A DNA stretch of 64,000 nt. Origin: Chthonomonadales bacterium. Its GTDB lineage: Bacteria > Armatimonadota > Chthonomonadetes > Chthonomonadales > CAJBBX01. Below the pieces are notes generated by a model. The model saw nothing but the letters and a program-made list of their open reading frames with translations. It was not told where the DNA came from and ran no database searches. Every line of letters starts with the position of its first letter. Within the stretch, counting starts at the first letter, position 1. The position numbers and the translations under genes are program-made. The DNA lies in NCBI GenBank assembly GCA_037443035.1, contig JBBIPC010000001.1:1-64000 (forward strand), given 5' to 3'. This document shows, piece after piece, positions 1-64,000 of the stretch.

Positions 1-153
1 AGGCCAGGCAGAACCGGAATCTGGGGCTGCGGCTGGGGTGGAAGGACCAGCGGCGGCCGGTCAGGGGTGCTCACAGAAAGCACCACGCCCCCGCCGGTAA
101 GGTCGGTGGGGGCGTACAAGACACACAGCCACCAGCGGTGGGTGTCCAGGATG

Positions 154-228
<75 letters not shown>

Positions 229-271
229 ACGAGGCGGTACGCACTCGACGCGAACCGACTACTCACTGCAA

Positions 272-301
272 AGTATACGCAAGTGACAGCCAACATGTCA
301 A
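272..301 (-). promoter_or_regulatory. sigma70-type promoter for tRNA-Asn
   Basis: Minus strand TTGACA (296-301), 18-nt spacer, TATACT (272-277) upstream of the tRNA. Confidence 0.7.
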
Positions 302-1002
302 GCGCTGAAGACAGTGGATCCACCAGCGTACCACCTGGCCGCTCCGGAGGTCCCGTTTGGCGGCCGTACCGTAGGCGTCGGTGGAGCAAGGAGGCCATCG
401 TCCGCACCATCGAGGCGCTCAGGGAGACCGGTGCGGACTTATCCTACTCCGGTGCTGGCGCTGCACGCCCTGCGCTTCACCGCGCGGCTATTCGGCTGTT
501 CGGTTCCTGGCAGGCGGCGCTGACGGCGGCCGGAGTGAATCCGGAGATGGTGCGTCGGAGGCGACAGTGGACCAGCGAGGCGATCGTCGAACGCCTGCGG
601 CAGATGGCGGCGCGAGGAGCGGATCTTTCGTGGACGGCCGTCGCCTACGGTCCCGAACGGGCACTGGCGGCTGCTGCCGTGAAGAAGTGCCGCTTCGGCT
701 CGTGGCAGGCTGCGTTGGGGGCGGCGGGAGTGGCCACGGAGGTAAACGCACGGAGGATCCGACGCTGGGATGCTCGAACTATAGAAGAGGCGATTCGTCG
801 GCGCCGCATCGAAGGTCTTGCGCTCAATGCCAAGGCCGTGGAGCGGGAGGAGCCGGCCCTCTTCGCAGCAGGCAGGCGTCGGTTCGGTTCGTGGAACGCA
901 GCACTCATGGTGGCGGGTGTAGATCCCGCTACGGTGATGATGCGCCGGAGCACTCCCGCGACGCGGGGTTCAAGGGGGAGTGCCGGGAGTGATACGGTCT
1001 AG
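295..1002 (+). CDS. Basic protein made of three ~62-66 aa repeats resembling the homing-endonuclease-associated repeat (FGSWxxALxxAG)
   Basis: Three copies of W-x4-I...A.LS/N...AL..A...FGSW.AAL..AGV; no nuclease motif seen. Start uncertain (GTG 283 or ATG 295). Confidence 0.75.
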   Translation: MSSAEDSGSTSVPPGRSGGPVWRPYRRRRWSKEAIVRTIEALRETGADLSYSGAGAARPALHRAAIRLFGSWQAALTAAGVNPEMVRRRRQWTSEAIVERLRQMAARGADLSWTAVAYGPERALAAAAVKKCRFGSWQAALGAAGVATEVNARRIRRWDARTIEEAIRRRRIEGLALNAKAVEREEPALFAAGRRRFGSWNAALMVAGVDPATVMMRRSTPATRGSRGSAGSDTV

Positions 1003-1017
1003 CAGGGCGAGAGCTGG

Positions 1018-2034
1018 GTGAGCGAACGTGTTCGCATAGGACTGGTAGGTTGCGGTGCCATAGGGCAGGCCCATCTGGGTGTGTGGGCTGATATCCCCGA
1101 CGCAATGGTCACGGCAGTGTGCGACTCGGTGGAGTCTCGTGCGGTGACCGTCGCTCAATCCATAGGCGCTGCGGCTTTCACCGACCTGCAGGCCATGGCT
1201 GCATCGGGCCAGGTAGACGCGCTGGACATCTGCACGCCGTCGGGCCTCCACGCCCGGCAGGGGCTGGTGGGTGCCGAGCACGGCCTGCATGTCCTCTGCG
1301 AGAAGCCATTGGATCTGGACGTTCAGGCGGCACGGGAGCTAGTCGCTGCTTGCGAACGCAGGGGGCTGAAGCTGGGATGCGTTCTACAACGGCGCACGTT
1401 CGCTGGGGCGAGGCAGGTCGCCGAGGATGTTCACAGCGGCAAGCTCGGCCGGCTTCTCTCGGTGTGTGCTTACGTCAAGTGGTGGCGGGACCAGGCGTAC
1501 TACGACAGTAGTGGATGGCGGGGTACACGGACGCTGGACGGGGGCGTGCTTGCCAATCAGGGGATCCACGCGCTGGATCACCTGTGCTGGTTGGCAGGGC
1601 GTGTAGCGAACGTCGAGTATGCCTTCGCAACAACAGCCAATCACAGGATGGAGGCCGAGGACTTTCTCATCGCCGTTGTCCGGTTCGAAAGCGGCGCCAG
1701 GGGTGTCATCGAGGCGACGACTTGCAGCAATCCGCCGTTGTGCTCCAGGATCGAGATTGTGGGGACGGAGGGCGCAGCCGCGTTCGACGACGCGGAGGTC
1801 GTGCAATACGGCTACGGCGGTATAGACCGGACCGACGTTGTACGGGAACAGAGCGCCAGGCTTGGCGGTCGTGCCGAGGCCATGGCCATCAGCATGGAGG
1901 GTCACGGGGCGGTCCTGAGCGACTTTGCGAAGGCCATCCTGGAGGACCGACAGCCGTTGATCAGCGGGCGCGAAGCACTGTTCTCCGTAGAGGCGCTGCA
2001 CTCCATCTACGTCGCTGCGGGGCTGGTTTCGTGA
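1018..2034 (+). CDS. Gfo/Idh/MocA family oxidoreductase
   Basis: IGLVGCGAIG Rossmann motif, LCEKPL, GGVLANQGIHALD. Confidence 0.92.
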   Translation: MSERVRIGLVGCGAIGQAHLGVWADIPDAMVTAVCDSVESRAVTVAQSIGAAAFTDLQAMAASGQVDALDICTPSGLHARQGLVGAEHGLHVLCEKPLDLDVQAARELVAACERRGLKLGCVLQRRTFAGARQVAEDVHSGKLGRLLSVCAYVKWWRDQAYYDSSGWRGTRTLDGGVLANQGIHALDHLCWLAGRVANVEYAFATTANHRMEAEDFLIAVVRFESGARGVIEATTCSNPPLCSRIEIVGTEGAAAFDDAEVVQYGYGGIDRTDVVREQSARLGGRAEAMAISMEGHGAVLSDFAKAILEDRQPLISGREALFSVEALHSIYVAAGLVS

Positions 2035-4136
2035 CCCCGCGACGCTTCTTCAACCGAGAGATAAGCTGGCTGGACTTCAACCAGCGGGTGCTCGAAGAAG
2101 CGGAGGGGGAGTACCATCCTCTCCTGGAGCGGATCAAGTTTCTGAGCATCTTTCACAGTAACCTGGACGAGTTCTTCATGATCCGCGTGTCCGGCCTACA
2201 GGAACAAGTCGAGGCAGGTGTCGTGGAGCCGTCTCGGGACGGGCTGACTCCGCAGGAACAGCTTTCCATCATTCGCGATCGAGTGCTGCGACTGCGCCGT
2301 CGGGCATGGAGCTGCTTCGTGCAGAAGCTGCGGCCTGCCCTGGCCGAAGCCGGCATCCATGTGCTAGAGTACGGTGCAACGGAACCGTCGGAACGGGAAG
2401 GTCTGACGCAGTACTTTCTCCAAGAGGTGTATCCGATACTGACTCCCCTGGCGGTGGATCCGAGCCATCCGTTCCCCTTCGTTTCCAGCCTGAGCGTGAA
2501 CCTCGCCGTCATCGTGGAGGGGTCCGACGGTCGGGCGCGGTTCGCGCGGGTGAAAATCCCTGGTCAGTTGCCCAGGCTTATTCGGACGACCCCCCGCACG
2601 CGGGGCCGGTCACGCCGGAAGGACCAGCAGGTACGGTTCGTATGGTTAGAGGACGTCGTCGCGGCGCACTTGGGCGAGCTCTTCCGTGGCATGCGCGTCG
2701 TCAGTAGTTACCCCTTCCGAGTCATTCGCGATGCCGACCATGAGATTCGCGAAGACGAGGCGGACGATCTCCTACAAAGCGTGGAAAGCGTCCTCCGCCG
2801 CCGCCGGTTCGGGAGTGTGTCGCAACTGGAGCTGGATGCTTCGACACCGGCCTCCGTGGAAGATCTTCTGGTGAGCAATCTCGAGATGTCGCCGGAGGAC
2901 TGCTATCGCTGCGAGGGGGCGCTGGGGCTTAGCGACATCATGCAGTTGATGGACCTAGACCGGCCAGACCTGAAGGACAAACCCTACAGACCTAGAACGC
3001 CGGACAGGCTCACGGAGGACAGCAATGTCTTTGCCTGCGTCCGCCAGCGGGACGTCCTCCTGCACCATCCGTTCGACAGCTTCGCGCCTGTCATCACGTT
3101 CGTCGAAGATGCGGTGGGGGATCCGAGCGTCCAGGCCATTAAGCAGACCATTTACCGTGTGGGGACGGACTCGCCGATCGTGGCAGCATTGCAGGCAGCC
3201 GGTGAAAACGGCAAGCAGGTAGCCGTCATTGTCGAGTTGAAGGCGCGCTTCGACGAAGAGAACAACATCGTGTGGGCACGAGCACTCGAGAAGGCGGGTG
3301 TGCACGTCGTGTACAGCGATGTGAACCTGAAGGTCCACTGCAAGCTGCTCATGGTGGTACGTCGTGAGGACGGCAGGACGCGCCGTTACGTCCATCTCGG
3401 CACGGGCAACTACAACGCGCGAACAGCGCAGCTCTATACGGACTTCGGGCTGTTCACGTGCGACGACGCCATCGCCGATGACGTGTCTTCCCTCTTCAAT
3501 GCATTGACGGGTTACTCCGAGGATCTTTCGTTCAAGAAGCTGCTGGTATCGCCGCACGGAATCCGACGTGGGCTGGCCGAGCGCATTGCGCGGGAGATAG
3601 AGTGGGCGAGAAAGGGTGAGCCCGCACGCTTGATCTTCAAGATGAACTCCCTGACGGATTTCGACTGCTCCGAGCGGCTGTACGAGGCGAGTCAGGCGGG
3701 CGTCAAGGTGGACCTCATTGTACGCGGAAGTTGCTGCCTGGTGCCTGGCGTAGCGGGCATGAGCGAGAACATCAGCGTACGCAGCATCGTAGGACGGTTC
3801 CTAGAGCATGATCGCGTCTACTACTTCCGGAACGGCGGCAACGAAGAGGTTTGGCTCGGCAGCGCCGATCTCATGCCGCGGAACCTCGACCGACGTTACG
3901 AAGTCCTCTTCCCAATCGAGGACGAGGAACTACGGCGCTGGCTTGTAGATGTATATCTCGCCGTGTATCTGAGGGACAACTGCTCAGCCAGAGTGCTCGG
4001 TTCGGACGGCGCGTACCGGAGATTGACGCCTGGTGAGGAACCCGCCGTCAACGCTCAGGAGTGGCTGATGACCCACCCGCGCAAGGCGACCCCCAGACTC
4101 GGTGGGCGAGGTTCCAGGCAGGCAACGAAAGGTTGA
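2031..4136 (+). CDS. ppk1: Polyphosphate kinase 1
   Basis: FFNREISWLDFNQRVL, FHSNLDEFFMIRV, LLHHPFDSF, VELKARFDEENN, SIVGRFLEH. GTG start at 2031 overlaps the upstream TGA. Confidence 0.96.
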   Translation: MTPRRFFNREISWLDFNQRVLEEAEGEYHPLLERIKFLSIFHSNLDEFFMIRVSGLQEQVEAGVVEPSRDGLTPQEQLSIIRDRVLRLRRRAWSCFVQKLRPALAEAGIHVLEYGATEPSEREGLTQYFLQEVYPILTPLAVDPSHPFPFVSSLSVNLAVIVEGSDGRARFARVKIPGQLPRLIRTTPRTRGRSRRKDQQVRFVWLEDVVAAHLGELFRGMRVVSSYPFRVIRDADHEIREDEADDLLQSVESVLRRRRFGSVSQLELDASTPASVEDLLVSNLEMSPEDCYRCEGALGLSDIMQLMDLDRPDLKDKPYRPRTPDRLTEDSNVFACVRQRDVLLHHPFDSFAPVITFVEDAVGDPSVQAIKQTIYRVGTDSPIVAALQAAGENGKQVAVIVELKARFDEENNIVWARALEKAGVHVVYSDVNLKVHCKLLMVVRREDGRTRRYVHLGTGNYNARTAQLYTDFGLFTCDDAIADDVSSLFNALTGYSEDLSFKKLLVSPHGIRRGLAERIAREIEWARKGEPARLIFKMNSLTDFDCSERLYEASQAGVKVDLIVRGSCCLVPGVAGMSENISVRSIVGRFLEHDRVYYFRNGGNEEVWLGSADLMPRNLDRRYEVLFPIEDEELRRWLVDVYLAVYLRDNCSARVLGSDGAYRRLTPGEEPAVNAQEWLMTHPRKATPRLGGRGSRQATKG

Positions 4137-4201
4137 GACGGTTGCGCATGCACTCGGGGTACACTAGCAGAGCAACAAGGTAACAAGGCTAACGAATCTT
4201 C

Positions 4202-4711
4202 ATGTCGGCAAGCTACATACCGTTCTTGGTCGCGGTCCTGATTGCGGTGGTCATCGCTGCGGCGATGGTCTTGGGCTCCTATCTTCTAGGGCCGCGCAAG
4301 CCGTTCCACGTGAAGGAGACGACCTACGAGTGCGGCATGACTCCGGTCGGATCTGCGCGTGAACGGTTCCCCGTTGCGTTCTACATGGTTGCCATCGCCT
4401 TCATCGTGTTCGATGTGGAGATGGTCTTTCTGTACCCGTGGGCTGTGGCGTTTTCTCACGGCGATCGCCTGCAGAGATTGTTCTTCCTGGCGGACATGGC
4501 GGTCTTCGTTCTCATTCTTGTCGTGGCATATGTCTACTTGCTCGGTGCTAGGGTGCTGGAGTGGACGCCCGAGGGCGAAGGCGCGGGGGATGATCCAGCT
4601 ACGGCGAGAGAACTGGCTGTCCGCAGACCTCCTATCCGTTTCGGCAATGAAGCCTCGGGGCCTGTAAGACTGAGCAAGGAAGACCTGCCGGAGAGTCCGC
4701 GTGGAACCTGA
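4202..4711 (+). CDS. nuoA: NADH-quinone oxidoreductase subunit A (with C-terminal extension)
   Basis: YECG, FIVFDVEMVFLYPWA, three TM segments. Confidence 0.95.
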   Translation: MSASYIPFLVAVLIAVVIAAAMVLGSYLLGPRKPFHVKETTYECGMTPVGSARERFPVAFYMVAIAFIVFDVEMVFLYPWAVAFSHGDRLQRLFFLADMAVFVLILVVAYVYLLGARVLEWTPEGEGAGDDPATARELAVRRPPIRFGNEASGPVRLSKEDLPESPRGT

Positions 4712-5366
4712 GAACGCTACCGACCTTCGGCTCGGCGGGGAGACCACAGCGCAAGATACCGGCCTGCTGGCGGATGTCGAGGCTCTGCGATCTGCATTCC
4801 CAACCGCTGTTCTTCAGACGGTCCAGCATCGTGGCAGTGTTTGGGTCTACGTGCCTCGTTCCCTGATCGTGGAGATCCTTCGTTTTCTCAGGGACGATGC
4901 ACGCACCGCATACCGGTTCTTCTCGGAGTGCATGTGCGTGGACTACCTGGATGTCAAGACCAGCGCCCCCCTGTCGGGCAGGGCGGACCGGTTCGAAATC
5001 ACGTACAATCTTGTCTCTATCAAGGATCCACGCATGGGAACGGGGTCGGGGCGTCGCCTGTTTGTGAAGGTGACGGTGCCTGAGCAGGATGCCGTTGTGC
5101 CATCGGTAACGTCCGTCTTCCCAGGTGCGGCGTTTCCCGAGCGTGAGATCTTCGATATGTTCGGTATTCACTTCGACGGGCACCCGGATCTCAGGCGACT
5201 GCTCATGGCCGATGACTGGATCGGCCATCCCCAGCGCAAGGACTACCCCCTTGGCGGCGAACGCGTTCAGTTTCCGCACGGAACATACGGTCCAGCTGTG
5301 GGGGAGCGGGTCGTACAACATCCAGGCGAGAGCTTCTTCGGCAAGACCGCAGGGGAGGTCGAGTAG
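4701..5366 (+). CDS. nuoC: NADH-quinone oxidoreductase subunit C
   Basis: EREIFDMFGIHFDGHPDLRRLLM...GHPQRKDYPL. Confidence 0.95.
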   Translation: MEPENATDLRLGGETTAQDTGLLADVEALRSAFPTAVLQTVQHRGSVWVYVPRSLIVEILRFLRDDARTAYRFFSECMCVDYLDVKTSAPLSGRADRFEITYNLVSIKDPRMGTGSGRRLFVKVTVPEQDAVVPSVTSVFPGAAFPEREIFDMFGIHFDGHPDLRRLLMADDWIGHPQRKDYPLGGERVQFPHGTYGPAVGERVVQHPGESFFGKTAGEVE

Positions 5367-5371
5367 GCCGA

Positions 5372-6595
5372 GTGGACCCTCTCCGCAGCGCGGCACTCAC
5401 GTCTCAAGGCGTCGAGCTCGATCCCATTGACGAGAGCACTCTCGTGCTCAACATGGGCCCCCAGCACCCTTCGACACATGGCGTGCTGCGGTTGGTCCTG
5501 GAGTTGGACGGTGAGGTTATCGTCAAGGTCACGCCGCACATCGGATATGTCCACACAGGCATCGAGAAGGAAGGCGAGTACCAAAGCTATCTGAAAGCCG
5601 TGACCATCACGGACCGTTTGGACTACGTCAGCGCCCACATCAACAATCTAGCGTATTGCCTGTCCGTGGAACGATTGCTGGGAGTCGAACCGCCGCCTCG
5701 TGGCCAGGTCCTACGAGTCTTGCTCGCCGAGATCCAGAGAATGGCCAGCCATCTTGTGTGGTTGGGTACCCATGCGCTGGATATCGGCGCCATGACGGTG
5801 TTCTTCTATGCCTTCCGTGAGCGCGAGAAGCTGTTGGACCTCACGGAGATGCTCTCTGGCGTGCGCTTGATGCCTTCGTGGATCATCCCAGGTGGTCTGC
5901 GAGGCGATATCCCGCCAGGCTGGGCCGAGCGCTGCAAAGCGGTACTGGACGACCTACCTGCTCGGTTCGATGAGTACGAAGCGTTGCTGGACCAGAACCC
6001 GATCTGGTGCGAGCGGACACAGGGCGTGGGAGTCATCACGGCGGAGGAGTGCTACGCACTGGGCGTCAGCGGTCCATCGCTCCGGGCGTGTGGTGTGCCC
6101 TACGACATTCGCAAGACCGAGCCATATTCGGGCTACGAGCAGTTCGAGTTCGGGGTCCCGGTAGGCGAGCACGGCGATGTCAATGACCGGTACCGTGTGC
6201 GTATGGCGGAGTTGCGGCAGAGCAGGGAGATCGCCAAGCAAGCTCTGGAGCGTCTGCCGGACGGGCCCGTGAGCATTGACGATCCGAAAATCGTGCCCCC
6301 TCCCCGCGCTGAACTGGATCGCTCCATGGAAGCGGTCATCCATCATTTCAAGTTGTGGACAGAGGGATTCGCTCCACCGCCGGGCGAGGCTTATGTACCG
6401 GTGGAATCGCCCAAGGGCGAGCTGGGCTTCTACATCGTATCCGATGGCTCATCGTCCCCGTGGCGCATGCATCTCCGCGCGCCTAGCTTCATGAACCTCC
6501 AGGCGCTGTCCCGCATGTGCGAGGGGCGGTTGGTAGCAGATGTCGTCGCGATTATCGGCAGTCTTGACATCGTGCTGGGGGAGATAGATCGTTGA
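5372..6595 (+). CDS. nuoD: NADH-quinone oxidoreductase subunit D
   Basis: LNMGPQHPSTHGVLRL, ESPKGELG, C-terminal DIVLGEIDR. Confidence 0.97.
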   Translation: MDPLRSAALTSQGVELDPIDESTLVLNMGPQHPSTHGVLRLVLELDGEVIVKVTPHIGYVHTGIEKEGEYQSYLKAVTITDRLDYVSAHINNLAYCLSVERLLGVEPPPRGQVLRVLLAEIQRMASHLVWLGTHALDIGAMTVFFYAFREREKLLDLTEMLSGVRLMPSWIIPGGLRGDIPPGWAERCKAVLDDLPARFDEYEALLDQNPIWCERTQGVGVITAEECYALGVSGPSLRACGVPYDIRKTEPYSGYEQFEFGVPVGEHGDVNDRYRVRMAELRQSREIAKQALERLPDGPVSIDDPKIVPPPRAELDRSMEAVIHHFKLWTEGFAPPPGEAYVPVESPKGELGFYIVSDGSSSPWRMHLRAPSFMNLQALSRMCEGRLVADVVAIIGSLDIVLGEIDR

Positions 6596-7200
6596 CAGTG
6601 GCCTCTGAGTACAAGAAAGGACGGTTTTCCGAGGCGGCCCTGAAGGAGCTCGAGGAGATTGCCAGCCATTACCCGGAACGTAAGGCCGCCATGCTGCCCG
6701 CGCTCTGGATCGCACAGCGGGAGTATGGAGGCCAGCTCACCGCCGAGGCAATCGAGGAGGTGGCGCGACTGCTCGGGAGGCCGACAGTGGAAGTGGAGGG
6801 AGTAGCCTCGTTCTACACCATGTACAACCTCGGCAAGCGCGGTAAGCGTCACCTGGAAGTCTGCACGTGCCTGACGTGCGCAGTACTCGGTGCATCGGAG
6901 GTCGTGCGGAAGCTCGAGGAGCGACTGGGCATCGAAGTGGGCCAGACAACAGCCGATGGAGAGTTCAGTCTTGCCGAAGCGGAGTGCCTGAACTGGTGCG
7001 AGGCCGGGACCGTTGTCCAGGTGGGCAGCAAGTACTTCGGCAATGTGACGCCGGAGAACGTGGACCAGCTCCTCGAAGAGGTCCTGAGAACAGAGGAAAC
7101 CACCGGTGTCGGCCAGGCCGATACGGTTGTGAAAGTTCACCTCGGTCGCAGGCGAGAGAGGGCCCGTCACACAGGAGAAGGTGATAGCACCAATGGGTGA
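6592..7200 (+). CDS. nuoE: NADH-quinone oxidoreductase subunit E
   Basis: VASFYTMY, 2Fe-2S ligands C-x4-C ... ECLNWC. Confidence 0.93.
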   Translation: MTVASEYKKGRFSEAALKELEEIASHYPERKAAMLPALWIAQREYGGQLTAEAIEEVARLLGRPTVEVEGVASFYTMYNLGKRGKRHLEVCTCLTCAVLGASEVVRKLEERLGIEVGQTTADGEFSLAEAECLNWCEAGTVVQVGSKYFGNVTPENVDQLLEEVLRTEETTGVGQADTVVKVHLGRRRERARHTGEGDSTNG

Positions 7201-8500
7201 GCGGTTGGTGCTGCTCGAGCATCGGAACCTTCCGGGCGCCGACACGCTTGCGGTGTACGAGAGCATTAGCGGCTACGAAGGTCTCCGGAAGGCTCTGGTC
7301 ATGGAGCCTCGTGCCGTCATCGAGGAGATCAAGAAGTCCGGGCTTCAGGGCCGAGGCGGCGCTGGCTTTCCGACGTGGATCAAGTGGCAGGGTGTGTTGT
7401 CCAATCCTCCCGGAGAACGATACGTCATTTGCAATGCCGACGAGGGCGAGCCGGGTACGTTCAAGGACCGTGAGCTAATGCTTCGGCTACCCCACATGGT
7501 GGTGGAGGGCATCATCATCGCTGGTTATGCGACGCAAGCCCACACCGGTTACATCTACATTCGTGGAGAGTTCACGGAGCCCGCCCGGGCGGTCCGCCGG
7601 GCCATTGACGAAGCCTACGAGGAAGGCTACCTCGGCGATTCCGTGGCCGGATCCGGGTTCAGGTTCGATCTGAATGTCCATCTCGGAGCCGGTAGCTACG
7701 AGTGTGGCGAAGAGACCGCTCTCATGAGCAGCCTCATGGGTGAGCGGGGACAGCCCCGCGCGAAACCGCCGCACGCACCGCTTCCTGTGGTGGCTGGCCT
7801 GTGGTCGAAGCCCACACTCATCAATAATGTCGAGACCTACGCTTGCGTGCCGCACATTCTGCGTCGCGGTGGCGAGTGGTATGCGAGCATGGGCACCGAG
7901 AGGGCGAAGGGCACGAAGATCTTCAGCGTCAGCGGGCATATCCGGAAGCCCGGCAACTACGAAATCGAACTCGGTACCCCGCTCATGGAGCTCATCGAGC
8001 TGGCTGGTGGTGTGGACGGACAACTGAAGGCGGTGATACCTGGTGGATCATCGGTGCCCATACTCCCAGCCTCCAGGTGTGCGGACGTGAAGCTGGACTA
8101 CGACTCTTGCCGCGCCGCGGGTACGATGCTCGGTTCGGGCGGGTTCATGGTGTTCAACGAGACGACGGATATCGTGAAGCTCATGGCAGTAACCGCGCGG
8201 TTCTACGCTCACGAATCGTGTGGGAAATGCACGCCGTGCCGTGAGGGCACGCGATGGATGTCCAAGATCTTCGACCGCATCCTTCGCGGCAATGGTAGGC
8301 CGGAGGACCCAGACCTTCTCATCAGCATTTGCAACAACATAGACGGACGTTCTTACTGTCCTCTCGGCGATGCCGCTGCGTGGCCCATTCGAGCCAGTGT
8401 TCAGCACTTCCGCCACGAGTACGAGTACTGGATACAACACGGGGAGTCGCCGCTCGGACCGCACTCCGTTCCCAGATTGACCCGAGATTCCCATGCCTGA
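7181..8500 (+). CDS. nuoF: NADH-quinone oxidoreductase subunit F
   Basis: GRGGAGFP, CNADEGEPGTFKDR, GAGSYECGEETAL, ESCGKCTPCREG. Confidence 0.97.
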   Translation: MIAPMGERLVLLEHRNLPGADTLAVYESISGYEGLRKALVMEPRAVIEEIKKSGLQGRGGAGFPTWIKWQGVLSNPPGERYVICNADEGEPGTFKDRELMLRLPHMVVEGIIIAGYATQAHTGYIYIRGEFTEPARAVRRAIDEAYEEGYLGDSVAGSGFRFDLNVHLGAGSYECGEETALMSSLMGERGQPRAKPPHAPLPVVAGLWSKPTLINNVETYACVPHILRRGGEWYASMGTERAKGTKIFSVSGHIRKPGNYEIELGTPLMELIELAGGVDGQLKAVIPGGSSVPILPASRCADVKLDYDSCRAAGTMLGSGGFMVFNETTDIVKLMAVTARFYAHESCGKCTPCREGTRWMSKIFDRILRGNGRPEDPDLLISICNNIDGRSYCPLGDAAAWPIRASVQHFRHEYEYWIQHGESPLGPHSVPRLTRDSHA

Positions 8501-10682
8501 TAGCCAGCTGGTCAACATAGTAATCAACGGCCGACCCCTGACGGTGCCCAAGGGTGAAATGATCATCGAAGCCGCCAGACGGATCGGCATCGAGATTCCT
8601 CACTTCTGTTACCACCCGCGTCTCAGCAAGGAAACTGGGGCGAACTGCCGTATGTGCCTGGTGGAGGTCTCCATGCCGCGGCGGGGGCCAGATGGAACCG
8701 TAACGCTGGCTAAGATGCCGAAGCCACAGACTTCCTGCAGTCTGCCTGCCGATGAAGGCATGGTCATCGAGACCGAGACACCGGCCATCGTCGAAGCCCG
8801 GCGGGGCATACTGGAGTTTCTGCTGATCAACCATCCCCTCGACTGTCCGATCTGCGATCGGGGTGGGGAATGCCCCCTGCAAAATAACACCCTTCACTAC
8901 GGCCCGCCAACGACCAGATTCGTGGAGGAAAAGCGGCACCTGCCAAAGGCTTACCCGTTGTCCCAACACGTTGTCCTGGACCGTGAGCGCTGCATTCATT
9001 GCGCCCGGTGCACGAGGTTTGCCGCAGATATCTCTGGAGACGCTCAGTTGGGCTTCCTGAAGCGCGGCGCCGATATGGAGGTCTCCGCATACCACGAGAC
9101 CGAGTTCACCTCCCTCTTCTCCGGGAACGTGATCGAGTTGTGTCCTGTCGGTGCGCTCCTCTCCCGCGACTACCGCTTCAGAGCACGGCCCTGGGATCTG
9201 GCTACGCAGAAGTCCATCTGTACGGAGTGCTCGAACGGCTGCAATATCAAGCTGGACCATCGAGCCGGCAAGCTTGTCCGCGTGAATGCGCGTGTCAACG
9301 AGGTGGTGAACGAGGAATGGACTTGTGATCGAGGCAAGTTCGGCATGGGGCACATCTCTTCGGAGGATCGCATAAGACGACCTCTCATCCGCGAAGGAGA
9401 TGCGTTCCGCGAGGCGACGTGGGAGGAGGCACTCTCCCTGGTAGAGCAGCGACTGCGAGAGGCAGGGGCATCCACCGCGTTTCTGGGGGGAAGCCTTTCA
9501 TCCAACGAAGACCTCTACGTCCTTCAGCGACTCTGGCGCGAGGTGCTCGGCTCGCCCCACCTCGATCATCGCATGGGGCCCTCCTTCGCTCGGAACGTGG
9601 ATCGGATCCGCGTGCTTGGCCATACCGGCGTGGTCAGGTCCATCTCCGACCTGGAGAAGAAGCGCACGATCGTGGTCTTTGGCAGTGACCTGGCGGTGGA
9701 ACAGCCCATTGTGTACCTCCGGGTCCGGAAAGCGTGGAACCGCCATGACGCGAGAGTCATCGAGATCCAACCGGCGTCTCTGCGGAGTCCTGGCCACAGC
9801 AACCGCGTTGCCGATTTCGCATCGGTATCCGCGCGTTATGATCCAGCGGAAAGAGTCGGAGCAGCGTGGGACCTCCTTCGGACAGCGGTGGAACAGCGGC
9901 TAGTGGAGAATAGTGCGCTGCCGAACATGGTTGTGGGTAAGTTGGACACAGCTCCGACGTGTAGCGTGATATCAGCTCTCTCGTCTATCCTCCTCGAGCC
10001 GCCGGTTGCGGTCTTGGTCGGAGCCGACGCCGTACGTTCCATGGACATGATGGACGTGCTAGAGCCTCTGGGTGCGCTCGCGCAAGCGCTCGGTGATGCG
10101 TGGACGATCGCGGTGCCCGCGTCGAAGGTGAACGAGCAGGGTGCAAGAGACCTTGGCATCTTGCCGGATACCGTTCCGGGAGGAAGTCCATCCGCCACCT
10201 TCGGATTCAACAGCCATGAGATTCTAGAGTCGGCCGGAAAAGGCAATGTGAGCGTCCTGTGGGTGAGTGGTCTCGACGTTGCTCAGGAGTATCACGATCC
10301 AGCCTTCGCGGCCCGCAACCTGGAGCAGGCACCGTTCGTCGTGTTCAGCGGCATGCATCTGCACGCAACTGCGCGCATGGCGAACGTGGTCCTGCCAGTC
10401 TGCAGTGTAGCGGAGTGTGACGGTACGTACACGAACGTCGAGGGGCGCGTCCAGCGCTTCTACAAGGCCTACGAGCCGAGTCTGGACGTGCGGGAAGAAT
10501 GGCGGATCGCGTCCAATCTCGCCGCGCGTCTTGGATGTCCCATGGCCTATGTAACGTGGCGAGACGTGCTTGCTGAGATTGCCGCCAAAGTGCCGATCCA
10601 TCGGGGTTGCACTCCCGACCGGCTGGCTGGAGAAGGCGTTCTGCGTGAGGAACCTGTCTTGACGGGGGCGACGAAGCCATGA
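8493..10682 (+). CDS. nuoG: NADH-quinone oxidoreductase subunit G
   Basis: FCYHP, NCRMCLVE, HPLDCPICDRGGECPLQ, RCIHCARC, N7-type CTECSNGC...CDRG. Confidence 0.96.
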   Translation: MPDSQLVNIVINGRPLTVPKGEMIIEAARRIGIEIPHFCYHPRLSKETGANCRMCLVEVSMPRRGPDGTVTLAKMPKPQTSCSLPADEGMVIETETPAIVEARRGILEFLLINHPLDCPICDRGGECPLQNNTLHYGPPTTRFVEEKRHLPKAYPLSQHVVLDRERCIHCARCTRFAADISGDAQLGFLKRGADMEVSAYHETEFTSLFSGNVIELCPVGALLSRDYRFRARPWDLATQKSICTECSNGCNIKLDHRAGKLVRVNARVNEVVNEEWTCDRGKFGMGHISSEDRIRRPLIREGDAFREATWEEALSLVEQRLREAGASTAFLGGSLSSNEDLYVLQRLWREVLGSPHLDHRMGPSFARNVDRIRVLGHTGVVRSISDLEKKRTIVVFGSDLAVEQPIVYLRVRKAWNRHDARVIEIQPASLRSPGHSNRVADFASVSARYDPAERVGAAWDLLRTAVEQRLVENSALPNMVVGKLDTAPTCSVISALSSILLEPPVAVLVGADAVRSMDMMDVLEPLGALAQALGDAWTIAVPASKVNEQGARDLGILPDTVPGGSPSATFGFNSHEILESAGKGNVSVLWVSGLDVAQEYHDPAFAARNLEQAPFVVFSGMHLHATARMANVVLPVCSVAECDGTYTNVEGRVQRFYKAYEPSLDVREEWRIASNLAARLGCPMAYVTWRDVLAEIAAKVPIHRGCTPDRLAGEGVLREEPVLTGATKP

Positions 10683-11818
10683 CGATCCCGGACATCTCTG
10701 TTGGGCCTTTCCATATCGCTGTGTTGCTCCCGTACGCTATGTTCCTCATAATGCTGGCCATCGTGCTGCTGGCCGTTCCGCTGCTGACATGGGTCGAGCG
10801 GGTCACTCTCGGACTGATTCATGATCGTCTGGGGCCGAACCGAGTCGGGCCGCGCGGCCTCCTGCAGCCCATCGCCGACGGGATAAAGCTCTTCTTCAAA
10901 GAGGACATTCTTCCGCGGTCCGTGGACCGTGGCATCTACTACCTCGCGCCGATCCTCTCTATGGCGCCGCCGCTAGTGGCATGTGCGCTCATTCCTATTG
11001 GTGCGGTCAGGGTGGACATGGGCGGAGGACAGACGCGCAGTCTCGCCCTGGTGGCGGCGGATCTGAACGTCGGCGTTCTCTGGATCTTCGCGCTAGCGTC
11101 GCTGCAGGTCTACGGCCTCATTCTTGCAGGCTGGTCGTCCAACAACAAGTATTCACTGCTCGGCGCTCTCCGATCCAGCGCACAGTCCATCTCGTACGAG
11201 CTTGCCATGTCCGCCGCTATCATTACGGCCGTTCTGATGGCTGGCAGCATGAGCCTGGTCTCGATTGTGCAATCGCAAGCCGGAGGAATCGGCCACTGGA
11301 ACCTTTTCCGATGGTTCCCGCTGGGTGTTGTGGGCGGTAGCGTCTATCTCATCTCCATGGTTGCCGAGACGAACAGGGCGCCCTTCGATCTCCCCGAGGC
11401 TGAATCGGAACTGGTGGCGGGTTTTCAGACCGAGTACTCCTCCATGAAGTTCGCCGTTTTCTTCATGAGCGAGTACGCAGCCATGGTCATCGCGTCATCC
11501 GTTGCGACGGTACTCTGGCTGGGAGGCTGGTACTCCCCAGTCGCGGCGTTGCGGTTCATTCCGGCCCCGATCTGGTTCTTCGCCAAAGTCGGAGCGCTCA
11601 TTTTCGGCTACATATGGGTCCGCTCGACGCTTCCTCGCTTCCGCTACGATGCATTGATGCGGTTCGGGTGGAAGAGACTCTTCCCTGTGGTGCTTGTCAC
11701 TCTCATGGCGGTCGCTTTCGTGCGGGCTTATACGACAGACCCGACAGCCAAGAGCACGATCCCACCCAAGCCAGAAAAACCGAAGCCGGTCATGTCCGGC
11801 GCACAGGGAGGCCGCTGA
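10679..11818 (+). CDS. nuoH: NADH-quinone oxidoreductase subunit H
   Basis: [45 protein letters not shown]. Confidence 0.97.
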
Positions 11819-11819
11819 C

Positions 11820-12341
11820 GTGAGCAGCCATGCGCTGAGCTTCTTGGTGCTGGCGGCGCTTGCCACAGGGACCGCCCTGGCCGTCGTGCTCCACAGGAAT
11901 CCGGTCCGCAGCGCGCTGTACCTGGTGGCGCACATGCTCGTTCTGGCGGCGCTGTTTCTCAAGCTTTCGGCTCAATTCATGGCTGCCGTGCAGGTCGTGA
12001 TCTACGCCGGCGCCATCATGGTTCTGTTCCTCTTCACCATCATGCTCCTGAATCTGGGTGCAGGCGAGATCGAGAGGAAGCGTTTCAGTGTCGGTTTCAT
12101 TAGTGCGGTAGTGATTGCTCTCGTTCTCGCAATCACGATTCTGGGCGGTGCAGTATGGCACCGAGGGCTCATGCAGATCGCGACGCCGGTGCGTGATCTC
12201 CGGATGGGAGGTACAGCGGAGGCCGTAGGCTTCGCTCTCTACGATCCAGAGCTGCCGTGGCTCTTCGCGTTCGAGTTGACATCCGTGATCCTGCTGGTTG
12301 CCGCCGTAGGTGCCGTGGTGCTGGCAGGACGCAGGAGGTGA
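11820..12341 (+). CDS. nuoJ: NADH-quinone oxidoreductase subunit J
   Basis: NPVRSALYL, QVVIYAGAIMVLFLF, FELTSVILL; GTG start 1 nt after nuoH stop. Confidence 0.93.
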   Translation: MSSHALSFLVLAALATGTALAVVLHRNPVRSALYLVAHMLVLAALFLKLSAQFMAAVQVVIYAGAIMVLFLFTIMLLNLGAGEIERKRFSVGFISAVVIALVLAITILGGAVWHRGLMQIATPVRDLRMGGTAEAVGFALYDPELPWLFAFELTSVILLVAAVGAVVLAGRRR

Positions 12342-12346
12342 CAGCG

Positions 12347-12652
12347 ATGCAACCGCCTGTGGACCATTACCTTTTCCTGTCGGCTCTCCTGTTCTGTATT
12401 GGCGTGGCTGGTGTTGTTACACGCCGGAACCCCATCGTCGTGCTCATGTGTATCGAGCTGATGCTCAATGCCGCGAACCTGGGGTTTCTGGCACTCGGCC
12501 ACCATCTCGCAAAGATGGCCGGACAGATGTACGCGATCTTCGTGATGGCGGTTGCCGCCGGCGAGGTGGGTATAGGTCTCGCGATTATCGTGGCGCTGTT
12601 CCGTACGCGGGAGACGATTGACGTGGATGAGGTTACGGAGCTGAGACTATGA
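12347..12652 (+). CDS. nuoK: NADH-quinone oxidoreductase subunit K
   Basis: RRNPIVVLMCIELMLNAANL, AVAAGEVGIGL; AGGAGG RBS. Confidence 0.95.
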   Translation: MQPPVDHYLFLSALLFCIGVAGVVTRRNPIVVLMCIELMLNAANLGFLALGHHLAKMAGQMYAIFVMAVAAGEVGIGLAIIVALFRTRETIDVDEVTELRL

Positions 12653-14646
12653 CAGGCGCGCTTGTGCAGCTTCGGACCGCGGGCTTGGTGTGGGCGATAC
12701 CCTGTCTGCCGCTCCTCGGCTTTCTCGCGTGGACCTTCACAGGCGGTCGGCTCCTGAAGCTGTTTGGTGAAAAGACGGGCAAGCGCATCGTTGGCGGGTT
12801 GGCGACGGCTCTTGTGCTGGCCTCATTTGTGCTGAGCATCCTCGTCTTGCTCGACCTTCTCGGGCACGAGCCGGAAAGACGCAGGTCGGTCGTCCCGCTG
12901 CTGCCGTTCGTTGGCGACGTGCCATGGATCAGCGTGGATACCGTTCAGGTGTACTTCCGAGGGCTCGTGGATCCTCTTTCGATGCTGATGTGCCTGATTG
13001 TAACAGGGGTCGGGGGCCTCATCCACCTGTACGCTACCGGCTATATGGCCCACGACAAGGACTACCCGCGGTTCTTTGCGTACTTCAACCTTTTCATCTT
13101 CGCCATGCTCACGCTTGTGCTTGCGGAGAGCATCCTACTCATGTTCGTCGGTTGGGAGGGCGTTGGGCTGTGTTCCTACCTGTTGATCTCGTTCTGGTAT
13201 GAGGACATGGACAATGCGAAAGCCGGCAACAAGGCTTTCATCGTGAACCGGGTCGGGGATCTGGGCTTTGCTCTAGGCATCATGGCGATCCTGGCGACGT
13301 TCGGCACGTTCTCCTTCCATACTGCGGATGGCAAGGGCTTCCTGGATCTCGCCAGCCAGAAACTGACCGCCAACGGGGCGCTCACAGCAGGAACAGCATC
13401 CCTCATCGCTGCGCTCCTGTTCATCGGTGCATGTGGCAAGTCGGCCCAGTTCCCGCTGCACATCTGGTTACCCGACGCTATGGCGGGACCAACGCCCGTT
13501 TCTGCCCTGATCCATGCTGCGACCATGGTTACGGCGGGTGTCGTCATGGTAAGCCGCATGTCCGTGCTCTTTGTCCAAGCCCCAGCTGTCATGACGGCGG
13601 TCGCCGTTGTGGGGCTCTTCACGGCGATCTTCGCTGCAACCATCGCGCTGACACAGACCGACATCAAGAAGGTACTGGCGTATTCCACTGTCTCCCAGCT
13701 CGGTTTCATGTTCTTGGGTTGCGGAGCAGGTGCGTTCGCGGCAGGTATGTTTCACGTGACAACACATGCCTTTTTCAAAGCATTGCTGTTCCTCGGCGCC
13801 GGTTCCGTGATTCATAGTCTGAACGGCGAGCAGGACATGCGGCGTATGGGCGGCCTGGCGCGATATGTCCGTGGCACCTACTGGACCATGATTGCAGGAT
13901 GGGCCGCCATCTCGGGCTTCCCTGGTCTGGCCGGTTTCTGGAGCAAGGACGCGATTCTGGGGTTCGCGGCGGGCGTGTCTGGGATAGGAATGGCTCTCTA
14001 CGTCGTGGGAACGATAACAGCCTTTATTACAGGTCTCTATATGACCAGGCTCATCGCCGCAACGTTCTGGAGCAGTCCACGCTTCGATGAGCAGGCGACG
14101 CATCCCCACGAGTCGCCGCCGTCCATGCTATTCCCTCTCGGCGTTCTCGCACTTCTCTCCATCGTTGGAGGTCTTGTGGGCACTCCATGGGCAAACCGGG
14201 TCGAGCACTTCCTGGAGACGTCCTTGCCATCGGCTTCGTTGTTCGCACCCCACGAGGGTGTCCCGGTTGTGGCGGGACTAGTCATCGGTGGGTTGGTGGC
14301 AGTTGTCGCGATGGCTGCGGGGGCCATGCTGTATGGAAGCAGGCGGGCCATCGAGTCGGAGTCGCGGAACGCCTTCGCGGTTGGAGCACGGCATCTCTGG
14401 TACGTGGATAGTGCTGCTACAGCCACGTTCGTTCGAGGTGGTGGACGCTTCGCGACGATTCTGTGGAAGGCGGTGGACCAGGGCATCGTAGACCGCCTAG
14501 TGAACGCGGTGGCCTTCGTCGCTGGCTTGCTCAGCGAGATCGGCCGCGGGCTGCAGACGGGATACGTGCGCGTCTACCTGACGACGATGCTGGCTGGGTT
14601 GGTCGTCATGCTACTCTGGGCGTTCATGCTGGCGGGAGCGAAGTGA
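12649..14646 (+). CDS. nuoL: NADH-quinone oxidoreductase subunit L
   Basis: GWEGVGLCSYLLI, GKSAQFPLHIWLPDAMAGPTPVSALIHAATMV. Confidence 0.97.
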   Translation: MTGALVQLRTAGLVWAIPCLPLLGFLAWTFTGGRLLKLFGEKTGKRIVGGLATALVLASFVLSILVLLDLLGHEPERRRSVVPLLPFVGDVPWISVDTVQVYFRGLVDPLSMLMCLIVTGVGGLIHLYATGYMAHDKDYPRFFAYFNLFIFAMLTLVLAESILLMFVGWEGVGLCSYLLISFWYEDMDNAKAGNKAFIVNRVGDLGFALGIMAILATFGTFSFHTADGKGFLDLASQKLTANGALTAGTASLIAALLFIGACGKSAQFPLHIWLPDAMAGPTPVSALIHAATMVTAGVVMVSRMSVLFVQAPAVMTAVAVVGLFTAIFAATIALTQTDIKKVLAYSTVSQLGFMFLGCGAGAFAAGMFHVTTHAFFKALLFLGAGSVIHSLNGEQDMRRMGGLARYVRGTYWTMIAGWAAISGFPGLAGFWSKDAILGFAAGVSGIGMALYVVGTITAFITGLYMTRLIAATFWSSPRFDEQATHPHESPPSMLFPLGVLALLSIVGGLVGTPWANRVEHFLETSLPSASLFAPHEGVPVVAGLVIGGLVAVVAMAAGAMLYGSRRAIESESRNAFAVGARHLWYVDSAATATFVRGGGRFATILWKAVDQGIVDRLVNAVAFVAGLLSEIGRGLQTGYVRVYLTTMLAGLVVMLLWAFMLAGAK

Positions 14647-14648
14647 TC

Positions 14649-16250
14649 ATGTTGGAGCAGCACTTGCTGAGCGCCCTCATCTTCCTGCCGCTCATCGGAG
14701 CTGTGATCGTGATGCTTGTACCGGGGAGAGCAGGGGTCGCTGCGTCAGCATCAGCGCATGCGGACACCTCAACTGGCTCCAATCGGAGTGCCTGGCTCGT
14801 GACGTTCATCGTCGCAGCTCTCGAGCTAGTTCTCGGAGCGCAAGCGTGGCTCCGGTTCCGACCGGGTGTGGCGGGTTTCCAGCTCCGGGAGATGGCCGCG
14901 TGGTTGCCGACCTTCGGGATTTCGTACGATGTCGGAGTCGATGGTCTCGGTCTACTCCTCATCTTGCTCACGGTGTTGCTCACATTCCTCTGCGTCGTAT
15001 ACTCGGGCACGTTGCGGCACCGCAGCAAAGAGTACATGGTCTTTCTCCTTGTGCTGGAAACGGCCATGGTAGGTGTCTTTGCGGCACTTGACCTTGTGCT
15101 TTTCTACGTCTTCTGGGAAGTGGTCCTCATTCCGATGTACTTCCTCATCGGCATCTGGGGACACGAGCGACGCATCTACGCAGCCGTGAAGTTCTTCCTG
15201 TTTACCTTTGTCGGCAGTGTCCTAATGCTGGTCGGCATCGTGTTCGTCATCGTCCAGACGGGATCATCCAGTCTCGTTGCGTTGACCACATCGGGTACCG
15301 AGGCAGCCACACGTCTTGCTGGTCTGCCTGCGCAGCAACTGCTACTGCTCTACTGGGCATTCGCGCTGGCATTCATGATCAAAGTGCCCATGTTCCCATT
15401 CCACACCTGGCTGCCTGACGCCCACGTAGAAGCACCAACTGCCGGGAGCGTGCTGCTGGCAGGTGTGCTCCTGAAGATGGGTGTCTACGGGTTCCTCCGG
15501 TTCTGTCTGCCGATGTTCTCCAACCAGATGCACGAGACGGCGCCGATCTTCCTTGCGCTTGCGGTCATTGCTGTGGTCTACGGCGCGATTGTGGCGGCCG
15601 TGCAGCCGGACATGAAGAAACTCGTCGCGTACACCAGCGTCAGCCACATGGGCATTGTCATGTTGGGCGTTTTCTCGTTCCATCCGACGGGGATGACTGG
15701 CGCGATCCTCCAGAGCATCAACCACGGGATCTCCACTGGCATGCTCTTCTTCCTCGTGGGGATGCTCTACGATCGTCGCCATACGCGGGAAATCGCGGCC
15801 TTCGGCGGTATCCGACGCGTTCTGCCCGTGTTGTCCGCCGTCTTCCTTGTCGCTGCGTTCTCGTCGGCTGCGTTGCCCCTCACTAACGGGTTCGTAGGAG
15901 AGTTTCTCGTCCTACAGGGGATCTATCTCTCCGCTTTCAGTGGGCCGCTCTATGCGGCAGGTGGGGCGCTTGGGATGGTGCTCTCCGCAGTCTACATGCT
16001 CTGGCTGTTCCAGCGCGCCTTTTGCGGTCCAGTCGTCCATGAGGCAAACCGCGCGCTCCCTGACCTGAGCATCCGTGAGAAGGTAGTCCTGGTGCCGCTC
16101 GTTGCGCTCGTCTTCTGGTTCGGGTGTTACGTGACACCGTGGGTTCGAGCGCTCGGTGGCGGACTCGGTGCCAGTGGCATCTTGAAGGTGCAGGTCGCAT
16201 CTCGACAGGACAAGCTCCCCACGCCTGAGCCACAAGAAGGAGTGCGCTAG
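14649..16250 (+). CDS. nuoM: NADH-quinone oxidoreductase subunit M
   Basis: FYVFWE, IKVPMFPFHTWLPDAHVEAPT, LLKMG. Confidence 0.96.
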   Translation: MLEQHLLSALIFLPLIGAVIVMLVPGRAGVAASASAHADTSTGSNRSAWLVTFIVAALELVLGAQAWLRFRPGVAGFQLREMAAWLPTFGISYDVGVDGLGLLLILLTVLLTFLCVVYSGTLRHRSKEYMVFLLVLETAMVGVFAALDLVLFYVFWEVVLIPMYFLIGIWGHERRIYAAVKFFLFTFVGSVLMLVGIVFVIVQTGSSSLVALTTSGTEAATRLAGLPAQQLLLLYWAFALAFMIKVPMFPFHTWLPDAHVEAPTAGSVLLAGVLLKMGVYGFLRFCLPMFSNQMHETAPIFLALAVIAVVYGAIVAAVQPDMKKLVAYTSVSHMGIVMLGVFSFHPTGMTGAILQSINHGISTGMLFFLVGMLYDRRHTREIAAFGGIRRVLPVLSAVFLVAAFSSAALPLTNGFVGEFLVLQGIYLSAFSGPLYAAGGALGMVLSAVYMLWLFQRAFCGPVVHEANRALPDLSIREKVVLVPLVALVFWFGCYVTPWVRALGGGLGASGILKVQVASRQDKLPTPEPQEGVR

Positions 16251-16253
16251 CCG

Positions 16254-17741
16254 ATGGAAGCAGTACGGCAGGTAGTCCACGACATCGGAGCCGTCCTGCC
16301 AATCGTCATTCTCTGGGTAACAGCTATTGTCATCCTCTTGCTCGCTCCATTGACGCGTCGAGGTGTTGGCTGGCATGTACCGGGTCTGCTGAGTACGGCG
16401 GGAATCCTGGCTGCCCTGGCTGCGCTCATCCGACGTAACGAGGGCGGCTTCGGTACAGGCTTGTTCGCTGGTGCTCTGTATTCGGATACTCTCTCGACCG
16501 CCGGAGCGTTCGTGCTGCTGCTCGCGGGCCTGCTGGCAGTGCTTGTTGCGCAGGGATACCTCAGGTCGCGTGGTATCGAGAAGCCCGAGTACTACGCATT
16601 GCTCGTTCTTTCGCTGTCCGGCGCCTACCTGATGCTTCTCGCCAGTGACCTGCTGGTGCTGTTCCTGGCACTGGAGCTCATGTCCTTCGGCTTCTACGTG
16701 CTAGCTGGTTTCGAGCGCACATCGTCGCGAAGTGAAGAGGCTGCGCTCAAGTACTTCCTCACGGGCGCCTTCGCATCGGCGCTGTTCCTATACGGTCTCA
16801 TGCTTGCTTTCGGAGTTGCCGGCTCGTCGTCGTTCGAGTACATCCAGGCGGCAGTCGGACGTGGAGCTCTCAAGACACCCATGGGGCTAGCCGCAGCCGC
16901 CCTTCTACTGGCCGGACTGGGGTTCAAGGTAGCGGCGGTACCCTTCCATCAGTGGACGCCGGACGTCTACGAAGGCTCCCCAACGAGTTCGACAGCCTTC
17001 TTCGCTGCCACGGCCAAGATTGGTGCCTTCGTTGCCCTGATTCGGGTGCTCGATATGCTGGCTGGTGGTAGTCAGGTCTGGCTGCCCGCGGTCCGCCTCA
17101 TGGCCATCGTGACGATGCTGTTCGGCAACGTTATCGCATTGTCGCAGCTGAACGTGAAGCGGATGCTCGGCTATTCCGCTATCGCCCACGCCGGCTACCT
17201 CCTAGCAGCCATGGTCTGCGTGGGCATGCGATACGTCAGTGCAGAAGGCGCTCGATCAGGAATGCCAGCTATGAACGCCACGGTGTTCTATTTGCTGGCG
17301 TATGCGCTGGCCACGATCGGGGCATTCGGTGTTCTCGCGTGCATGAGCGCTCGGGGTAGGGACGTGCAGACACTGGATCACCTGCGTGGCCTCGTTCGAA
17401 CGGACCCTGCGGCGGCATACGCCATGATGCTGTTCATGCTCTCGTTGGCAGGTATTCCTGCCACAGCCGGCTTCATTGCCAAGTGGCAGGTCTTCTACGC
17501 CGTGGTCATCGCAGGCGACATCCCTCTGGCTGTTACCATCGCCCTCGCGAGCGCAGTTGGTGCGTACTACTACCTGCGCGTCGTCTGGTACATGGTTTTC
17601 GACGAGAGCACCATTGCTCCTGTGCCAACGGAGCCTGGTCGGACACCTGCAGCAGTAGCGATCTACATCTCGGCTTTCGCCACTGTGCTTCTTGGTGTCG
17701 TGCCTGGATTCCTGATGGGTTTCCTCAGCGTCGTGCGCTGA
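16254..17741 (+). CDS. nuoN: NADH-quinone oxidoreductase subunit N
   Basis: EAALKYF, GFKVAAVPFHQWTPDVYEGSPT, KRMLGYSAIAHAGY. Confidence 0.96.
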   Translation: MEAVRQVVHDIGAVLPIVILWVTAIVILLLAPLTRRGVGWHVPGLLSTAGILAALAALIRRNEGGFGTGLFAGALYSDTLSTAGAFVLLLAGLLAVLVAQGYLRSRGIEKPEYYALLVLSLSGAYLMLLASDLLVLFLALELMSFGFYVLAGFERTSSRSEEAALKYFLTGAFASALFLYGLMLAFGVAGSSSFEYIQAAVGRGALKTPMGLAAAALLLAGLGFKVAAVPFHQWTPDVYEGSPTSSTAFFAATAKIGAFVALIRVLDMLAGGSQVWLPAVRLMAIVTMLFGNVIALSQLNVKRMLGYSAIAHAGYLLAAMVCVGMRYVSAEGARSGMPAMNATVFYLLAYALATIGAFGVLACMSARGRDVQTLDHLRGLVRTDPAAAYAMMLFMLSLAGIPATAGFIAKWQVFYAVVIAGDIPLAVTIALASAVGAYYYLRVVWYMVFDESTIAPVPTEPGRTPAAVAIYISAFATVLLGVVPGFLMGFLSVVR

Positions 17742-17761
17742 TTCGCCCGAGTCCGAATGCC

Positions 17762-18238
17762 CTACTCGTTCCGTAGGATGTCCGTGTAAATCCCCGGACT
17801 GCTATCCGGTATCGGGATCGCTCCTACGTTACGCGAGTAGAACTCTGTCGGGCCCGCACCGCCGATGATGCCGTAGACATAGCCCATCTCGCGCAGGCCC
17901 CACATACAGGCAATGAGCAGAGCTGCGCCAATGCCCTTGCCCCGTTCCGTCTGCGCGACGCCCGTCGGACCGAAGAAAGCCCGACGCGTGCACTCGTAGG
18001 CCCCGAAACCCACTGGCTTCCGATCCCGCGTGGCGATGTAGATGGTTACTGGCTTGTTGGAGAACCCAACGAGGATCTCATCGGCCCAGCCCACTCCGAA
18101 CGTGGAGCGTACGAACTCACACACCGGAGTGATCTCGAACGGCTGAGCTCTTCGCAAGATGACGCCTGCAGCGTCGGCCTTGCGAAAGGCCACCTCTAGT
18201 GGCGGCAGGTTGAGTAGGTTGACCAGCATATCGGACAC
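17762..18238 (-). CDS. GNAT family N-acetyltransferase
   Basis: FFGPTGVAQTERGKGIGAALL acetyl-CoA motif. Confidence 0.88.
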   Translation of the reverse strand: MSDMLVNLLNLPPLEVAFRKADAAGVILRRAQPFEITPVCEFVRSTFGVGWADEILVGFSNKPVTIYIATRDRKPVGFGAYECTRRAFFGPTGVAQTERGKGIGAALLIACMWGLREMGYVYGIIGGAGPTEFYSRNVGAIPIPDSSPGIYTDILRNE

Positions 18239-18271
18239 AGGCAGGAACTCTCCCTCGCAGTTAGTGGACTC

Positions 18272-20425
18272 TCATGCAGTGATAAGGTCCGTCGGCGTCT
18301 CGGCAGCTAACACCACCTCCATGACGACTCGTCCATCCGGCATATGGCTTACCGTACGCCCGGCGACATTGGCGGACCTGGCTACGTCGCTAGGCAGACT
18401 GTACCTCCACACCATATCCCGCGGTGCTGTCACGATCAACCGCTGCAGAGCGCCATGGGCACATTCACCCGACACCGTCACCCCATAGGCTCCGCGGATA
18501 TTGGCGAACACGGCCTGGGTGGGTTCAGGTGGCAGCGCAGATGCGAGGTGGGTTGCGGTCTCATCCACCCATGCAAAGCTAGCGTGCAGCCCGTAGATCC
18601 AGGCACCGATACCTGTGGTGAACCATGGCACATGCACGACGCCGTGCCTATCCGTATGCTCGTTAGGGATCAGTCCAGGTCCACAACTGCGCGTGCCTTC
18701 CACGATGGCTTGCCATGCCTCCACCGGCCGGTTGTGCATTGCGTGGACGATACCGAGATGCCCGGCGGTCCACATCCAGTTCGATCCGTCATACACCCTG
18801 GAGTATCCAGGCTTCCATCCCTTGGACGACCGGCACTTGTCATGCACGAGCAGGGCACTGCGCCGAGCACGATCCGAGAAGACTTCCGTCCGGAACGGGA
18901 AGATGTGTCCGAGGACGGAGTAGTGGAAAGGCACGCCTCCGGGAATCCCGAAGACGTCACCGCGACTGCTGCGATCCTCGTCAGTGCAGACGGATACAGC
19001 AAGTCCATCGGCGATTTCGCGCCAACGCTGGCTCCTCCACGTGTCGAGCCCCAAGATCGTCGCAGCCTCGGCAGCCCAGCGCAGAGCGGCCTGGGCACCG
19101 GCGATGGTGAAGGGACCGTTACGGACGGCTCCGACGGACTCGTCGAAGTCCACGCACGGCATGGTACCGTAGACACCACCGCCGACCGACTCGACGACGG
19201 CGTTCTCGTAGTAGCGAGCGATGTCCCGTAACACGGGGTAGAGGTCAGCGAGGTGAGCCGCCGATCGTTCGTAGAGCCATAGCGACCAGATTTCAGCGCT
19301 GAACTGCGCTAGGTGAAACCGCTCCGTGAGCCACAGTCCGTCTGGGTCCCGCTCGTGGCCGTCCTCTGTGCTACTCCAGGGGTAGAGCGCCCCTCGGCCC
19401 CGTCCCCTGACCGACGCTGCCGGAAGTGTCGTGAGACGGAAATAGGGCATGCGCGCGGCTAGATCTGGCAGATTCGCCGATATGAGAGCGAAGAAGGGGT
19501 ACATCTCGTCGTGGAACGCGCCACCGCCCCAGTAGGGTTCGGAGAGCGTCGGTCCGATGGACCATGGCGATAGCTGGCAACGGAGGGTGTACATACCTAT
19601 GAAGCGGCACGCATCCACGGTGGGGTTGCCTGTGTGGATCGAGGACGCACGCAGAATCTGGTCCCATTGCCGCCGATGTTCGCTCAGAAGGTCGTCCCAC
19701 TGCTCCATCCGGAGTGGAAACGTATACGTCAGGCGATCGCTGAACTGCACCAATGCTCGCAGAACAGCGCGACGTTGTCCGCCGAGGACGCCTCTGGCCG
19801 AGATACGTACGGTCCTGTTTTCGACGCGAAGGCGTGAATCGACCGTATTGCCAGGTGCCGCATGTAAGAAGCGAATCGTGCCCATGAGGTCGCCGTAGGC
19901 GTACCGAATCTCGACGCCATCAGTGCAGCTAGAATGGGTTACGGAACTGGGCCACGCAGGAAGGTGCAGCGCAATCTCCACATCGAGTGTGTGCTCAGCC
20001 CCGTCGCAAAGGGCAAACTCGGTTTCGACTAGTAGCGCATTCTGGTGCAGAGGTACGCACGACAGAGTTCTCTGCACCAGGGCGCCGGACCTGGCAGTGG
20101 ACCTGACCACCATGAGCGAGTGGTCGAGGCTCTGTGACCATTCGCCTGGGACTACTGCACGGCCATCTAGCGTTGCGTTGCAGGTGAGACAGCCGAAGTT
20201 GAGGAGTGGGTACTGGGGGCCAGGTCCGCGACGGCCTGCCCAGACAACATGCTGCGTGGTGTGGGCAATGTCCGTCGCAGCTTCCGGCGCGGTATGAAAG
20301 CCCGTCGGGCCGAGGGTGGTGCAGATCTCGCCGTTCCCCGCCAGCATGGAGCACACACCGTCGTAGTCACTGTGCGTGAGCTCCGGCAGCACGAACGGAA
20401 GCTCCGAGAAGGTATAACGGGTCAT
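18272..20425 (-). CDS. Putative glycoside hydrolase/phosphorylase, GH65/GH95-like (alpha/alpha)6 barrel
   Basis: LAGNGEI N-terminus, YWGGGAFHDE, GALYPWSS, VDFDES, C-terminal PWFTTGIG, all reminiscent of GH65-like enzymes. Confidence 0.65.
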   Translation of the reverse strand: MTRYTFSELPFVLPELTHSDYDGVCSMLAGNGEICTTLGPTGFHTAPEAATDIAHTTQHVVWAGRRGPGPQYPLLNFGCLTCNATLDGRAVVPGEWSQSLDHSLMVVRSTARSGALVQRTLSCVPLHQNALLVETEFALCDGAEHTLDVEIALHLPAWPSSVTHSSCTDGVEIRYAYGDLMGTIRFLHAAPGNTVDSRLRVENRTVRISARGVLGGQRRAVLRALVQFSDRLTYTFPLRMEQWDDLLSEHRRQWDQILRASSIHTGNPTVDACRFIGMYTLRCQLSPWSIGPTLSEPYWGGGAFHDEMYPFFALISANLPDLAARMPYFRLTTLPAASVRGRGRGALYPWSSTEDGHERDPDGLWLTERFHLAQFSAEIWSLWLYERSAAHLADLYPVLRDIARYYENAVVESVGGGVYGTMPCVDFDESVGAVRNGPFTIAGAQAALRWAAEAATILGLDTWRSQRWREIADGLAVSVCTDEDRSSRGDVFGIPGGVPFHYSVLGHIFPFRTEVFSDRARRSALLVHDKCRSSKGWKPGYSRVYDGSNWMWTAGHLGIVHAMHNRPVEAWQAIVEGTRSCGPGLIPNEHTDRHGVVHVPWFTTGIGAWIYGLHASFAWVDETATHLASALPPEPTQAVFANIRGAYGVTVSGECAHGALQRLIVTAPRDMVWRYSLPSDVARSANVAGRTVSHMPDGRVVMEVVLAAETPTDLITA

Positions 20426-20465
20426 ACTTTACTGTTCACGATCGGCATACGGATATCCTGCGGCC

Positions 20466-21485
20466 TTGTGCCCCGAAGATAGCTGCCGAGCTGCCACCGC
20501 CGCTCGAGGAGGATTGCCCTTGCTAGTCAGATTGCGCCCAGCAGCCTTGGTGGTCCTGGCAGTGCTCGCTTGGCCGGTGTCTGTCGTTGGCGCACGAAAC
20601 CGCGATGTCACCGTGGAGCAACTCAAGGCAGCACTCTATCAGATTGACAGCAGGCTGCCTCTGAACGCTAGCGTTCGACCTGCGCCACCGCTCAAGGACG
20701 AGGCGACTCGCCTCAAAGCTCTACGCACGCGGTACCTCGTAACCTTCGACAGTGTCTGTGATCAGCGTGTGCCCGGTATTCTGACGGTTCCACGTGGGCG
20801 ACGGGGACAGATGCCGGCTGTTCTCCTTCTTGCCGGCTCCGGCGGCCACAAGGATACCGACTATGTCCGCCTCACCAGCGACATGTTGAACACCCTCGGC
20901 ATTGTAACCCTCTCCATCGATGCGCAATATCACGGTGATCGCTCACGCAAGAATCGTTCCGGCGACATTCACCTCATCTACGATGTCACGGCTCGGGATG
21001 CGTGGGTGCAGACAGTCCGCGATCTCCGGCGCGCAGTGGACTATCTATGCAGTCGGCATGAAGTAGATCCCCAGCGCATCGGCTTTCTCGGATTCAGTCA
21101 GGGCGCGATGTTGGGTGGCACCTTCCTAGGTGTCGAGCCACGCGTACGGGTAGCGTGCCTTGCCGTTCCAGGGGGCGGTTTCTCGGAATGGGCGCGTCGT
21201 GCGAAGCTAGTGAAGCCACAACAGGAAGCAGTCTTGGATGTGAACGCAGCCCTGACCGATCCCGTCTACTTCGTTGGTCGATTCGCACCTCGGCCGCTCC
21301 TGATCCTGGCAGCCAGGAAGGACGAGATCATCCCCGCGTATGCGACTACCGCCATCGTGGAAGCAGCCGGCACCGGCAAACAGCTCATCTGGTACAACTC
21401 GGGGCATGTGCTACCGCCGAACGCGTTGCTCGTGGATGCGAGACAGTTCTTCCGTCGCCATTTCTTGGGCGCAGGGACTTCCTGA
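20466..21485 (+). CDS. Secreted alpha/beta hydrolase (acetylxylan esterase/dienelactone hydrolase-like)
   Basis: GFSQG nucleophile elbow, KDEII Asp, NSGH His, hydrophobic N-terminal segment. Start uncertain. Confidence 0.85.
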   Translation: MCPEDSCRAATAARGGLPLLVRLRPAALVVLAVLAWPVSVVGARNRDVTVEQLKAALYQIDSRLPLNASVRPAPPLKDEATRLKALRTRYLVTFDSVCDQRVPGILTVPRGRRGQMPAVLLLAGSGGHKDTDYVRLTSDMLNTLGIVTLSIDAQYHGDRSRKNRSGDIHLIYDVTARDAWVQTVRDLRRAVDYLCSRHEVDPQRIGFLGFSQGAMLGGTFLGVEPRVRVACLAVPGGGFSEWARRAKLVKPQQEAVLDVNAALTDPVYFVGRFAPRPLLILAARKDEIIPAYATTAIVEAAGTGKQLIWYNSGHVLPPNALLVDARQFFRRHFLGAGTS

Positions 21486-21771
21486 TGCGCAGGGCGTTGC
21501 GTGCCGATGCCATGACGGCGGCCGCCCTGTTCACGAGATCGGAATGCGGAGCATAGGCCGAGAGGATGGGCTCGAGTGCCATCCAACGTCGCTCGGCAGT
21601 GTGAGCAGCAGCGATGACCTCACGATGCCTACACAGGATTAAGAGATGTTCCGCGCGGAGAACATCATGCTCGATGTACCGCAGCCAGTCTTCGAGAGTT
21701 GGCTCATCGCCAGGGCCGGCGATGGTATGTGCGTTCACGTGTTGCGATTCCTCCAACATTGTACGTTCCAT
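21385..21771 (-). CDS. Hypothetical helical protein, divergent from the sigma cassette
   Basis: ORF fills an otherwise empty ~300-bp gap and has an amphipathic helical pattern (LEDWLRYIEHDVLRAEHLL). It overlaps the hydrolase 3' end by ~100 bp. Confidence 0.4.
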   Translation of the reverse strand: MERTMLEESQHVNAHTIAGPGDEPTLEDWLRYIEHDVLRAEHLLILCRHREVIAAAHTAERRWMALEPILSAYAPHSDLVNRAAAVMASARNALRIRKSLRPRNGDGRTVSHPRATRSAVAHAPSCTR

Positions 21772-21854
21772 TGCACACTGACTCGCATGCGCGACTGGCG
21801 AACCCGAAAGCGATGCAGGTGTAGATGCTAGATGCAATGCATACGACACGTGTA

Positions 21855-21897
21855 CGCGCGAATCGCGCGATTCGCGCGATTCGCATGAATCGCGTGA
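21855..21897. repeat. 24-bp perfect palindrome within 9-bp tandem repeats (CGCGA[A/T]TCG)
   Basis: CGCGCGAATCGC|GCGATTCGCGCG at 21855-21878, plus an overlapping inverted repeat CGCGATTC-gcat-GAATCGCG at 21875-21894. Confidence 0.85.
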
Positions 21898-21940
21898 TAG
21901 GAAGCTTGCCGACTATGTGGACGGATGGGCGAGTAACCTT

Positions 21941-22645
21941 ATGAATGGGCTTCATGATGAGCCGCTCTTCAATGCAGATGACCGCAGTCTCGAGCTGACG
22001 CCGATCAGGCATCACCGCCGCGAAGCCCATGTCGTAGAAGAGCTGAAGCGGCTGGCGAGTGCACCGGCGCGCTCAGTCTCACGGGTTGCGCGTGACTGTG
22101 CGCCGGAGACGCTGGTAATGGCGTTGCGGGCTGCGTTCAGGCGCGGTTTGGAAGATGTGGCGTGCGACATAGCCGAGGTCCTCTCGATGAGAATTGCGCG
22201 GCATGTACGCCGGAAGACGTCGGCTCTACCGTGGCGTGACTCAGAAGAGCGAGACGACGTCGAGGATGAGCTGGCAGTGATCTTATGGCAGTGCTGGACC
22301 AGTCTCGATGAATCCGATGAGTTCTGGGAAATACGGTTCTGGAACTGTCTCGACAGACGCCTGTACGATGTCCTGCGGCGCAACCGAGGTCGTAAGAGGG
22401 ATATCGAAGTTCCTGTGCATGGCGATCTTGGCGGAGAGCACGGTCTGTCAACGGATGACTGGGTCCACGTCGCCATGGATGCGCTGCCAAGAGAACAGAG
22501 ACTAGCGATCATCATGAAGTTCTTTGAAGGCTGGACCGAGCAAGAGATAGCGGCGAAACTACGTGTATCCGAGCGGACTGTTCGGAATTACATCCATCGG
22601 GGTCTCGAACGTCTCAGAGCCATAGGCATGGAGGCGGAGCCATGA
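21941..22645 (+). CDS. ECF-like sigma-70 family sigma factor
   Basis: Sigma4 HTH (MDALPREQRLAIIMKFFEGWTEQEIAAKLRVSERTVRNYIHRGLERLR) and a sigma2-like region (DDVEDE...W...RFWNCLDRRLYDVLRR). Confidence 0.85.
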   Translation: MNGLHDEPLFNADDRSLELTPIRHHRREAHVVEELKRLASAPARSVSRVARDCAPETLVMALRAAFRRGLEDVACDIAEVLSMRIARHVRRKTSALPWRDSEERDDVEDELAVILWQCWTSLDESDEFWEIRFWNCLDRRLYDVLRRNRGRKRDIEVPVHGDLGGEHGLSTDDWVHVAMDALPREQRLAIIMKFFEGWTEQEIAAKLRVSERTVRNYIHRGLERLRAIGMEAEP

Positions 22646-23367
22646 ACAGACTGCCCGACGAAATGGCCGCAGAGTTCCTGGCGGAGTTCGAGCGGAACCC
22701 ACAGGCCCTGCGCTTGTACCTGCAGCGATACCCTACCTTTCGTAGTGACCTCATCGGTATGGCGGTGTACTCGTCCGTCACCGGAGGCGTTACTAGCAAA
22801 GCCGGGGAGTTGGCTGATGAGGAACTGCCCGAGCCCCATTCAGATGAGTACCAACTCGCCAAGAGGATGGCCGATCGCATGCGCAGACTGGCCACCAGCG
22901 GAGCAAGTTCGGCCCAACTCGAGGGGAGTAGCATTCTGGGGGTGGCTCGAGCGCTCGGTCTCCCATCGCGGAAACTCGCTCAACATCTGCGGATAGGGCT
23001 CACGGTCCTCACAAAGCTGGATCGCAGACTGCTGGATCCGACGACAATTCCCGATCGCCTGGTCACGCAGCTCGCTGATGCCCTACGCGTCTCCGTGGAA
23101 GCCGTGCGCACGTATCTCAACTTGGAGCCCACGCTGTCGCCACGTGCAGCCTATCGCGCAGCACGTGCGCCGTCGCTGGAATCGGCGATGGAGCGGGCAG
23201 CGCTCATGCCGAGCATTTCCGAGCCAGATCTCAGCTACGCATCCGAAGTACGTGAAGAAGCGAAACCCTATACTATGGCGCAACAGACCTTCTCAGAAGC
23301 ACTCTCGTCAGCACCAGATATGACGGATGAGGACAAGGCTGTGTGGCTTGCAGAGGGAAACGCGTGA
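22642..23367 (+). CDS. Xre/Cro-like HTH protein; candidate anti-sigma/repressor and protease substrate
   Basis: ARALGLPSRKLAQHLRIGLTVLTKLDR...LVTQLADALRVSVEAV HTH pattern; ATGA overlap with the sigma gene. Confidence 0.7.
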   Translation: MNRLPDEMAAEFLAEFERNPQALRLYLQRYPTFRSDLIGMAVYSSVTGGVTSKAGELADEELPEPHSDEYQLAKRMADRMRRLATSGASSAQLEGSSILGVARALGLPSRKLAQHLRIGLTVLTKLDRRLLDPTTIPDRLVTQLADALRVSVEAVRTYLNLEPTLSPRAAYRAARAPSLESAMERAALMPSISEPDLSYASEVREEAKPYTMAQQTFSEALSSAPDMTDEDKAVWLAEGNA

Positions 23368-23382
23368 CGTAGGGAAGGACTT

Positions 23383-26300
23383 GTGATTTCGCATGCTTCC
23401 CGCAGGGGCAGGGCCGATGCCCTTGCGATGCTGGAGAGTCTGGGGCTCGCGGATGGACGCATTCGGCCAGCGGCAGAAGTCGTGGCGAATGCGTTGGACT
23501 ACGCAGGCGTCGAAGCAACCGAACTGCCGGCTTCCGATCCGCTGCTCGCTGGTGCCGTCGGCGTGCTGGATCGTGACGTCCCTGCGGTCTGGTACCGCGC
23601 TGGCCTGAGACCGGAGACACGCACTGTCCTCCTAGCGCACGAACTCGGCCACTGGTGGATGCATGGCGACGCCAACGTCTTTCTGGAGCAGAGTGCCGAC
23701 GACCCGGACCACTACCACCGTGCTCCGGCAGTGTTGGAGCTCGAAGGCTACAGCCCTGTCCAGCGCACGGAGATCGAGGCTACGAGCTTCGCCTCGGAAC
23801 TGCTGGCTCCCGGACCAGGACTCGTAGAGGCGTTCCGCAAGGGCTGGAGCGCACGCGAACTTGCCAATGCCATCGGTGTCCGAGAAGATCTCGTCGTGCG
23901 TCAACTCGTCATGCACGTCCTGGACGCGCTCGAAGAGGCCAGTCCGAAGCTGCGCGAAGCGGAGATGTGCCCGGAACCCGAGCAGCGAGCCGCAGCAGAA
24001 GCTACCGATGACGTGACGATCGTAGTTGCGGGTCCGGGTACAGGAAAGACTGCGACTCTTGCATGGCGGGTGCACTACCTCCTCGGACAAGGCGTCCGGC
24101 CGGAGGCAATCCTGGCGCTGACATTCTCTCGGAACGCCGCAGAGGAAATGCGATCACGGGTGGCCGCGTTAGACCCCGTCCAGGGACACCGCGTGCAAGT
24201 CTACACGACACACGCATGCGGTCTCGAGCTGCTCCGTGTCTACGGCCGAAGGCTGGGGATCCCACCCGTGCCCACGATTGTGACACCGGTGCGCAGTCTC
24301 GCGATGTTGGAGGAGCATCTGAGAGAAGCCGAGTTGCGCGAACTCCTCTGCGTCGAGAACCCAGCATATCCGCTGGCGGAGGTTGTTCACGCGATCGCGA
24401 GGTGGAAGGGAACGGGGCGTTCGCCTGACGCGCTCGACAGCGTTCCCGATGCTCCTGCGTCGTTTCGCGAGGCCGTAGCCTTGTACCGATCGTACGAGGA
24501 TCTGCTTCGTAAGGCAGGTGCTCTCGACTATGCCGACCTCATTGGTCGCGCTGTGGAGCTTCTCAGGACCTGCCCTGATGTACTGCGCGGCGTGTGCTCG
24601 CGTTTGGAGCATATTCTGGTGGACGAGGTGCAGGATCTGGATGATCTATCGTTGGAACTGCTTCACCTCCTGCACCGCACGGGGATTCAGCTGTGGCTGG
24701 TCGGAGATCCGGCTCAGGCAATCTACGGTTTCCGCGGCGCTGGTCAGCGAGGATGCGCCCAGGAGGCGTTGTCCATGCCACATCGGCGGGTCGAGCTTCG
24801 TGCTGGACACCGCTGCAACGACCGGATCGCTCGTGTTCTGAACGAGTTTGCCAGGCAGACTCGCCTTGAGACGGTATCCTCGCTCGAAGGAGCACCGATG
24901 ACACCCGACGGCTGCGTCGAGTTCGTCGTTGCCCACGACGAGGCCGCTCAGTTGCAGGTCATCTACGAGGGTGTACAGCGGAATCTCCGCATGGGTATCG
25001 GCCTGGGGGCACAGGCAGTACTTTGTCGAACGAACGGGCAAGCACAAGGGATAGCGCGCGGTCTGAAGCGGATGGGTATTGGGGTCCGGGCTGCCGAGAC
25101 GCTCCTCTCGCACTGGGCCGTACGAGAGGCCCTGGCTGCCATGCGTAGCAGTGCGGAAGCGGGCCGTGCCTCGGCGCCCAGAGCCGTTTCCATCTCAACT
25201 GGATCAACCGTAGAAGAGCCAAGTAGCTTAGGTCGAGTACTGAGCGACTGCTATTTTGGAGAAGCCGGCTTGGCCCGTCGCGTAGCGGAGGACTCCATCG
25301 GCAGGCGCGCTCTCGCGTGGTTCTATTGGTTCGTCGCGGAACGGGAGTATGAACTGCAGGCTGCGGGTCTCGGCAACCTCTACGATAGGTTCGAACACAT
25401 ACTCGCAGATCTGCGCCGAGCAGTAGCGCTGCGCGAGGACCGGGAGGTGGTCCTGTCGAGTGAGTGTGATACCGAAGCAGTCTCCGTGATCACGATCCAC
25501 GCGGCGAAGGGGCTGGAATTCGACGCAGTATTCGTGCCAAGTGTGAACGTAGGGCACTATCCCCCGAAGACTCCTCCGCAACAGATCGAGCAACCCGAAG
25601 GCGAGGCTGAAGACACTGTAGAGCGGATTCGGGAAGCGGAGGCCAGATTGCTCTACGTCGCCATGTCTCGCGCACGGCGTTGCCTGACGGTATCGGTATG
25701 CAATAAACTCCATGGTCGTGAGGCGAGGCCGTCGGAGCTCGCTGAACCACTGAGGACTGCCATCGAGATCGCAGGCGGCAAGGTACGGACTTACGAAGCT
25801 GACGCTGCTCCAGTGCCCAACGCTGCTCGGACCTCCTACAGCTGCTCCCAAGAAGTGTTGGCCCTAGAGGCTCTCGACTCTTACGAAGATTGCCCAAGAC
25901 GCTTCCTGTTCGCACGCGAGACACCAACGCCAAGTCGCAGGCGTGAGTATAACGCCTACTCGAGAGGGCTGCACGAGGCGGTGCGGGCGGCACGAGAAGC
26001 AGTGGCGAGAGGAGACTCCGTTCGCGAGGCAGCCATAGCCGCGTGGCAGGATGCATGGCTGCAGTACGAGGTCGCAGGCAACCTGGCTGAGTTCTACGAG
26101 CAGCTGGCGGCAGTGGCCATCGAGAGAGTAGCATCCTCTACCGAGGTGCTGACAGCGGCCGAGAAGACGTTCGAGTTGGAGTTAGAGCACGGATGCATTC
26201 GTGCTCGGGCTGACGGCGTCCGCGTGACCGAGGATGGTTCGATCGCTGTGGAAGTCTATCGTTACCGCTACCGACCCGCCACAGCGCGTTCGTGGTCAGG

Positions 26301-26553
26301 TTCCGTCATACTGCGAAAAGGAGCAGAAGCAATGTGGCCGGGCCGCGAGGTCAAGGTGGGCACGCGATACCTTCTGTCCGATGACGTCGTGTGGTATTCG
26401 GCGAACAAGCGCACGGATAGCAGCGCGCTTGCCAAGTACGATCGGTTCCTTCTCCGGATAGCGCAGCAGCAATTCCCCACGCGTGTAAGCGACCGATGCG
26501 CGTACTGCGAGTTTCTGTTCCAGTGCACGCGATCCCCGGACGGCGATGAATAA
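23383..26553 (+). CDS. ImmA/IrrE metallopeptidase - UvrD-like SF1 helicase - PD-(D/E)XK-like domain fusion
   Basis: LAHELGH plus EATSFASELLAP; AGPGTGKT, LTFSRNAAEEM, LVDEVQD, VGDPAQAIYGFRGA, TIHAAKGLEF, EARLLYVAMSRAR; C-terminal CPRR ... CAYCEFLFQC. Confidence 0.9.
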   Translation: MISHASRRGRADALAMLESLGLADGRIRPAAEVVANALDYAGVEATELPASDPLLAGAVGVLDRDVPAVWYRAGLRPETRTVLLAHELGHWWMHGDANVFLEQSADDPDHYHRAPAVLELEGYSPVQRTEIEATSFASELLAPGPGLVEAFRKGWSARELANAIGVREDLVVRQLVMHVLDALEEASPKLREAEMCPEPEQRAAAEATDDVTIVVAGPGTGKTATLAWRVHYLLGQGVRPEAILALTFSRNAAEEMRSRVAALDPVQGHRVQVYTTHACGLELLRVYGRRLGIPPVPTIVTPVRSLAMLEEHLREAELRELLCVENPAYPLAEVVHAIARWKGTGRSPDALDSVPDAPASFREAVALYRSYEDLLRKAGALDYADLIGRAVELLRTCPDVLRGVCSRLEHILVDEVQDLDDLSLELLHLLHRTGIQLWLVGDPAQAIYGFRGAGQRGCAQEALSMPHRRVELRAGHRCNDRIARVLNEFARQTRLETVSSLEGAPMTPDGCVEFVVAHDEAAQLQVIYEGVQRNLRMGIGLGAQAVLCRTNGQAQGIARGLKRMGIGVRAAETLLSHWAVREALAAMRSSAEAGRASAPRAVSISTGSTVEEPSSLGRVLSDCYFGEAGLARRVAEDSIGRRALAWFYWFVAEREYELQAAGLGNLYDRFEHILADLRRAVALREDREVVLSSECDTEAVSVITIHAAKGLEFDAVFVPSVNVGHYPPKTPPQQIEQPEGEAEDTVERIREAEARLLYVAMSRARRCLTVSVCNKLHGREARPSELAEPLRTAIEIAGGKVRTYEADAAPVPNAARTSYSCSQEVLALEALDSYEDCPRRFLFARETPTPSRRREYNAYSRGLHEAVRAAREAVARGDSVREAAIAAWQDAWLQYEVAGNLAEFYEQLAAVAIERVASSTEVLTAAEKTFELELEHGCIRARADGVRVTEDGSIAVEVYRYRYRPATARSWSGSVILRKGAEAMWPGREVKVGTRYLLSDDVVWYSANKRTDSSALAKYDRFLLRIAQQQFPTRVSDRCAYCEFLFQCTRSPDGDE

Positions 26554-27208
26554 CGAAGAGCGCGACAAGCCCACGGCAGTAGGACAGGAGCACGGAGGCG
26601 CGCGCCCGACATCGTCCGCTGCCGCGAACCACGGGTACCACGACAACAGCGAGTCGCTGACGATAGAGATCGGCCCGATGACTGTATACGATGTGCCTGG
26701 GGTCGCTGCAGTTGACATCGCGTGCTTCCCGACACACTGGAGTGTGCAGTCGTACCGTAACGAGCTGCAGAACCTCCATGCTGCCTACTTCGTAGCACGG
26801 GACAAGGGACAGGTGATCGGCTTTGCAGGCATGTGGATCGCCCTAGATGAAGCACATATCACCATGCTAGCTGTAGTCGGTGAGTACCGGCGTCGGGGCA
26901 TAGCCAAGGCTCTCTTGGTGAGATTGCTTCGGGAAGCGCGCCGGAGGGGCTGTACCGCAGCGACCTTGGAAGTACGCTCGCGGAATACAGCCGCTCAGGC
27001 ACTATACAGGTCCTTTCAGTTCGAGTGGACGGGCCGCAGGGAGGGCTACTACACCGACACCAACGACGATGCTGAGATCTTATGGGTAAGAGGCATTGAC
27101 ACGGAGGCATACGCGAGCACGCTGGAAAGACTAGCCGCTGAGACCCGAGGGGTCGTAATCCGTCATCTAACCGCTGAGGAACGATGTCCTAGCAGGCACG
27201 GCCGATGA
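26546..27208 (+). CDS. rimI: Ribosomal protein S18 alanine N-acetyltransferase
   Basis: EAHITMLAV...YRRRGIA, TLEVRSRNTAAQALY, RREGYYTD...DA; lies upstream of tsaD. Confidence 0.9.
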   Translation: MNNEERDKPTAVGQEHGGARPTSSAAANHGYHDNSESLTIEIGPMTVYDVPGVAAVDIACFPTHWSVQSYRNELQNLHAAYFVARDKGQVIGFAGMWIALDEAHITMLAVVGEYRRRGIAKALLVRLLREARRRGCTAATLEVRSRNTAAQALYRSFQFEWTGRREGYYTDTNDDAEILWVRGIDTEAYASTLERLAAETRGVVIRHLTAEERCPSRHGR

Positions 27209-28230
27209 TCCTCTTGGGTATCGAGACGTCATGCGATGAGACGTCTGCGGCGATCGTGGAAGATGGCACGCGAGTCCTGTCGAGCATCGTGGCCAGCCAG
27301 GCCGACTTGCACGCGAAGTGGGGCGGAGTCGTGCCCGAAGTCGCAAGCCGCCTGCACGTCGAACGCGTGCTACCGGTAATCACCGAGGCGATGGAAGCCG
27401 CGGCCGTAGGGAGTGCGTCGGTTCAAGCCATTGCCGTCACCAATCGACCCGGTCTCATTGGTGCGCTGGTCGTGGGCGTGGCGTGCGCCAAAGCCTTAGC
27501 CTTTGCATGGCGCGTGCCATTGCTGGGTGTCCATCATATCGTAGGTCACCTCTATGCGCCGCTGCTGTCAGAACCGACTTTCGGGTTTCCCTTCCTGTGC
27601 TTGGTGGTCTCGGGTGGTCATACGGAGCTGATCCTAGCCTCGGGCCACGGTTCATTCTGTACACTGGGCCGGACACGTGACGATGCCGCGGGAGAGTGCT
27701 TCGACAAGTGCGCAAGGCTCCTGGGGCTTCCGTATCCAGGCGGACCGGAGATGGAGCGTGTCGCGCGAGATGGCGATCCAGGGGCTGTGGCGTTCCCTCG
27801 TGCGTGGCTTGGCGATAGCTTGGACTTCAGCTTCAGCGGCCTGAAGACAGCAGTGGCGCGATTCATCGAGACAGATGGTGGGAGGACACCAACAGCGGAC
27901 GTAGCGGCGTCGCTCCAGGCCGCGATCGTCGAGGTCCTAGTAAACAAGGCGCTCCTGGCTGCAGAACGGACAGGTGTCTGCCGAGTGGCGCTAGGCGGAG
28001 GCGTGGCTGCGAACAAGACTCTGGCTCGCGAGTTCGCAGATGCGTGCCAGCGGAAAGGACTTCGGTATGTGGTGCCACCAGTGGAGCTCTGTACCGACAA
28101 CGCGGCCATGATCGCTGCGGCTGCACATCACCGTGCAACGGCGGGTGAGGACGATGGTCTTGCCATAGATACGGTAGCGACCGACTACCTCCCCCTGTGC
28201 CCGTCAGTTGCCGCTGGGCGCTCGAAATGA
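27205..28230 (+). CDS. tsaD: tRNA N6-threonylcarbamoyladenosine biosynthesis protein TsaD
   Basis: LGIETSCDETS, GGVVPEVASRLH, VSGGHT, DDAAGECFDK, CTDNAAMIA. Confidence 0.97.
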   Translation: MILLGIETSCDETSAAIVEDGTRVLSSIVASQADLHAKWGGVVPEVASRLHVERVLPVITEAMEAAAVGSASVQAIAVTNRPGLIGALVVGVACAKALAFAWRVPLLGVHHIVGHLYAPLLSEPTFGFPFLCLVVSGGHTELILASGHGSFCTLGRTRDDAAGECFDKCARLLGLPYPGGPEMERVARDGDPGAVAFPRAWLGDSLDFSFSGLKTAVARFIETDGGRTPTADVAASLQAAIVEVLVNKALLAAERTGVCRVALGGGVAANKTLAREFADACQRKGLRYVVPPVELCTDNAAMIAAAAHHRATAGEDDGLAIDTVATDYLPLCPSVAAGRSK

Positions 28231-28913
28231 GTGCGCCGTATGCATTGGATCGTTCCCGACGGCTGCTGCTCGCGACGTCTCTAGCGTCCGTGGTGCTGTG
28301 GTTCGTCCCAGGAGCGTTCCTTCTCATCTATCCCATCCGGCTTTTCGTCACCTTTGTCCACGAAGGCGGTCATGCGATCATGACCGTCATGACGGGTGGG
28401 CACGTTCTGGACATCCAGTTGGATGCTGCTGGCAATGGCTTGACGCAGTCCAACGGCGGCATGCCGGTGCTGATCTATCCGGCGGGCTACGTTGGGGCGA
28501 CTGCACTGGGAGGGCTGCTGCTCCTGATGGCTCGACCACGCCAAGGCAGAGCCGTCCTGGCAATACTCGCCGGTGCCATGGCGCTTGTAACCCTGCTGTG
28601 GGTGCGGAACCCCTTCGGGATCGCCGTTGGCGTTGGTTGGTGCCTCCTGCTCTTGACCATTCGGAGACTCGCGTCGCCCACCGTGTCGGACTTCGTATCG
28701 AGTTTCCTCGCGGTGCAACTGTGCCTGAACGCTGTTCTGGATGTGCGCATGCTCTGGTACCTGACCACGGATACCTCCGTACCTAACGATGCGGTCTTCA
28801 TGGCGAACCACTACGGTCTCACCCCGTGGTTCTGGGCAGGTCTGTGGGCAGGCTGCGCCGTAGCCATTCTCCTAGCGTGTCTGCGCCGAGCATGGTCCAG
28901 CCGGCGAACTTGA
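28227..28913 (+). CDS. M50 (M50B-like) membrane metallopeptidase
   Basis: TFVHEGGHA, PAGY, NDA motif and multiple TM segments. Confidence 0.85.
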   Translation: MSAPYALDRSRRLLLATSLASVVLWFVPGAFLLIYPIRLFVTFVHEGGHAIMTVMTGGHVLDIQLDAAGNGLTQSNGGMPVLIYPAGYVGATALGGLLLLMARPRQGRAVLAILAGAMALVTLLWVRNPFGIAVGVGWCLLLLTIRRLASPTVSDFVSSFLAVQLCLNAVLDVRMLWYLTTDTSVPNDAVFMANHYGLTPWFWAGLWAGCAVAILLACLRRAWSSRRT

Positions 28914-28939
28914 CTTCGCAGCAGGAGCGCACGTATACT
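28910..28939 (+). promoter_or_regulatory. sigma70-type promoter for the nitrilase-nadE operon
   Basis: TTGACT, 18-nt spacer, TATACT, about 100 nt upstream of the nitrilase start. Confidence 0.6.
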
Positions 28940-29040
28940 CTGGCCATCAACGGATCGTGCCCCCGCGAATGGGGGCATTCCGGTCTTCTGGCGAACGTTG
29001 TTCAGCCTCGCGAAGTTGGACGGAGGTAGGGAGAGACTCT

Positions 29041-29967
29041 TTGGCCATAGAGGTTGCGGCCGCGCAGATCAGGCCCAAGAAAGCAGACTACGATAGAAAC
29101 CTGGCGGCAGTCGGCGACGTCATGGAGCAGTTGTCTCACGACCAACCGGCGGCGGATTTGCTCGTGCTACCCGAAACGGTTCTCTCAGGCTATTTCCTCG
29201 AGGGCGGCGTTCGCGAGGTCGCCCGACCGGCCAAGCAAGTGTTCGAGGATCTCCTGCGCACGTATCGAAATCGCGTGCGGGAGCCAGGCGCTGTGCTGGA
29301 CGTAGCTGTTGGCTTCTACGAACTGGCCGATGGGCAGTACTACAACTCGGGCCTCTACGCGACGCTGACTTCGGATGGCACCGACGCGGAGGATGCGCGG
29401 ATCGTGCACGTTCACCGGAAGTTCTTTCTTCCGACCTATGGCGTTTTCGATGAGAAGCGGTTCGTGTCCAGGGGGCGCACCGTTCAGGCGTTCGATACCC
29501 GGCTCGGTCGCACGGCAATCCTGATCTGCGAGGATGCCTGGCACTCGGTGACTGGGACGCTGGCTGCGTTGCAGGGTGCCCAGATCATCCTCGTTCTGAG
29601 CGCTTCACCGGGGCGTGAGTTCGGAGGGAAGTCCATTGGCAACCTAGAGCGCTGGGACGTTCTCCTCAAGGGAATTGCGGAAGAACACGGAGTGTTCGTG
29701 GTCTATGCAGGGTTGATAGGCTTCGAGGGAGGCAAGGGCTTCACGGGTTCGTCGCGTGTTGTGGATCCGTGGGGACGAACGCTCGTGCGAGGTCCTGTGA
29801 CCGAGCCATGTATCGTCCGGGCACAGGCTCACCTGGACGACGTTGCTGTGGCTCGAGCGGCGACACCCTTGCTGGCGGATCTTGACGCTGCGTTGCGGGA
29901 CGTCGCGGCGCACTTCGAAATGCTTGCGCGCCCGCCTGCCGACACAAGGAGGCCGCATGAGCGCTAG
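29041..29967 (+). CDS. Nitrilase-family carbon-nitrogen hydrolase; likely glutaminase subunit of NAD synthetase
   Basis: E-K-C triad (LPET, HRKFFLPTYGVFDEKRF, ICEDAW); overlaps nadE. Confidence 0.88.
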   Translation: MAIEVAAAQIRPKKADYDRNLAAVGDVMEQLSHDQPAADLLVLPETVLSGYFLEGGVREVARPAKQVFEDLLRTYRNRVREPGAVLDVAVGFYELADGQYYNSGLYATLTSDGTDAEDARIVHVHRKFFLPTYGVFDEKRFVSRGRTVQAFDTRLGRTAILICEDAWHSVTGTLAALQGAQIILVLSASPGREFGGKSIGNLERWDVLLKGIAEEHGVFVVYAGLIGFEGGKGFTGSSRVVDPWGRTLVRGPVTEPCIVRAQAHLDDVAVARAATPLLADLDAALRDVAAHFEMLARPPADTRRPHER

Positions 29968-30823
29968 ACTGCCCATTCTGCGTGCCCCCGCGGCGGATCC
30001 TGAGAGCGATGCTGATCTGAAGATCAACGAACCGGTGCTGGCGGAGTGGCTTATCGCCTTCTTACGAGACGAGGTTGTGGAGCGCAGGGGGTTCGAGAAG
30101 GCTATCGTGGGGATATCCGGCGGGGTTGACTCCTCGCTGACGGCATTCCTGTGTGCCCGGGCGCTCGGACCAGAGCATGTTATCGGCGTCCGCATGCCTT
30201 ACCGGACTAGCAGCCCGGATAGCTTGGCCCATGCCCAACTGGTTGCCGATGTACTGGGGATCGAGTGTCGTACGGTGGATATCTCGCCGGCGGTGGACGG
30301 CTACCTGGCAACCCAGCCGGACGCAGACGCGCGACGCAAGGGCAACGTCATGGCGCGTATCCGGATGATCGTCCTTTTCGACCTATCGGCTGCGCTCGGC
30401 GCGCTGCCGGTGGGTACGGGAAACAAGACGGAGCGTCTGTTCGGCTACTTCACATGGCACGCCGATGACTCACCGCCCGTCAATCCTCTGGGCGACCTTT
30501 TCAAGACTCAGGTGTGGTCGCTGGCGAGATACATGGGTGTGCCAGAGGCGATTGTCAACAAGCCTGCCTCGGCGGATCTCATCGTGGGTCAAACGGACGA
30601 GGACGACTTCGGTATCTCCTACGCTCGTGCCGACCGCATTCTCTTCTACCTCCTGCGCGGTTTCACGGTGGATCGTCTGGTGGAGATGGGTTTCCCGAGC
30701 AGTGACGTTATGCTCGTCAAGAGCAAGTTAGACTCCACCCACTGGAAGCGGCACATGCCGACCACTGCAATGTTGTCCACGACGTCCATCAACGACTACT
30801 ATCTGCGGCCCGTAGACTACTGA
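29957..30823 (+). CDS. nadE: NAD+ synthetase (synthetase subunit)
   Basis: GISGGVDSS, GNVMARIRM, GTGNKTE, PLGDLFKTQV, SADL..GQTDEDD. Confidence 0.96.
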   Translation: MSARLPILRAPAADPESDADLKINEPVLAEWLIAFLRDEVVERRGFEKAIVGISGGVDSSLTAFLCARALGPEHVIGVRMPYRTSSPDSLAHAQLVADVLGIECRTVDISPAVDGYLATQPDADARRKGNVMARIRMIVLFDLSAALGALPVGTGNKTERLFGYFTWHADDSPPVNPLGDLFKTQVWSLARYMGVPEAIVNKPASADLIVGQTDEDDFGISYARADRILFYLLRGFTVDRLVEMGFPSSDVMLVKSKLDSTHWKRHMPTTAMLSTTSINDYYLRPVDY

Positions 30824-30824
30824 C

Positions 30825-31964
30825 GTGCGCACTGGGGTGCTGCTGCGTTCCGCCGTTTTGATGGCCGTGCATCATCCCCATCTCGCGCTAGGTTATGTCC
30901 GCAGTCGGTTGCGACTCCGGCAAGTCCTCGAGGAACAGAGGCGAGGCGATGGTTGGAGCGCCCGTCCTCTGGGCATTACTCTCAAGCCAGTGCTGAGCTG
31001 CAATCTGCGGTGCGCCATGTGCTCCTTTGTCGCCAACAAGGCGGTCGACAGCAGCCCCCACGACAGTCTGCCGCTCGATGTTTGGACCCGCCTTGTGGAC
31101 GAAGTGGCGCACTGGCGGCCGTATCTTTGGCTTACGGGCGGTGAGCCTACGCTGTACCCCGCCGTACTGCCGCTCATACGGCATGTGAAGTCCCGTGGCC
31201 TTCTCTGCGGTATGACGACCAACGGAGTGACACTGGAAGCTCTGGCGGAGGCGATCGTTCAGGCGCGCTTGGACATCCTCGTCGTGTCGCTCGATGGTCC
31301 AGGCGATGTCCATGACCGGGTGCGCGGCAAGCCTGGTGCCTTCGACCGCGCTCGAAGGGGAATAGAAGCACTCCGACGCGCGCAGGATAACGATAGACGC
31401 CGTCGGCCAGTCGTGGTGATCAACTGCTCCCTGAGTTCTGGCAATTACAACCGAGCGCATGAGATGGTTGCACTCGCGGACGACCTGGGCGTCGCAGCTC
31501 TTCATGTTCAACACCTGTGGATGCTCACGGAGGAAATGGTGGCGGCGCACAATGTCCGCTGGGGTGCGGAGCACTACGTGTCGCCGGACATGTGGGCGAT
31601 GTCCCGAGACCACGGTATGGATCCAGAATGCGTGGCCGAGACGGTCCAACGCCTGGCACGCACTCGAACATCGGTCCCTATCCTTTACCAGCCGGATCTA
31701 GCTCGAGCTGAGATCGAGCTGTACTATGCAGCCCCTAGTACGTTCGTGCGCAGACGACCGGCGGTGTGTGCATGGGTAAACACGGATGTCCTCCCGAACG
31801 GCGACGTGTCACCATGCTACGATGTGGTCTGCGGTAATATCCGTCGCGACAGCTTCACGGACATTTGGAACAACGCGGCCTTCAGGCGGCACAGACAGCG
31901 CCTGAGCAAGGAAGGGGACTTCCCGATCTGCGCCCGATGCTGCGCCTATTGGCGAAGGGAATAG
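30825..31964 (+). CDS. Radical SAM protein with SPASM/twitch-like domain
   Basis: CNLRCAMC, TGGEPTL, C...PNGDVSPC...GNI...CARCC. Confidence 0.9.
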   Translation: MRTGVLLRSAVLMAVHHPHLALGYVRSRLRLRQVLEEQRRGDGWSARPLGITLKPVLSCNLRCAMCSFVANKAVDSSPHDSLPLDVWTRLVDEVAHWRPYLWLTGGEPTLYPAVLPLIRHVKSRGLLCGMTTNGVTLEALAEAIVQARLDILVVSLDGPGDVHDRVRGKPGAFDRARRGIEALRRAQDNDRRRRPVVVINCSLSSGNYNRAHEMVALADDLGVAALHVQHLWMLTEEMVAAHNVRWGAEHYVSPDMWAMSRDHGMDPECVAETVQRLARTRTSVPILYQPDLARAEIELYYAAPSTFVRRRPAVCAWVNTDVLPNGDVSPCYDVVCGNIRRDSFTDIWNNAAFRRHRQRLSKEGDFPICARCCAYWRRE

Positions 31965-31967
31965 ACC

Positions 31968-32552
31968 ATGGGCAGCTTACGAGAAACCGATGTGTGGCGG
32001 TTGTTCGAGGAGTCGGGAGCAATGTTGACAGGCCATTTCCTCCTGAGTTCGGGTCTCCATAGCGATCGGTACCTGGAGAAATTCCGTGTAGTCGAGAGCC
32101 CCGCGACACTGGAACCGCTGTGTAGAGAGCTGGCAGAGCGTTACCGCGATACTGAACCGCAGTACGTCATGGGACCGACCACGGCCGGAATCATTCTTGC
32201 ATACGGCGTCGCAAGGCATCTCGGCGTCCTTGCGAGATATGCAGAACCGTCGGCAGGTGGCCGGGCCCTACGCCGCGGGCAGACACTTCCCCGAGGAGCG
32301 AGGGTGCTGATCGTTGACGATATCCTCACCACCGGCCTTTCTGTCAGGGAGTGTCTCCAGATTGTACGCGAACATGAGGCGTACGCCGTCGGAGTCGGTG
32401 TCTTGGCCGACCGGAGCGGAGGGCGCGTGGCCTTCGGCGTCCGTCTGGAGGCTCTGCTCCGCGCAGACATTCCGACCTACCAGCCAGAAGACTGCCCGCT
32501 GTGCAAGCAGGGCCTTCCGCTAGTGAAACCGGGTTCGCGCAGTCCAGTTTAG
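31968..32552 (+). CDS. pyrE: Orotate phosphoribosyltransferase
   Basis: GHFLLSSGLHSDRY, VLIVDDILTTG, CPLC...KPGSR. Confidence 0.94.
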   Translation: MGSLRETDVWRLFEESGAMLTGHFLLSSGLHSDRYLEKFRVVESPATLEPLCRELAERYRDTEPQYVMGPTTAGIILAYGVARHLGVLARYAEPSAGGRALRRGQTLPRGARVLIVDDILTTGLSVRECLQIVREHEAYAVGVGVLADRSGGRVAFGVRLEALLRADIPTYQPEDCPLCKQGLPLVKPGSRSPV

Positions 32553-32583
32553 TTGCTGGTTCGTGCTTCAAGGGGGTGTACCA

Positions 32584-35112
32584 GTGGACCGTCGAGTATT
32601 CCTGGGACTCCTGCTCTGTACTATGGCTGACATCGCGACGTCCCTCTGTGGCGCGGATGCACGGGCATACCCAGCTCAGGAACGTCTCGCTAATCCCGGT
32701 TTCGAGGCCAACGAGAATGGGCGACTGGTGGGTTGGACACCGTTCGAGCAGGGCTACGAACTGTCTTCCGACAGACGGTCGGGCGCGACGTGCATACGGT
32801 GTGTGAATGCGACCACAGACGACCGACGCGGCGCAACAGCGGTGGTTGTCCTGAACCAGAGCGAGCCACGGCCGATCATCGTCGAGGGCTACAGTCGTGC
32901 CGAGAACGTGGGAGGGTTCCGCAACAACGATTACAGCATATACCTCGACTTGACCTATATGGACGGGACTCCCCTGTGGGGGCAGACAGCTCCTTTCTCG
33001 GTTGGCACACACGAGTGGCAGCGAAGGCGGGTTCTTGTCTGTCCGGTGAAACCTGTACGGGTCCTTTACGTTCACGCTCTGTTTCGGCATCATACGGGAA
33101 CCGCATGGTTCGATGACTTCAGCGTACGTGAGCTGGATCCGGGCAGCGTATTCGACGGCCAGGCTCTGGAACCGCCGCGGTTGGGCCCTGGTGAGAGCCA
33201 AGGCTGGTTCGTACGGGACGTCGAAGCGTCATCCGCCATTGCGTCGTACCGTGACGCACGACGCCTGAGTCTCTCATGTCGTCTGCTCGCGGATGGAAGC
33301 AAGATCGAGGTTAGCGACCTCACGGGTCGGCCACGGTGCGTCACTATCTATTACGCGGTGAGGGTGGTCCAGAGGAACCTGAGATGGTGGCACGACATGC
33401 GTCGAAGCGTGCCGTGCGCCGGCAAGGGCGAGTATACCAACGTAACCCGGCTCGGGGTTGGGGCGACGGGCACGCAATCGCTCTACCCACTTGCGTGTGT
33501 TGCAGGTCCTCGGTTCGGAAGGGCCGTGGCCATACCACCTTCACAGGGCGCATGCGTGGCGCGCTTGGGTTACCATGCGGGCGCTGGCCTTCTGTACGTT
33601 GGCTTCGATGTAGCTCTGTATCCCAGTAGCAAATACAACAGTCGCGACGGACACGGCCTGGCCCGCGTTGCAGTCGTCTCCTGGCCTACTGACCCGCGGT
33701 GGGGGTTTCGCGCCGCTCTGCGGGACTATTACAGGCGCTTCCCTGAGGCGTTCGCCAGGCGTTCGAAGAAGGACGGCCTGTGGATCCCGTTCACCGATCC
33801 CTCGACGGTCGAGGGGTTAGCCGACTTCGGCATCGCGTACCACGAAGGAGACAACAGTGTGGCCTCCGACGACCGTCTGGGCATTCTGAGCTTTCGCTAC
33901 ACAGAACCGATGACATGGTGGATGCCAATGGCTCCGGAGGTGCCGCGAACCTATGAGGCAGCAGTCGAGTTGATTCATCGGTACCTTGCCGGAAACGACC
34001 GGCATCAACGTGCACTGGCACAGTCCGTCATGCACTCCGGGTCTCACGACGAACAGGGACGGTTCAACGTGGAGTTCCAGAACGCGCCGTGGACGAATGG
34101 TGCCGTATGGGTGCTGAATCCGAACCCGCGCCTGCCGTCACCGGCTGGGGAGGTCACGAAGGCATCCATGGCGTTCGGTCCGGACGTTGTCAAGCGACTG
34201 TACGCGGCCGATCGACAAGCCGTGTTGGACGGCGAGTATCTGGACTCGCTGGAAGGGTGGGCGGACGTGCTCGATTATCGGAAAGAGAGCCTCGAGTTCT
34301 CCACTCTACCCCCGACGTTCAGTTATGACGAGCTTCGCCCTGTCATCCCGACATGGTTCTCCGTGTACGAGCTTGCGCGGCACATGCGCAACGATCTCCT
34401 GCGGCGCGGGAAGTTGCTCATGGCGAACGCTACTCCGTGGCGGATCCACGCGTTCGCGCCGCTCCTGGACGTGATGGGCACCGAGACGAACTGGCTGCCT
34501 GGCGGCACATGGCGACCCGATAGCGACGCCATCTTCTGCCTTCGCAGGGCGGTCTGCTATCAGAAGCCCTATCTCTTGCTCCAGAACACGGATTTCGACA
34601 GGTTCACGACCGAGCACGTGGATCGCTACATGCAGCGCTGCATGTTCTACGCCGTCTTCCCAAGCATGTTCAGCGCGGACGCATCTACGCGGAATTACTG
34701 GACGCAACCACAGTGGTACAACAGAGATCGGCACCTCTTCAAGCGGTATGTGCCGCTCATCGCCCGTCTTTCGGCGGCTGGTTGGCAGCCTGTTACCGGT
34801 GCGGTAAGCAGCAATCCGGACGTACTTATCGAGAGGTACGGGTCGGGCTACCTGACCGTATTCAATGGCTCTGACCGACCGACTTCATCGGACATCATCA
34901 TAGATCCGGTCATGTTCACCGCGAAAGGCAGCACTCTAACGGTAAGCGACGCCGTGGCGCAAAGCCCGCTCGCAGTGGAACGCATCGCACCGAGGCAGAC
35001 TGGTGGGAACGTTCTACGTTACCGGCTTCACCTCGCCATAGGATCGGAGGAGTGCAAGGTACTCCATCTGACCTGGATCCCGTCACGCACACGACATACT
35101 AGAGGAAGATAG
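32584..35112 (+). CDS. Large exported hypothetical protein, possible CBM plus glycoside hydrolase-like domains
   Basis: N-terminal DRRVFL twin-arginine-like signal, LANPGFE...AWFDDFSV CBM-like module, DGEYLDS and GTET acidic motifs. Confidence 0.55.
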   Translation: MDRRVFLGLLLCTMADIATSLCGADARAYPAQERLANPGFEANENGRLVGWTPFEQGYELSSDRRSGATCIRCVNATTDDRRGATAVVVLNQSEPRPIIVEGYSRAENVGGFRNNDYSIYLDLTYMDGTPLWGQTAPFSVGTHEWQRRRVLVCPVKPVRVLYVHALFRHHTGTAWFDDFSVRELDPGSVFDGQALEPPRLGPGESQGWFVRDVEASSAIASYRDARRLSLSCRLLADGSKIEVSDLTGRPRCVTIYYAVRVVQRNLRWWHDMRRSVPCAGKGEYTNVTRLGVGATGTQSLYPLACVAGPRFGRAVAIPPSQGACVARLGYHAGAGLLYVGFDVALYPSSKYNSRDGHGLARVAVVSWPTDPRWGFRAALRDYYRRFPEAFARRSKKDGLWIPFTDPSTVEGLADFGIAYHEGDNSVASDDRLGILSFRYTEPMTWWMPMAPEVPRTYEAAVELIHRYLAGNDRHQRALAQSVMHSGSHDEQGRFNVEFQNAPWTNGAVWVLNPNPRLPSPAGEVTKASMAFGPDVVKRLYAADRQAVLDGEYLDSLEGWADVLDYRKESLEFSTLPPTFSYDELRPVIPTWFSVYELARHMRNDLLRRGKLLMANATPWRIHAFAPLLDVMGTETNWLPGGTWRPDSDAIFCLRRAVCYQKPYLLLQNTDFDRFTTEHVDRYMQRCMFYAVFPSMFSADASTRNYWTQPQWYNRDRHLFKRYVPLIARLSAAGWQPVTGAVSSNPDVLIERYGSGYLTVFNGSDRPTSSDIIIDPVMFTAKGSTLTVSDAVAQSPLAVERIAPRQTGGNVLRYRLHLAIGSEECKVLHLTWIPSRTRHTRGR

Positions 35113-35116
35113 CGCA

Positions 35117-35509
35117 ATGAAAAAAGAGCCAATCTGGACCACGACGTCGGTTGCCTCGGCACCATACACGCCCGGCATCCGATGCGGAGACCTTGTGTTT
35201 GTCTCCGGTCAGGTACCCGTGGATCCTACCACTCGCCAGCTCGTTGAGGGAGAGTTCGAGGATCGCGTCCGGCAGTGCATTCGCAATATCGAGGCTGTCC
35301 TGAAGGAAGCTGGCCTGAGCCTGGAGCACGTCGTGAAGACCACGGTGTTCTTGACGGACATGGCCCTGTTCGGCCGGATGAATGTGGTCTACGCGGAATA
35401 TTGGGGCCAGATCAAGCCGGCACGGAGCTGCGTACAGGTAGCCGCTCTGCCCTTGGGCGTCGATGTGGAGATCGAGGCCATAGCAGTGATGGAGGGAACG
35501 ACCAGCTAG
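35117..35509 (+). CDS. RidA/YjgF family imine deaminase
   Basis: FVSGQVP, VVKTTVFL, PARSCVQVAALP...VEIEAIA. Confidence 0.93.
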   Translation: MKKEPIWTTTSVASAPYTPGIRCGDLVFVSGQVPVDPTTRQLVEGEFEDRVRQCIRNIEAVLKEAGLSLEHVVKTTVFLTDMALFGRMNVVYAEYWGQIKPARSCVQVAALPLGVDVEIEAIAVMEGTTS

Positions 35510-36399
35510 GCTAGGAGGGCTTCCACGAAAGCCGCCGGCTCGAAATCCTCGAGGTCCTCCGGTTTCTCCCCGCATCCCACGAGCTTGATCGGCAGGCGCA
35601 ATTCGTCCGCTATGCTGACCACGATACCACCTCGGGCCGTACCATCGAGCTTGGCGAGCACAATGCCGCTTACCGGTACGGCCTCGGTGAAGAGACGCGC
35701 CTGGCTGATACCATTCTGACCCGTCGTGGCATCCAACACGAGAAGGATCTCATCGGCTGGTCTCCCGAGCTCCCTCTGTGTCACGCGAGCGACCTTCTTG
35801 AGCTCCTCCATGAGATGCGTCTTGGTATGTATCCTGCCTGCCGTATCGGCGAGTACGTAGTCGGCACCCCGAGCTCGTGCAGCATGGATGGCATCGAAGA
35901 CAACTGCCGATGGATCAGATCCTGGCCGATGCCGGACGACCTCGCAGCCCAGTCTGGTCGCCCACGTCTCCAACTGTTCAATCGCAGCCGCCCGGAAGGT
36001 ATCTCCAGCGGCCATGAGAACCCTGGAACCTGCTGCCATGAGGCGGTACGCAACTTTGGCGATGGTGGTTGTCTTCCCGGTGCCGTTGACGCCGACGAAC
36101 AAGAAGACGGTCGGCGGAGTATCGGCACGCGCGAGCGTTCCGCCTTGCATGGGAGCTGACGCAAGCGCATTCTGGAGCTCCGCCTTGAGGGCATCCCTGA
36201 CCTGCGCAGGATCGGACCAACGTTCCTGGCGGCTCCGCGCTCGTAGACGATCCAGGACTGCCGTTACCATGCGGACCGAGACGTCTGCACGGATGAGCGT
36301 ATCCTCTAGCTCATCGAACAGGTCTTCATCAATGCGTCCCCGCCGCGCAACCAGTGCATCGAGACCTCGGAATATGCTCTTGACGAAACTGAAACGCAT
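35506..36399 (-). CDS. ftsY: Signal recognition particle receptor FtsY (NG domain only)
   Basis: GVNGTGKTTTIAK, DTFRAAA, DTAGR, DATTGQN, KLDGTARGG. Confidence 0.96.
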   Translation of the reverse strand: MRFSFVKSIFRGLDALVARRGRIDEDLFDELEDTLIRADVSVRMVTAVLDRLRARSRQERWSDPAQVRDALKAELQNALASAPMQGGTLARADTPPTVFLFVGVNGTGKTTTIAKVAYRLMAAGSRVLMAAGDTFRAAAIEQLETWATRLGCEVVRHRPGSDPSAVVFDAIHAARARGADYVLADTAGRIHTKTHLMEELKKVARVTQRELGRPADEILLVLDATTGQNGISQARLFTEAVPVSGIVLAKLDGTARGGIVVSIADELRLPIKLVGCGEKPEDLEDFEPAAFVEALLA

Positions 36400-36454
36400 A
36401 CTTTCTCCTCGCTCGGGGATTGTCGTAACCACTCGTGGAGTGGTGCCGCGACAA

Positions 36455-37846
36455 TCACTTGCCGACGCAGAACCGGCGGAACACCTCCCGGACGATGTCC
36501 TCGTTGGTTGTGGCACCGACCACCGTTGCCAATGCGTCGGCAGCCTCTCGCACATCATCGGCAGCCAGGACAGGTTCCTCGGCTGCTTCGAGGTGATCCA
36601 GTGCTGATAGCAGTGCGCGCTTGGCCAGATCCAACGCCTCCGCGTGCCTCTCGTGAACCACTACGTCAACGTCCGGCGAATCGCTGTCGCGGCTGATATG
36701 ATGGACCAACGCTTCTTCTAGGGCCGGGATGCCTGTGCCCGTCACGGCGCTAACGAGGAACACGGGTGTAGACCGAGTCGGCGACGGATAGCGGCTGGCC
36801 AGCCTCTCGACCAGCGACGGTGGCACAAGGTCCGACTTGTTCCAGACAATGGCTGCACACCGGTCGCTGGCAGCTTCGAATACCCGGCGATCGGCCTGGG
36901 TCCAGCGGCGCGCGGCATCGAATACGACGAGCACTGCATCCGCGCGGGCGGTGGCGTCCAATGCCCGTTCGATGCCCACTTGCTCCACCTCACCTCTGGG
37001 CCGGCGCAGACCTGCGGTATCGATGAGTGTAACCGGCAGTCCACCCAGACTGACGGTCTCTTCCACGATGTCGCGTGTCGTACCGGGAGTCGAGGCGACG
37101 ATGGCGCGATCGCGGCCAGCAAGAGCATTCAGCAGTGTAGACTTACCCACGTTAGGACGTCCAACGATCGCGATGCGGTAACCACTCCGGAGCACGCGAC
37201 CGAGCTTCACTGTCCGGAGCAGCGCCTCGATATCGGCCATGACGCTCCGCAGCGCCGCTGCCGCCGCATCCGTGTCGGGAGCATCATCTTCGGCATCGTA
37301 CTCCAGAGATGCCTCCAGAGTGGCATGTGCTCCCAAGAGGGTGGTCCGAAGGGACGCGATTCTGGCGGATAGGCATCCGTCCCGTTGTCGCAGAGCCGCG
37401 CGGAGGGCTCCCGCTGATCGCGCCTGAATGAGGTCCGCTACGGCTTCAGCTTGTGCCAGGTCCATGCGGCCGTTCAGGAATGCTCTGTAGGTGAACTCCC
37501 CCGGTTCTGCATGACGAGCACCCGCAGCAATGGTGGCAGAAAGCACGCTCGACAAGACGTAAGGCCCGCCGTGGCAAGAGAACTCCACAACGTCTTCCCC
37601 AGTGTAGGAACGAGGTCGGCGGAAGAGAAGCAGCAGCGCTTCATCCAGCGCCTCGCCGGTACGCGGGTCATGGATCACGCCGTGATAGATGCGATGGCTT
37701 TTCGCAGTGCGCGGGTCGAAGCGGCTGCCACGGAACAACGTGCCGGCGACGCGCAGCGCGTCAGGTCCGGATAGACGCACGATACCAATAGCCCCGGGCG
37801 CCGGGCCGGTGGCGATGGCGGCAATCGTGTCGCGGATGGAGGTCAC
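36455..37846 (-). CDS. mnmE: tRNA modification GTPase MnmE
   Basis: DTIAAIAT, SYTGEDVVEFSCHG, GRPNVGKS, GTTRD, C-terminal FCVGK. Confidence 0.97.
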   Translation of the reverse strand: MTSIRDTIAAIATGPAPGAIGIVRLSGPDALRVAGTLFRGSRFDPRTAKSHRIYHGVIHDPRTGEALDEALLLLFRRPRSYTGEDVVEFSCHGGPYVLSSVLSATIAAGARHAEPGEFTYRAFLNGRMDLAQAEAVADLIQARSAGALRAALRQRDGCLSARIASLRTTLLGAHATLEASLEYDAEDDAPDTDAAAAALRSVMADIEALLRTVKLGRVLRSGYRIAIVGRPNVGKSTLLNALAGRDRAIVASTPGTTRDIVEETVSLGGLPVTLIDTAGLRRPRGEVEQVGIERALDATARADAVLVVFDAARRWTQADRRVFEAASDRCAAIVWNKSDLVPPSLVERLASRYPSPTRSTPVFLVSAVTGTGIPALEEALVHHISRDSDSPDVDVVVHERHAEALDLAKRALLSALDHLEAAEEPVLAADDVREAADALATVVGATTNEDIVREVFRRFCVGK

Positions 37847-37850
37847 TTTC

Positions 37851-38741
37851 CTAGACGCGCCTTACAGCTCCTCCGGCCTCTTCCGACCTGCGGGCGGCGG
37901 TGATGAAGGCGATGATCTCGCGCGTCTCTGCAAGGTCCAGGGGCATGGATCGGGTGGAGAACATCTCCAGCACCACGCGCAGCATCTCACGATAGAACGC
38001 GGCACCGCGGATAACTGCGGCGTAATGGCCCTTCTCATAGTGAGCAGCGAAACCGAAACCACCCTCACCCTTACGAATGCCCCGGACGAAGCCGAGGCGA
38101 TCCTCCGGCCACATGCCAACGACCGCGTCATAGCCTGGTGTCGAGACGCAGCGCACTGCTCTGCATCCCGGTCCCATGAGGGCATAGAGCATCTCGACAC
38201 CATGGATCCCATAATGAAGCAGGCCAGGGTTGCCTGGGTGCTTGGAAGCTGAGGTCCACACATCGGCGCTGAGGATCGCACCATACTCTTTGACCAGGTC
38301 TCGGGCGCGCTGCACCTCAGGATCGTATCGCAATGCCGAACACGACATGAGCGGAGCCCGATGACGTTTGGCGAGGCTGATCATGGCATCGGCCTGCGCC
38401 ACGGTCTCCGCGAACGGCTTGTCCACGAACGTGGGCAACCCCGCTTCGAGGAAAGGAGTGGCGCGCTCCAAGTGACGGGAGCCCTGCTGCGACTCGATCA
38501 TGACAGCGTCAATTCGGCCAATCAGTGCTTCGGGTGTGGACACAAGCTCCACGCCGTATGATCGGAGCTGTTCTGCGTAGGGCTGGATGCGATCCGGCAT
38601 CATGCGCGAGTCCCCAGGACAACCGGCGACGACCCTCCCACCGTTGACGCGGTCCGCGGGCGGCACGTCAATGTGGTTGATGCGTTGTGTGAATGCAACT
38701 ACGTGGGACGTATCGAAGTCCACTAGACCGATGCGTATCAT
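37851..38741 (-). CDS. Gfo/Idh/MocA family oxidoreductase
   Basis: IGLVDFDTSH, FVDKPF, HYGIHGVE. Confidence 0.85.
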   Translation of the reverse strand: MIRIGLVDFDTSHVVAFTQRINHIDVPPADRVNGGRVVAGCPGDSRMMPDRIQPYAEQLRSYGVELVSTPEALIGRIDAVMIESQQGSRHLERATPFLEAGLPTFVDKPFAETVAQADAMISLAKRHRAPLMSCSALRYDPEVQRARDLVKEYGAILSADVWTSASKHPGNPGLLHYGIHGVEMLYALMGPGCRAVRCVSTPGYDAVVGMWPEDRLGFVRGIRKGEGGFGFAAHYEKGHYAAVIRGAAFYREMLRVVLEMFSTRSMPLDLAETREIIAFITAARRSEEAGGAVRRV

Positions 38742-40990
38742 GTTCCTGGCTCCCGTCGGCGATGGTCGACGCTCGATGGGCTGGCTCCAGACGTCGCAGG
38801 CTTCAGTTTGGCCAGCGATAGCAGGAGCCGTTTGACGCCGTTAGCTGGAAACGCGACCGCCACCTCCCAGTCGTTTCCGGAGGGTTTCATGCTTACAACG
38901 ACACCCTGGCCAAATGAATCGTGCCGGACTCTGTCCCCAGGCTTGAACGGTGCGCCGGCAGAAATCGTCGGCAGCCCCACGGGTGATTGCGTCTGCCATG
39001 CGGTCTGCGGCTCGAGGCGGGGTGCCGACGCACGGGAGCCGGTAGAGGCGCGGGGACTCGGAAGCAGACCCATCTCGGAGATGAACCGTGAAGGCTTGTT
39101 GTTCGTCGCCACACCAAACAGGCTACGCCTATAGACATGCGTCACGATGAGCTCTTGTCTGGCACGCGTGATGCCGACATAGCAGAGACGCCGCTCCTCT
39201 TCTGTATCGCGCTCATTCTCCAGCGCTCGGACGTGCGGGAAGAGGCCCTCTTCCATGCCTACCAGGAAGACGATGCCGAACTCCAGGCCCTTGCTGGCGT
39301 GGAGAGTCATGAGCGTCACGGCGTTCTGGCTGAGATCTTGATCGTCCAGATCCGAGACGAGTGCGACTTGCTCGAGAAACCGGGCGAGCGAGCGGTCGTC
39401 TTCCTCACTTTCGTCGAATCGCTGGACGACCGTGAGCAACTCCTGTACATTCTCGATGCGATCCCGGTCCTCGAGAGTACTCCGTGCAGCCAGGTCCGCA
39501 ATGTAGCCGGTGCGTTCTATAACCTCCCGCGTAAGATCCGAGACGCTGAGTCGAGCCGCGAGACCGTGGAGATCCCGGATCAGCTCCGCAAACTCGGCCA
39601 GCGCCTTGCGCGCACGTGCGGTGAGGGCATTCACGTTGGGCGGCGCAGCGACGACATCCCAGAGGGTGGCTCCAGCCTCGTCCGCCTGACGTTCCAAGTG
39701 CGCCAGCGACGTAGCGCCGATCCCGCGTGCTGGCACGTTGATGATTCGCTTGAGGCTTACGGTGTCCTGAGGATTGCGTGCCACACGGAGGTAGGCGAGG
39801 ATGTCTTTGACCTCTTTGCGCTGGTAGAACGGGCGAGCGCCTACGAGGCGGTGCGGCACGCGGAAGTTCGTGAAGACCTCTTCGAATGCTCGCGACTGTG
39901 CGTTGGTGCGATAGAGGACAGCGAAGTCGCCATAGCGCCGGTCGCCACGCAGGACCTCGTGCTGTATGCGCTGCGTAACGAAGATGGCTTCTTCCTGTTC
40001 GTTGGGAAGTTCGTACAGCTCGATAGGACGACCCGGATCGTTGTCTGTCCAGAGACGCTTGCTCTTGCGCGTGCGGTTATTGGAGACGACGTTATGTGCT
40101 GCCTGCAGGATGGCGCGAGTCGAACGGTAGTTCTGCTCGAGTTTGATCACATGCGCGTCCGGGTAGTCGTGTTCGAAGCGGAGCATCAGGTCCACGTCGG
40201 CGCCTCGGAACGCGTAGATGGACTGGTCATCGTCACCGACGACGCACACGTTGCGATGCTTGCCTCCGAGCAAGTTGACGAGGACATACTGGGCGTAATT
40301 GATATCCTGGTACTCGTCCACGAGGATGTGTTGGAAGCGGTTCTGGTACCGCTGAAGTACTGTCTCGTGCTGCCTGAGCATCGTCACCGCGTGCATGAGC
40401 AGGTCATCGAAGTCCAGAGCATTGTTCAGGCGCAAGTGTTCCTCATACTTCTCGTACACCCGCGCACACAGCCGCTCGTAGTACGCCTGTGCGGTGCGGG
40501 CGTACTCCGCGGCGTCAATCAGCCGCTCCTTGGCCTTGCTGATCTGCGTGAGGATGCCGCGTGGTTGGTACCGCTCGGCATCGATATTGAGCGCCCGCAT
40601 CGTGTCCCGTACTACGGTGATCTGATCGGCATCGTCGTAGATCAAGAAGTCACCGGGTATCCCGATTTCAGGCCCAGATTCGCGCAGCATGCGGGCGCAG
40701 CAAGCATGGAACGTGCCTATCCATAGTCCTCGACAGGAGCGGTGGATCAGTCGCTCCGTTCGCTCCCGCATCTCATTGGCGGCCTTGTTCGTGAAAGTCA
40801 CGGCGAGGATGTGGTGCGGAGAGACACCGCGTTCCGCGATGAGGTAGGCAATGCGATGCGTTAGGACCCGCGTCTTACCGGAACCTGCACCGGCGAAGAC
40901 GAGGAGGGGGCCTCCGGGATGGGTCACAGCCTCGCGCTGAGCTGGATTCAGGCCGTCGAGCAGGGCTTGTGCGTCTGGGGAACTATGCAT
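38738..40990 (-). CDS. pcrA: ATP-dependent DNA helicase PcrA/UvrD
   Basis: LNPAQ, AGAGSGKT, VDEYQD, GDDDQSIY, LEQNYRS, KGLEF, EEERRLCYVGITRA, C-terminal Tudor-like GDRVRH. Confidence 0.96.
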   Translation of the reverse strand: MHSSPDAQALLDGLNPAQREAVTHPGGPLLVFAGAGSGKTRVLTHRIAYLIAERGVSPHHILAVTFTNKAANEMRERTERLIHRSCRGLWIGTFHACCARMLRESGPEIGIPGDFLIYDDADQITVVRDTMRALNIDAERYQPRGILTQISKAKERLIDAAEYARTAQAYYERLCARVYEKYEEHLRLNNALDFDDLLMHAVTMLRQHETVLQRYQNRFQHILVDEYQDINYAQYVLVNLLGGKHRNVCVVGDDDQSIYAFRGADVDLMLRFEHDYPDAHVIKLEQNYRSTRAILQAAHNVVSNNRTRKSKRLWTDNDPGRPIELYELPNEQEEAIFVTQRIQHEVLRGDRRYGDFAVLYRTNAQSRAFEEVFTNFRVPHRLVGARPFYQRKEVKDILAYLRVARNPQDTVSLKRIINVPARGIGATSLAHLERQADEAGATLWDVVAAPPNVNALTARARKALAEFAELIRDLHGLAARLSVSDLTREVIERTGYIADLAARSTLEDRDRIENVQELLTVVQRFDESEEDDRSLARFLEQVALVSDLDDQDLSQNAVTLMTLHASKGLEFGIVFLVGMEEGLFPHVRALENERDTEEERRLCYVGITRARQELIVTHVYRRSLFGVATNNKPSRFISEMGLLPSPRASTGSRASAPRLEPQTAWQTQSPVGLPTISAGAPFKPGDRVRHDSFGQGVVVSMKPSGNDWEVAVAFPANGVKRLLLSLAKLKPATSGASPSSVDHRRREPGT

Positions 40991-41102
40991 GGGACATTAT
41001 AGCCGCCCGCAAGGCAGCGGACCATCGGCTGCGAAGCCGAAGACCGCGGGGCAAGGTAAGCTAGAGGTATCCAGAATCGTGGCTAGACCAGAGTGCAATA
41101 GG

Positions 41103-42461
41103 ATGCGCAAGGACCCCACAAAGACCGACCAGATGCTCGACGAGCTTCGTAGGTACGTCGTCGCCGACCCCCATCCATTCGTTGTCGATCTCGAAGCGAG
41201 CGCAGGTGCGTGGCTTGCGACAGTAGACGGCAGGCGACTGCTGGATTTCGCTGGTTACTACGGCTCGAAGCTCATCGGTCACAACCATCCGCGGTTGAGC
41301 GAGCCAGACTACGTGTGTCGCTTGGTCAGGGCCGCGAACAACAAGGTGGCCAATCCGGACTTCTTGACGGAGGAGTGCCTCGAGTACTACCGGGAGATAT
41401 ACGGGATTGCCCCCTGCTGCATGAAGAACCCGAGGCTCGAGGTCTACGCCGTGAACTCGGGGGCCGAGGCGGTGGAGAACATGATGAAGTACCTCATCAA
41501 TCTTCACCTGCAGAAGTTCCCCAACGTACCCAGGGAGGAAGTGCGAAGGCGGTTCATCTACTTCGACCAGGCGTTTCACGGCAGAACGGTGTTCGCACTG
41601 GGTGTCACTGGGCTTTCTGCGGATCCTGTGATCACTCGGGATTTCCGAGGCTTCGATCACGGAAACATCCGCGTGGATTTCCCGGCGGTCAACACAGACG
41701 AGCCAGCTGCTGCCAATCGCGCGCAAACGATCCGAGCATTGAACGAGGTCGAGGAGCATCTCAGGAGCGATCGCGACGGCATCGTGGGGATCATTGTGGA
41801 GCCGCTTCAGGGAGCCGGCGGGCACCGTGTTGCAGAGCCGGAGTTCTACCGCGGTCTCAGCAGACTGGCTCACGATTACAACGTATTCCTTGGCTTCGAC
41901 GAAGTGCAGACTGCCGGAGGACAGACTGGTTCGTTCTTTCTCATTGACCAGTTCGAGCTTCCGTACCCGCCCCAAGCAGTTGCCTCGGCGAAAAAGCTTG
42001 CCTGCGGCGTAGTCTATATGCTCTATCCCATGGACGATCGTGGAGTACTCGACTCCACGTGGGGAGGTGCCTTGGCGGACATGGTGCGATTTGTCCAGGA
42101 GCTGAAGATCGTCCGCGACGAACGGCTTCTCGAACAGGTGCCGCAGAAGGCCGCGCAGATGGTCAACGTACTGAAGCACTTGCAGCGGAGGTACAGCGAC
42201 CTCATCTACAACATACGCGGCGCAGGGCTGTATCAGGGCTTCAGTATGCGACGACGGCCGGACGACGCGCGGGCACTCGTGTCCATTGCCAGAGATCGCG
42301 CCGATCTGCTGCTGCTGAAGGCCGGGCACGACAGCATACGACTGCGTCCCATGCTCGACGTAACTCCAGAGGACATCGAGGAGCTAGGAGCGAGACTCGA
42401 CAAGGCGCTGCAGCTACTGAGGGACGAGCACCGAGTTGTCGCGGAAGGATGTCGGCCATGA
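41103..42461 (+). CDS. Class III PLP aminotransferase, L-lysine 6-transaminase-like
   Basis: NSGAEAVEN, AFHGRT, EPLQGAGG, FDEVQT, AKK, DSTWGG, NNKVANPD. Confidence 0.8.
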   Translation: MRKDPTKTDQMLDELRRYVVADPHPFVVDLEASAGAWLATVDGRRLLDFAGYYGSKLIGHNHPRLSEPDYVCRLVRAANNKVANPDFLTEECLEYYREIYGIAPCCMKNPRLEVYAVNSGAEAVENMMKYLINLHLQKFPNVPREEVRRRFIYFDQAFHGRTVFALGVTGLSADPVITRDFRGFDHGNIRVDFPAVNTDEPAAANRAQTIRALNEVEEHLRSDRDGIVGIIVEPLQGAGGHRVAEPEFYRGLSRLAHDYNVFLGFDEVQTAGGQTGSFFLIDQFELPYPPQAVASAKKLACGVVYMLYPMDDRGVLDSTWGGALADMVRFVQELKIVRDERLLEQVPQKAAQMVNVLKHLQRRYSDLIYNIRGAGLYQGFSMRRRPDDARALVSIARDRADLLLLKAGHDSIRLRPMLDVTPEDIEELGARLDKALQLLRDEHRVVAEGCRP

Positions 42462-43897
42462 CGGGTACGTGGCTCACTCTGTCTCAGTTGAACGCCCTCA
42501 TCCGTGGTGTGATGGACGAATGGGCAGAGGAGCGTGGGGATCTGCTCGTCGTTGCCGAGATCTCAGAGATCCGACGCGGCCCGACAGGACACTGGTACCT
42601 GAAGCTCGTCGAGCGCAGAGAGGAGGGTATCGTTGCTGCGCTTGACGCGGTGATCTGGGCAGGCGCCGCACGTACGGTGGAGGAGTTTCGCAAGGTGACC
42701 GGCACGCCGCTGTCTCAAGGCATGGAGGTCCTCTTCCGCGGACGGGTTACGTTCCACGAGCGCTACGGCCTCAAGCTCGAGATACGAGCCATTGACCCAA
42801 CCTACAGCCTGGGCGAGATGCAGCGGCAGCGGCGCGAAGTGATCGCGAGGTTGACGCGGGAAGGACTCATGGACCGGAACAAGCGGCTGCCGTTCCCTCT
42901 CGTTCCTCAGCGCATCGGGATCGTCGCATCGCTGGAATCGGCTGGTTACCAGGATTTTGTGGACCAGCTTCGCAAGAACCCGTACGGCTATGGTTTCCTG
43001 CATCAGGCGTTCCCAGCAGTGATGCAGGGTGACGGAGCCGAGAGCTCTGTCTCTGATGCACTTGCACGAGTGGGGGCCGAGTACCGACGCTATGATGTGG
43101 TGGTGCTGATACGCGGCGGCGGCAGCCAGGTGGACCTGAGCTGCTTCGACACCTATGGAGTGGGCGCAGCGATTGCCAAGTGCCCTTTGCCTGTCATCAC
43201 CGGAATCGGCCACGAACGGGACGAAACGGTGGCGGACATGGCGGCTCATACGAGGGCGAAGACGCCGACGGCTGCAGCCGAGGTAATCGTGGCTGCCATG
43301 CGGAAGTACGAAGAGCGCATCGAGGATTGCGCGGCGCGGATGGCAGTCAGCGCACGCTCCATGCTCGGACCTTTGCTGCCGGAGCTGGCCGATCTACGTG
43401 CCAGGTTGACGGCTGGGGCAAGACGCTCATCCATCGAGGAACGCGATCGTCTCAGCAATGCCGTGGCAGCTCTGGCCGCGAAGACACTCGCAGACTTGCG
43501 TTCTCATTCGAACCTGCTCGAAGTACTTCTCCGACGTCTGTGGCAAGGATCGTCCGGGTCATTAGCGGCGGCCTCGAGCGGCCTGGAAGGTGCCGCTGTA
43601 CGGTTTCGCCTTGGGGCGCGAAGTGCTCAAGAGTCACTGAGCGCACGGCTGGAGGCTTACTCGCGAGACCTCAGGCACCTGGATCCACAACAGGTCTTGG
43701 CTCGCGGATTCAGCATCACGCGATACGGGGGACAGGCTGTGCGTCATGCAACTCAGGTACCAGTGGCCGCAGTGTTGGAAACGACACTTGCCCACGGCAA
43801 GATATGGAGCCTGGTGCAGAACAAGGAGGATCCATGTGAAGAAGGAAGGCTTGACATACGCAAAGGCGATGGAACGGCTGGAGGAGATAGTGCATAA
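42458..43897 (+). CDS. xseA: Exodeoxyribonuclease VII large subunit
   Basis: EISE...GHWYL, IRGGGS..DL, VITGIGHERD, KTPTAAAE, VLARGFS. Confidence 0.94.
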   Translation: MTGTWLTLSQLNALIRGVMDEWAEERGDLLVVAEISEIRRGPTGHWYLKLVERREEGIVAALDAVIWAGAARTVEEFRKVTGTPLSQGMEVLFRGRVTFHERYGLKLEIRAIDPTYSLGEMQRQRREVIARLTREGLMDRNKRLPFPLVPQRIGIVASLESAGYQDFVDQLRKNPYGYGFLHQAFPAVMQGDGAESSVSDALARVGAEYRRYDVVVLIRGGGSQVDLSCFDTYGVGAAIAKCPLPVITGIGHERDETVADMAAHTRAKTPTAAAEVIVAAMRKYEERIEDCAARMAVSARSMLGPLLPELADLRARLTAGARRSSIEERDRLSNAVAALAAKTLADLRSHSNLLEVLLRRLWQGSSGSLAAASSGLEGAAVRFRLGARSAQESLSARLEAYSRDLRHLDPQQVLARGFSITRYGGQAVRHATQVPVAAVLETTLAHGKIWSLVQNKEDPCEEGRLDIRKGDGTAGGDSA

Positions 43898-44159
43898 GCT
43901 TGAAGCTGGTGAGACGAGCGTGGACGATCTAGCAACAGCGGTCAAGGAGGGGGTGGAGCTGGTCACCTGGTGTCGTCGGAAGCTGAAGACCGCACAAGAG
44001 GAGGTCGAGTCGGCTCTGACCACTCTAGAAGCACCGGCAGAGGAATCCAGCTCGGACAAGCCGCAAGGGACTGCCAAACGCCGCCCATCTTCGACCGCGG
44101 AACCCGATTCTGTTGGGCTTTTCGTCGATGCGGCCGATAACGCAGAGATCGATTCCTAG
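43836..44159 (+). CDS. xseB: Exodeoxyribonuclease VII small subunit
   Basis: YAKAMERLEEIVHKLE...EGVEL...C...L..A; AGGAGG upstream of GTG 43836. Confidence 0.92.
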   Translation: MKKEGLTYAKAMERLEEIVHKLEAGETSVDDLATAVKEGVELVTWCRRKLKTAQEEVESALTTLEAPAEESSSDKPQGTAKRRPSSTAEPDSVGLFVDAADNAEIDS

Positions 44160-44184
44160 TGGCTCGCATCGCTCCGACCGTCAG

Positions 44185-44257
44185 TGGGCGAGGAGGGACT
44201 CGAACCCCCGGCCTATTCCGTGTAAAGGAAGCGCTCTGCCAACTGAGCTACTCGCCC
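44185..44257 (-). tRNA. tRNA-Val (TAC)
   Basis: GGGCGAGTAGCTCAGTTGGCAGAGCGCTTCCTTTACACGGAATAGGCCGGGGGTTCGAGTCCCTCCTCGCCCA; CCA not encoded. Confidence 0.95.
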
Positions 44258-44307
44258 CCATCCCAACACACGCGAGTATAGACTGCACCACCATGGTAAG
44301 TCAACGG

Positions 44308-44757
44308 ATGTGGCGCGTCGTACGTGCGGCAAGCTTTGAGGACATCGCTGACTGTATGCGCGTCCGGCTTTGGGTCTTCGTGGGCGAACAAGAGGTGCCG
44401 CTGGAAGACGAAGTGGACGACGATGACGCGATCGCCATACACTACCTTGTGCGAGACCGGAACATTCCTGTGGGCACGGCGCGCCTCGTGCCGAAGGGGA
44501 GCTTCGCGAAGATTGGACGTCTGGCGGTCTTGCGACCACATCGCTGTTGTGGCGTGGGGTCGGCAATCATGGCTTACATTCTAGCAACGGATGGCCGGGC
44601 CTACGAGCGACTCATCCTGGATGCCCAGCTTCACGCGATTCCGTTCTACGAGCGGTGGGGTTTTCGAGCCGAAGGGGAAACGTTCATGGATGCAGGCATC
44701 CCTCACCGACGTATGCACTTGCTGAACTCAGACGTGCAGGGGGGCACGTTACGTTAG
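44308..44757 (+). CDS. GNAT acetyltransferase (ElaA/YjcF-like)
   Basis: VFVGEQEVP, GTARL, KIGRLAV, LDAQ, FMDAGIPH. Start uncertain (44293 or 44308). Confidence 0.88.
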   Translation: MWRVVRAASFEDIADCMRVRLWVFVGEQEVPLEDEVDDDDAIAIHYLVRDRNIPVGTARLVPKGSFAKIGRLAVLRPHRCCGVGSAIMAYILATDGRAYERLILDAQLHAIPFYERWGFRAEGETFMDAGIPHRRMHLLNSDVQGGTLR

Positions 44758-44767
44758 CGTGCCCCCC
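44739..44767. terminator. GC-rich hairpin between convergent genes
   Basis: GGGGGGCACG...CGTGCCCCCC 10-bp perfect stem spanning the GNAT stop codon; no clear U tract. Confidence 0.55.
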
Positions 44768-44803
44768 AATGTGCCTAGTTGCGCAGCCGGTCCCGCATAG
44801 CCG

Positions 44804-46471
44804 CTACAGCCGTTCTGGTGCGGTGTCCACCTGTGTGATGGTCCAGTATCGCCCAATGCGCTCCAGAGCGAAGCTGAGATAGACCGTGTGCGTCTCGCCG
44901 TCCCTTCCACGATAGACGTGTTTCGCCGACAAAGTGTATGCGTTGTAGGCTCGGCGCTTGACGCGGAACACGTCGAAGCGGATGGTATCGGTGCTGAGCA
45001 TGAAGTCCCTCGTCATGTCCAGATAGTCGTTGGGTTTGAGGGAATACTGGTAGCGGCCCTGCGTGAAGACGGCGACTTCCGTATTAGGGTCGGTTAGGTA
45101 GGTCAGCTTCTCGATGTCGGAATAGCGGAAAGCGTCCTCCAGGTCCTCGACAGCCTGGCGTACCGAACTATCCAGAGTTCGATCATCACGCCACCAGACG
45201 GAGTTCAGATAGTAGTCGTCATCCGCGTAGCCGCGGTACACGCCTCCAATGTAGACCGGCACCTCGATGTAGACTACGCGGGGTGCTCGGTAGAAGACGT
45301 ACCTGCGGTAGAGATAGCCAGGGACCACGCCGAAGTAGAAGTGGTATGGCGATACCACTACATCCACGCCCCAGTACGTCGGGCTGTAGTAGGGGTAATG
45401 GCAGTACTGCCGTGGGAAGTACACGGACAGATGGGTGTCGTGGAACCGGTATGCCGGTCGGAGTACAATCCCGCGCTCGTAACGGCGGCCTTCACCGGAA
45501 CGGGTGAAGATATCCCGCGCACGGTCGTGATAGGGACGAGGATTGTAGGACCGGATGCTGTCTGGAGCGCGGGAGCTGCCATCGCCGCGCACGTTCTCGC
45601 CTCTGGAGCCACGGCCAGGGCGCGTCATACTGTCGCCCTGACGCTCTCTGCCCATGCGATCCCTTCCCTGCTGTGTATCGCGCACGGGTCCGGTGCTCCC
45701 ACGGTCATCGCTGCGAGACCGGTCTCGCCGACCACGATCCAACACTCCGCCGTCACCCAAGCGTGCATCGGACCTGTCCCGGTCCGCGAAGCGTCCGTTG
45801 GATTCTTGGCCACGGTTCGCTCGGTCGTCGCGTACAGGAGATCCGTCCGGCCGTGGTGCTCGATCAATGCCGTCCCGACGATCCCGGTCTCGGGCGCCGT
45901 CCGAAGACCAACCGGGCCTTCTGTCCGAGCTGCGATCTGCAGTCTGGGTGTCGCCCCCCCGAGGTCGCCGATCGAAGATCCATGAACCGTCCGTTCTGCC
46001 GACACGATCGTTGGTGGGTGCTGTCTCACCGCGTGTCCCTCGGTCGAGAGATGGTGGATTGTCCCGTCTCGGTCCTCGGTCTAACACCGGTGGGCTTTCC
46101 CGCCTTGGCTCGTCTCGGTTCACGACGGGTGGGTTATCCCGCCTGGGACCACGCTCGATCGCAGGCGAGCTGTCACGGCGCGGTGCACGATCGATCGCTG
46201 GTGGATTATCACGCCTTGGAGCTGGATCCGCAGTTCTGCCTGAGTCTCGCGGGGCGTCCGAAATTCGGTCGCGACGCTCCGGCCCACTGATCCTAGGAGG
46301 CGTCGAATCCCGGCGAGGAGCGTTTCCGTCTCTCCTGGGGCCAGCTCCACGCTCGGGCGGTCGCCGATCCTGAGCGGCGGAAACTGTCGGTGTAGCGAGT
46401 GGTGTCAGGGCCGCAAGCGCCCCGAGCGCCCAGAGAAGGAACTCCCATCGGATGCAACGTGTTACCTTCAT
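44804..46471 (-). CDS. Secreted protein with Arg/Asp-rich low-complexity repeats, Tyr-rich linker and NTF2-like C-terminus
   Basis: Signal-peptide-like N-terminus (GGAGG upstream), repeated PRRDNPP.xDR, C-terminal alpha+beta domain. Confidence 0.7.
   Translation of the reverse strand: MKVTRCIRWEFLLWALGALAALTPLATPTVSAAQDRRPPERGAGPRRDGNAPRRDSTPPRISGPERRDRISDAPRDSGRTADPAPRRDNPPAIDRAPRRDSSPAIERGPRRDNPPVVNRDEPRRESPPVLDRGPRRDNPPSLDRGTRGETAPTNDRVGRTDGSWIFDRRPRGGDTQTADRSSDRRPGWSSDGARDRDRRDGIDRAPRPDGSPVRDDRANRGQESNGRFADRDRSDARLGDGGVLDRGRRDRSRSDDRGSTGPVRDTQQGRDRMGRERQGDSMTRPGRGSRGENVRGDGSSRAPDSIRSYNPRPYHDRARDIFTRSGEGRRYERGIVLRPAYRFHDTHLSVYFPRQYCHYPYYSPTYWGVDVVVSPYHFYFGVVPGYLYRRYVFYRAPRVVYIEVPVYIGGVYRGYADDDYYLNSVWWRDDRTLDSSVRQAVEDLEDAFRYSDIEKLTYLTDPNTEVAVFTQGRYQYSLKPNDYLDMTRDFMLSTDTIRFDVFRVKRRAYNAYTLSAKHVYRGRDGETHTVYLSFALERIGRYWTITQVDTAPERL
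46004..46222 (-). repeat. About six imperfect 36-39 bp (12-13 aa) coding tandem repeats
   Basis: APRRDNPPAIDR APRRDSSPAIER GPRRDNPPVVNRD EPRRESPPVLDR GPRRDNPPSLDR GTRGETAPTNDR. Confidence 0.8.
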
Positions 46472-46560
46472 TGTCCCTTCCTCCTTCCAGGGTACTTGCT
46501 GCTGTGTCGGCTGTACCCTCACACTTCGAATACGCAACGTGACCTCCGACGTGACACACT

Positions 46561-48180
46561 TCACCATCCGGCGCAGTGGCCATCGCAGCGAGGATCCGAA
46601 CCGCCCATGTAAGCGCCTGTTGCCGGGTCCACGGCAATTAGCTGGTACGAGCTCCCGTGGTTCCATGGTCCGATGACCATCACGGGATGTCCCATGGCTT
46701 GCAGCTTCCGCAACGTTTCTGGTGAGAATCGTGACTCCAGTTGGAGCACCAGACCTCGACTGTCAGGAGCGGGTACGTGCTGCCAGCGTGGTGCTTCGAC
46801 AGCTTGCTGCACGTCCATGCCGAAGTCCACTAGGGACGTTATGACCTGGAGATTGCTCTGCACCTGCACGTCCCCTCCTGGGGTCCCGCCCACGTAGCGG
46901 AGGCGTTCGTCGTCCGTGATGAGATAGGCGTTCAATGTATGCATGGGCCGTTTACCAGGTGCGAGACAGTTGGGACTGGAGGGGTCGAGATGGAAACCGA
47001 GCATACGGTTGTTGAAGAGGACTCCTGTGGCGGGGTCCACCATTCCACAACCGAAGGCGTGGTAGACGCTCTGGATGAAGCTCACGGCGCTGCCGGAATC
47101 ATCCGCAACGCAGAAGTACGTAGTGTCGCTGGAGGATTCCGGAGCTGACCCATGTGGCATGGCCCTATCCAGCGCTATGTGGCGCCTGCGGTTTGCCGCG
47201 TGCTCCTTGCTGATCAACTCGGCCGTGGGCGCAGGCACGTAACGGGGATCACCCATGAACCTGACACGGTCTTCGAACGCGAGTTTCTTGGCCTCGACCA
47301 TGAGGTGAATGGTGGCCGGCGCGCCGAAACCCCAGGCGGCGATATCGTAGCCTTCTACAATGTTCAGCTCTTCTAGCAGGATGAGCCCCTGGGATACCGG
47401 CGGCTGTCCGCGGACGGTGAGACCGCGATAGGTAGTGGTGATGGGAAGCAGAACTTCAGTTTGGTGGGCTGCTAAGTCCTCCAGGCTGAAGAGACCGCCG
47501 CGCGCAGACGCGAATTCCACTAGCTTGCAGGCTATATCGCCCTCGTAGAATGCCTCACGACCCCCGTCGGATATTGCTGCGAGTGTCCTGGAGAGTGCTG
47601 GCTGCCGAATCATTTCTCCAGGCAGCGGCGGATGGTCCAAGCCAGTCAGGACCGGCAGTGCACTGAGGAACCATTCGCTGCGCGTGGCCGCGTGCGCCTG
47701 GAAGACAGAAGCGTAGCGATTGCCTGCAGGGAATCCTTCCGACGCGTAAACAATAGCCTTCTGCAGCAACCGCTTCATGGGCAGACGTCCGCCGTGCCGA
47801 TGCAGTGTGAACCAGCAGTCAACGAGCCCCGGCACTGTAGCCGCGCGCAGACCTCGTACCGGTATGCCATCCGAGAACTCGTCTCGTGTCGCCCTAGCTG
47901 GTGCAGCGCCCGATCCGTTGAAAGCAAGGCTGGATCTGCTGGCTCCGTGGTAGTAGATGACGAACGCATCACCCCCAAGGTGGCTGTTGTAGGGTTCGGT
48001 CACGGCAAGGGTGGCCGAGGTGGCGATGGCTGCATCCACACACGAACCTCCCTCCATCAGTATCTCGAGACCGGCGGAGACCGCTAGGGGCTGGGATGCT
48101 GCCAAGATGCCGCGCTTGGCGATGACGATACCTCGGTGCTTCGAACCATCCCAGGTGCCGGTTGACCTCGGTGCTGTCAT
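46561..48180 (-). CDS. ggt: Gamma-glutamyltransferase family protein
   Basis: GG.CVDAAIA, LGGDAF, DTTYFCVAD nucleophile Thr, PGKRPMHTL, GTPGG, SDPR.DG. Confidence 0.92.
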   Translation of the reverse strand: MTAPRSTGTWDGSKHRGIVIAKRGILAASQPLAVSAGLEILMEGGSCVDAAIATSATLAVTEPYNSHLGGDAFVIYYHGASRSSLAFNGSGAAPARATRDEFSDGIPVRGLRAATVPGLVDCWFTLHRHGGRLPMKRLLQKAIVYASEGFPAGNRYASVFQAHAATRSEWFLSALPVLTGLDHPPLPGEMIRQPALSRTLAAISDGGREAFYEGDIACKLVEFASARGGLFSLEDLAAHQTEVLLPITTTYRGLTVRGQPPVSQGLILLEELNIVEGYDIAAWGFGAPATIHLMVEAKKLAFEDRVRFMGDPRYVPAPTAELISKEHAANRRRHIALDRAMPHGSAPESSSDTTYFCVADDSGSAVSFIQSVYHAFGCGMVDPATGVLFNNRMLGFHLDPSSPNCLAPGKRPMHTLNAYLITDDERLRYVGGTPGGDVQVQSNLQVITSLVDFGMDVQQAVEAPRWQHVPAPDSRGLVLQLESRFSPETLRKLQAMGHPVMVIGPWNHGSSYQLIAVDPATGAYMGGSDPRCDGHCAGW

Positions 48181-48262
48181 GCTTGTCCTCCGTTGACGGT
48201 CGGCGCAGGTACGCTGTCCAGCATCATACCAAAGAGAATCCGCGAAACGGGCGCCAAAGCAC

Positions 48263-48291
48263 TTGACATTCGTGCGATCGTCGAATATATT
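48263..48291 (+). promoter_or_regulatory. sigma70-type promoter for sigH
   Basis: TTGACA, 17-nt spacer, TATATT. Confidence 0.72.
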
Positions 48292-48371
48292 ACTGCCACA
48301 ACAAGGCGGGATGGCGAGCATGGCATCGCCCGTATCGCCAGGACCCGCTCACGCACACCAGGAGCCATAGC

Positions 48372-49025
48372 ATGGTGACGTGTTGTCAAGACATGGCCTC
48401 GCGATACCCGCAGATGACTGACGAAGAAATCATCGTGTACGCGAGGGCCGGTCATTCTAGCGCTGTTGACTACCTCATCTCTAAGTACCGCCACCTCGTT
48501 GAGAGCAAAGCCCGCACCTACTTCCTCGCGGGTGCGGACACCGATGACGTTATCCAGGAAGGCATGATCGGCCTTTTCAAGGCGATTCGGGACTACCGGA
48601 CTGACCGACTTGCGCGCTTCCGAGCCTTCGCGGATTTGTGTGTGACAAGGCAGATCATCACTGCGGTGAAGTCGGCGACCAGGCAGAAGCACATACCGCT
48701 GAACGGGTACGTATCTCTCAATGCCGGTACCACGGACCTGGACTCGGAGACGTCCCTGATCGACACCATACCGGATGAGCACGTAGAAGACCCCGCAGTG
48801 GCCGTCACACGGGAGCGAGACAGGGCTGATTTCTACCGCCAGGTCTATCAGATGCTATCTGGGTTAGAGGCGGAAGTTCTCGATTACTATCTCGAGGGAC
48901 GCTCCTATAGGGAGATGTCCGAAAGGCTGCATTGCGGGACCAAACGCATCGACAACGCGCTCCAACGTGTGAAGCGCAAGATAGCACACCTGCAAGTCTC
49001 GCTCAACAACCGCAGTTTCTGCTAG
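48372..49025 (+). CDS. sigH: SigH (Spo0H)-like RNA polymerase sigma factor
   Basis: YFLAGAD..DVIQEGMIGLFKAIRDY, FADLCVTRQIITAVKSATRQKHIPLN, IDNALQRVKRK. Confidence 0.92.
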   Translation: MVTCCQDMASRYPQMTDEEIIVYARAGHSSAVDYLISKYRHLVESKARTYFLAGADTDDVIQEGMIGLFKAIRDYRTDRLARFRAFADLCVTRQIITAVKSATRQKHIPLNGYVSLNAGTTDLDSETSLIDTIPDEHVEDPAVAVTRERDRADFYRQVYQMLSGLEAEVLDYYLEGRSYREMSERLHCGTKRIDNALQRVKRKIAHLQVSLNNRSFC

Positions 49026-49037
49026 AGTCTTCCACTG

Positions 49038-49110
49038 GCCTCAGTAGCTCAGTTGGTAGAGCAACGCTCTTGTAAAGCGAAGGTCAGCGGTTCGAGTCCG
49101 CTCTGAGGCT
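49038..49110 (+). tRNA. tRNA-Thr (TGT)
   Basis: GCCTCAGTAGCTCAGTTGGTAGAGCAACGCTCTTGTAAAGCGAAGGTCAGCGGTTCGAGTCCGCTCTGAGGCT. Confidence 0.95.
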
Positions 49111-50268
49111 TCAATCCAGCGCAGCCATGAGGGTGGCGGCTACACTGTCTGCTAGCAGCAGCCCCTTGCGCGTTAGCCGAAGGTGTCCAGCAGCCGGTTC
49201 CATGAGACCCTGTGCGACGAGGCGCTCCATGGCGGGCTTCACACGACCGATCAGCTCAGCGCCGTACCGCTCCTCCAGTCTTCCGAGGTCGAGCCCTTCC
49301 CGGAGACGGCTGGCGAGCATCAGCGTTTCACCCAATGACTGGGCGGCTTCTAGTTGCTCCGAAGCGGCGACAACGGAACGGCCGGAACGGACTCGTTCGA
49401 TGAAGACCCGCGGATCGCGCACGGATGTGTACCGGATACCGTCCACGTAGCTTGTTGCCGCCGCCCCGAATCCGAGATACGGAAGGTTGTGCCAATACAC
49501 GAGGTTGTGACGGCACTGATGACCTGGCCTGGCGTAGTTCGAAATCTCGTACTGCTCTAAGCCCAAGCTTGCCAGCACGTCCGAGGTCGCCTCGTACATA
49601 GCCGCAGCGAGATCCTCGGCTACAGGAGCCAGATGACCTTCCCCGATCATTCGTGCAAACGGCGTGTCGTGCTCCACGGTCAGGCAGTAAGCCGAGACAT
49701 GATCCGCGCCAAGCGCAACAACCTCTCGAAGATGGGACACCCAAGTCTCGAGAGACTGACCAGGGACGGCGAACATGAGGTCGGCGCTGACGCTGGCGAA
49801 GCCAACACGGCGCGCCGCCAGCAAGGAAGCCCGTGCCTCCTCCGCCGTATGGAGACGGCCTAGGATGTGAAGAGAGGCATCGTCCAGGGCTTGAATCCCC
49901 AGCGATATGCGGGTGAAGCCACACGCACGCAGCCGCTCGACTGCGAACGCCGAAGCGCTCGCCGGGTTAGCCTCGACGGAGATCTCGGCGGCTGACGAGA
50001 CCCGGAAGCTCTTGGCGAGAGCGTCGAGAATCTTTCGAAGACTGTCCGCCGGTACGTACGACGGGGTGCCGCCGCCGAAGTAGATAGTTTCGATTGCAGT
50101 ACCAGACCACGGACAGGAGTGGATCTGGCAGATCACGGCTTCGACATAGTCCGGAATGTCGCCCTCACGGCCAGCATAGGTGGGGAAGTCACAATAGGGG
50201 CAGCGGCGCTCGCAGAATGGCAGATGCACGTATATAGCCGTCGGTGCGGGGCACGTCGGCGCCTGCAT
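49111..50268 (-). CDS. hemW: Radical SAM heme chaperone HemW
   Basis: YVHLPFCERRCPYCDF, YFGGGTPS, YEISNYA, HNLVYW. Confidence 0.92.
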   Translation of the reverse strand: MQAPTCPAPTAIYVHLPFCERRCPYCDFPTYAGREGDIPDYVEAVICQIHSCPWSGTAIETIYFGGGTPSYVPADSLRKILDALAKSFRVSSAAEISVEANPASASAFAVERLRACGFTRISLGIQALDDASLHILGRLHTAEEARASLLAARRVGFASVSADLMFAVPGQSLETWVSHLREVVALGADHVSAYCLTVEHDTPFARMIGEGHLAPVAEDLAAAMYEATSDVLASLGLEQYEISNYARPGHQCRHNLVYWHNLPYLGFGAAATSYVDGIRYTSVRDPRVFIERVRSGRSVVAASEQLEAAQSLGETLMLASRLREGLDLGRLEERYGAELIGRVKPAMERLVAQGLMEPAAGHLRLTRKGLLLADSVAATLMAALD

Positions 50269-50415
50269 TGCAGATCGGACTCCTGTCGGTGGCGTAGCTG
50301 GTTGTGTCTTGCCGGCGTTGAAGAGCCATGAGATGCCGAGCGCTGTCAGAACGAATCTGCCTAGGTATACTCTCGTTGGCGGTGCATCACGGACTTCGTG
50401 CGGCTGCCGTCTCCC

Positions 50416-51486
50416 ATGTCACTCTCACGCTTATCCATACTGTACCGCGCGGACGGCGGCCATACGGTCGGCACTGGACACCTGCTGCGGGCTTCGAGAG
50501 TCCTTCGCGCGCTGTCTTCGCTCACGACGCTCGACGCGATACTCGCGGTAGGTGATGATCCTGATGGCCTGTCGTACGCCTACGCCGCCGGAGTTCCTGT
50601 GCTGACCTTGCCGAGCATCTCCCGATTTGGCGTCAAGCCGGTGTTCGAACCTGCGACTCTTCTCGACGCAGTGGATCCAGGCTCGTACGACGTGGTAGTC
50701 GTGGACATGCTGGACACACCTGAAGGTTCGCTGGAGTCGATAGCCGCTCGTGGCTGCGTGGTCATAACGATGGACGATCGGGGTCCTGGTCGAACAGGGG
50801 CCGATGCGATCATCAGCTTTCTAGTGCGCGAACCCGACCCATCGGTACTCCCTCCTCACATCAGATTGTACGAGGGACCGGAGTATGCGACACTGGATGA
50901 ATCGTATGCCCTTGATGGCGCGCAACGTCCTATTGCCCCGTATGGTCAGAATAGTGTGCTCGTGACACTTGGCGGCGCGGATGCGGCCGGGCTCAGTCTG
51001 CGGGTGGCGCGTGCGCTCCGTCGGGTCCAGGGTATTCAGCGAGTGGAGTTCGTCTGCGGGAATGCGTACCGCCACATGCCGGAGCTAGAACGTATCGTTG
51101 CGGCTGCCCCCTGGCAGAGCGTGATCTCCGTCGGTCTTCCATCGCTGAAGCCTGCTTTTCTCCGGTCCGATCTTGCCATCGTAGCGGGCGGCCTCACCAT
51201 GCATGAAGCGTGTTGCACGGGTACGCCGGCTGTAGCCGTCTGCCAGCCCATTGACCATCAGATCGAGTTGGCTGGGTGGTTCGAGGATCTCGGCGCTATG
51301 CGGGCGGTCGGCGACGGTACGACGGCGGACGATGCCGATATCGCAGAGGTAGTTCAAGAACTCCTTGGAGATGAAGCAGCAAGGGGGAGAATGAGCAGGA
51401 TCGGTCCGCAGCTTGTGGATGGACGCGGCACCGAACGTACTGCACGAGCCATTCTCGAAGTCGCCGATTCTCGGCGAAGGAGGTAG
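50416..51486 (+). CDS. PseG/SpsG-like GT-B fold nucleotide-sugar hydrolase/glycosyltransferase
   Basis: RADGGHTVGTGHLLR, VLVTLGGAD, DLAIVAGGLTMHE..C.GTP, LVDGRG. Confidence 0.8.
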   Translation: MSLSRLSILYRADGGHTVGTGHLLRASRVLRALSSLTTLDAILAVGDDPDGLSYAYAAGVPVLTLPSISRFGVKPVFEPATLLDAVDPGSYDVVVVDMLDTPEGSLESIAARGCVVITMDDRGPGRTGADAIISFLVREPDPSVLPPHIRLYEGPEYATLDESYALDGAQRPIAPYGQNSVLVTLGGADAAGLSLRVARALRRVQGIQRVEFVCGNAYRHMPELERIVAAAPWQSVISVGLPSLKPAFLRSDLAIVAGGLTMHEACCTGTPAVAVCQPIDHQIELAGWFEDLGAMRAVGDGTTADDADIAEVVQELLGDEAARGRMSRIGPQLVDGRGTERTARAILEVADSRRRR

Positions 51487-51490
51487 GAAC

Positions 51491-53005
51491 ATGCAGGATC
51501 TCGAGGCGAGTCTTCTTGAGCTCATTGTGGAGGCGTCGACGAATATGCCGGCGGATGTGCGAGAGGCTGTGCAGCGCTGGCGCGACAGCGAAGATGCCAA
51601 GACGCTCTCTGGAACGGCGGTCGGCATCATCTGCGCCAACACAGACATGGCGCGTTCGAACCGCGTCCCTCTGTGTCAGGACACGGGCATGTTGACCTTC
51701 TGGGTGACGTGTCCTCGCGGTGCCGACTACAAGAGGATCACTACTGCTATCCACGAGGCTGTTGCGACCGCCACTCGCATGGGTGTCTTGCGACCCAACT
51801 CCGTAGATAGCCTCACCGGAAAGAACGCAGGCCTGAACCTCGGGCCGGGCACGCCGGTCATCCACTTCGAGCAGCACGCGGAAGATGCTCTGGACGTCAT
51901 GCTCTTGTTGAAGGGTGGCGGCTGCGAGAATCAGAATGCCCAATACAGCCTTCCGTGCGAGCTACCGATCCTCGGTCGGGCAGACCGGGACCTGGAAGGC
52001 GTCTACAAGTGCATGATGCATGCGGTCCATCGGGCTCAGGGGCACGGGTGCAGCGCAGGCTTTCTCGGCGTCTGTGTTGGTAGTGACCGAGCGGAGGGAT
52101 ACGCGCACGCGAAGAGGCAACTGCTTCGGCCGGTGGACGACACGAATCTTATACCAGAGCTGGCTAAGCTGGAGTCACGAGTAATGGAGGACGCCAACAA
52201 GCTCCAGATCGGAACCATGGGCTTCGGCGGAAAGGTAACCCTGCTCGGATGCAAGATCGGAGCACTGAATCGCATTCCGGCCAGCTTCTTCGTTTCTGTC
52301 GCCTACAACTGCTGGGCGTATCGGCGAATCGGTGTACGACTGGATCCGTTCACGGGAGCCATCCGTGCGTGGCGGTTCAGGGCAGAAGATCCCGTGAACC
52401 TGGCTCTCGAGACTGCCGGACTGCCCGAAGACAGGGTAAAGCGCCTTTCGACGCCGCTGCGGCGAGAGGACGTGATGTCCCTGCGGGTGGGCGACTTAGT
52501 GCTCTTGAGCGGCCTGGTGCACACCGGCCGTGACGGTCTCCACAAGTATTTGACACAGTATGAGTCGCCGGTATCACTGGAAGGCGGACTTATCTATCAT
52601 TGCGGACCCGTGGTCATCAAGGACGCTTCTGGCGCATGGACGGTGAAGGCTGCAGGACCCACGACGTCCATTCGTGAGGAACCCTACCAGGCCGAGGTGT
52701 TGAGGCGAACAGGCGCGAGAGCCGTGGCCGGAAAGGGCGGCATGGGAGCAAGGACCTTGGAGGCCCTAAAGGAGGTCGGAGCAGTCTACCTGAATGCGAT
52801 CGGCGGTGCTGCTGCCTACTATGCCCAGACTGTGGAGGCAGTGGAGGGGGTGGACTTGCTAGAGGAGTTGGGTGTTCCGGAGGCCATGTGGCACCTGAGA
52901 GTGCGGGATTTCCCCGCCGTCGTCACCATGGATGCCCACGGCAATAGCCTCCATGCGGACGTCGCGGCTGCGTCAGGCGATCGTCTGCGTACTGTCATTC
53001 AGTAG
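51491..53005 (+). CDS. Class I Fe-S fumarate hydratase (single chain)
   Basis: PLCQDTG, KGGGCEN, GRDGLH, YHCGPV, AGPTTSIR, GKGG. Confidence 0.92.
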   Translation: MQDLEASLLELIVEASTNMPADVREAVQRWRDSEDAKTLSGTAVGIICANTDMARSNRVPLCQDTGMLTFWVTCPRGADYKRITTAIHEAVATATRMGVLRPNSVDSLTGKNAGLNLGPGTPVIHFEQHAEDALDVMLLLKGGGCENQNAQYSLPCELPILGRADRDLEGVYKCMMHAVHRAQGHGCSAGFLGVCVGSDRAEGYAHAKRQLLRPVDDTNLIPELAKLESRVMEDANKLQIGTMGFGGKVTLLGCKIGALNRIPASFFVSVAYNCWAYRRIGVRLDPFTGAIRAWRFRAEDPVNLALETAGLPEDRVKRLSTPLRREDVMSLRVGDLVLLSGLVHTGRDGLHKYLTQYESPVSLEGGLIYHCGPVVIKDASGAWTVKAAGPTTSIREEPYQAEVLRRTGARAVAGKGGMGARTLEALKEVGAVYLNAIGGAAAYYAQTVEAVEGVDLLEELGVPEAMWHLRVRDFPAVVTMDAHGNSLHADVAAASGDRLRTVIQ

Positions 53006-53022
53006 AAGCGTCCCACACCGCC

Positions 53023-54261
53023 ATGTCGGCGAAGCACTTCGCTCTGCTGACGTTGGGAGTAGGGCTCGTCTTGGCATCCATGCAGTGCCGGCGCCCCACG
53101 AGTCCTGGCCCACGGGGTGAAGCATGGCCTAACGATGACCGGCGAGTCGTGGACTTCGGACCAAGATACTCCCATGATGGCCGCAAGATCGCGTTCCTCC
53201 GCCGCGTGTCAAGGCGCATCCAGCTTTGGGTTGCGGACGCCAACCTACGCAAGTACGAAGTCGTGGCCGAAGCCGGTGAGGTCAATCCCGATGTGGACCT
53301 GCGCACCGGTGTTGGTGGATGGACAGGTGACGAGGCGCCGAGATGGGCGCCGGACGACCGGACCATCCTCTACCCACAGTGCCGATGGCTCAACAGGCAA
53401 GACGGCGAGCGCGTGCCAGGAACCGAGCTCTGGAAGTTCGATCTAGTGGCACGGCGGACCGGGCCGGCTCTTATCCACGAGGATTCCGAGAACGATGAGA
53501 CCAAGCACCAAGCCTACTACCTCCGTTCGCCGGCTATGCGCGCCGACGGTCGATATCTGGCCGCGATAGCAGAAGGCACATACGGTCGGCGTTGGCTCGT
53601 CCTGCGACCAGACGGCGCGGCCATCGTGGGGCTCGCGTTGCCGGATCGCTATCAGGACACAGACTGGCCGTGCTGGTCTCCCCGTGACGGGAAGATTGCC
53701 TATGCCCAAGGGATCCTGCGCGACATGACCGCGGATCGGGTCGCTGTGGTTCGGATGAGCGAGCCGGGCGGCAGGGATTCACGACAAGTGGTGAAGGTCA
53801 CGGCCAGCTCATACCGCAGCATTTGCGCATTGGACGTGGCGGCGCATGGCGGTACACCGATAGACGTGCGCATAGTGGGTCTCGCCTGGTCCTACGACGG
53901 AGAAGCACTCTACTTCTCGATGACGCCGGACGCTTCGGACCAGTCCCGCTACTCCGTTTGGAGGTCTGCCCTAGCCAATGACGCGACACCCGTGCGTGTG
54001 TCGCCGGTGGATGATGCCGGTTACCTGGCGCCGCATCCGTTTGCCGACGGTCGTGTGGGCGTTCTGCGCGTTCGTGGACGGCGGCTGCAAGCCGTAGTGC
54101 TGGATACGGCGCAAACGATCACACACGCCGCCGACTTGCCCTCGGACGACTTCGATTGGGCCCCAGATGGCCGCCATGTTGTGACCGCTGGCATCGCTAC
54201 GGACGCCAGCGGTCTGGGCCTCACGGTGCTAAGGGTGCATCCGGTCAAGAGGAAAGAGTAG
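53023..54261 (+). CDS. Exported TolB-like/PD40 beta-propeller protein
   Basis: Repeats PRYSHDGRKIAF, PRWAPDDR, PCWSPRDGKIAY, AWSYDG, DWAPDGR; signal-peptide-like N-terminus. Confidence 0.78.
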   Translation: MSAKHFALLTLGVGLVLASMQCRRPTSPGPRGEAWPNDDRRVVDFGPRYSHDGRKIAFLRRVSRRIQLWVADANLRKYEVVAEAGEVNPDVDLRTGVGGWTGDEAPRWAPDDRTILYPQCRWLNRQDGERVPGTELWKFDLVARRTGPALIHEDSENDETKHQAYYLRSPAMRADGRYLAAIAEGTYGRRWLVLRPDGAAIVGLALPDRYQDTDWPCWSPRDGKIAYAQGILRDMTADRVAVVRMSEPGGRDSRQVVKVTASSYRSICALDVAAHGGTPIDVRIVGLAWSYDGEALYFSMTPDASDQSRYSVWRSALANDATPVRVSPVDDAGYLAPHPFADGRVGVLRVRGRRLQAVVLDTAQTITHAADLPSDDFDWAPDGRHVVTAGIATDASGLGLTVLRVHPVKRKE

Positions 54262-54277
54262 CGAAAGCTTTTGCTGG

Positions 54278-56188
54278 TCAGTCCGGAATGCTCTCGTCGG
54301 GGCTGTCGGGCACGGCGGCAACTTCGCCTTCTGGTAGTGCCTTGCTCGTGCCAATGATGGCAACGAACTCGTCACGTTCGATGCATTCCCGCTCCATGAG
54401 ATGTGCGACGAGTCGCTCCAGGGCGTCACGGTTGTTCGCAAGTATCTCAGTAGCACGGTCGAAGTTACGCTCGACGATGGAGCGCACCTCCGCGTCTATG
54501 AGCTGCGCTACTTCTTCCGAGTAATCTCGGTCTTCCATAATGTCGCGGCCTAGGAAGGGATTGCCGTGACGGCGACCAAGGCGGAGGGGGCCGAGCTTCG
54601 GACTCATACCGTATTCGCAAACCATAGCTCGAGCGACATCCGTGGCACGGTCGAGGTCGTTCGCAGCGCCCGTGTCCATATCGCCGAAGACGAGCAGCTC
54701 TGCCGCGCGGCCAGCTACCAGGACGGCGATAAGCGCTTCCAGCTCCGACTGGGTACGTGTATACCGATCCTCGGTAGGCAGGGAGATAGTGTAACCCAAC
54801 GCCATGCCTCGCGGAAGGATGCTGACCTTGTTGACCGGGTCGGCTTCAGCGATCATCTCACCGACGATGGCATGACCCGCCTCGTGATATGCCGTCCGGC
54901 GCCTTGTTTCCGGAGTGAGTACTCGGCTCTTCCGCTCGGGACCCATGATCACCCGGTCAATAGACTCCTCGAACTCTGCCATGGTGATGACTTGCTTGTT
55001 ACGGCGGGCTGCAAGCAGAGCAGCTTCGTTTACAAGGTTGGCGATGTCTGCGCCCGTGAAGCCAGGAGTACGCTGGGCTAGCAGCTCGATGGCCTTCTCG
55101 CGTTGAGCCTCGTTGCTATTGAACTCCAGCGGCTTGTTCCTGAGATGGACTCGGAAAATCTCGCGACGTCCGCGAACGTCCGGAGCATCTACCACGACAC
55201 GCCTATCGAATCGACCGGGTCGCAAGAGAGCTGGGTCCAGAATATCTGGTCGGTTCGTTGCCGCGATCAGGATGACGCCCGCGTTCGGATCGAAGCCGTC
55301 CATCTCGACGAGAAGCTGATTCAGCGTCTGTTCTCGTTCATCATGGCCACCGCCCAAGCCGGCGCCTCGCTGTCGGCCCACGGCGTCGATCTCGTCTATG
55401 AAGATCAGGGATGGCCGATGAGTCTTGGCGGTCTCGAACAGGTCGCGAACGCGGCTCGCACCGACCCCGACGAACATCTCCACGAAGTCGGAGCCAGAGA
55501 TGTGGAAGAACGGCACTCCCGCTTCGCCTGCAATAGCTCGTGCCAACATGGTCTTGCCGCATCCAGGCGGCCCCAAAAGGAGCACGCCTTTGGGGATCTT
55601 GGCCCCTAGGGCGATGAACTTCTTCGAGTCCTTCAGAAACTCGACGATCTCTGCCAGTTCAGCTTTCGCTTCGTCCACGCCCGCTACATCCTCGAAAGTG
55701 ATCTTCGGCACAGCGTCCGAAAGCCGTTTGGCGCGAGAGCGGCCGAAGGATAACGCCTGATTGCCACCTGCCTGGGCTTGACGGAGGAACAGGAACCAGA
55801 GAAAACCGATGAACACCAGCGGCACTACAACCGTGAACAGAATGCTTGTGGTCACATCGGACAACCACGGTCGTGTGTACTCGAACGGAACCTTGTTTCG
55901 GAGTAGGAGCTCCTCCAGGCGGCTCTGGGCGTCTGGTGAGGGAGGAAGGTTGACGGTGAAGGTGTCGGACGTGAACGCCGGCGGGCGCTGAATGTACTCT
56001 CCCTCGAATGTGTCTCGCGAGAGCTTGCCGCGCCGCACGTTATGTGCCTCGATTTGCTCGACGAATAGCGAATAGGATATGGGCCGGCTCGCCTCGCCCA
56101 GACCCCCGATGTTCCGTTTCTGAAAGATGAACAGGAGCAGGGCCAGGCCGGCGGCGGTCAGGATGAGCTTCAGAGCTCTGTTATTCAC
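54278..56188 (-). CDS. ftsH: ATP-dependent zinc metalloprotease FtsH
   Basis: Two TM segments, [41 protein letters not shown]. Confidence 0.98.
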
Positions 56189-56251
56189 GAATTAGCCTCC
56201 GGATGCCGCCGATGCGGCAATCTAAGTATGACATACGCAGGCAGAGGGTTA

Positions 56252-57652
56252 TTACTCACAAGTCGGGGTGCAACGTATCTCTAGGCAGGGGCACGGCGTT
56301 GCCTGTATCCGCACCCGTTCATCGGCTACGACGCCGGGTACCCAGAGGATGCCAACTGCATCTGAAAGTACGGGGATACGCTGACGCTGACGGCGCGGCA
56401 CCTTGCGATCCGTGAAGCAGTCGGCGAGCGTCTTCGATCCAGCTAGCCCCAACGGTCGCACACGGTCGCCAGTCCTCGCGTTGCGTATGACAAGCGGTGG
56501 AACGACCGCGAGCTCCGGTACGACGAGGCAGTCAGGAGCGACCGAGTCCGGCGGACGCGTGAGCTGGATCCGCTTGGCGGTCACAGTGACGCCTGCCATG
56601 GGAACCCGGGCTTCCCCTGGGACGGTCAGCGGCAAGGAGAAGTCAGATGCTGCTTCCGGAGGTCGAGAGACTTCGATGCTGTTTCCGAGTTTGATCACGG
56701 TTCGACCGCTGGGGAGGGTCCAGGACGCTGTGCAGCACCCTGGGGTATCTGCTTGGCTGACGACGCCATCCACGATGCTCCAATGCAAGTCGGTCAGGTC
56801 TCCTCGGATGTGGGCAACCATGGCACGAATGACCCGTCTTCGGAGAGCCCTCGGCAAGGCGTTGAAGTCGTTCCGCGCAATGGAGATCGCCTCCGCAGAT
56901 GCTTCTCGCGTGAGCTGTCGCAAGGCATCCTGGGTCAGGCTATCGAGATAGTCGGACTCTTCTTCTGCATTCTCAGCCAGTCGCACCAGGGCTTCTCGCA
57001 CGCGGGGGTTGAAGTACGCTGCAAGGTAAGGCAGGAACTCCGTGCGGACTCGATTGCGCCGGAAGCGTAGGTCCCGGTTGTGGCGGTCTACACGCGGCGA
57101 TAGCCCTATAGCGCGGCAGTACTGGCCCGTCATGGCGCGTGACACGAAGAGCAGTGGACGAACAATCGGTCCATCGTGCACACGCATTGCGCTGAGGCCG
57201 CGCACGCCCGTCCCCCGCACCATGTTGAGGAGCACCGTCTCCGCACGGTCGTCGGCTGTGTGGGCCAGGGCGATCCTTGCATTGCCAAGCGTGCCGGCAA
57301 CTTCCTGCAGCGCTGACCGTCGTAGCTGCCGCGCCGCAGCTTCTAGCGACAAACCAGCTTCTGCCGCGACTGCTGGCGCGTCGCAACGCACGACGGTAAG
57401 CGGCACGCCGAGTTCCGAGCAGTGTCGCTCGACAAACGCCAGGTCATCATCAGCCTCTGTGCCGCGAATGCCATGATGGACATGGCAAGCAAAGAGCTCG
57501 AATTCTAGCTCGTCACGCAGCGCGTGGAGGCAATGTAGCAGAGCCAGCGAGTCTTGGCCTCCAGATACCGCCGCGAGCACATTGGCACCGCGCGGCAGCA
57601 ATCTGTAGCGTGTCACAGTATCTCGAACCAACTTGGGAAGGTCATGGCACAT
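56252..57652 (-). CDS. tilS: tRNA(Ile)-lysidine synthetase
   Basis: AVSGGQDS, AHTADDRAET, RPLL, RNRVR; upstream of ftsH. Confidence 0.95.
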   Translation of the reverse strand: MCHDLPKLVRDTVTRYRLLPRGANVLAAVSGGQDSLALLHCLHALRDELEFELFACHVHHGIRGTEADDDLAFVERHCSELGVPLTVVRCDAPAVAAEAGLSLEAAARQLRRSALQEVAGTLGNARIALAHTADDRAETVLLNMVRGTGVRGLSAMRVHDGPIVRPLLFVSRAMTGQYCRAIGLSPRVDRHNRDLRFRRNRVRTEFLPYLAAYFNPRVREALVRLAENAEEESDYLDSLTQDALRQLTREASAEAISIARNDFNALPRALRRRVIRAMVAHIRGDLTDLHWSIVDGVVSQADTPGCCTASWTLPSGRTVIKLGNSIEVSRPPEAASDFSLPLTVPGEARVPMAGVTVTAKRIQLTRPPDSVAPDCLVVPELAVVPPLVIRNARTGDRVRPLGLAGSKTLADCFTDRKVPRRQRQRIPVLSDAVGILWVPGVVADERVRIQATPCPCLEIRCTPTCE

Positions 57653-57716
57653 GCTGAGGTATTATCGAGACTCCTCGCAGAGAATGTCAACCCATCGCAC
57701 GGGAGGTACTACGCCG

Positions 57717-58850
57717 ATGGCGTCAAGCGCGAAACGGCCGGGAGCTGGCCTGGAGGATGTGGTCGCCGGCGAAAGCAAGATCTGCTACGTGGATGGTGAG
57801 CGCGGCCGTCTCATCTACTATGGCTACGATGTCGCCGAACTCGCCGCGCACTCATCGTTCGAGGAAGTTGCTTACCTCCTGTGGTATGGCCGGCTTCCAG
57901 GACGCATCGAGTTCGACGCTTTCCTGGATACATTCACGGGCTCCATGCGGTTGCCGGTCGAGACGGCCATGATTCTGCGGATGTTCCCGCGCACGGCGAC
58001 CCCCATGGAAGTGCTTCGTACAGCCGTATCGTCGCTGGGACACTGGGACCCAGACAGCGGCAACACTGCGTTGGACGCATGCCTGCGGAAGGCCATCCGT
58101 CTCACAGAACGCCTCCCGCTGCTCATCACGGCCCACCAACGCCTGAGGAACGGTCTGGAGCCTGTGCCACCCAAGCCTGGCCGCAGCATTGCCTACAACT
58201 TCCTGTACACTCTGTTCGGAACCGAGCCGAAAGGCGCGATGGTGACGGCGTTCGACGTTGCACTCATTCTGCATGCCGACCATGAGCTGAACGCCTCGAC
58301 CTTCGCTGCAAGGGTTGTGGCTGCGACGATGTCGGACATGTACTCGGGGGTGACCGCCGCCATCGGCGCGCTCAAAGGACCTCTGCACGGAGGTGCGAAC
58401 GAGCAGGTCGTGCGCATGTTCCAGCAGATTGGCGACCCAGCGGCCGCGGAGGCTTGGGTGCTCCAAGCGCTGGAGGCCAAGAAGAAGGTGCCCGGTTTCG
58501 GGCATCGCGTGTATCGGACATACGATCCTCGGGCTGTTATCCTCAAGAACTATGCCAAGTCGTCCTCCGATGCGGCGGGTGATACTCGGCTGTACGAGAT
58601 CGCCTGCGCCGTCGAGGATACGATGCTGAAGCACTCCAAGGTCTTTCCAAACGTGGATTTCTGGTCGGGCATCTGCTATTCGTCCATGGGTATCCCGACC
58701 GAGCTGTTCACTCCCATCTTCGCCGTGAGTCGGGTTGTCGGATGGACTGCGCACATCCTCGAGCAGTGGTCGGACAATCGCCTCATCCGTCCTCGTGCCG
58801 AGTACGTGGGGCCGATGGACCTGAAGTACGTGCCCATTAACCGTCGTTGA
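57717..58850 (+). CDS. Citrate synthase (short dimeric type)
   Basis: HADHELNASTF, GPLHGGAN, GFGHRVY..YDPR, PNVDF. Confidence 0.95.
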   Translation: MASSAKRPGAGLEDVVAGESKICYVDGERGRLIYYGYDVAELAAHSSFEEVAYLLWYGRLPGRIEFDAFLDTFTGSMRLPVETAMILRMFPRTATPMEVLRTAVSSLGHWDPDSGNTALDACLRKAIRLTERLPLLITAHQRLRNGLEPVPPKPGRSIAYNFLYTLFGTEPKGAMVTAFDVALILHADHELNASTFAARVVAATMSDMYSGVTAAIGALKGPLHGGANEQVVRMFQQIGDPAAAEAWVLQALEAKKKVPGFGHRVYRTYDPRAVILKNYAKSSSDAAGDTRLYEIACAVEDTMLKHSKVFPNVDFWSGICYSSMGIPTELFTPIFAVSRVVGWTAHILEQWSDNRLIRPRAEYVGPMDLKYVPINRR

Positions 58851-61318
58851 ACACTCCAGGGGATGTCCGTTCCGTGCGCCTGCAGGACTCCATCACCGCC
58901 AACGACCTAGAGCGTCGTATACGTGAACACGCGCGCTACACACTCGCACGGGAGTGGGAGGAGCTCGAACCCTCGCAGATCTTCACTGCAGTGGCGTGTG
59001 CGACACGGGACCTGGTTATCGAGGCGGCGTTGGAAACCGAGCGGCGCATACGCTCCAGCAAGGCCAAGCGCATCTACTACCTCTCCATCGAGTACCTGAT
59101 CGGACGTTCGCTTGGCAACAATCTGCGCAACCTCGGCTTGTATGACCTATGCCGTACAACCTTGAACCGCCTTGGCATCGAGCTCGATGACCTCTTGGAG
59201 GAAGAGGCTGAAGCAGCGCTGGGCAACGGCGGTCTGGGTCGGCTGGCAGCATGCTTCTTGGACTCCATGGCGACGATGGGCTACGCCGGCATGGGCTACG
59301 GCATCAACTACGAAAACGGTTTGTTCCGGCAGGTGATCATCAACGGCGCGCAAGTGGAGCAGCCTGAGAACTGGCGCGCGTTCGGATCGCCGTGGCTGAT
59401 CCTGCGCCCTGAGGAAGCCATCGCCGTACCCATGTACGGTAGAGTCGTCCATCGCACGTTGCCCGATGGTCGCTACAGTCCGATCTGGACGGACTGGCGC
59501 CTTGTCCTCGGGGTGCCGTCCGATCTGCCCATCGTTGGCTATGGCGGTAACACCGTAACGTATTTGCGACTCTATTCGGCTCACTCTACCAATGACCTTG
59601 ACCTCACGGCCTTCGGCGGTGGTGCCTACCTCCATGCTGTGGCGCAGCGGGTCGAAGACGAGACAATCTCCCGAGTGCTCTACCCACTCGATGCTGCTGA
59701 GGCTGGGCGTGAACTCCGTCTGCGACAGGAGTACTTCTTCGTCGCGTGCGCTGTACGAGACATCCTGAGACGCTACCTAGTGGAGCACACCGACCTGCGC
59801 GAGCTGCCTGAGCACGTCGCTATCCATCTGAACGACACCCATCCCACGCTGGCGATACCGGAGATGATGCGCTTGCTGGTGGATGATCATGGGATGGACT
59901 GGGATACGGCGTGGGATGTGACCCAGCGAGTGTTCGGTTACACCAACCATACACTTATGCCAGAGGCGCTAGAGAGCTGGGCGGTTACCCTCTTGGAGCG
60001 GGTCATACCCCGGCACCTGCTCATCATCTACGAGATCAATCGCCGCTTCGTGGAGCAGGTCCGAGCACGTTGGCCAGGTGATGACGAAGTCGTTCGGAGA
60101 ACGAGCATCGTTCATACGAACGGAGAAGCTCGCATCAGTATGGGCGCGTTGGCCGTGGTGGGGAGCCACAGCATCAACGGCGTGTCGGAGCTACACAGCG
60201 GACTGGTGCGCAGCCGCCTCTTCGAGCATCATGCGGCCCTCTGGCCCGAGCGCTTCCACAACAAGACCAACGGAGTGTCTCCCAGACGTTGGATCCTCAC
60301 CGCCAATCCCGACTTGGCTAACTTCCTGGACATGCTGCTCGGACGTAGCTGGGTAGTGGACCTGGACCGGCTCGAGGAACTGGAGAAGTACATCGCCGAT
60401 ACCAGTGCGCGCGACAGATTCGCTGATGTGAAGAAAGAGAACAAGGCACGCCTTGCCAGGTACATCCTTGACGAGCTGGAGGAGACGGTAGATCCCCAAT
60501 CGCTGTTCGATGTGCAGGTGAAGCGGATTCACGAGTACAAACGGCAGATTCTGAACCTCCTAAGGATAGCCGATGATTACCTCCGCATTGTCGAAGATGG
60601 CTACGAACCACCTGTGCCTCGTACATACCTCTTTGCAGGCAAGGCAGCAGTCGGCTACCATAACGCTAAGGAGACTATCCGCGCCATCTTGGCCCTGGCG
60701 AAAACGGTCAACCGCCACGCACGCGCCAAGCAGCACATGCGCCTGTTATTCCTGCCGGACTATCGCGTCACTCTGGCGGAACGCATCATCCCTGCAGCGG
60801 ACCTCAGTGAGCAGATCAGTCTGGCAGGAACAGAGGCGTCCGGAACGGGCAACATGAAGCTGGCGATGAATGGTGCACTGACGATCGGCACACGGGACGG
60901 TGCCAACATCGAGATAGAAGAAGCGGTTGGTGCCGAGAATGCGTTCATGTTCGGCATGAGTGTTGCCGAAGTCGCCGAGCGCCGACGTGCGGGTTACAGA
61001 TCGGTGGAGATGGTGCAGGGCAATCCAAGGCTACGAAGGGTGCTGGAGGCATTTCGTGACGGAGTCTTGACGCCCAAGGTGCCGGAGGTAGGCGCCTGGG
61101 TTTGGCATAGGCTGGTGGACGAAGGCGACGAGTACATGGCGTTGGCGGATTTCCAATCCTATGTGGAAGCTCAGGAGCACGTAACGCAGCTCTACTGCCG
61201 GCGGGTTGACTGGCAGGTCGCGGCCCTCCGCACAGTTGCCCGTATGGGTCGGTTCTCGAGCGACCGAACGATCAAGGAGTACGCCGCAGACGTATGGCAT
61301 GCCCGGCCTGCGGAGTGA
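58847..61318 (+). CDS. glgP: Glycogen/alpha-glucan phosphorylase
   Basis: LGNGGLGRLAACF, LNDTHP, VKRIHEYKRQ, EASGTGNMK (PLP Lys), FSSDRTI. Confidence 0.96.
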   Translation: MNTPGDVRSVRLQDSITANDLERRIREHARYTLAREWEELEPSQIFTAVACATRDLVIEAALETERRIRSSKAKRIYYLSIEYLIGRSLGNNLRNLGLYDLCRTTLNRLGIELDDLLEEEAEAALGNGGLGRLAACFLDSMATMGYAGMGYGINYENGLFRQVIINGAQVEQPENWRAFGSPWLILRPEEAIAVPMYGRVVHRTLPDGRYSPIWTDWRLVLGVPSDLPIVGYGGNTVTYLRLYSAHSTNDLDLTAFGGGAYLHAVAQRVEDETISRVLYPLDAAEAGRELRLRQEYFFVACAVRDILRRYLVEHTDLRELPEHVAIHLNDTHPTLAIPEMMRLLVDDHGMDWDTAWDVTQRVFGYTNHTLMPEALESWAVTLLERVIPRHLLIIYEINRRFVEQVRARWPGDDEVVRRTSIVHTNGEARISMGALAVVGSHSINGVSELHSGLVRSRLFEHHAALWPERFHNKTNGVSPRRWILTANPDLANFLDMLLGRSWVVDLDRLEELEKYIADTSARDRFADVKKENKARLARYILDELEETVDPQSLFDVQVKRIHEYKRQILNLLRIADDYLRIVEDGYEPPVPRTYLFAGKAAVGYHNAKETIRAILALAKTVNRHARAKQHMRLLFLPDYRVTLAERIIPAADLSEQISLAGTEASGTGNMKLAMNGALTIGTRDGANIEIEEAVGAENAFMFGMSVAEVAERRRAGYRSVEMVQGNPRLRRVLEAFRDGVLTPKVPEVGAWVWHRLVDEGDEYMALADFQSYVEAQEHVTQLYCRRVDWQVAALRTVARMGRFSSDRTIKEYAADVWHARPAE

Positions 61319-61379
61319 AAATGCGAGGACTACCTGGTGCCATCGAACACGGGGACAGAATAGAGGACGCTTGCAAGAG

Positions 61380-61452
61380 TGGAGCTGGGCGGATTCGAAC
61401 CGCCGACCTCCTCGATGCGAACGAGGCGCTCTCCCAGCTGAGCCACAGCCCC
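61380..61452 (-). tRNA. tRNA-Ala (CGC)
   Basis: GGGGCTGTGGCTCAGCTGGGAGAGCGCCTCGTTCGCATCGAGGAGGTCGGCGGTTCGAATCCGCCCAGCTCCA, with the G3:U70 identity pair. Confidence 0.96.
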
Positions 61453-61464
61453 ACGACAATGCCC

Positions 61465-61493
61465 AGTATACCGCCAGAGCAAGCCGCTGTCAA
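61465..61493 (-). promoter_or_regulatory. sigma70-type promoter for tRNA-Ala
   Basis: Minus strand TTGACA (61488-61493), 17-nt spacer, TATACT (61465-61470). Confidence 0.78.
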
Positions 61494-61641
61494 CGGTCGA
61501 GATGGTCCTGGGCCAGGCGGTGTCACCGTGTACGGCGAATCGACGATTGGCGGTATAGTTAGGATGGATTCATCCATGGAGGCAGCCCTTCGGTAGCCTT
61601 TGGCTAGGGTGCGAGGTGGCGCTAGGCAAGGAGGAACGAAC

Positions 61642-62016
61642 GTGGAGTTCTCGATAGAGCACGTGGATGGTACGGTCGTTGTTGTGATCAAGTCCGACCG
61701 TCTGGACGCCAACAACGCAAACATCTTCAAACGTTCGATGGAACCGGTCCTGGCCGAAGCCAAGGACGCCATCTTGGATCTCGGGGCTGTGCGTTTCATG
61801 GACAGTTCGGGGATCGGCGCCCTGCTTTCCTGTCTGCGTCGGATGAATGCAGCAGGGGGCACCTTGCGTCTGGCGTCCATTCAGCGACCCGTGCGCCAGG
61901 TCATGGACTTGGTGCGAATGCACCGCGTCTTCGATATCTACGACAATCTCCAGGATGCGCTGAAAGCCGCGCGGGTGCCGGCGGGTACAGTTCGGGAGGC
62001 GGGGTCAGAGGGCTAG
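61642..62016 (+). CDS. STAS-domain anti-sigma factor antagonist (RsbV/SpoIIAA-like)
   Basis: LDLGAVRFMDSSGIGAL with phosphorylatable Ser; AGGAGG RBS. Confidence 0.92.
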   Translation: MEFSIEHVDGTVVVVIKSDRLDANNANIFKRSMEPVLAEAKDAILDLGAVRFMDSSGIGALLSCLRRMNAAGGTLRLASIQRPVRQVMDLVRMHRVFDIYDNLQDALKAARVPAGTVREAGSEG

Positions 62017-64000
62017 CGTCGCACGACGAGCCAGAGGACGTTACGTCCAAGGTTATCCCGTTTGTACTCCCACTGGTTCACGCTCTGCTTAATGAAGTAG
62101 AGCCCGAGCGGCTGTTCCTTGTCCACACCGAGAGTCGGTTCGGGCACATCGGCTGCTGCGAAGCCTGCGCCGAGGTCGAAAACACGCAACTCGACGCGGT
62201 CTGGGTAAGCCTCGGCAATGATCTGTACGACCAGATCCGAGCGCCTTTCGTGAGCGTGCTGTATGACGTTCGTCGCGGCCTCATGGACGGCAAGGACGAG
62301 ACCTACGACCGTCTCCTCGGGCAGTTTGCTACCGGGTATCGCATCGCAGAAGCTCCGTGCGAACTCCCTTACACGAGGCAAGTGCTCGGAGGCACACGGT
62401 ATCTCCAGCGTGCACGTTAGAACGGGCTTCTCTGGTATGCGGGAAGCGACCGATACTGCGACGCATGTGATGTCGTCACGAGGCGGCACTCCTGCGCAGA
62501 ACTCGGACACGGCGCGCAGAACCTTGGTTGTCACGGCTTGAGGCGGCTGACCATACGCTCGTACGAGGACCTCTTTGAGCCGCTTCGTACCGAATGTCTC
62601 GCCAGCGTCGTTCTCCGCATCTATGACGCCGTCACTGTAGAAGAAGAACTGGTCGCCAAGTTCGAACGGAACTGCGACGGGAGTCACTAGCGCGTGTTCT
62701 GTAAAGCCAAGTGGCATGTCGTGGCCATTGATCAAGGTACAGGTGCGATGCTGGGAGCCGACGTGAGCGATGCCGGTGTGACCGCAGTCTATGATCGTGC
62801 ACTGCTTCGCTTCGGCATCGAACCTGGCGAAGACCAGCGTCACGAAGCTCTCGAGCGCAGTGAGCTCCGAAGACATCCGCTGGTGGACGACGCTGACAAC
62901 CTCCTGGGGGGTGGGCAGCCTGTGGAACGGCTCGAGCCAGCGACCGAGCTGGCGTTGTGCCTCATGAAAGTTGTTCTTTGTGATGGCACCGACCAGCGCG
63001 GCCATGAGGCCCTTGCCCATGACGTCGCCGATTAGCACATCCAGCACTTTCTCGGAATGGACCCACGTACCGACGAAGTCTCCCGAGATGAGGCGGCTCG
63101 CTTTGACCTGAACGGCAACGTCGTAGGCTTCCGTCGCGACGTCTGGGTTGCCGATCAAGAGGGCCTTCTGGATCCTGTCGGCCGCCCGATCTTCTTCCTC
63201 CCTGGCCTGTACCAGCGCAGTTTCGGTGCGGATACGATCGCTCAGATCACGCACCACAACACCCAGCATTGCCGTTTCATCTAGGGGAGCCGAGGACACG
63301 GCGACCTCGACCGGGAACTCCTCGCCACTCCGACGAAGCGCCATCGTCTCGAAGCGGTTGGCGCGATGCGGGATGCTCTTAGCGGAGATTGGGGCAACGC
63401 CCCCGCTGCGCCATTCATGGTGCTTCGACGCCGGGGCTACGACGCTCAGCAAGGGCAAGCCAAGCACCTCGTCTGCTGTGTACCCAAATATCGTCTCGGC
63501 TCGCATGTTCCAGCCGGTGATGTAGGTCTTGCTGTCGGTGGAGATGACCGCGTCCAGTGACGCCTCGACCAAGAGACGCGTCCGTGTCTCGCTAGCTCGG
63601 AGAGCCTCCTGTGCAGCGCGCTCTTCCAGACGCGCACGTTGCTGTTCGATGGCCGCCTGAATGGCCGAGACGAGTCGCGCCGGGCGGTCCTTGAGGATGT
63701 AATCTGTAGCGCCCTTCCGGATGCATTCAGCGGCTGCCTCGTCTCCGAGCTCGCCAGTGACGATGATGACGGGTATCTCGATGCCGTTATGCTTCATCAT
63801 CTCCATGGCATCTATGGCTGTGAAGCCCTGGAGCAGGTAGTCGGCAAGAATCACGTCCGCGGAAACGTTCAACGCGCGGACCAGTCCGTCCAGCGTATCG
63901 ACGCGCTCCCAGACGAACTCGAGCCCCTGCTTCTCCATCGTCTTGGCTATGAGCTGGGCGTCAGCCGGCCGGTCTTCGAGTATGACTATGCGCAGTGGCT
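62013..64000 (-). CDS. REC-PAS-PP2C(SpoIIE/RsbU)-HATPase(RsbW-like) fusion; start lies beyond the window edge
   Basis: REC (IVILED...ADY...TG...KGATDYILK), PAS, PP2C (SGDF, GDVMGKG, YSDG, RDDIT), HATPase (EAATNVIQHA, FDLGAGF). Confidence 0.9.
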   Translation of the reverse strand, partial: PLRIVILEDRPADAQLIAKTMEKQGLEFVWERVDTLDGLVRALNVSADVILADYLLQGFTAIDAMEMMKHNGIEIPVIIVTGELGDEAAAECIRKGATDYILKDRPARLVSAIQAAIEQQRARLEERAAQEALRASETRTRLLVEASLDAVISTDSKTYITGWNMRAETIFGYTADEVLGLPLLSVVAPASKHHEWRSGGVAPISAKSIPHRANRFETMALRRSGEEFPVEVAVSSAPLDETAMLGVVVRDLSDRIRTETALVQAREEEDRAADRIQKALLIGNPDVATEAYDVAVQVKASRLISGDFVGTWVHSEKVLDVLIGDVMGKGLMAALVGAITKNNFHEAQRQLGRWLEPFHRLPTPQEVVSVVHQRMSSELTALESFVTLVFARFDAEAKQCTIIDCGHTGIAHVGSQHRTCTLINGHDMPLGFTEHALVTPVAVPFELGDQFFFYSDGVIDAENDAGETFGTKRLKEVLVRAYGQPPQAVTTKVLRAVSEFCAGVPPRDDITCVAVSVASRIPEKPVLTCTLEIPCASEHLPRVREFARSFCDAIPGSKLPEETVVGLVLAVHEAATNVIQHAHERRSDLVVQIIAEAYPDRVELRVFDLGAGFAAADVPEPTLGVDKEQPLGLYFIKQSVNQWEYKRDNLGRNVLWLVVRR

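Follow-up and report, generated by a model that had tools for sequence, protein, structure and literature searches.

A gene for a 1056-aa protein was found on the forward strand of the window, that is, the whole 64,000-nucleotide stretch of DNA from a Chthonomonadales bacterium that was analysed here. The protein joins an M78 peptidase, a UvrD-type motor and a nuclease-like domain, and its gene follows two smaller genes, from which a further small gene diverges. The features of the locus are as follows.

21385..21771, - strand: divergent gene for a 128-aa protein of no known family (no Pfam)
21781..21809, - strand: promoter-like site before the divergent gene (score 15.1; its AGT ends 9 nt before the ATG)
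21906..21934, + strand: weak promoter-like site before the sigma gene (score 4.9; its AGT ends 6 nt before ATG 21941)
21941..22645, + strand: gene for an ECF-like sigma factor with regions 2 and 4 and an N-terminal extension
22642..23367, + strand: gene for a 241-aa middle protein, adjoining the sigma and fusion genes
23383..26553, + strand: gene for the 1056-aa fusion of M78 peptidase and HTH, UvrD-type SF1 motor and four-cysteine nuclease-like domain

Architecture of the fusion protein

The reading frame of the fusion is open, starts with GTG and has a GGAAGG ribosome site upstream. Pfam cut-offs were passed by Peptidase_M78 (66-174), UvrD-helicase (199-454), UvrD_C and PDDEXK_1 (830-1048). 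As an HExxH motif preceded the helicase in 95 of the best 120 of 1129 homologues, the fusion was considered real and chance was excluded. The AlphaFold2 model had a mean pLDDT of 89.6 and a pTM of 0.91, and its best Foldseek matches were PcrA/UvrD, with AdnA matched across 984 columns. The three-domain fusion observed in the original prediction was confirmed, and every motif quoted there was located where it had been placed, including HELGH at aa 86-90, GPGTGKT at 217-223, DE at 414-415 and C1039/C1042/C1048. A metagenome scan for close strains returned ordinary helicases only. The parts of the protein are listed below.

23383..23937, + strand: IrrE/CapP-type peptidase and HTH (aa 1-185; from profile and conservation)
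23971..25704, + strand: UvrD/PcrA-type helicase (aa 197-774)
24031-24051, + strand: Walker A, GPGTGKT (aa 217-223)
within 24616-24636, + strand: Walker B, with DE at aa 414-415
24703-24738, + strand: helicase motif III (aa 441-452)
24796-24816, + strand: deviant motif IV, LRAGHRC (aa 472-478)
25492-25524, + strand: helicase motif V (aa 704-714)
25639-25674, + strand: helicase motif VI (aa 753-764)
25849..26532, + strand: iron-staple-type nuclease-like domain (aa 823-1050; from hhalign and alignment)

The N-terminal domain gave profile matches to CapP (7t5t, E 1e-6) and IrrE (3dte, E 1e-5). HELGH is encoded at 23638-23652, and its H86 and H90 were found in 152/152 relatives and E87 in 150/152. 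The peptidase had originally been described as HELGH plus a downstream Glu in EATSF; HELGH held, but the Glu had to be reassigned. E132 of that stretch (EATSFASELL, aa 132-141) is kept in only 111/152 relatives, and the third zinc ligand is E130 (23770-23772), which is invariant in 152/152 and corresponds to the CapP ligand in the profile alignment. The cysteine of the switch loop, a feature of some CapP proteins, is present in 90/149 relatives and absent from the window copy. The peptidase and HTH are followed by the helicase from aa 197, and the GAF of the peptidase-HTH-GAF architecture is missing.

In the motor, the UvrD/PcrA SF1A motifs Q, I, Ia, II, III, IVa, V and VI are complete. Walker A/B and motifs III, V and VI were intact as first reported, and the ATPase residues were near-invariant, with Walker A GKT, D414, Q445, R477, H706, K709 and R763 in 152/152 relatives. 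LRAGHRC does stand in place of LxxNYRS at motif IV, and this oddity is peculiar to the window copy: L472 and R477 are kept and GH-C replaces NY-S, while the frequencies among the 152 relatives were 1 for G475, 2 for H476, 3 for C478 and 152 for R477. PADLOC matched GajB to the helicase part only, and no Gabija partner or effector gene was found beside it.

The C-terminal cysteines C837, C1039, C1042 and C1048 form the 1+3 arrangement noted earlier, and all four were present in 149/152 relatives; an iron-sulfur cluster is predicted from their spacing. Compared with controls, namely 23 unfused helicase-nucleases taken from the same homologue search, the domain reached an hhalign probability of 100; a single-sequence search against the PDB gave no match. 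RADG lies at aa 942-945 and VEVYRYR at aa 956-962, where V958 and R960 occupy the positions of Asp and Lys in D-x-K. The replacement of D/E-x-K by VEVYRYR was therefore correctly read, and the loss is family-wide: D[YFWH]K was found in 1/149 relatives versus 23/23 controls, and Q-x3-Y, also gone from the window copy, in 0/149 versus 23/23. The motif III Asp is replaced by Arg or Lys in 110/149 relatives. The proposal that the nuclease fold is retained for DNA binding or sensing rather than cutting was partly supported, as the kept cysteines and lost motifs suggest it, whereas the window copy still has three residues invariant in the controls (H864, E927 and D944). By these residues, its nuclease is less degenerate than that of most relatives.

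The same three residues, E957 adjoining the lost Asp, and a single relative (L038) that retains LVDYKT would suit an active nuclease with a rearranged site, which would turn the protein into a self-contained DNA-destroying defence enzyme. However, H864 is kept in 12/149 relatives and E927 in 10/149, and no conserved Lys or substitute acidic residue was found among the 149. The gene is also single-copy, family-wide and flanked by conserved housekeeping genes, unlike a defence island, and such an enzyme is considered highly improbable.

The sigma factor cassette

The longest reading frame of the sigma gene starts at GTG 21917, and ATG 21941 is the likely start. The product scored 52 bits against TIGR02937 (cut-off 42.9), every named ECF group remained below its own cut-off, and the structures matched by profile were AlgU, SigE and RpoE. 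The middle protein consists of N-terminal helices (~aa 5-85), an XRE-type HTH (~97-160), a loop with Y171-R172 and conserved C-terminal helices. The HTH was assigned from weak matches only (Pfam HTH_31 in 8/44; DdrO/CapH-like in weak Foldseek rows). The window's middle protein belonged to no family in Pfam or NCBIfam, Foldseek returned no row at E 0.001, its profile matched nothing convincing in the PDB, and a single-sequence homologue search gave one match only. Position 171 is aromatic in 44/44 sequences and is followed by Arg/Lys in 39/44; by analogy with known partners of such peptidases, Y171-R172 is the candidate cut site.

Among 61 loci, the middle gene was present in 49 and the sigma gene in 48. 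Judged from its sequence context, the fusion gene is the third and last member of a conserved sigma/anti-sigma-like/protease cassette. In four families, a match to the cassette was found in 18/20, 30/32, 18/23 and 22/29 genomes, in almost every case a single one; among the rest of the 401 genomes, 7 had a match. A search of open-licence PMC papers and bioRxiv found no paper describing the fusion or the cassette. The earlier reading overlooked the main point, a cassette with its own promoter motif. A defence island was rejected because of flat composition, housekeeping neighbours common to 8-9 relatives, and single copy.

The fusion gene is flanked in the window by the middle gene and rimI, with no second AddAB/AdnAB subunit gene beside it; an AddAB-like pair lies elsewhere in the genome (contig C18), which also has its own PcrA. 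The fusion could itself act chiefly in repair or defence, unwinding DNA ends as an AdnB-like motor whose nuclease is dead; the peptidase would then be an accessory, and the sigma factor would simply co-induce the fusion with other repair genes. Its complete ATPase motifs and AdnA-like helicase and nuclease fold agree with such a role, as does the promoter-like motif ahead of the cassette itself, and AdnAB with a dead nuclease still supports recombination through its motor according to the available part of PMC5314763. Nevertheless, the peptidase residues are invariant to the same degree as the ATPase residues, a gene for the putative XRE-type protein adjoins the fusion in most loci, and the genome already has PcrA and the AddAB-like pair; a mainly effector role thus appears quite unlikely.

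Complex prediction for the sigma factor and the middle protein gave a score of 0.78, and the best of 3 controls gave 0.00; the mark applied to this score was reached by 116/157 solved pairs and 2/215 mismatched pairs. The runs had at least 53% of contacts in common, with a partner pLDDT of at least 68. Sigma region 2 (aa 74-154) is predicted to contact the N-terminal 85 residues of the middle protein, and the N-terminus is accordingly the predicted sigma-binding part. Contact of sigma region 2 by the partner's N-terminus is the usual anti-sigma geometry. The score may reflect solved ECF/anti-sigma structures, and predicted binding cannot separate inhibition from co-activation.

The promoter-like motif and its candidate regulon

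A motif search of 47 sigma upstream regions returned a bipartite, promoter-like motif, TTTCCG(G/C)TT-N14-AGT, which is non-palindromic and fixed in spacing; the pattern occurred at 43 sites in 36/47 regions, and no palindrome was among the best solutions. In one genome (G175), the start codon lies exactly 9 nt after the motif at 10/16 sites. The 96 genomes with a cassette match contained 441 sites, partly the training sites and in genomes that are kin, versus 72 reversed controls, and the 305 genomes without a match contained 119 versus 257. On these counts, motif enrichment within the phylum is confined to cassette-bearing genomes.

The motif was also found upstream of repair genes. Scores of at least 15 were reached upstream of recA in 12/30 loci of the order, with 0/30 for each of three controls, and in 13/30 loci of two other cassette-bearing families versus 0/29 in no-match genomes, giving 25/60 overall; in family f29, the recA site was present in only 3/19 loci. 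In relatives, ssb, ligA, polA and radA are also preceded by the motif. The new element of this analysis is a promoter-like motif tied to the cassette and standing before recA and other repair genes. As LexA is present in 57/61 genomes of the order, the cassette is not the sole damage regulator; replacement of the SOS system was rejected on the same count and because the motif stands at 1/10 lexA upstream regions.

Five loci of other phyla carry twin motif copies, one before the sigma gene and one before a ubiquitin-like operon, with a -10 part that varies by lineage, and Bil operons lie after the cassette in other phyla. Around the window locus itself, and among the genes that recur beside it at 60 loci, no Bil or ubiquitin-like genes were found. 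A Prok-E2_B search of the window's genome gave no match, with the control likewise silent, and one JAB domain scored above cut-off.

In the window's genome, a score of 15, as at the divergent gene, is reached by 0.04% of 2810 predicted genes. The product of the divergent gene is homologous to a small helical protein (E 3e-7 in a single comparison; hhalign probability 82) whose gene diverges from the sigma gene in 14/60 related loci; the divergent gene is a likely target of the sigma factor. At the position of the weak 21906..21934 site, relatives have strong sites. The motif is not enriched in this genome, with 3 sites above 17 versus 4-6 in shuffles, and 0 sites of the strict pattern versus 1 control; the four closest relatives have 0-1 strict sites. 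A relaxed, genome-specific motif gave 43 matches and wrong spacers gave 35 and 47, so it carries no signal. Only two of 12 regulon-gene homologues scored, recF at 6.0 and an annealing-protein-like gene at 7.4, which is within the top 2.6% of genes; no site was found at recA, ssb, ligA, polA, radA or gyrB. The genome keeps two or three weak sites only, and little of the regulon seems to be left in this lineage beyond the cassette and the divergent gene, to which the annealing-protein-like gene may perhaps be added.

The cassette could thus be functional in relatives and decaying here. Motif IV is deviant, the switch cysteine is absent, the fusion is ~100 aa below the family median of 1152, its own promoter is weak with almost no regulon left, and the cassette proteins are 30-38% identical to those of close relatives compared with 47-75% for neighbour genes. 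However, the three reading frames are all open, the window copy retains 39/39 invariant columns of the family, and it differs from the 96%-identical P0001 by 41 substitutions; by a hand count, none of these affects any of the 88 columns that are invariant or almost so, where ~3.4 were expected. Rapid change is common to the whole family (mean column identity 28%), and the site of the divergent gene is retained. Decay in this lineage is therefore regarded as very unlikely, and a decaying gene was rejected as the main reading because of the open frames and intact columns.

The proposed switch and known systems

Known damage switches comprise RecA-LexA, ssDNA-binding IrrE/CapP proteases with a repressor, and WYL activators. 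The cassette is proposed, at a probability of roughly 0.6, to encode a protease that senses DNA and thereby sets free a sigma factor, which would drive a repair/defence regulon beside LexA. This reading builds on what sequence and comparison show, namely a protein of three domains in which peptidase and ATPase residues are retained and nuclease residues are lost, the cassette, and the positions of the motif. Damaged or foreign DNA would be bound, but not cut, by the helicase together with the predicted iron-sulfur nuclease-like domain, and this loading would switch on the zinc peptidase. The activated peptidase would then cut the middle protein, the predicted holder of the sigma factor, at the candidate Y171|R172, and the freed sigma factor would transcribe genes behind the TTTCCG-N-AGT motif. 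The DNA signal, activation, cut and release are all proposed by analogy with IrrE/DdrO and CapP/CapH. Because the candidate cut is far from the sigma-binding helices, a second step (oligomer loss or degradation) is probably needed for release.

Somewhat short of even odds is given to the broader claim of a second, LexA-independent damage response in bacteria: a single motor-driven protein would move along broken DNA or hold on to it and trigger the protease that it carries, setting free a sigma factor devoted to this response. In Armatimonadota, the switch would serve as a core regulator for recA and further repair genes, and in other phyla it would control ubiquitin-like anti-phage operons. 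If true, a motor-gated protease read out via a sigma factor would add to the known designs of damage switch, and its signal could differ (DNA ends or forks rather than free ssDNA). One switch would link general repair control with anti-phage operon control, and a little-studied phylum would gain its first candidate damage regulon. The motif makes the switch readily testable, as only three small genes are involved and both the promoter and its targets are specified.

IrrE (PprI)/DdrO of Deinococcus shares the M78 peptidase followed by an HTH and, by the weak HTH matches here, the XRE-type partner. In the available parts of the reports, DdrO is cut at L106|R107, a hydrophobic-Arg site (PMC12828697), and the output is a LexA-independent repair regulon including recA (PMC10904395; PMC12828697). 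The GAF domain of IrrE forms an ssDNA groove, whereas the fusion has a UvrD motor and an iron-staple domain instead. Unlike DdrO, the middle protein carries additional N-terminal helices, its predicted binding part for a dedicated sigma factor; moreover, the target motif is promoter-like and bipartite rather than an operator, and LexA is retained.

CapP/CapH, which control CBASS, Bil and further immune operons, share the peptidase family, the putative XRE-type partner with an aromatic-Arg site (F82|R83 in the accessible CapH text) and, for the cassette in other phyla, a location before ubiquitin-like operons. CapP, at ~290 aa compared with 1056 aa for the fusion, lacks a helicase and has a GAF domain. 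The portion of the CapP/CapH literature covered describes de-repression only, whereas the cassette occurs in single copy as a core trait of four families, and its regulon is dispersed.

The middle protein could instead act on DNA, as a CapH/DdrO-like repressor or a sigma-docking co-activator, so that cutting would alter promoter occupancy and release no inhibited sigma factor. The protein has the putative XRE-type HTH, and the candidate cut lies after it, as in CapH/DdrO, and outside the sigma-binding helices. A perfect 22-bp palindrome, read by eye, stands between the two promoters at 21856-21877, and the available part of Lau et al. gives 24 CapH/CapP systems with a sigma factor alongside, which may also bear on novelty. 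However, the predicted interface has anti-sigma geometry, and the best motifs upstream of the 47 sigma genes are bipartite, none palindromic. Action on DNA is hence considered unlikely, and release of a held sigma factor is preferred.

In AdnAB/AddAB, too, a RecB-type domain with 1+3 cysteines comes after the SF1 motor, and the fusion has the AddB spacing of these cysteines; in AddB, they are C801, C1121, C1124 and C1130, and the cluster is needed for DNA binding (PMC3321194, in the part available). Unlike them, the fusion has an N-terminal peptidase and no partner subunit gene, D-x-K or Q-x3-Y. With regard to ECF sigma/anti-sigma proteolysis switches, the main text and part of the supplement of the 2021 ECF classification contained no group of this kind. 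The cassette resembles these switches in having regions 2 and 4 only, an adjacent predicted binder and a self-preceding bipartite motif, whereas its protease is soluble, M78-type and joined to a DNA motor; because of this fusion, the signal would be DNA.

Conservation of the fusion protein

The region 23383–26553 was an uninterrupted open reading frame of 1056 aa, and every motif cited in the original prediction was found at its given position. The protein passed the Pfam cut-offs for Peptidase_M78, UvrD-helicase, UvrD_C, and PDDEXK_1. Its AlphaFold2 model, built from 78 aligned sequences, had a pLDDT of 89.6 and a pTM of 0.91 and was weak solely in loop 100–122 and near residue 600; in the structure search, the top match was PcrA/UvrD, and AdnA was matched across 984 columns. 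Among 7994 candidates scored, 1129 homologues were found, with HExxH ahead of the helicase in 95 of the best 120. Judged by sequence, the fusion is a protein family and not a one-off. Among the matches listed, the top titled relatives (80 kept from at least 600 pattern matches; 24/80 fused) were from Armatimonadota, followed by Chloroflexota, Actinomycetota, and alphaproteobacteria.

Conservation was determined on 158 pooled sequences, reduced to 152 at 90% identity; 97 were fused proteins from databases, 60 came from genome loci, and one was the window's fusion. H86, H90, and E130 of the peptidase were kept in 152/152 and E87 in 150/152; Walker A, D414, Q445, R477, H706, K709, and R763 of the ATPase were kept in 152/152 and E415 in 151/152. 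With key residues kept in 150–152 of 152 fused proteins, both sets of motifs were intact, as first read. The third ligand expected downstream of HELGH was present, but it was E130 rather than E132 of EATSFASELL. The deviant motif IV, GHRC, was real and peculiar to the window's copy (G in 1/152, H in 2/152, C in 3/152). The switch-loop cysteine described for CapP in PMC13228613 was found in 90/149 fused relatives and was absent in the window's copy. In two fused proteins, P0052 and P0053, HALAH replaced HExxH and the downstream residues were also changed; these are likely peptidase-dead versions. Decay of the cassette in the window's lineage was considered very unlikely because the reading frames were open, the invariant residues were retained, and none of the 41 differences between P0001 and the window's fusion (hand count) fell on the 88 most conserved columns.

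For the C-terminal domain, 23 unfused helicase-nucleases from the same homologue search were used as controls, and the domain was excised via its cysteine pattern in 149/152 fused proteins (one contig-end-cut protein, one short protein, and one pattern miss were dropped). His, Glu, motif II Asp, D[YFWH]K, and Q-x3-Y were each found in 23/23 controls, against 12, 10, 134, 1, and 0 of the 149 fused proteins, respectively. The motif III Asp position was Arg or Lys in 110/149. Both MAFFT and hhalign placed V958 at the D, Y959 at the Y, and R960 at the K. Thus, the replacement of D/E-x-K noticed in the window's copy (V958, R960) was upheld, and the homologue alignment extended this loss to the family. 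Contrary to a clean loss, H864, E927, and D944 were all retained in the window's copy, and one fusion, L038 of genome G254, retained LVDYKT. On balance, the residue pattern indicates that the fusion is not an active iron-staple nuclease, and an active C-terminal nuclease is highly improbable. L038, the sole D-Y-K fusion among the 149, was without His, Glu, and Q-x3-Y and would be a useful comparison in nuclease assays. According to excerpts of PMC3321194, the same cysteine spacing in AddB binds a 4Fe-4S cluster required for DNA binding. The fusion might instead be primarily a repair motor, for which nuclease-dead AdnAB (excerpts of PMC5314763) offers a comparison; this was considered quite unlikely, and the fusion is not a subunit of AddAB/AdnAB complexes. 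The window's genome encodes LexA, PcrA, and an AddAB-like pair.

The cassette and the proposed release of sigma

The genes of the cassette and its surroundings are as follows.
21385–21771, − strand: divergent-gene homologue, by sequence comparison
21941–22645, + strand: ECF-like sigma gene with sigma profile matches, 5′ of the middle gene
22642–23367, + strand: middle gene, 241 aa, 5′ of the fusion
26546–28230: rimI, overlapping the fusion stop codon, then tsaD; order recurring in several family relatives
about 39100–40950, − strand: ordinary PcrA, 750 aa, 13 kb downstream of the fusion, within the window

Stops and starts of the cassette genes overlapped or nearly adjoined. Since rimI overlaps the fusion stop and tsaD comes next, both may be transcribed by read-through from the cassette. 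The peptidase-domain query matched 96/401 genomes of the phylum, nearly always in single copy. The window's own family accounted for 18/20, three further families had matches in 30/32, 18/23, and 22/29 genomes, and 7 matching genomes lay elsewhere. When 60 of the 95 non-self matching genomes were selected on match strength and frame length, the middle gene was found in 49/61 loci and sigma in 48/61, with some absences being contig ends. At 12/61 loci (e.g., L039, L048, L050, and L079), neither gene lay in the 10-kb region covered around the fusion; some of these loci are contig ends, and others point to a split cassette.

The middle protein matched no named family in Pfam or NCBIfam. Its model gave weak yet consistent XRE-type matches, including the DdrO and CapH HTH domains, none at E 0.001, and the Atlas gave an HTH_31-rich cluster at 0.93. 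The complex model with sigma scored 0.78 against 0.00 for the best control (the mark was passed by 116/157 solved pairs and 2/215 mismatched pairs), although custom alignments were used and likeness to existing ECF/anti-sigma structures may add to this score. The runs had at least 53% of contacts in common, with a partner pLDDT of at least 68. The middle protein is thus predicted to bind sigma, region 2 facing middle-protein residues 5–85. That it acts as a repressor or co-activator was considered rather unlikely. In a loop C-terminal of the HTH, residue 171 was Tyr/Phe in 44/44 and residue 172 Arg/Lys in 39/44. This pair resembles F82|R83 of CapH (excerpts of PMC13228613 and Lau et al.) and L106|R107 of DdrO (excerpts of PMC12828697), and by this analogy it is a candidate cut site.

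The three domains, the residues kept and lost, the cassette, and the spread of the motif were observed, and their most likely reading, with a probability of about 0.6, is a DNA-sensing protease that frees sigma. Abnormal DNA would be engaged by the motor and iron-staple domain, this would switch on the peptidase, the peptidase would cut the middle protein, and the cut would release sigma. These steps are modelled on IrrE/DdrO and CapP/CapH, which are ssDNA-stimulated according to excerpts of PMC13228613, PMC10904395, and PMC12828697. The fusion system would work like both, but the fusion, being without GAF, has neither the IrrE nor the CapP architecture. No description of the fusion or cassette was found in the literature searched (open-licence PMC and bioRxiv), including excerpts of PMC5512222 and PMC8103513 and, for the cassette, parts of the text and supplement of the 2021 ECF classification. 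Excerpts of Lau et al. link 24 CapH/CapP systems to sigma, with no helicase shown there.

The promoter-like motif and the genes behind it

Motif discovery in 47 sigma upstream regions (49 minus two duplicates) gave TTTCCG(G/C)TT, 14 bases, and (G)AGT, with a likelihood of 214 versus 66–69 in shuffles (width 20). The pattern had 43 sites on both strands in 36/47 regions, and the reverse-strand sites pointed to a small divergent gene present in 14/60 loci. Because the motif was directional, had fixed spacing, and in genome G175 lay exactly 9 bases 5′ of the start codon at 10/16 sites, it is probably a promoter rather than an operator. Across the 401 genomes of the phylum, which are related to each other, the strict pattern gave 441 sites (some of them training sites) versus 72 reversed controls in the 96 peptidase-match genomes, and 119 versus 257 in the other 305. 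A perfect 22-bp palindrome (21856–21877) lay between the divergent promoter-like sites, with two partial copies onward to ~21895 by eye; it is a possible operator.

In the order-wide scan, 60 sites were selected by eye, and 63 + 27 proteins were scanned. Among the genes immediately behind these sites, polA, RhuM, and an annealing-protein-like gene each occurred twice; ssb, radA, ligA, recF, WGR-PARP, thpR (ahead of recA), cas6, and a methylase were also seen, along with many unrelated genes. WGR-PARP lay 3′ of the motif in L144 (G254) and immediately 3′ of the cassette in L306. The annealing-protein-like gene, present in 25/61 genomes of the order, had no Pfam match; its Atlas neighbours, Slr1353_N (0.96) and Sak (0.90), give a lead to its identity.
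G000:C1 (window's own genome), about 327300–327900, + strand: annealing-protein-like gene; also L127, L159, and L451

Upstream regions were then scored with a matrix trained on sigma upstream regions alone (cut-off 15). For recA, the order was represented by the 30 top-scoring loci from 58 genomes, one of which had initially been found via the motif. Of these, 12/30 reached 15 within 1.5 kb upstream, versus 0/30 each for downstream, reversed, and opposite-strand controls. For the annealing-like gene, 12/26 loci did so (two found via the motif), versus 0, 2, and 0. In two further cassette families, recA had the motif in 13/30 loci (f14, 10/11; f29, 3/19), versus 0/29 in genomes without a peptidase match. 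For lexA, the motif was found in 1/10. In genomes G087 (contig C5) and G369 (C445), lexA adjoined the divergent side of the cassette, with a site seen for G087; because of this position, the motif may drive lexA in both.

All strict sites were annotated in three genomes picked for site richness. The 17 sites of G136 preceded gyrB, recD2, recA, ssb, lon, and cas3, genes for a transposase and two Uma2 nucleases, the genome's own sigma and divergent genes, and six others. In G172, the 16 sites stood ahead of ligA, thpR-recA, cas3, the annealing-like gene, the genome's own sigma gene, and genes for an AddB-like nuclease, a thermonuclease, a cytosine methylase, and an ADP-ribosylglycohydrolase, as well as seven others. 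The 16 of G175 covered a RecQ-like helicase (by eye), dprA, three DUF559, GIY-YIG, two IS200-like, and eight others. In G175 (L405–L444), several of these DUF559, GIY-YIG, and IS200-like small genes had the start codon 9 bases after the motif, which suggests that small mobile or nuclease genes use this promoter.

The motif in the window's own genome and outside the phylum

The divergent-gene site in the window scored 15.1, and 0.04% of 2810 predicted genes reached 15. Lower scores were obtained for the annealing-like gene (7.4, top 2.6%), recF (6.0), and sigma's own site (4.9). In this genome, where homologues were found for 12/26 query genes, no site preceded recA, ssb, ligA, polA, radA, gyrB, lon, dprA, thpR, or the AddB-like gene, and genome-wide counts equalled shuffles. 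The sequence evidence for a regulon here is weak. The four closest relatives had 0–1 strict sites, yet clear cassette sites; apparently, this branch has either a reduced regulon or a drifted specificity.

Outside the phylum, a ubiquitin-like operon lay directly 3′ of the fusion in 6/11 loci, and WGR-PARP in one. PADLOC assigned BilABCD at L279 and L281 and BilA, B, and D at L321; L274 had multi-ubiquitin/E2 and JAB/E1, and the L280 and L282 operons were assigned by eye. Five of these loci had twin motif sites, 5′ of sigma and 5′ of the operon, with TTCCGG in common and a −10 part varying by lineage (GATT, GACT, or AATT).
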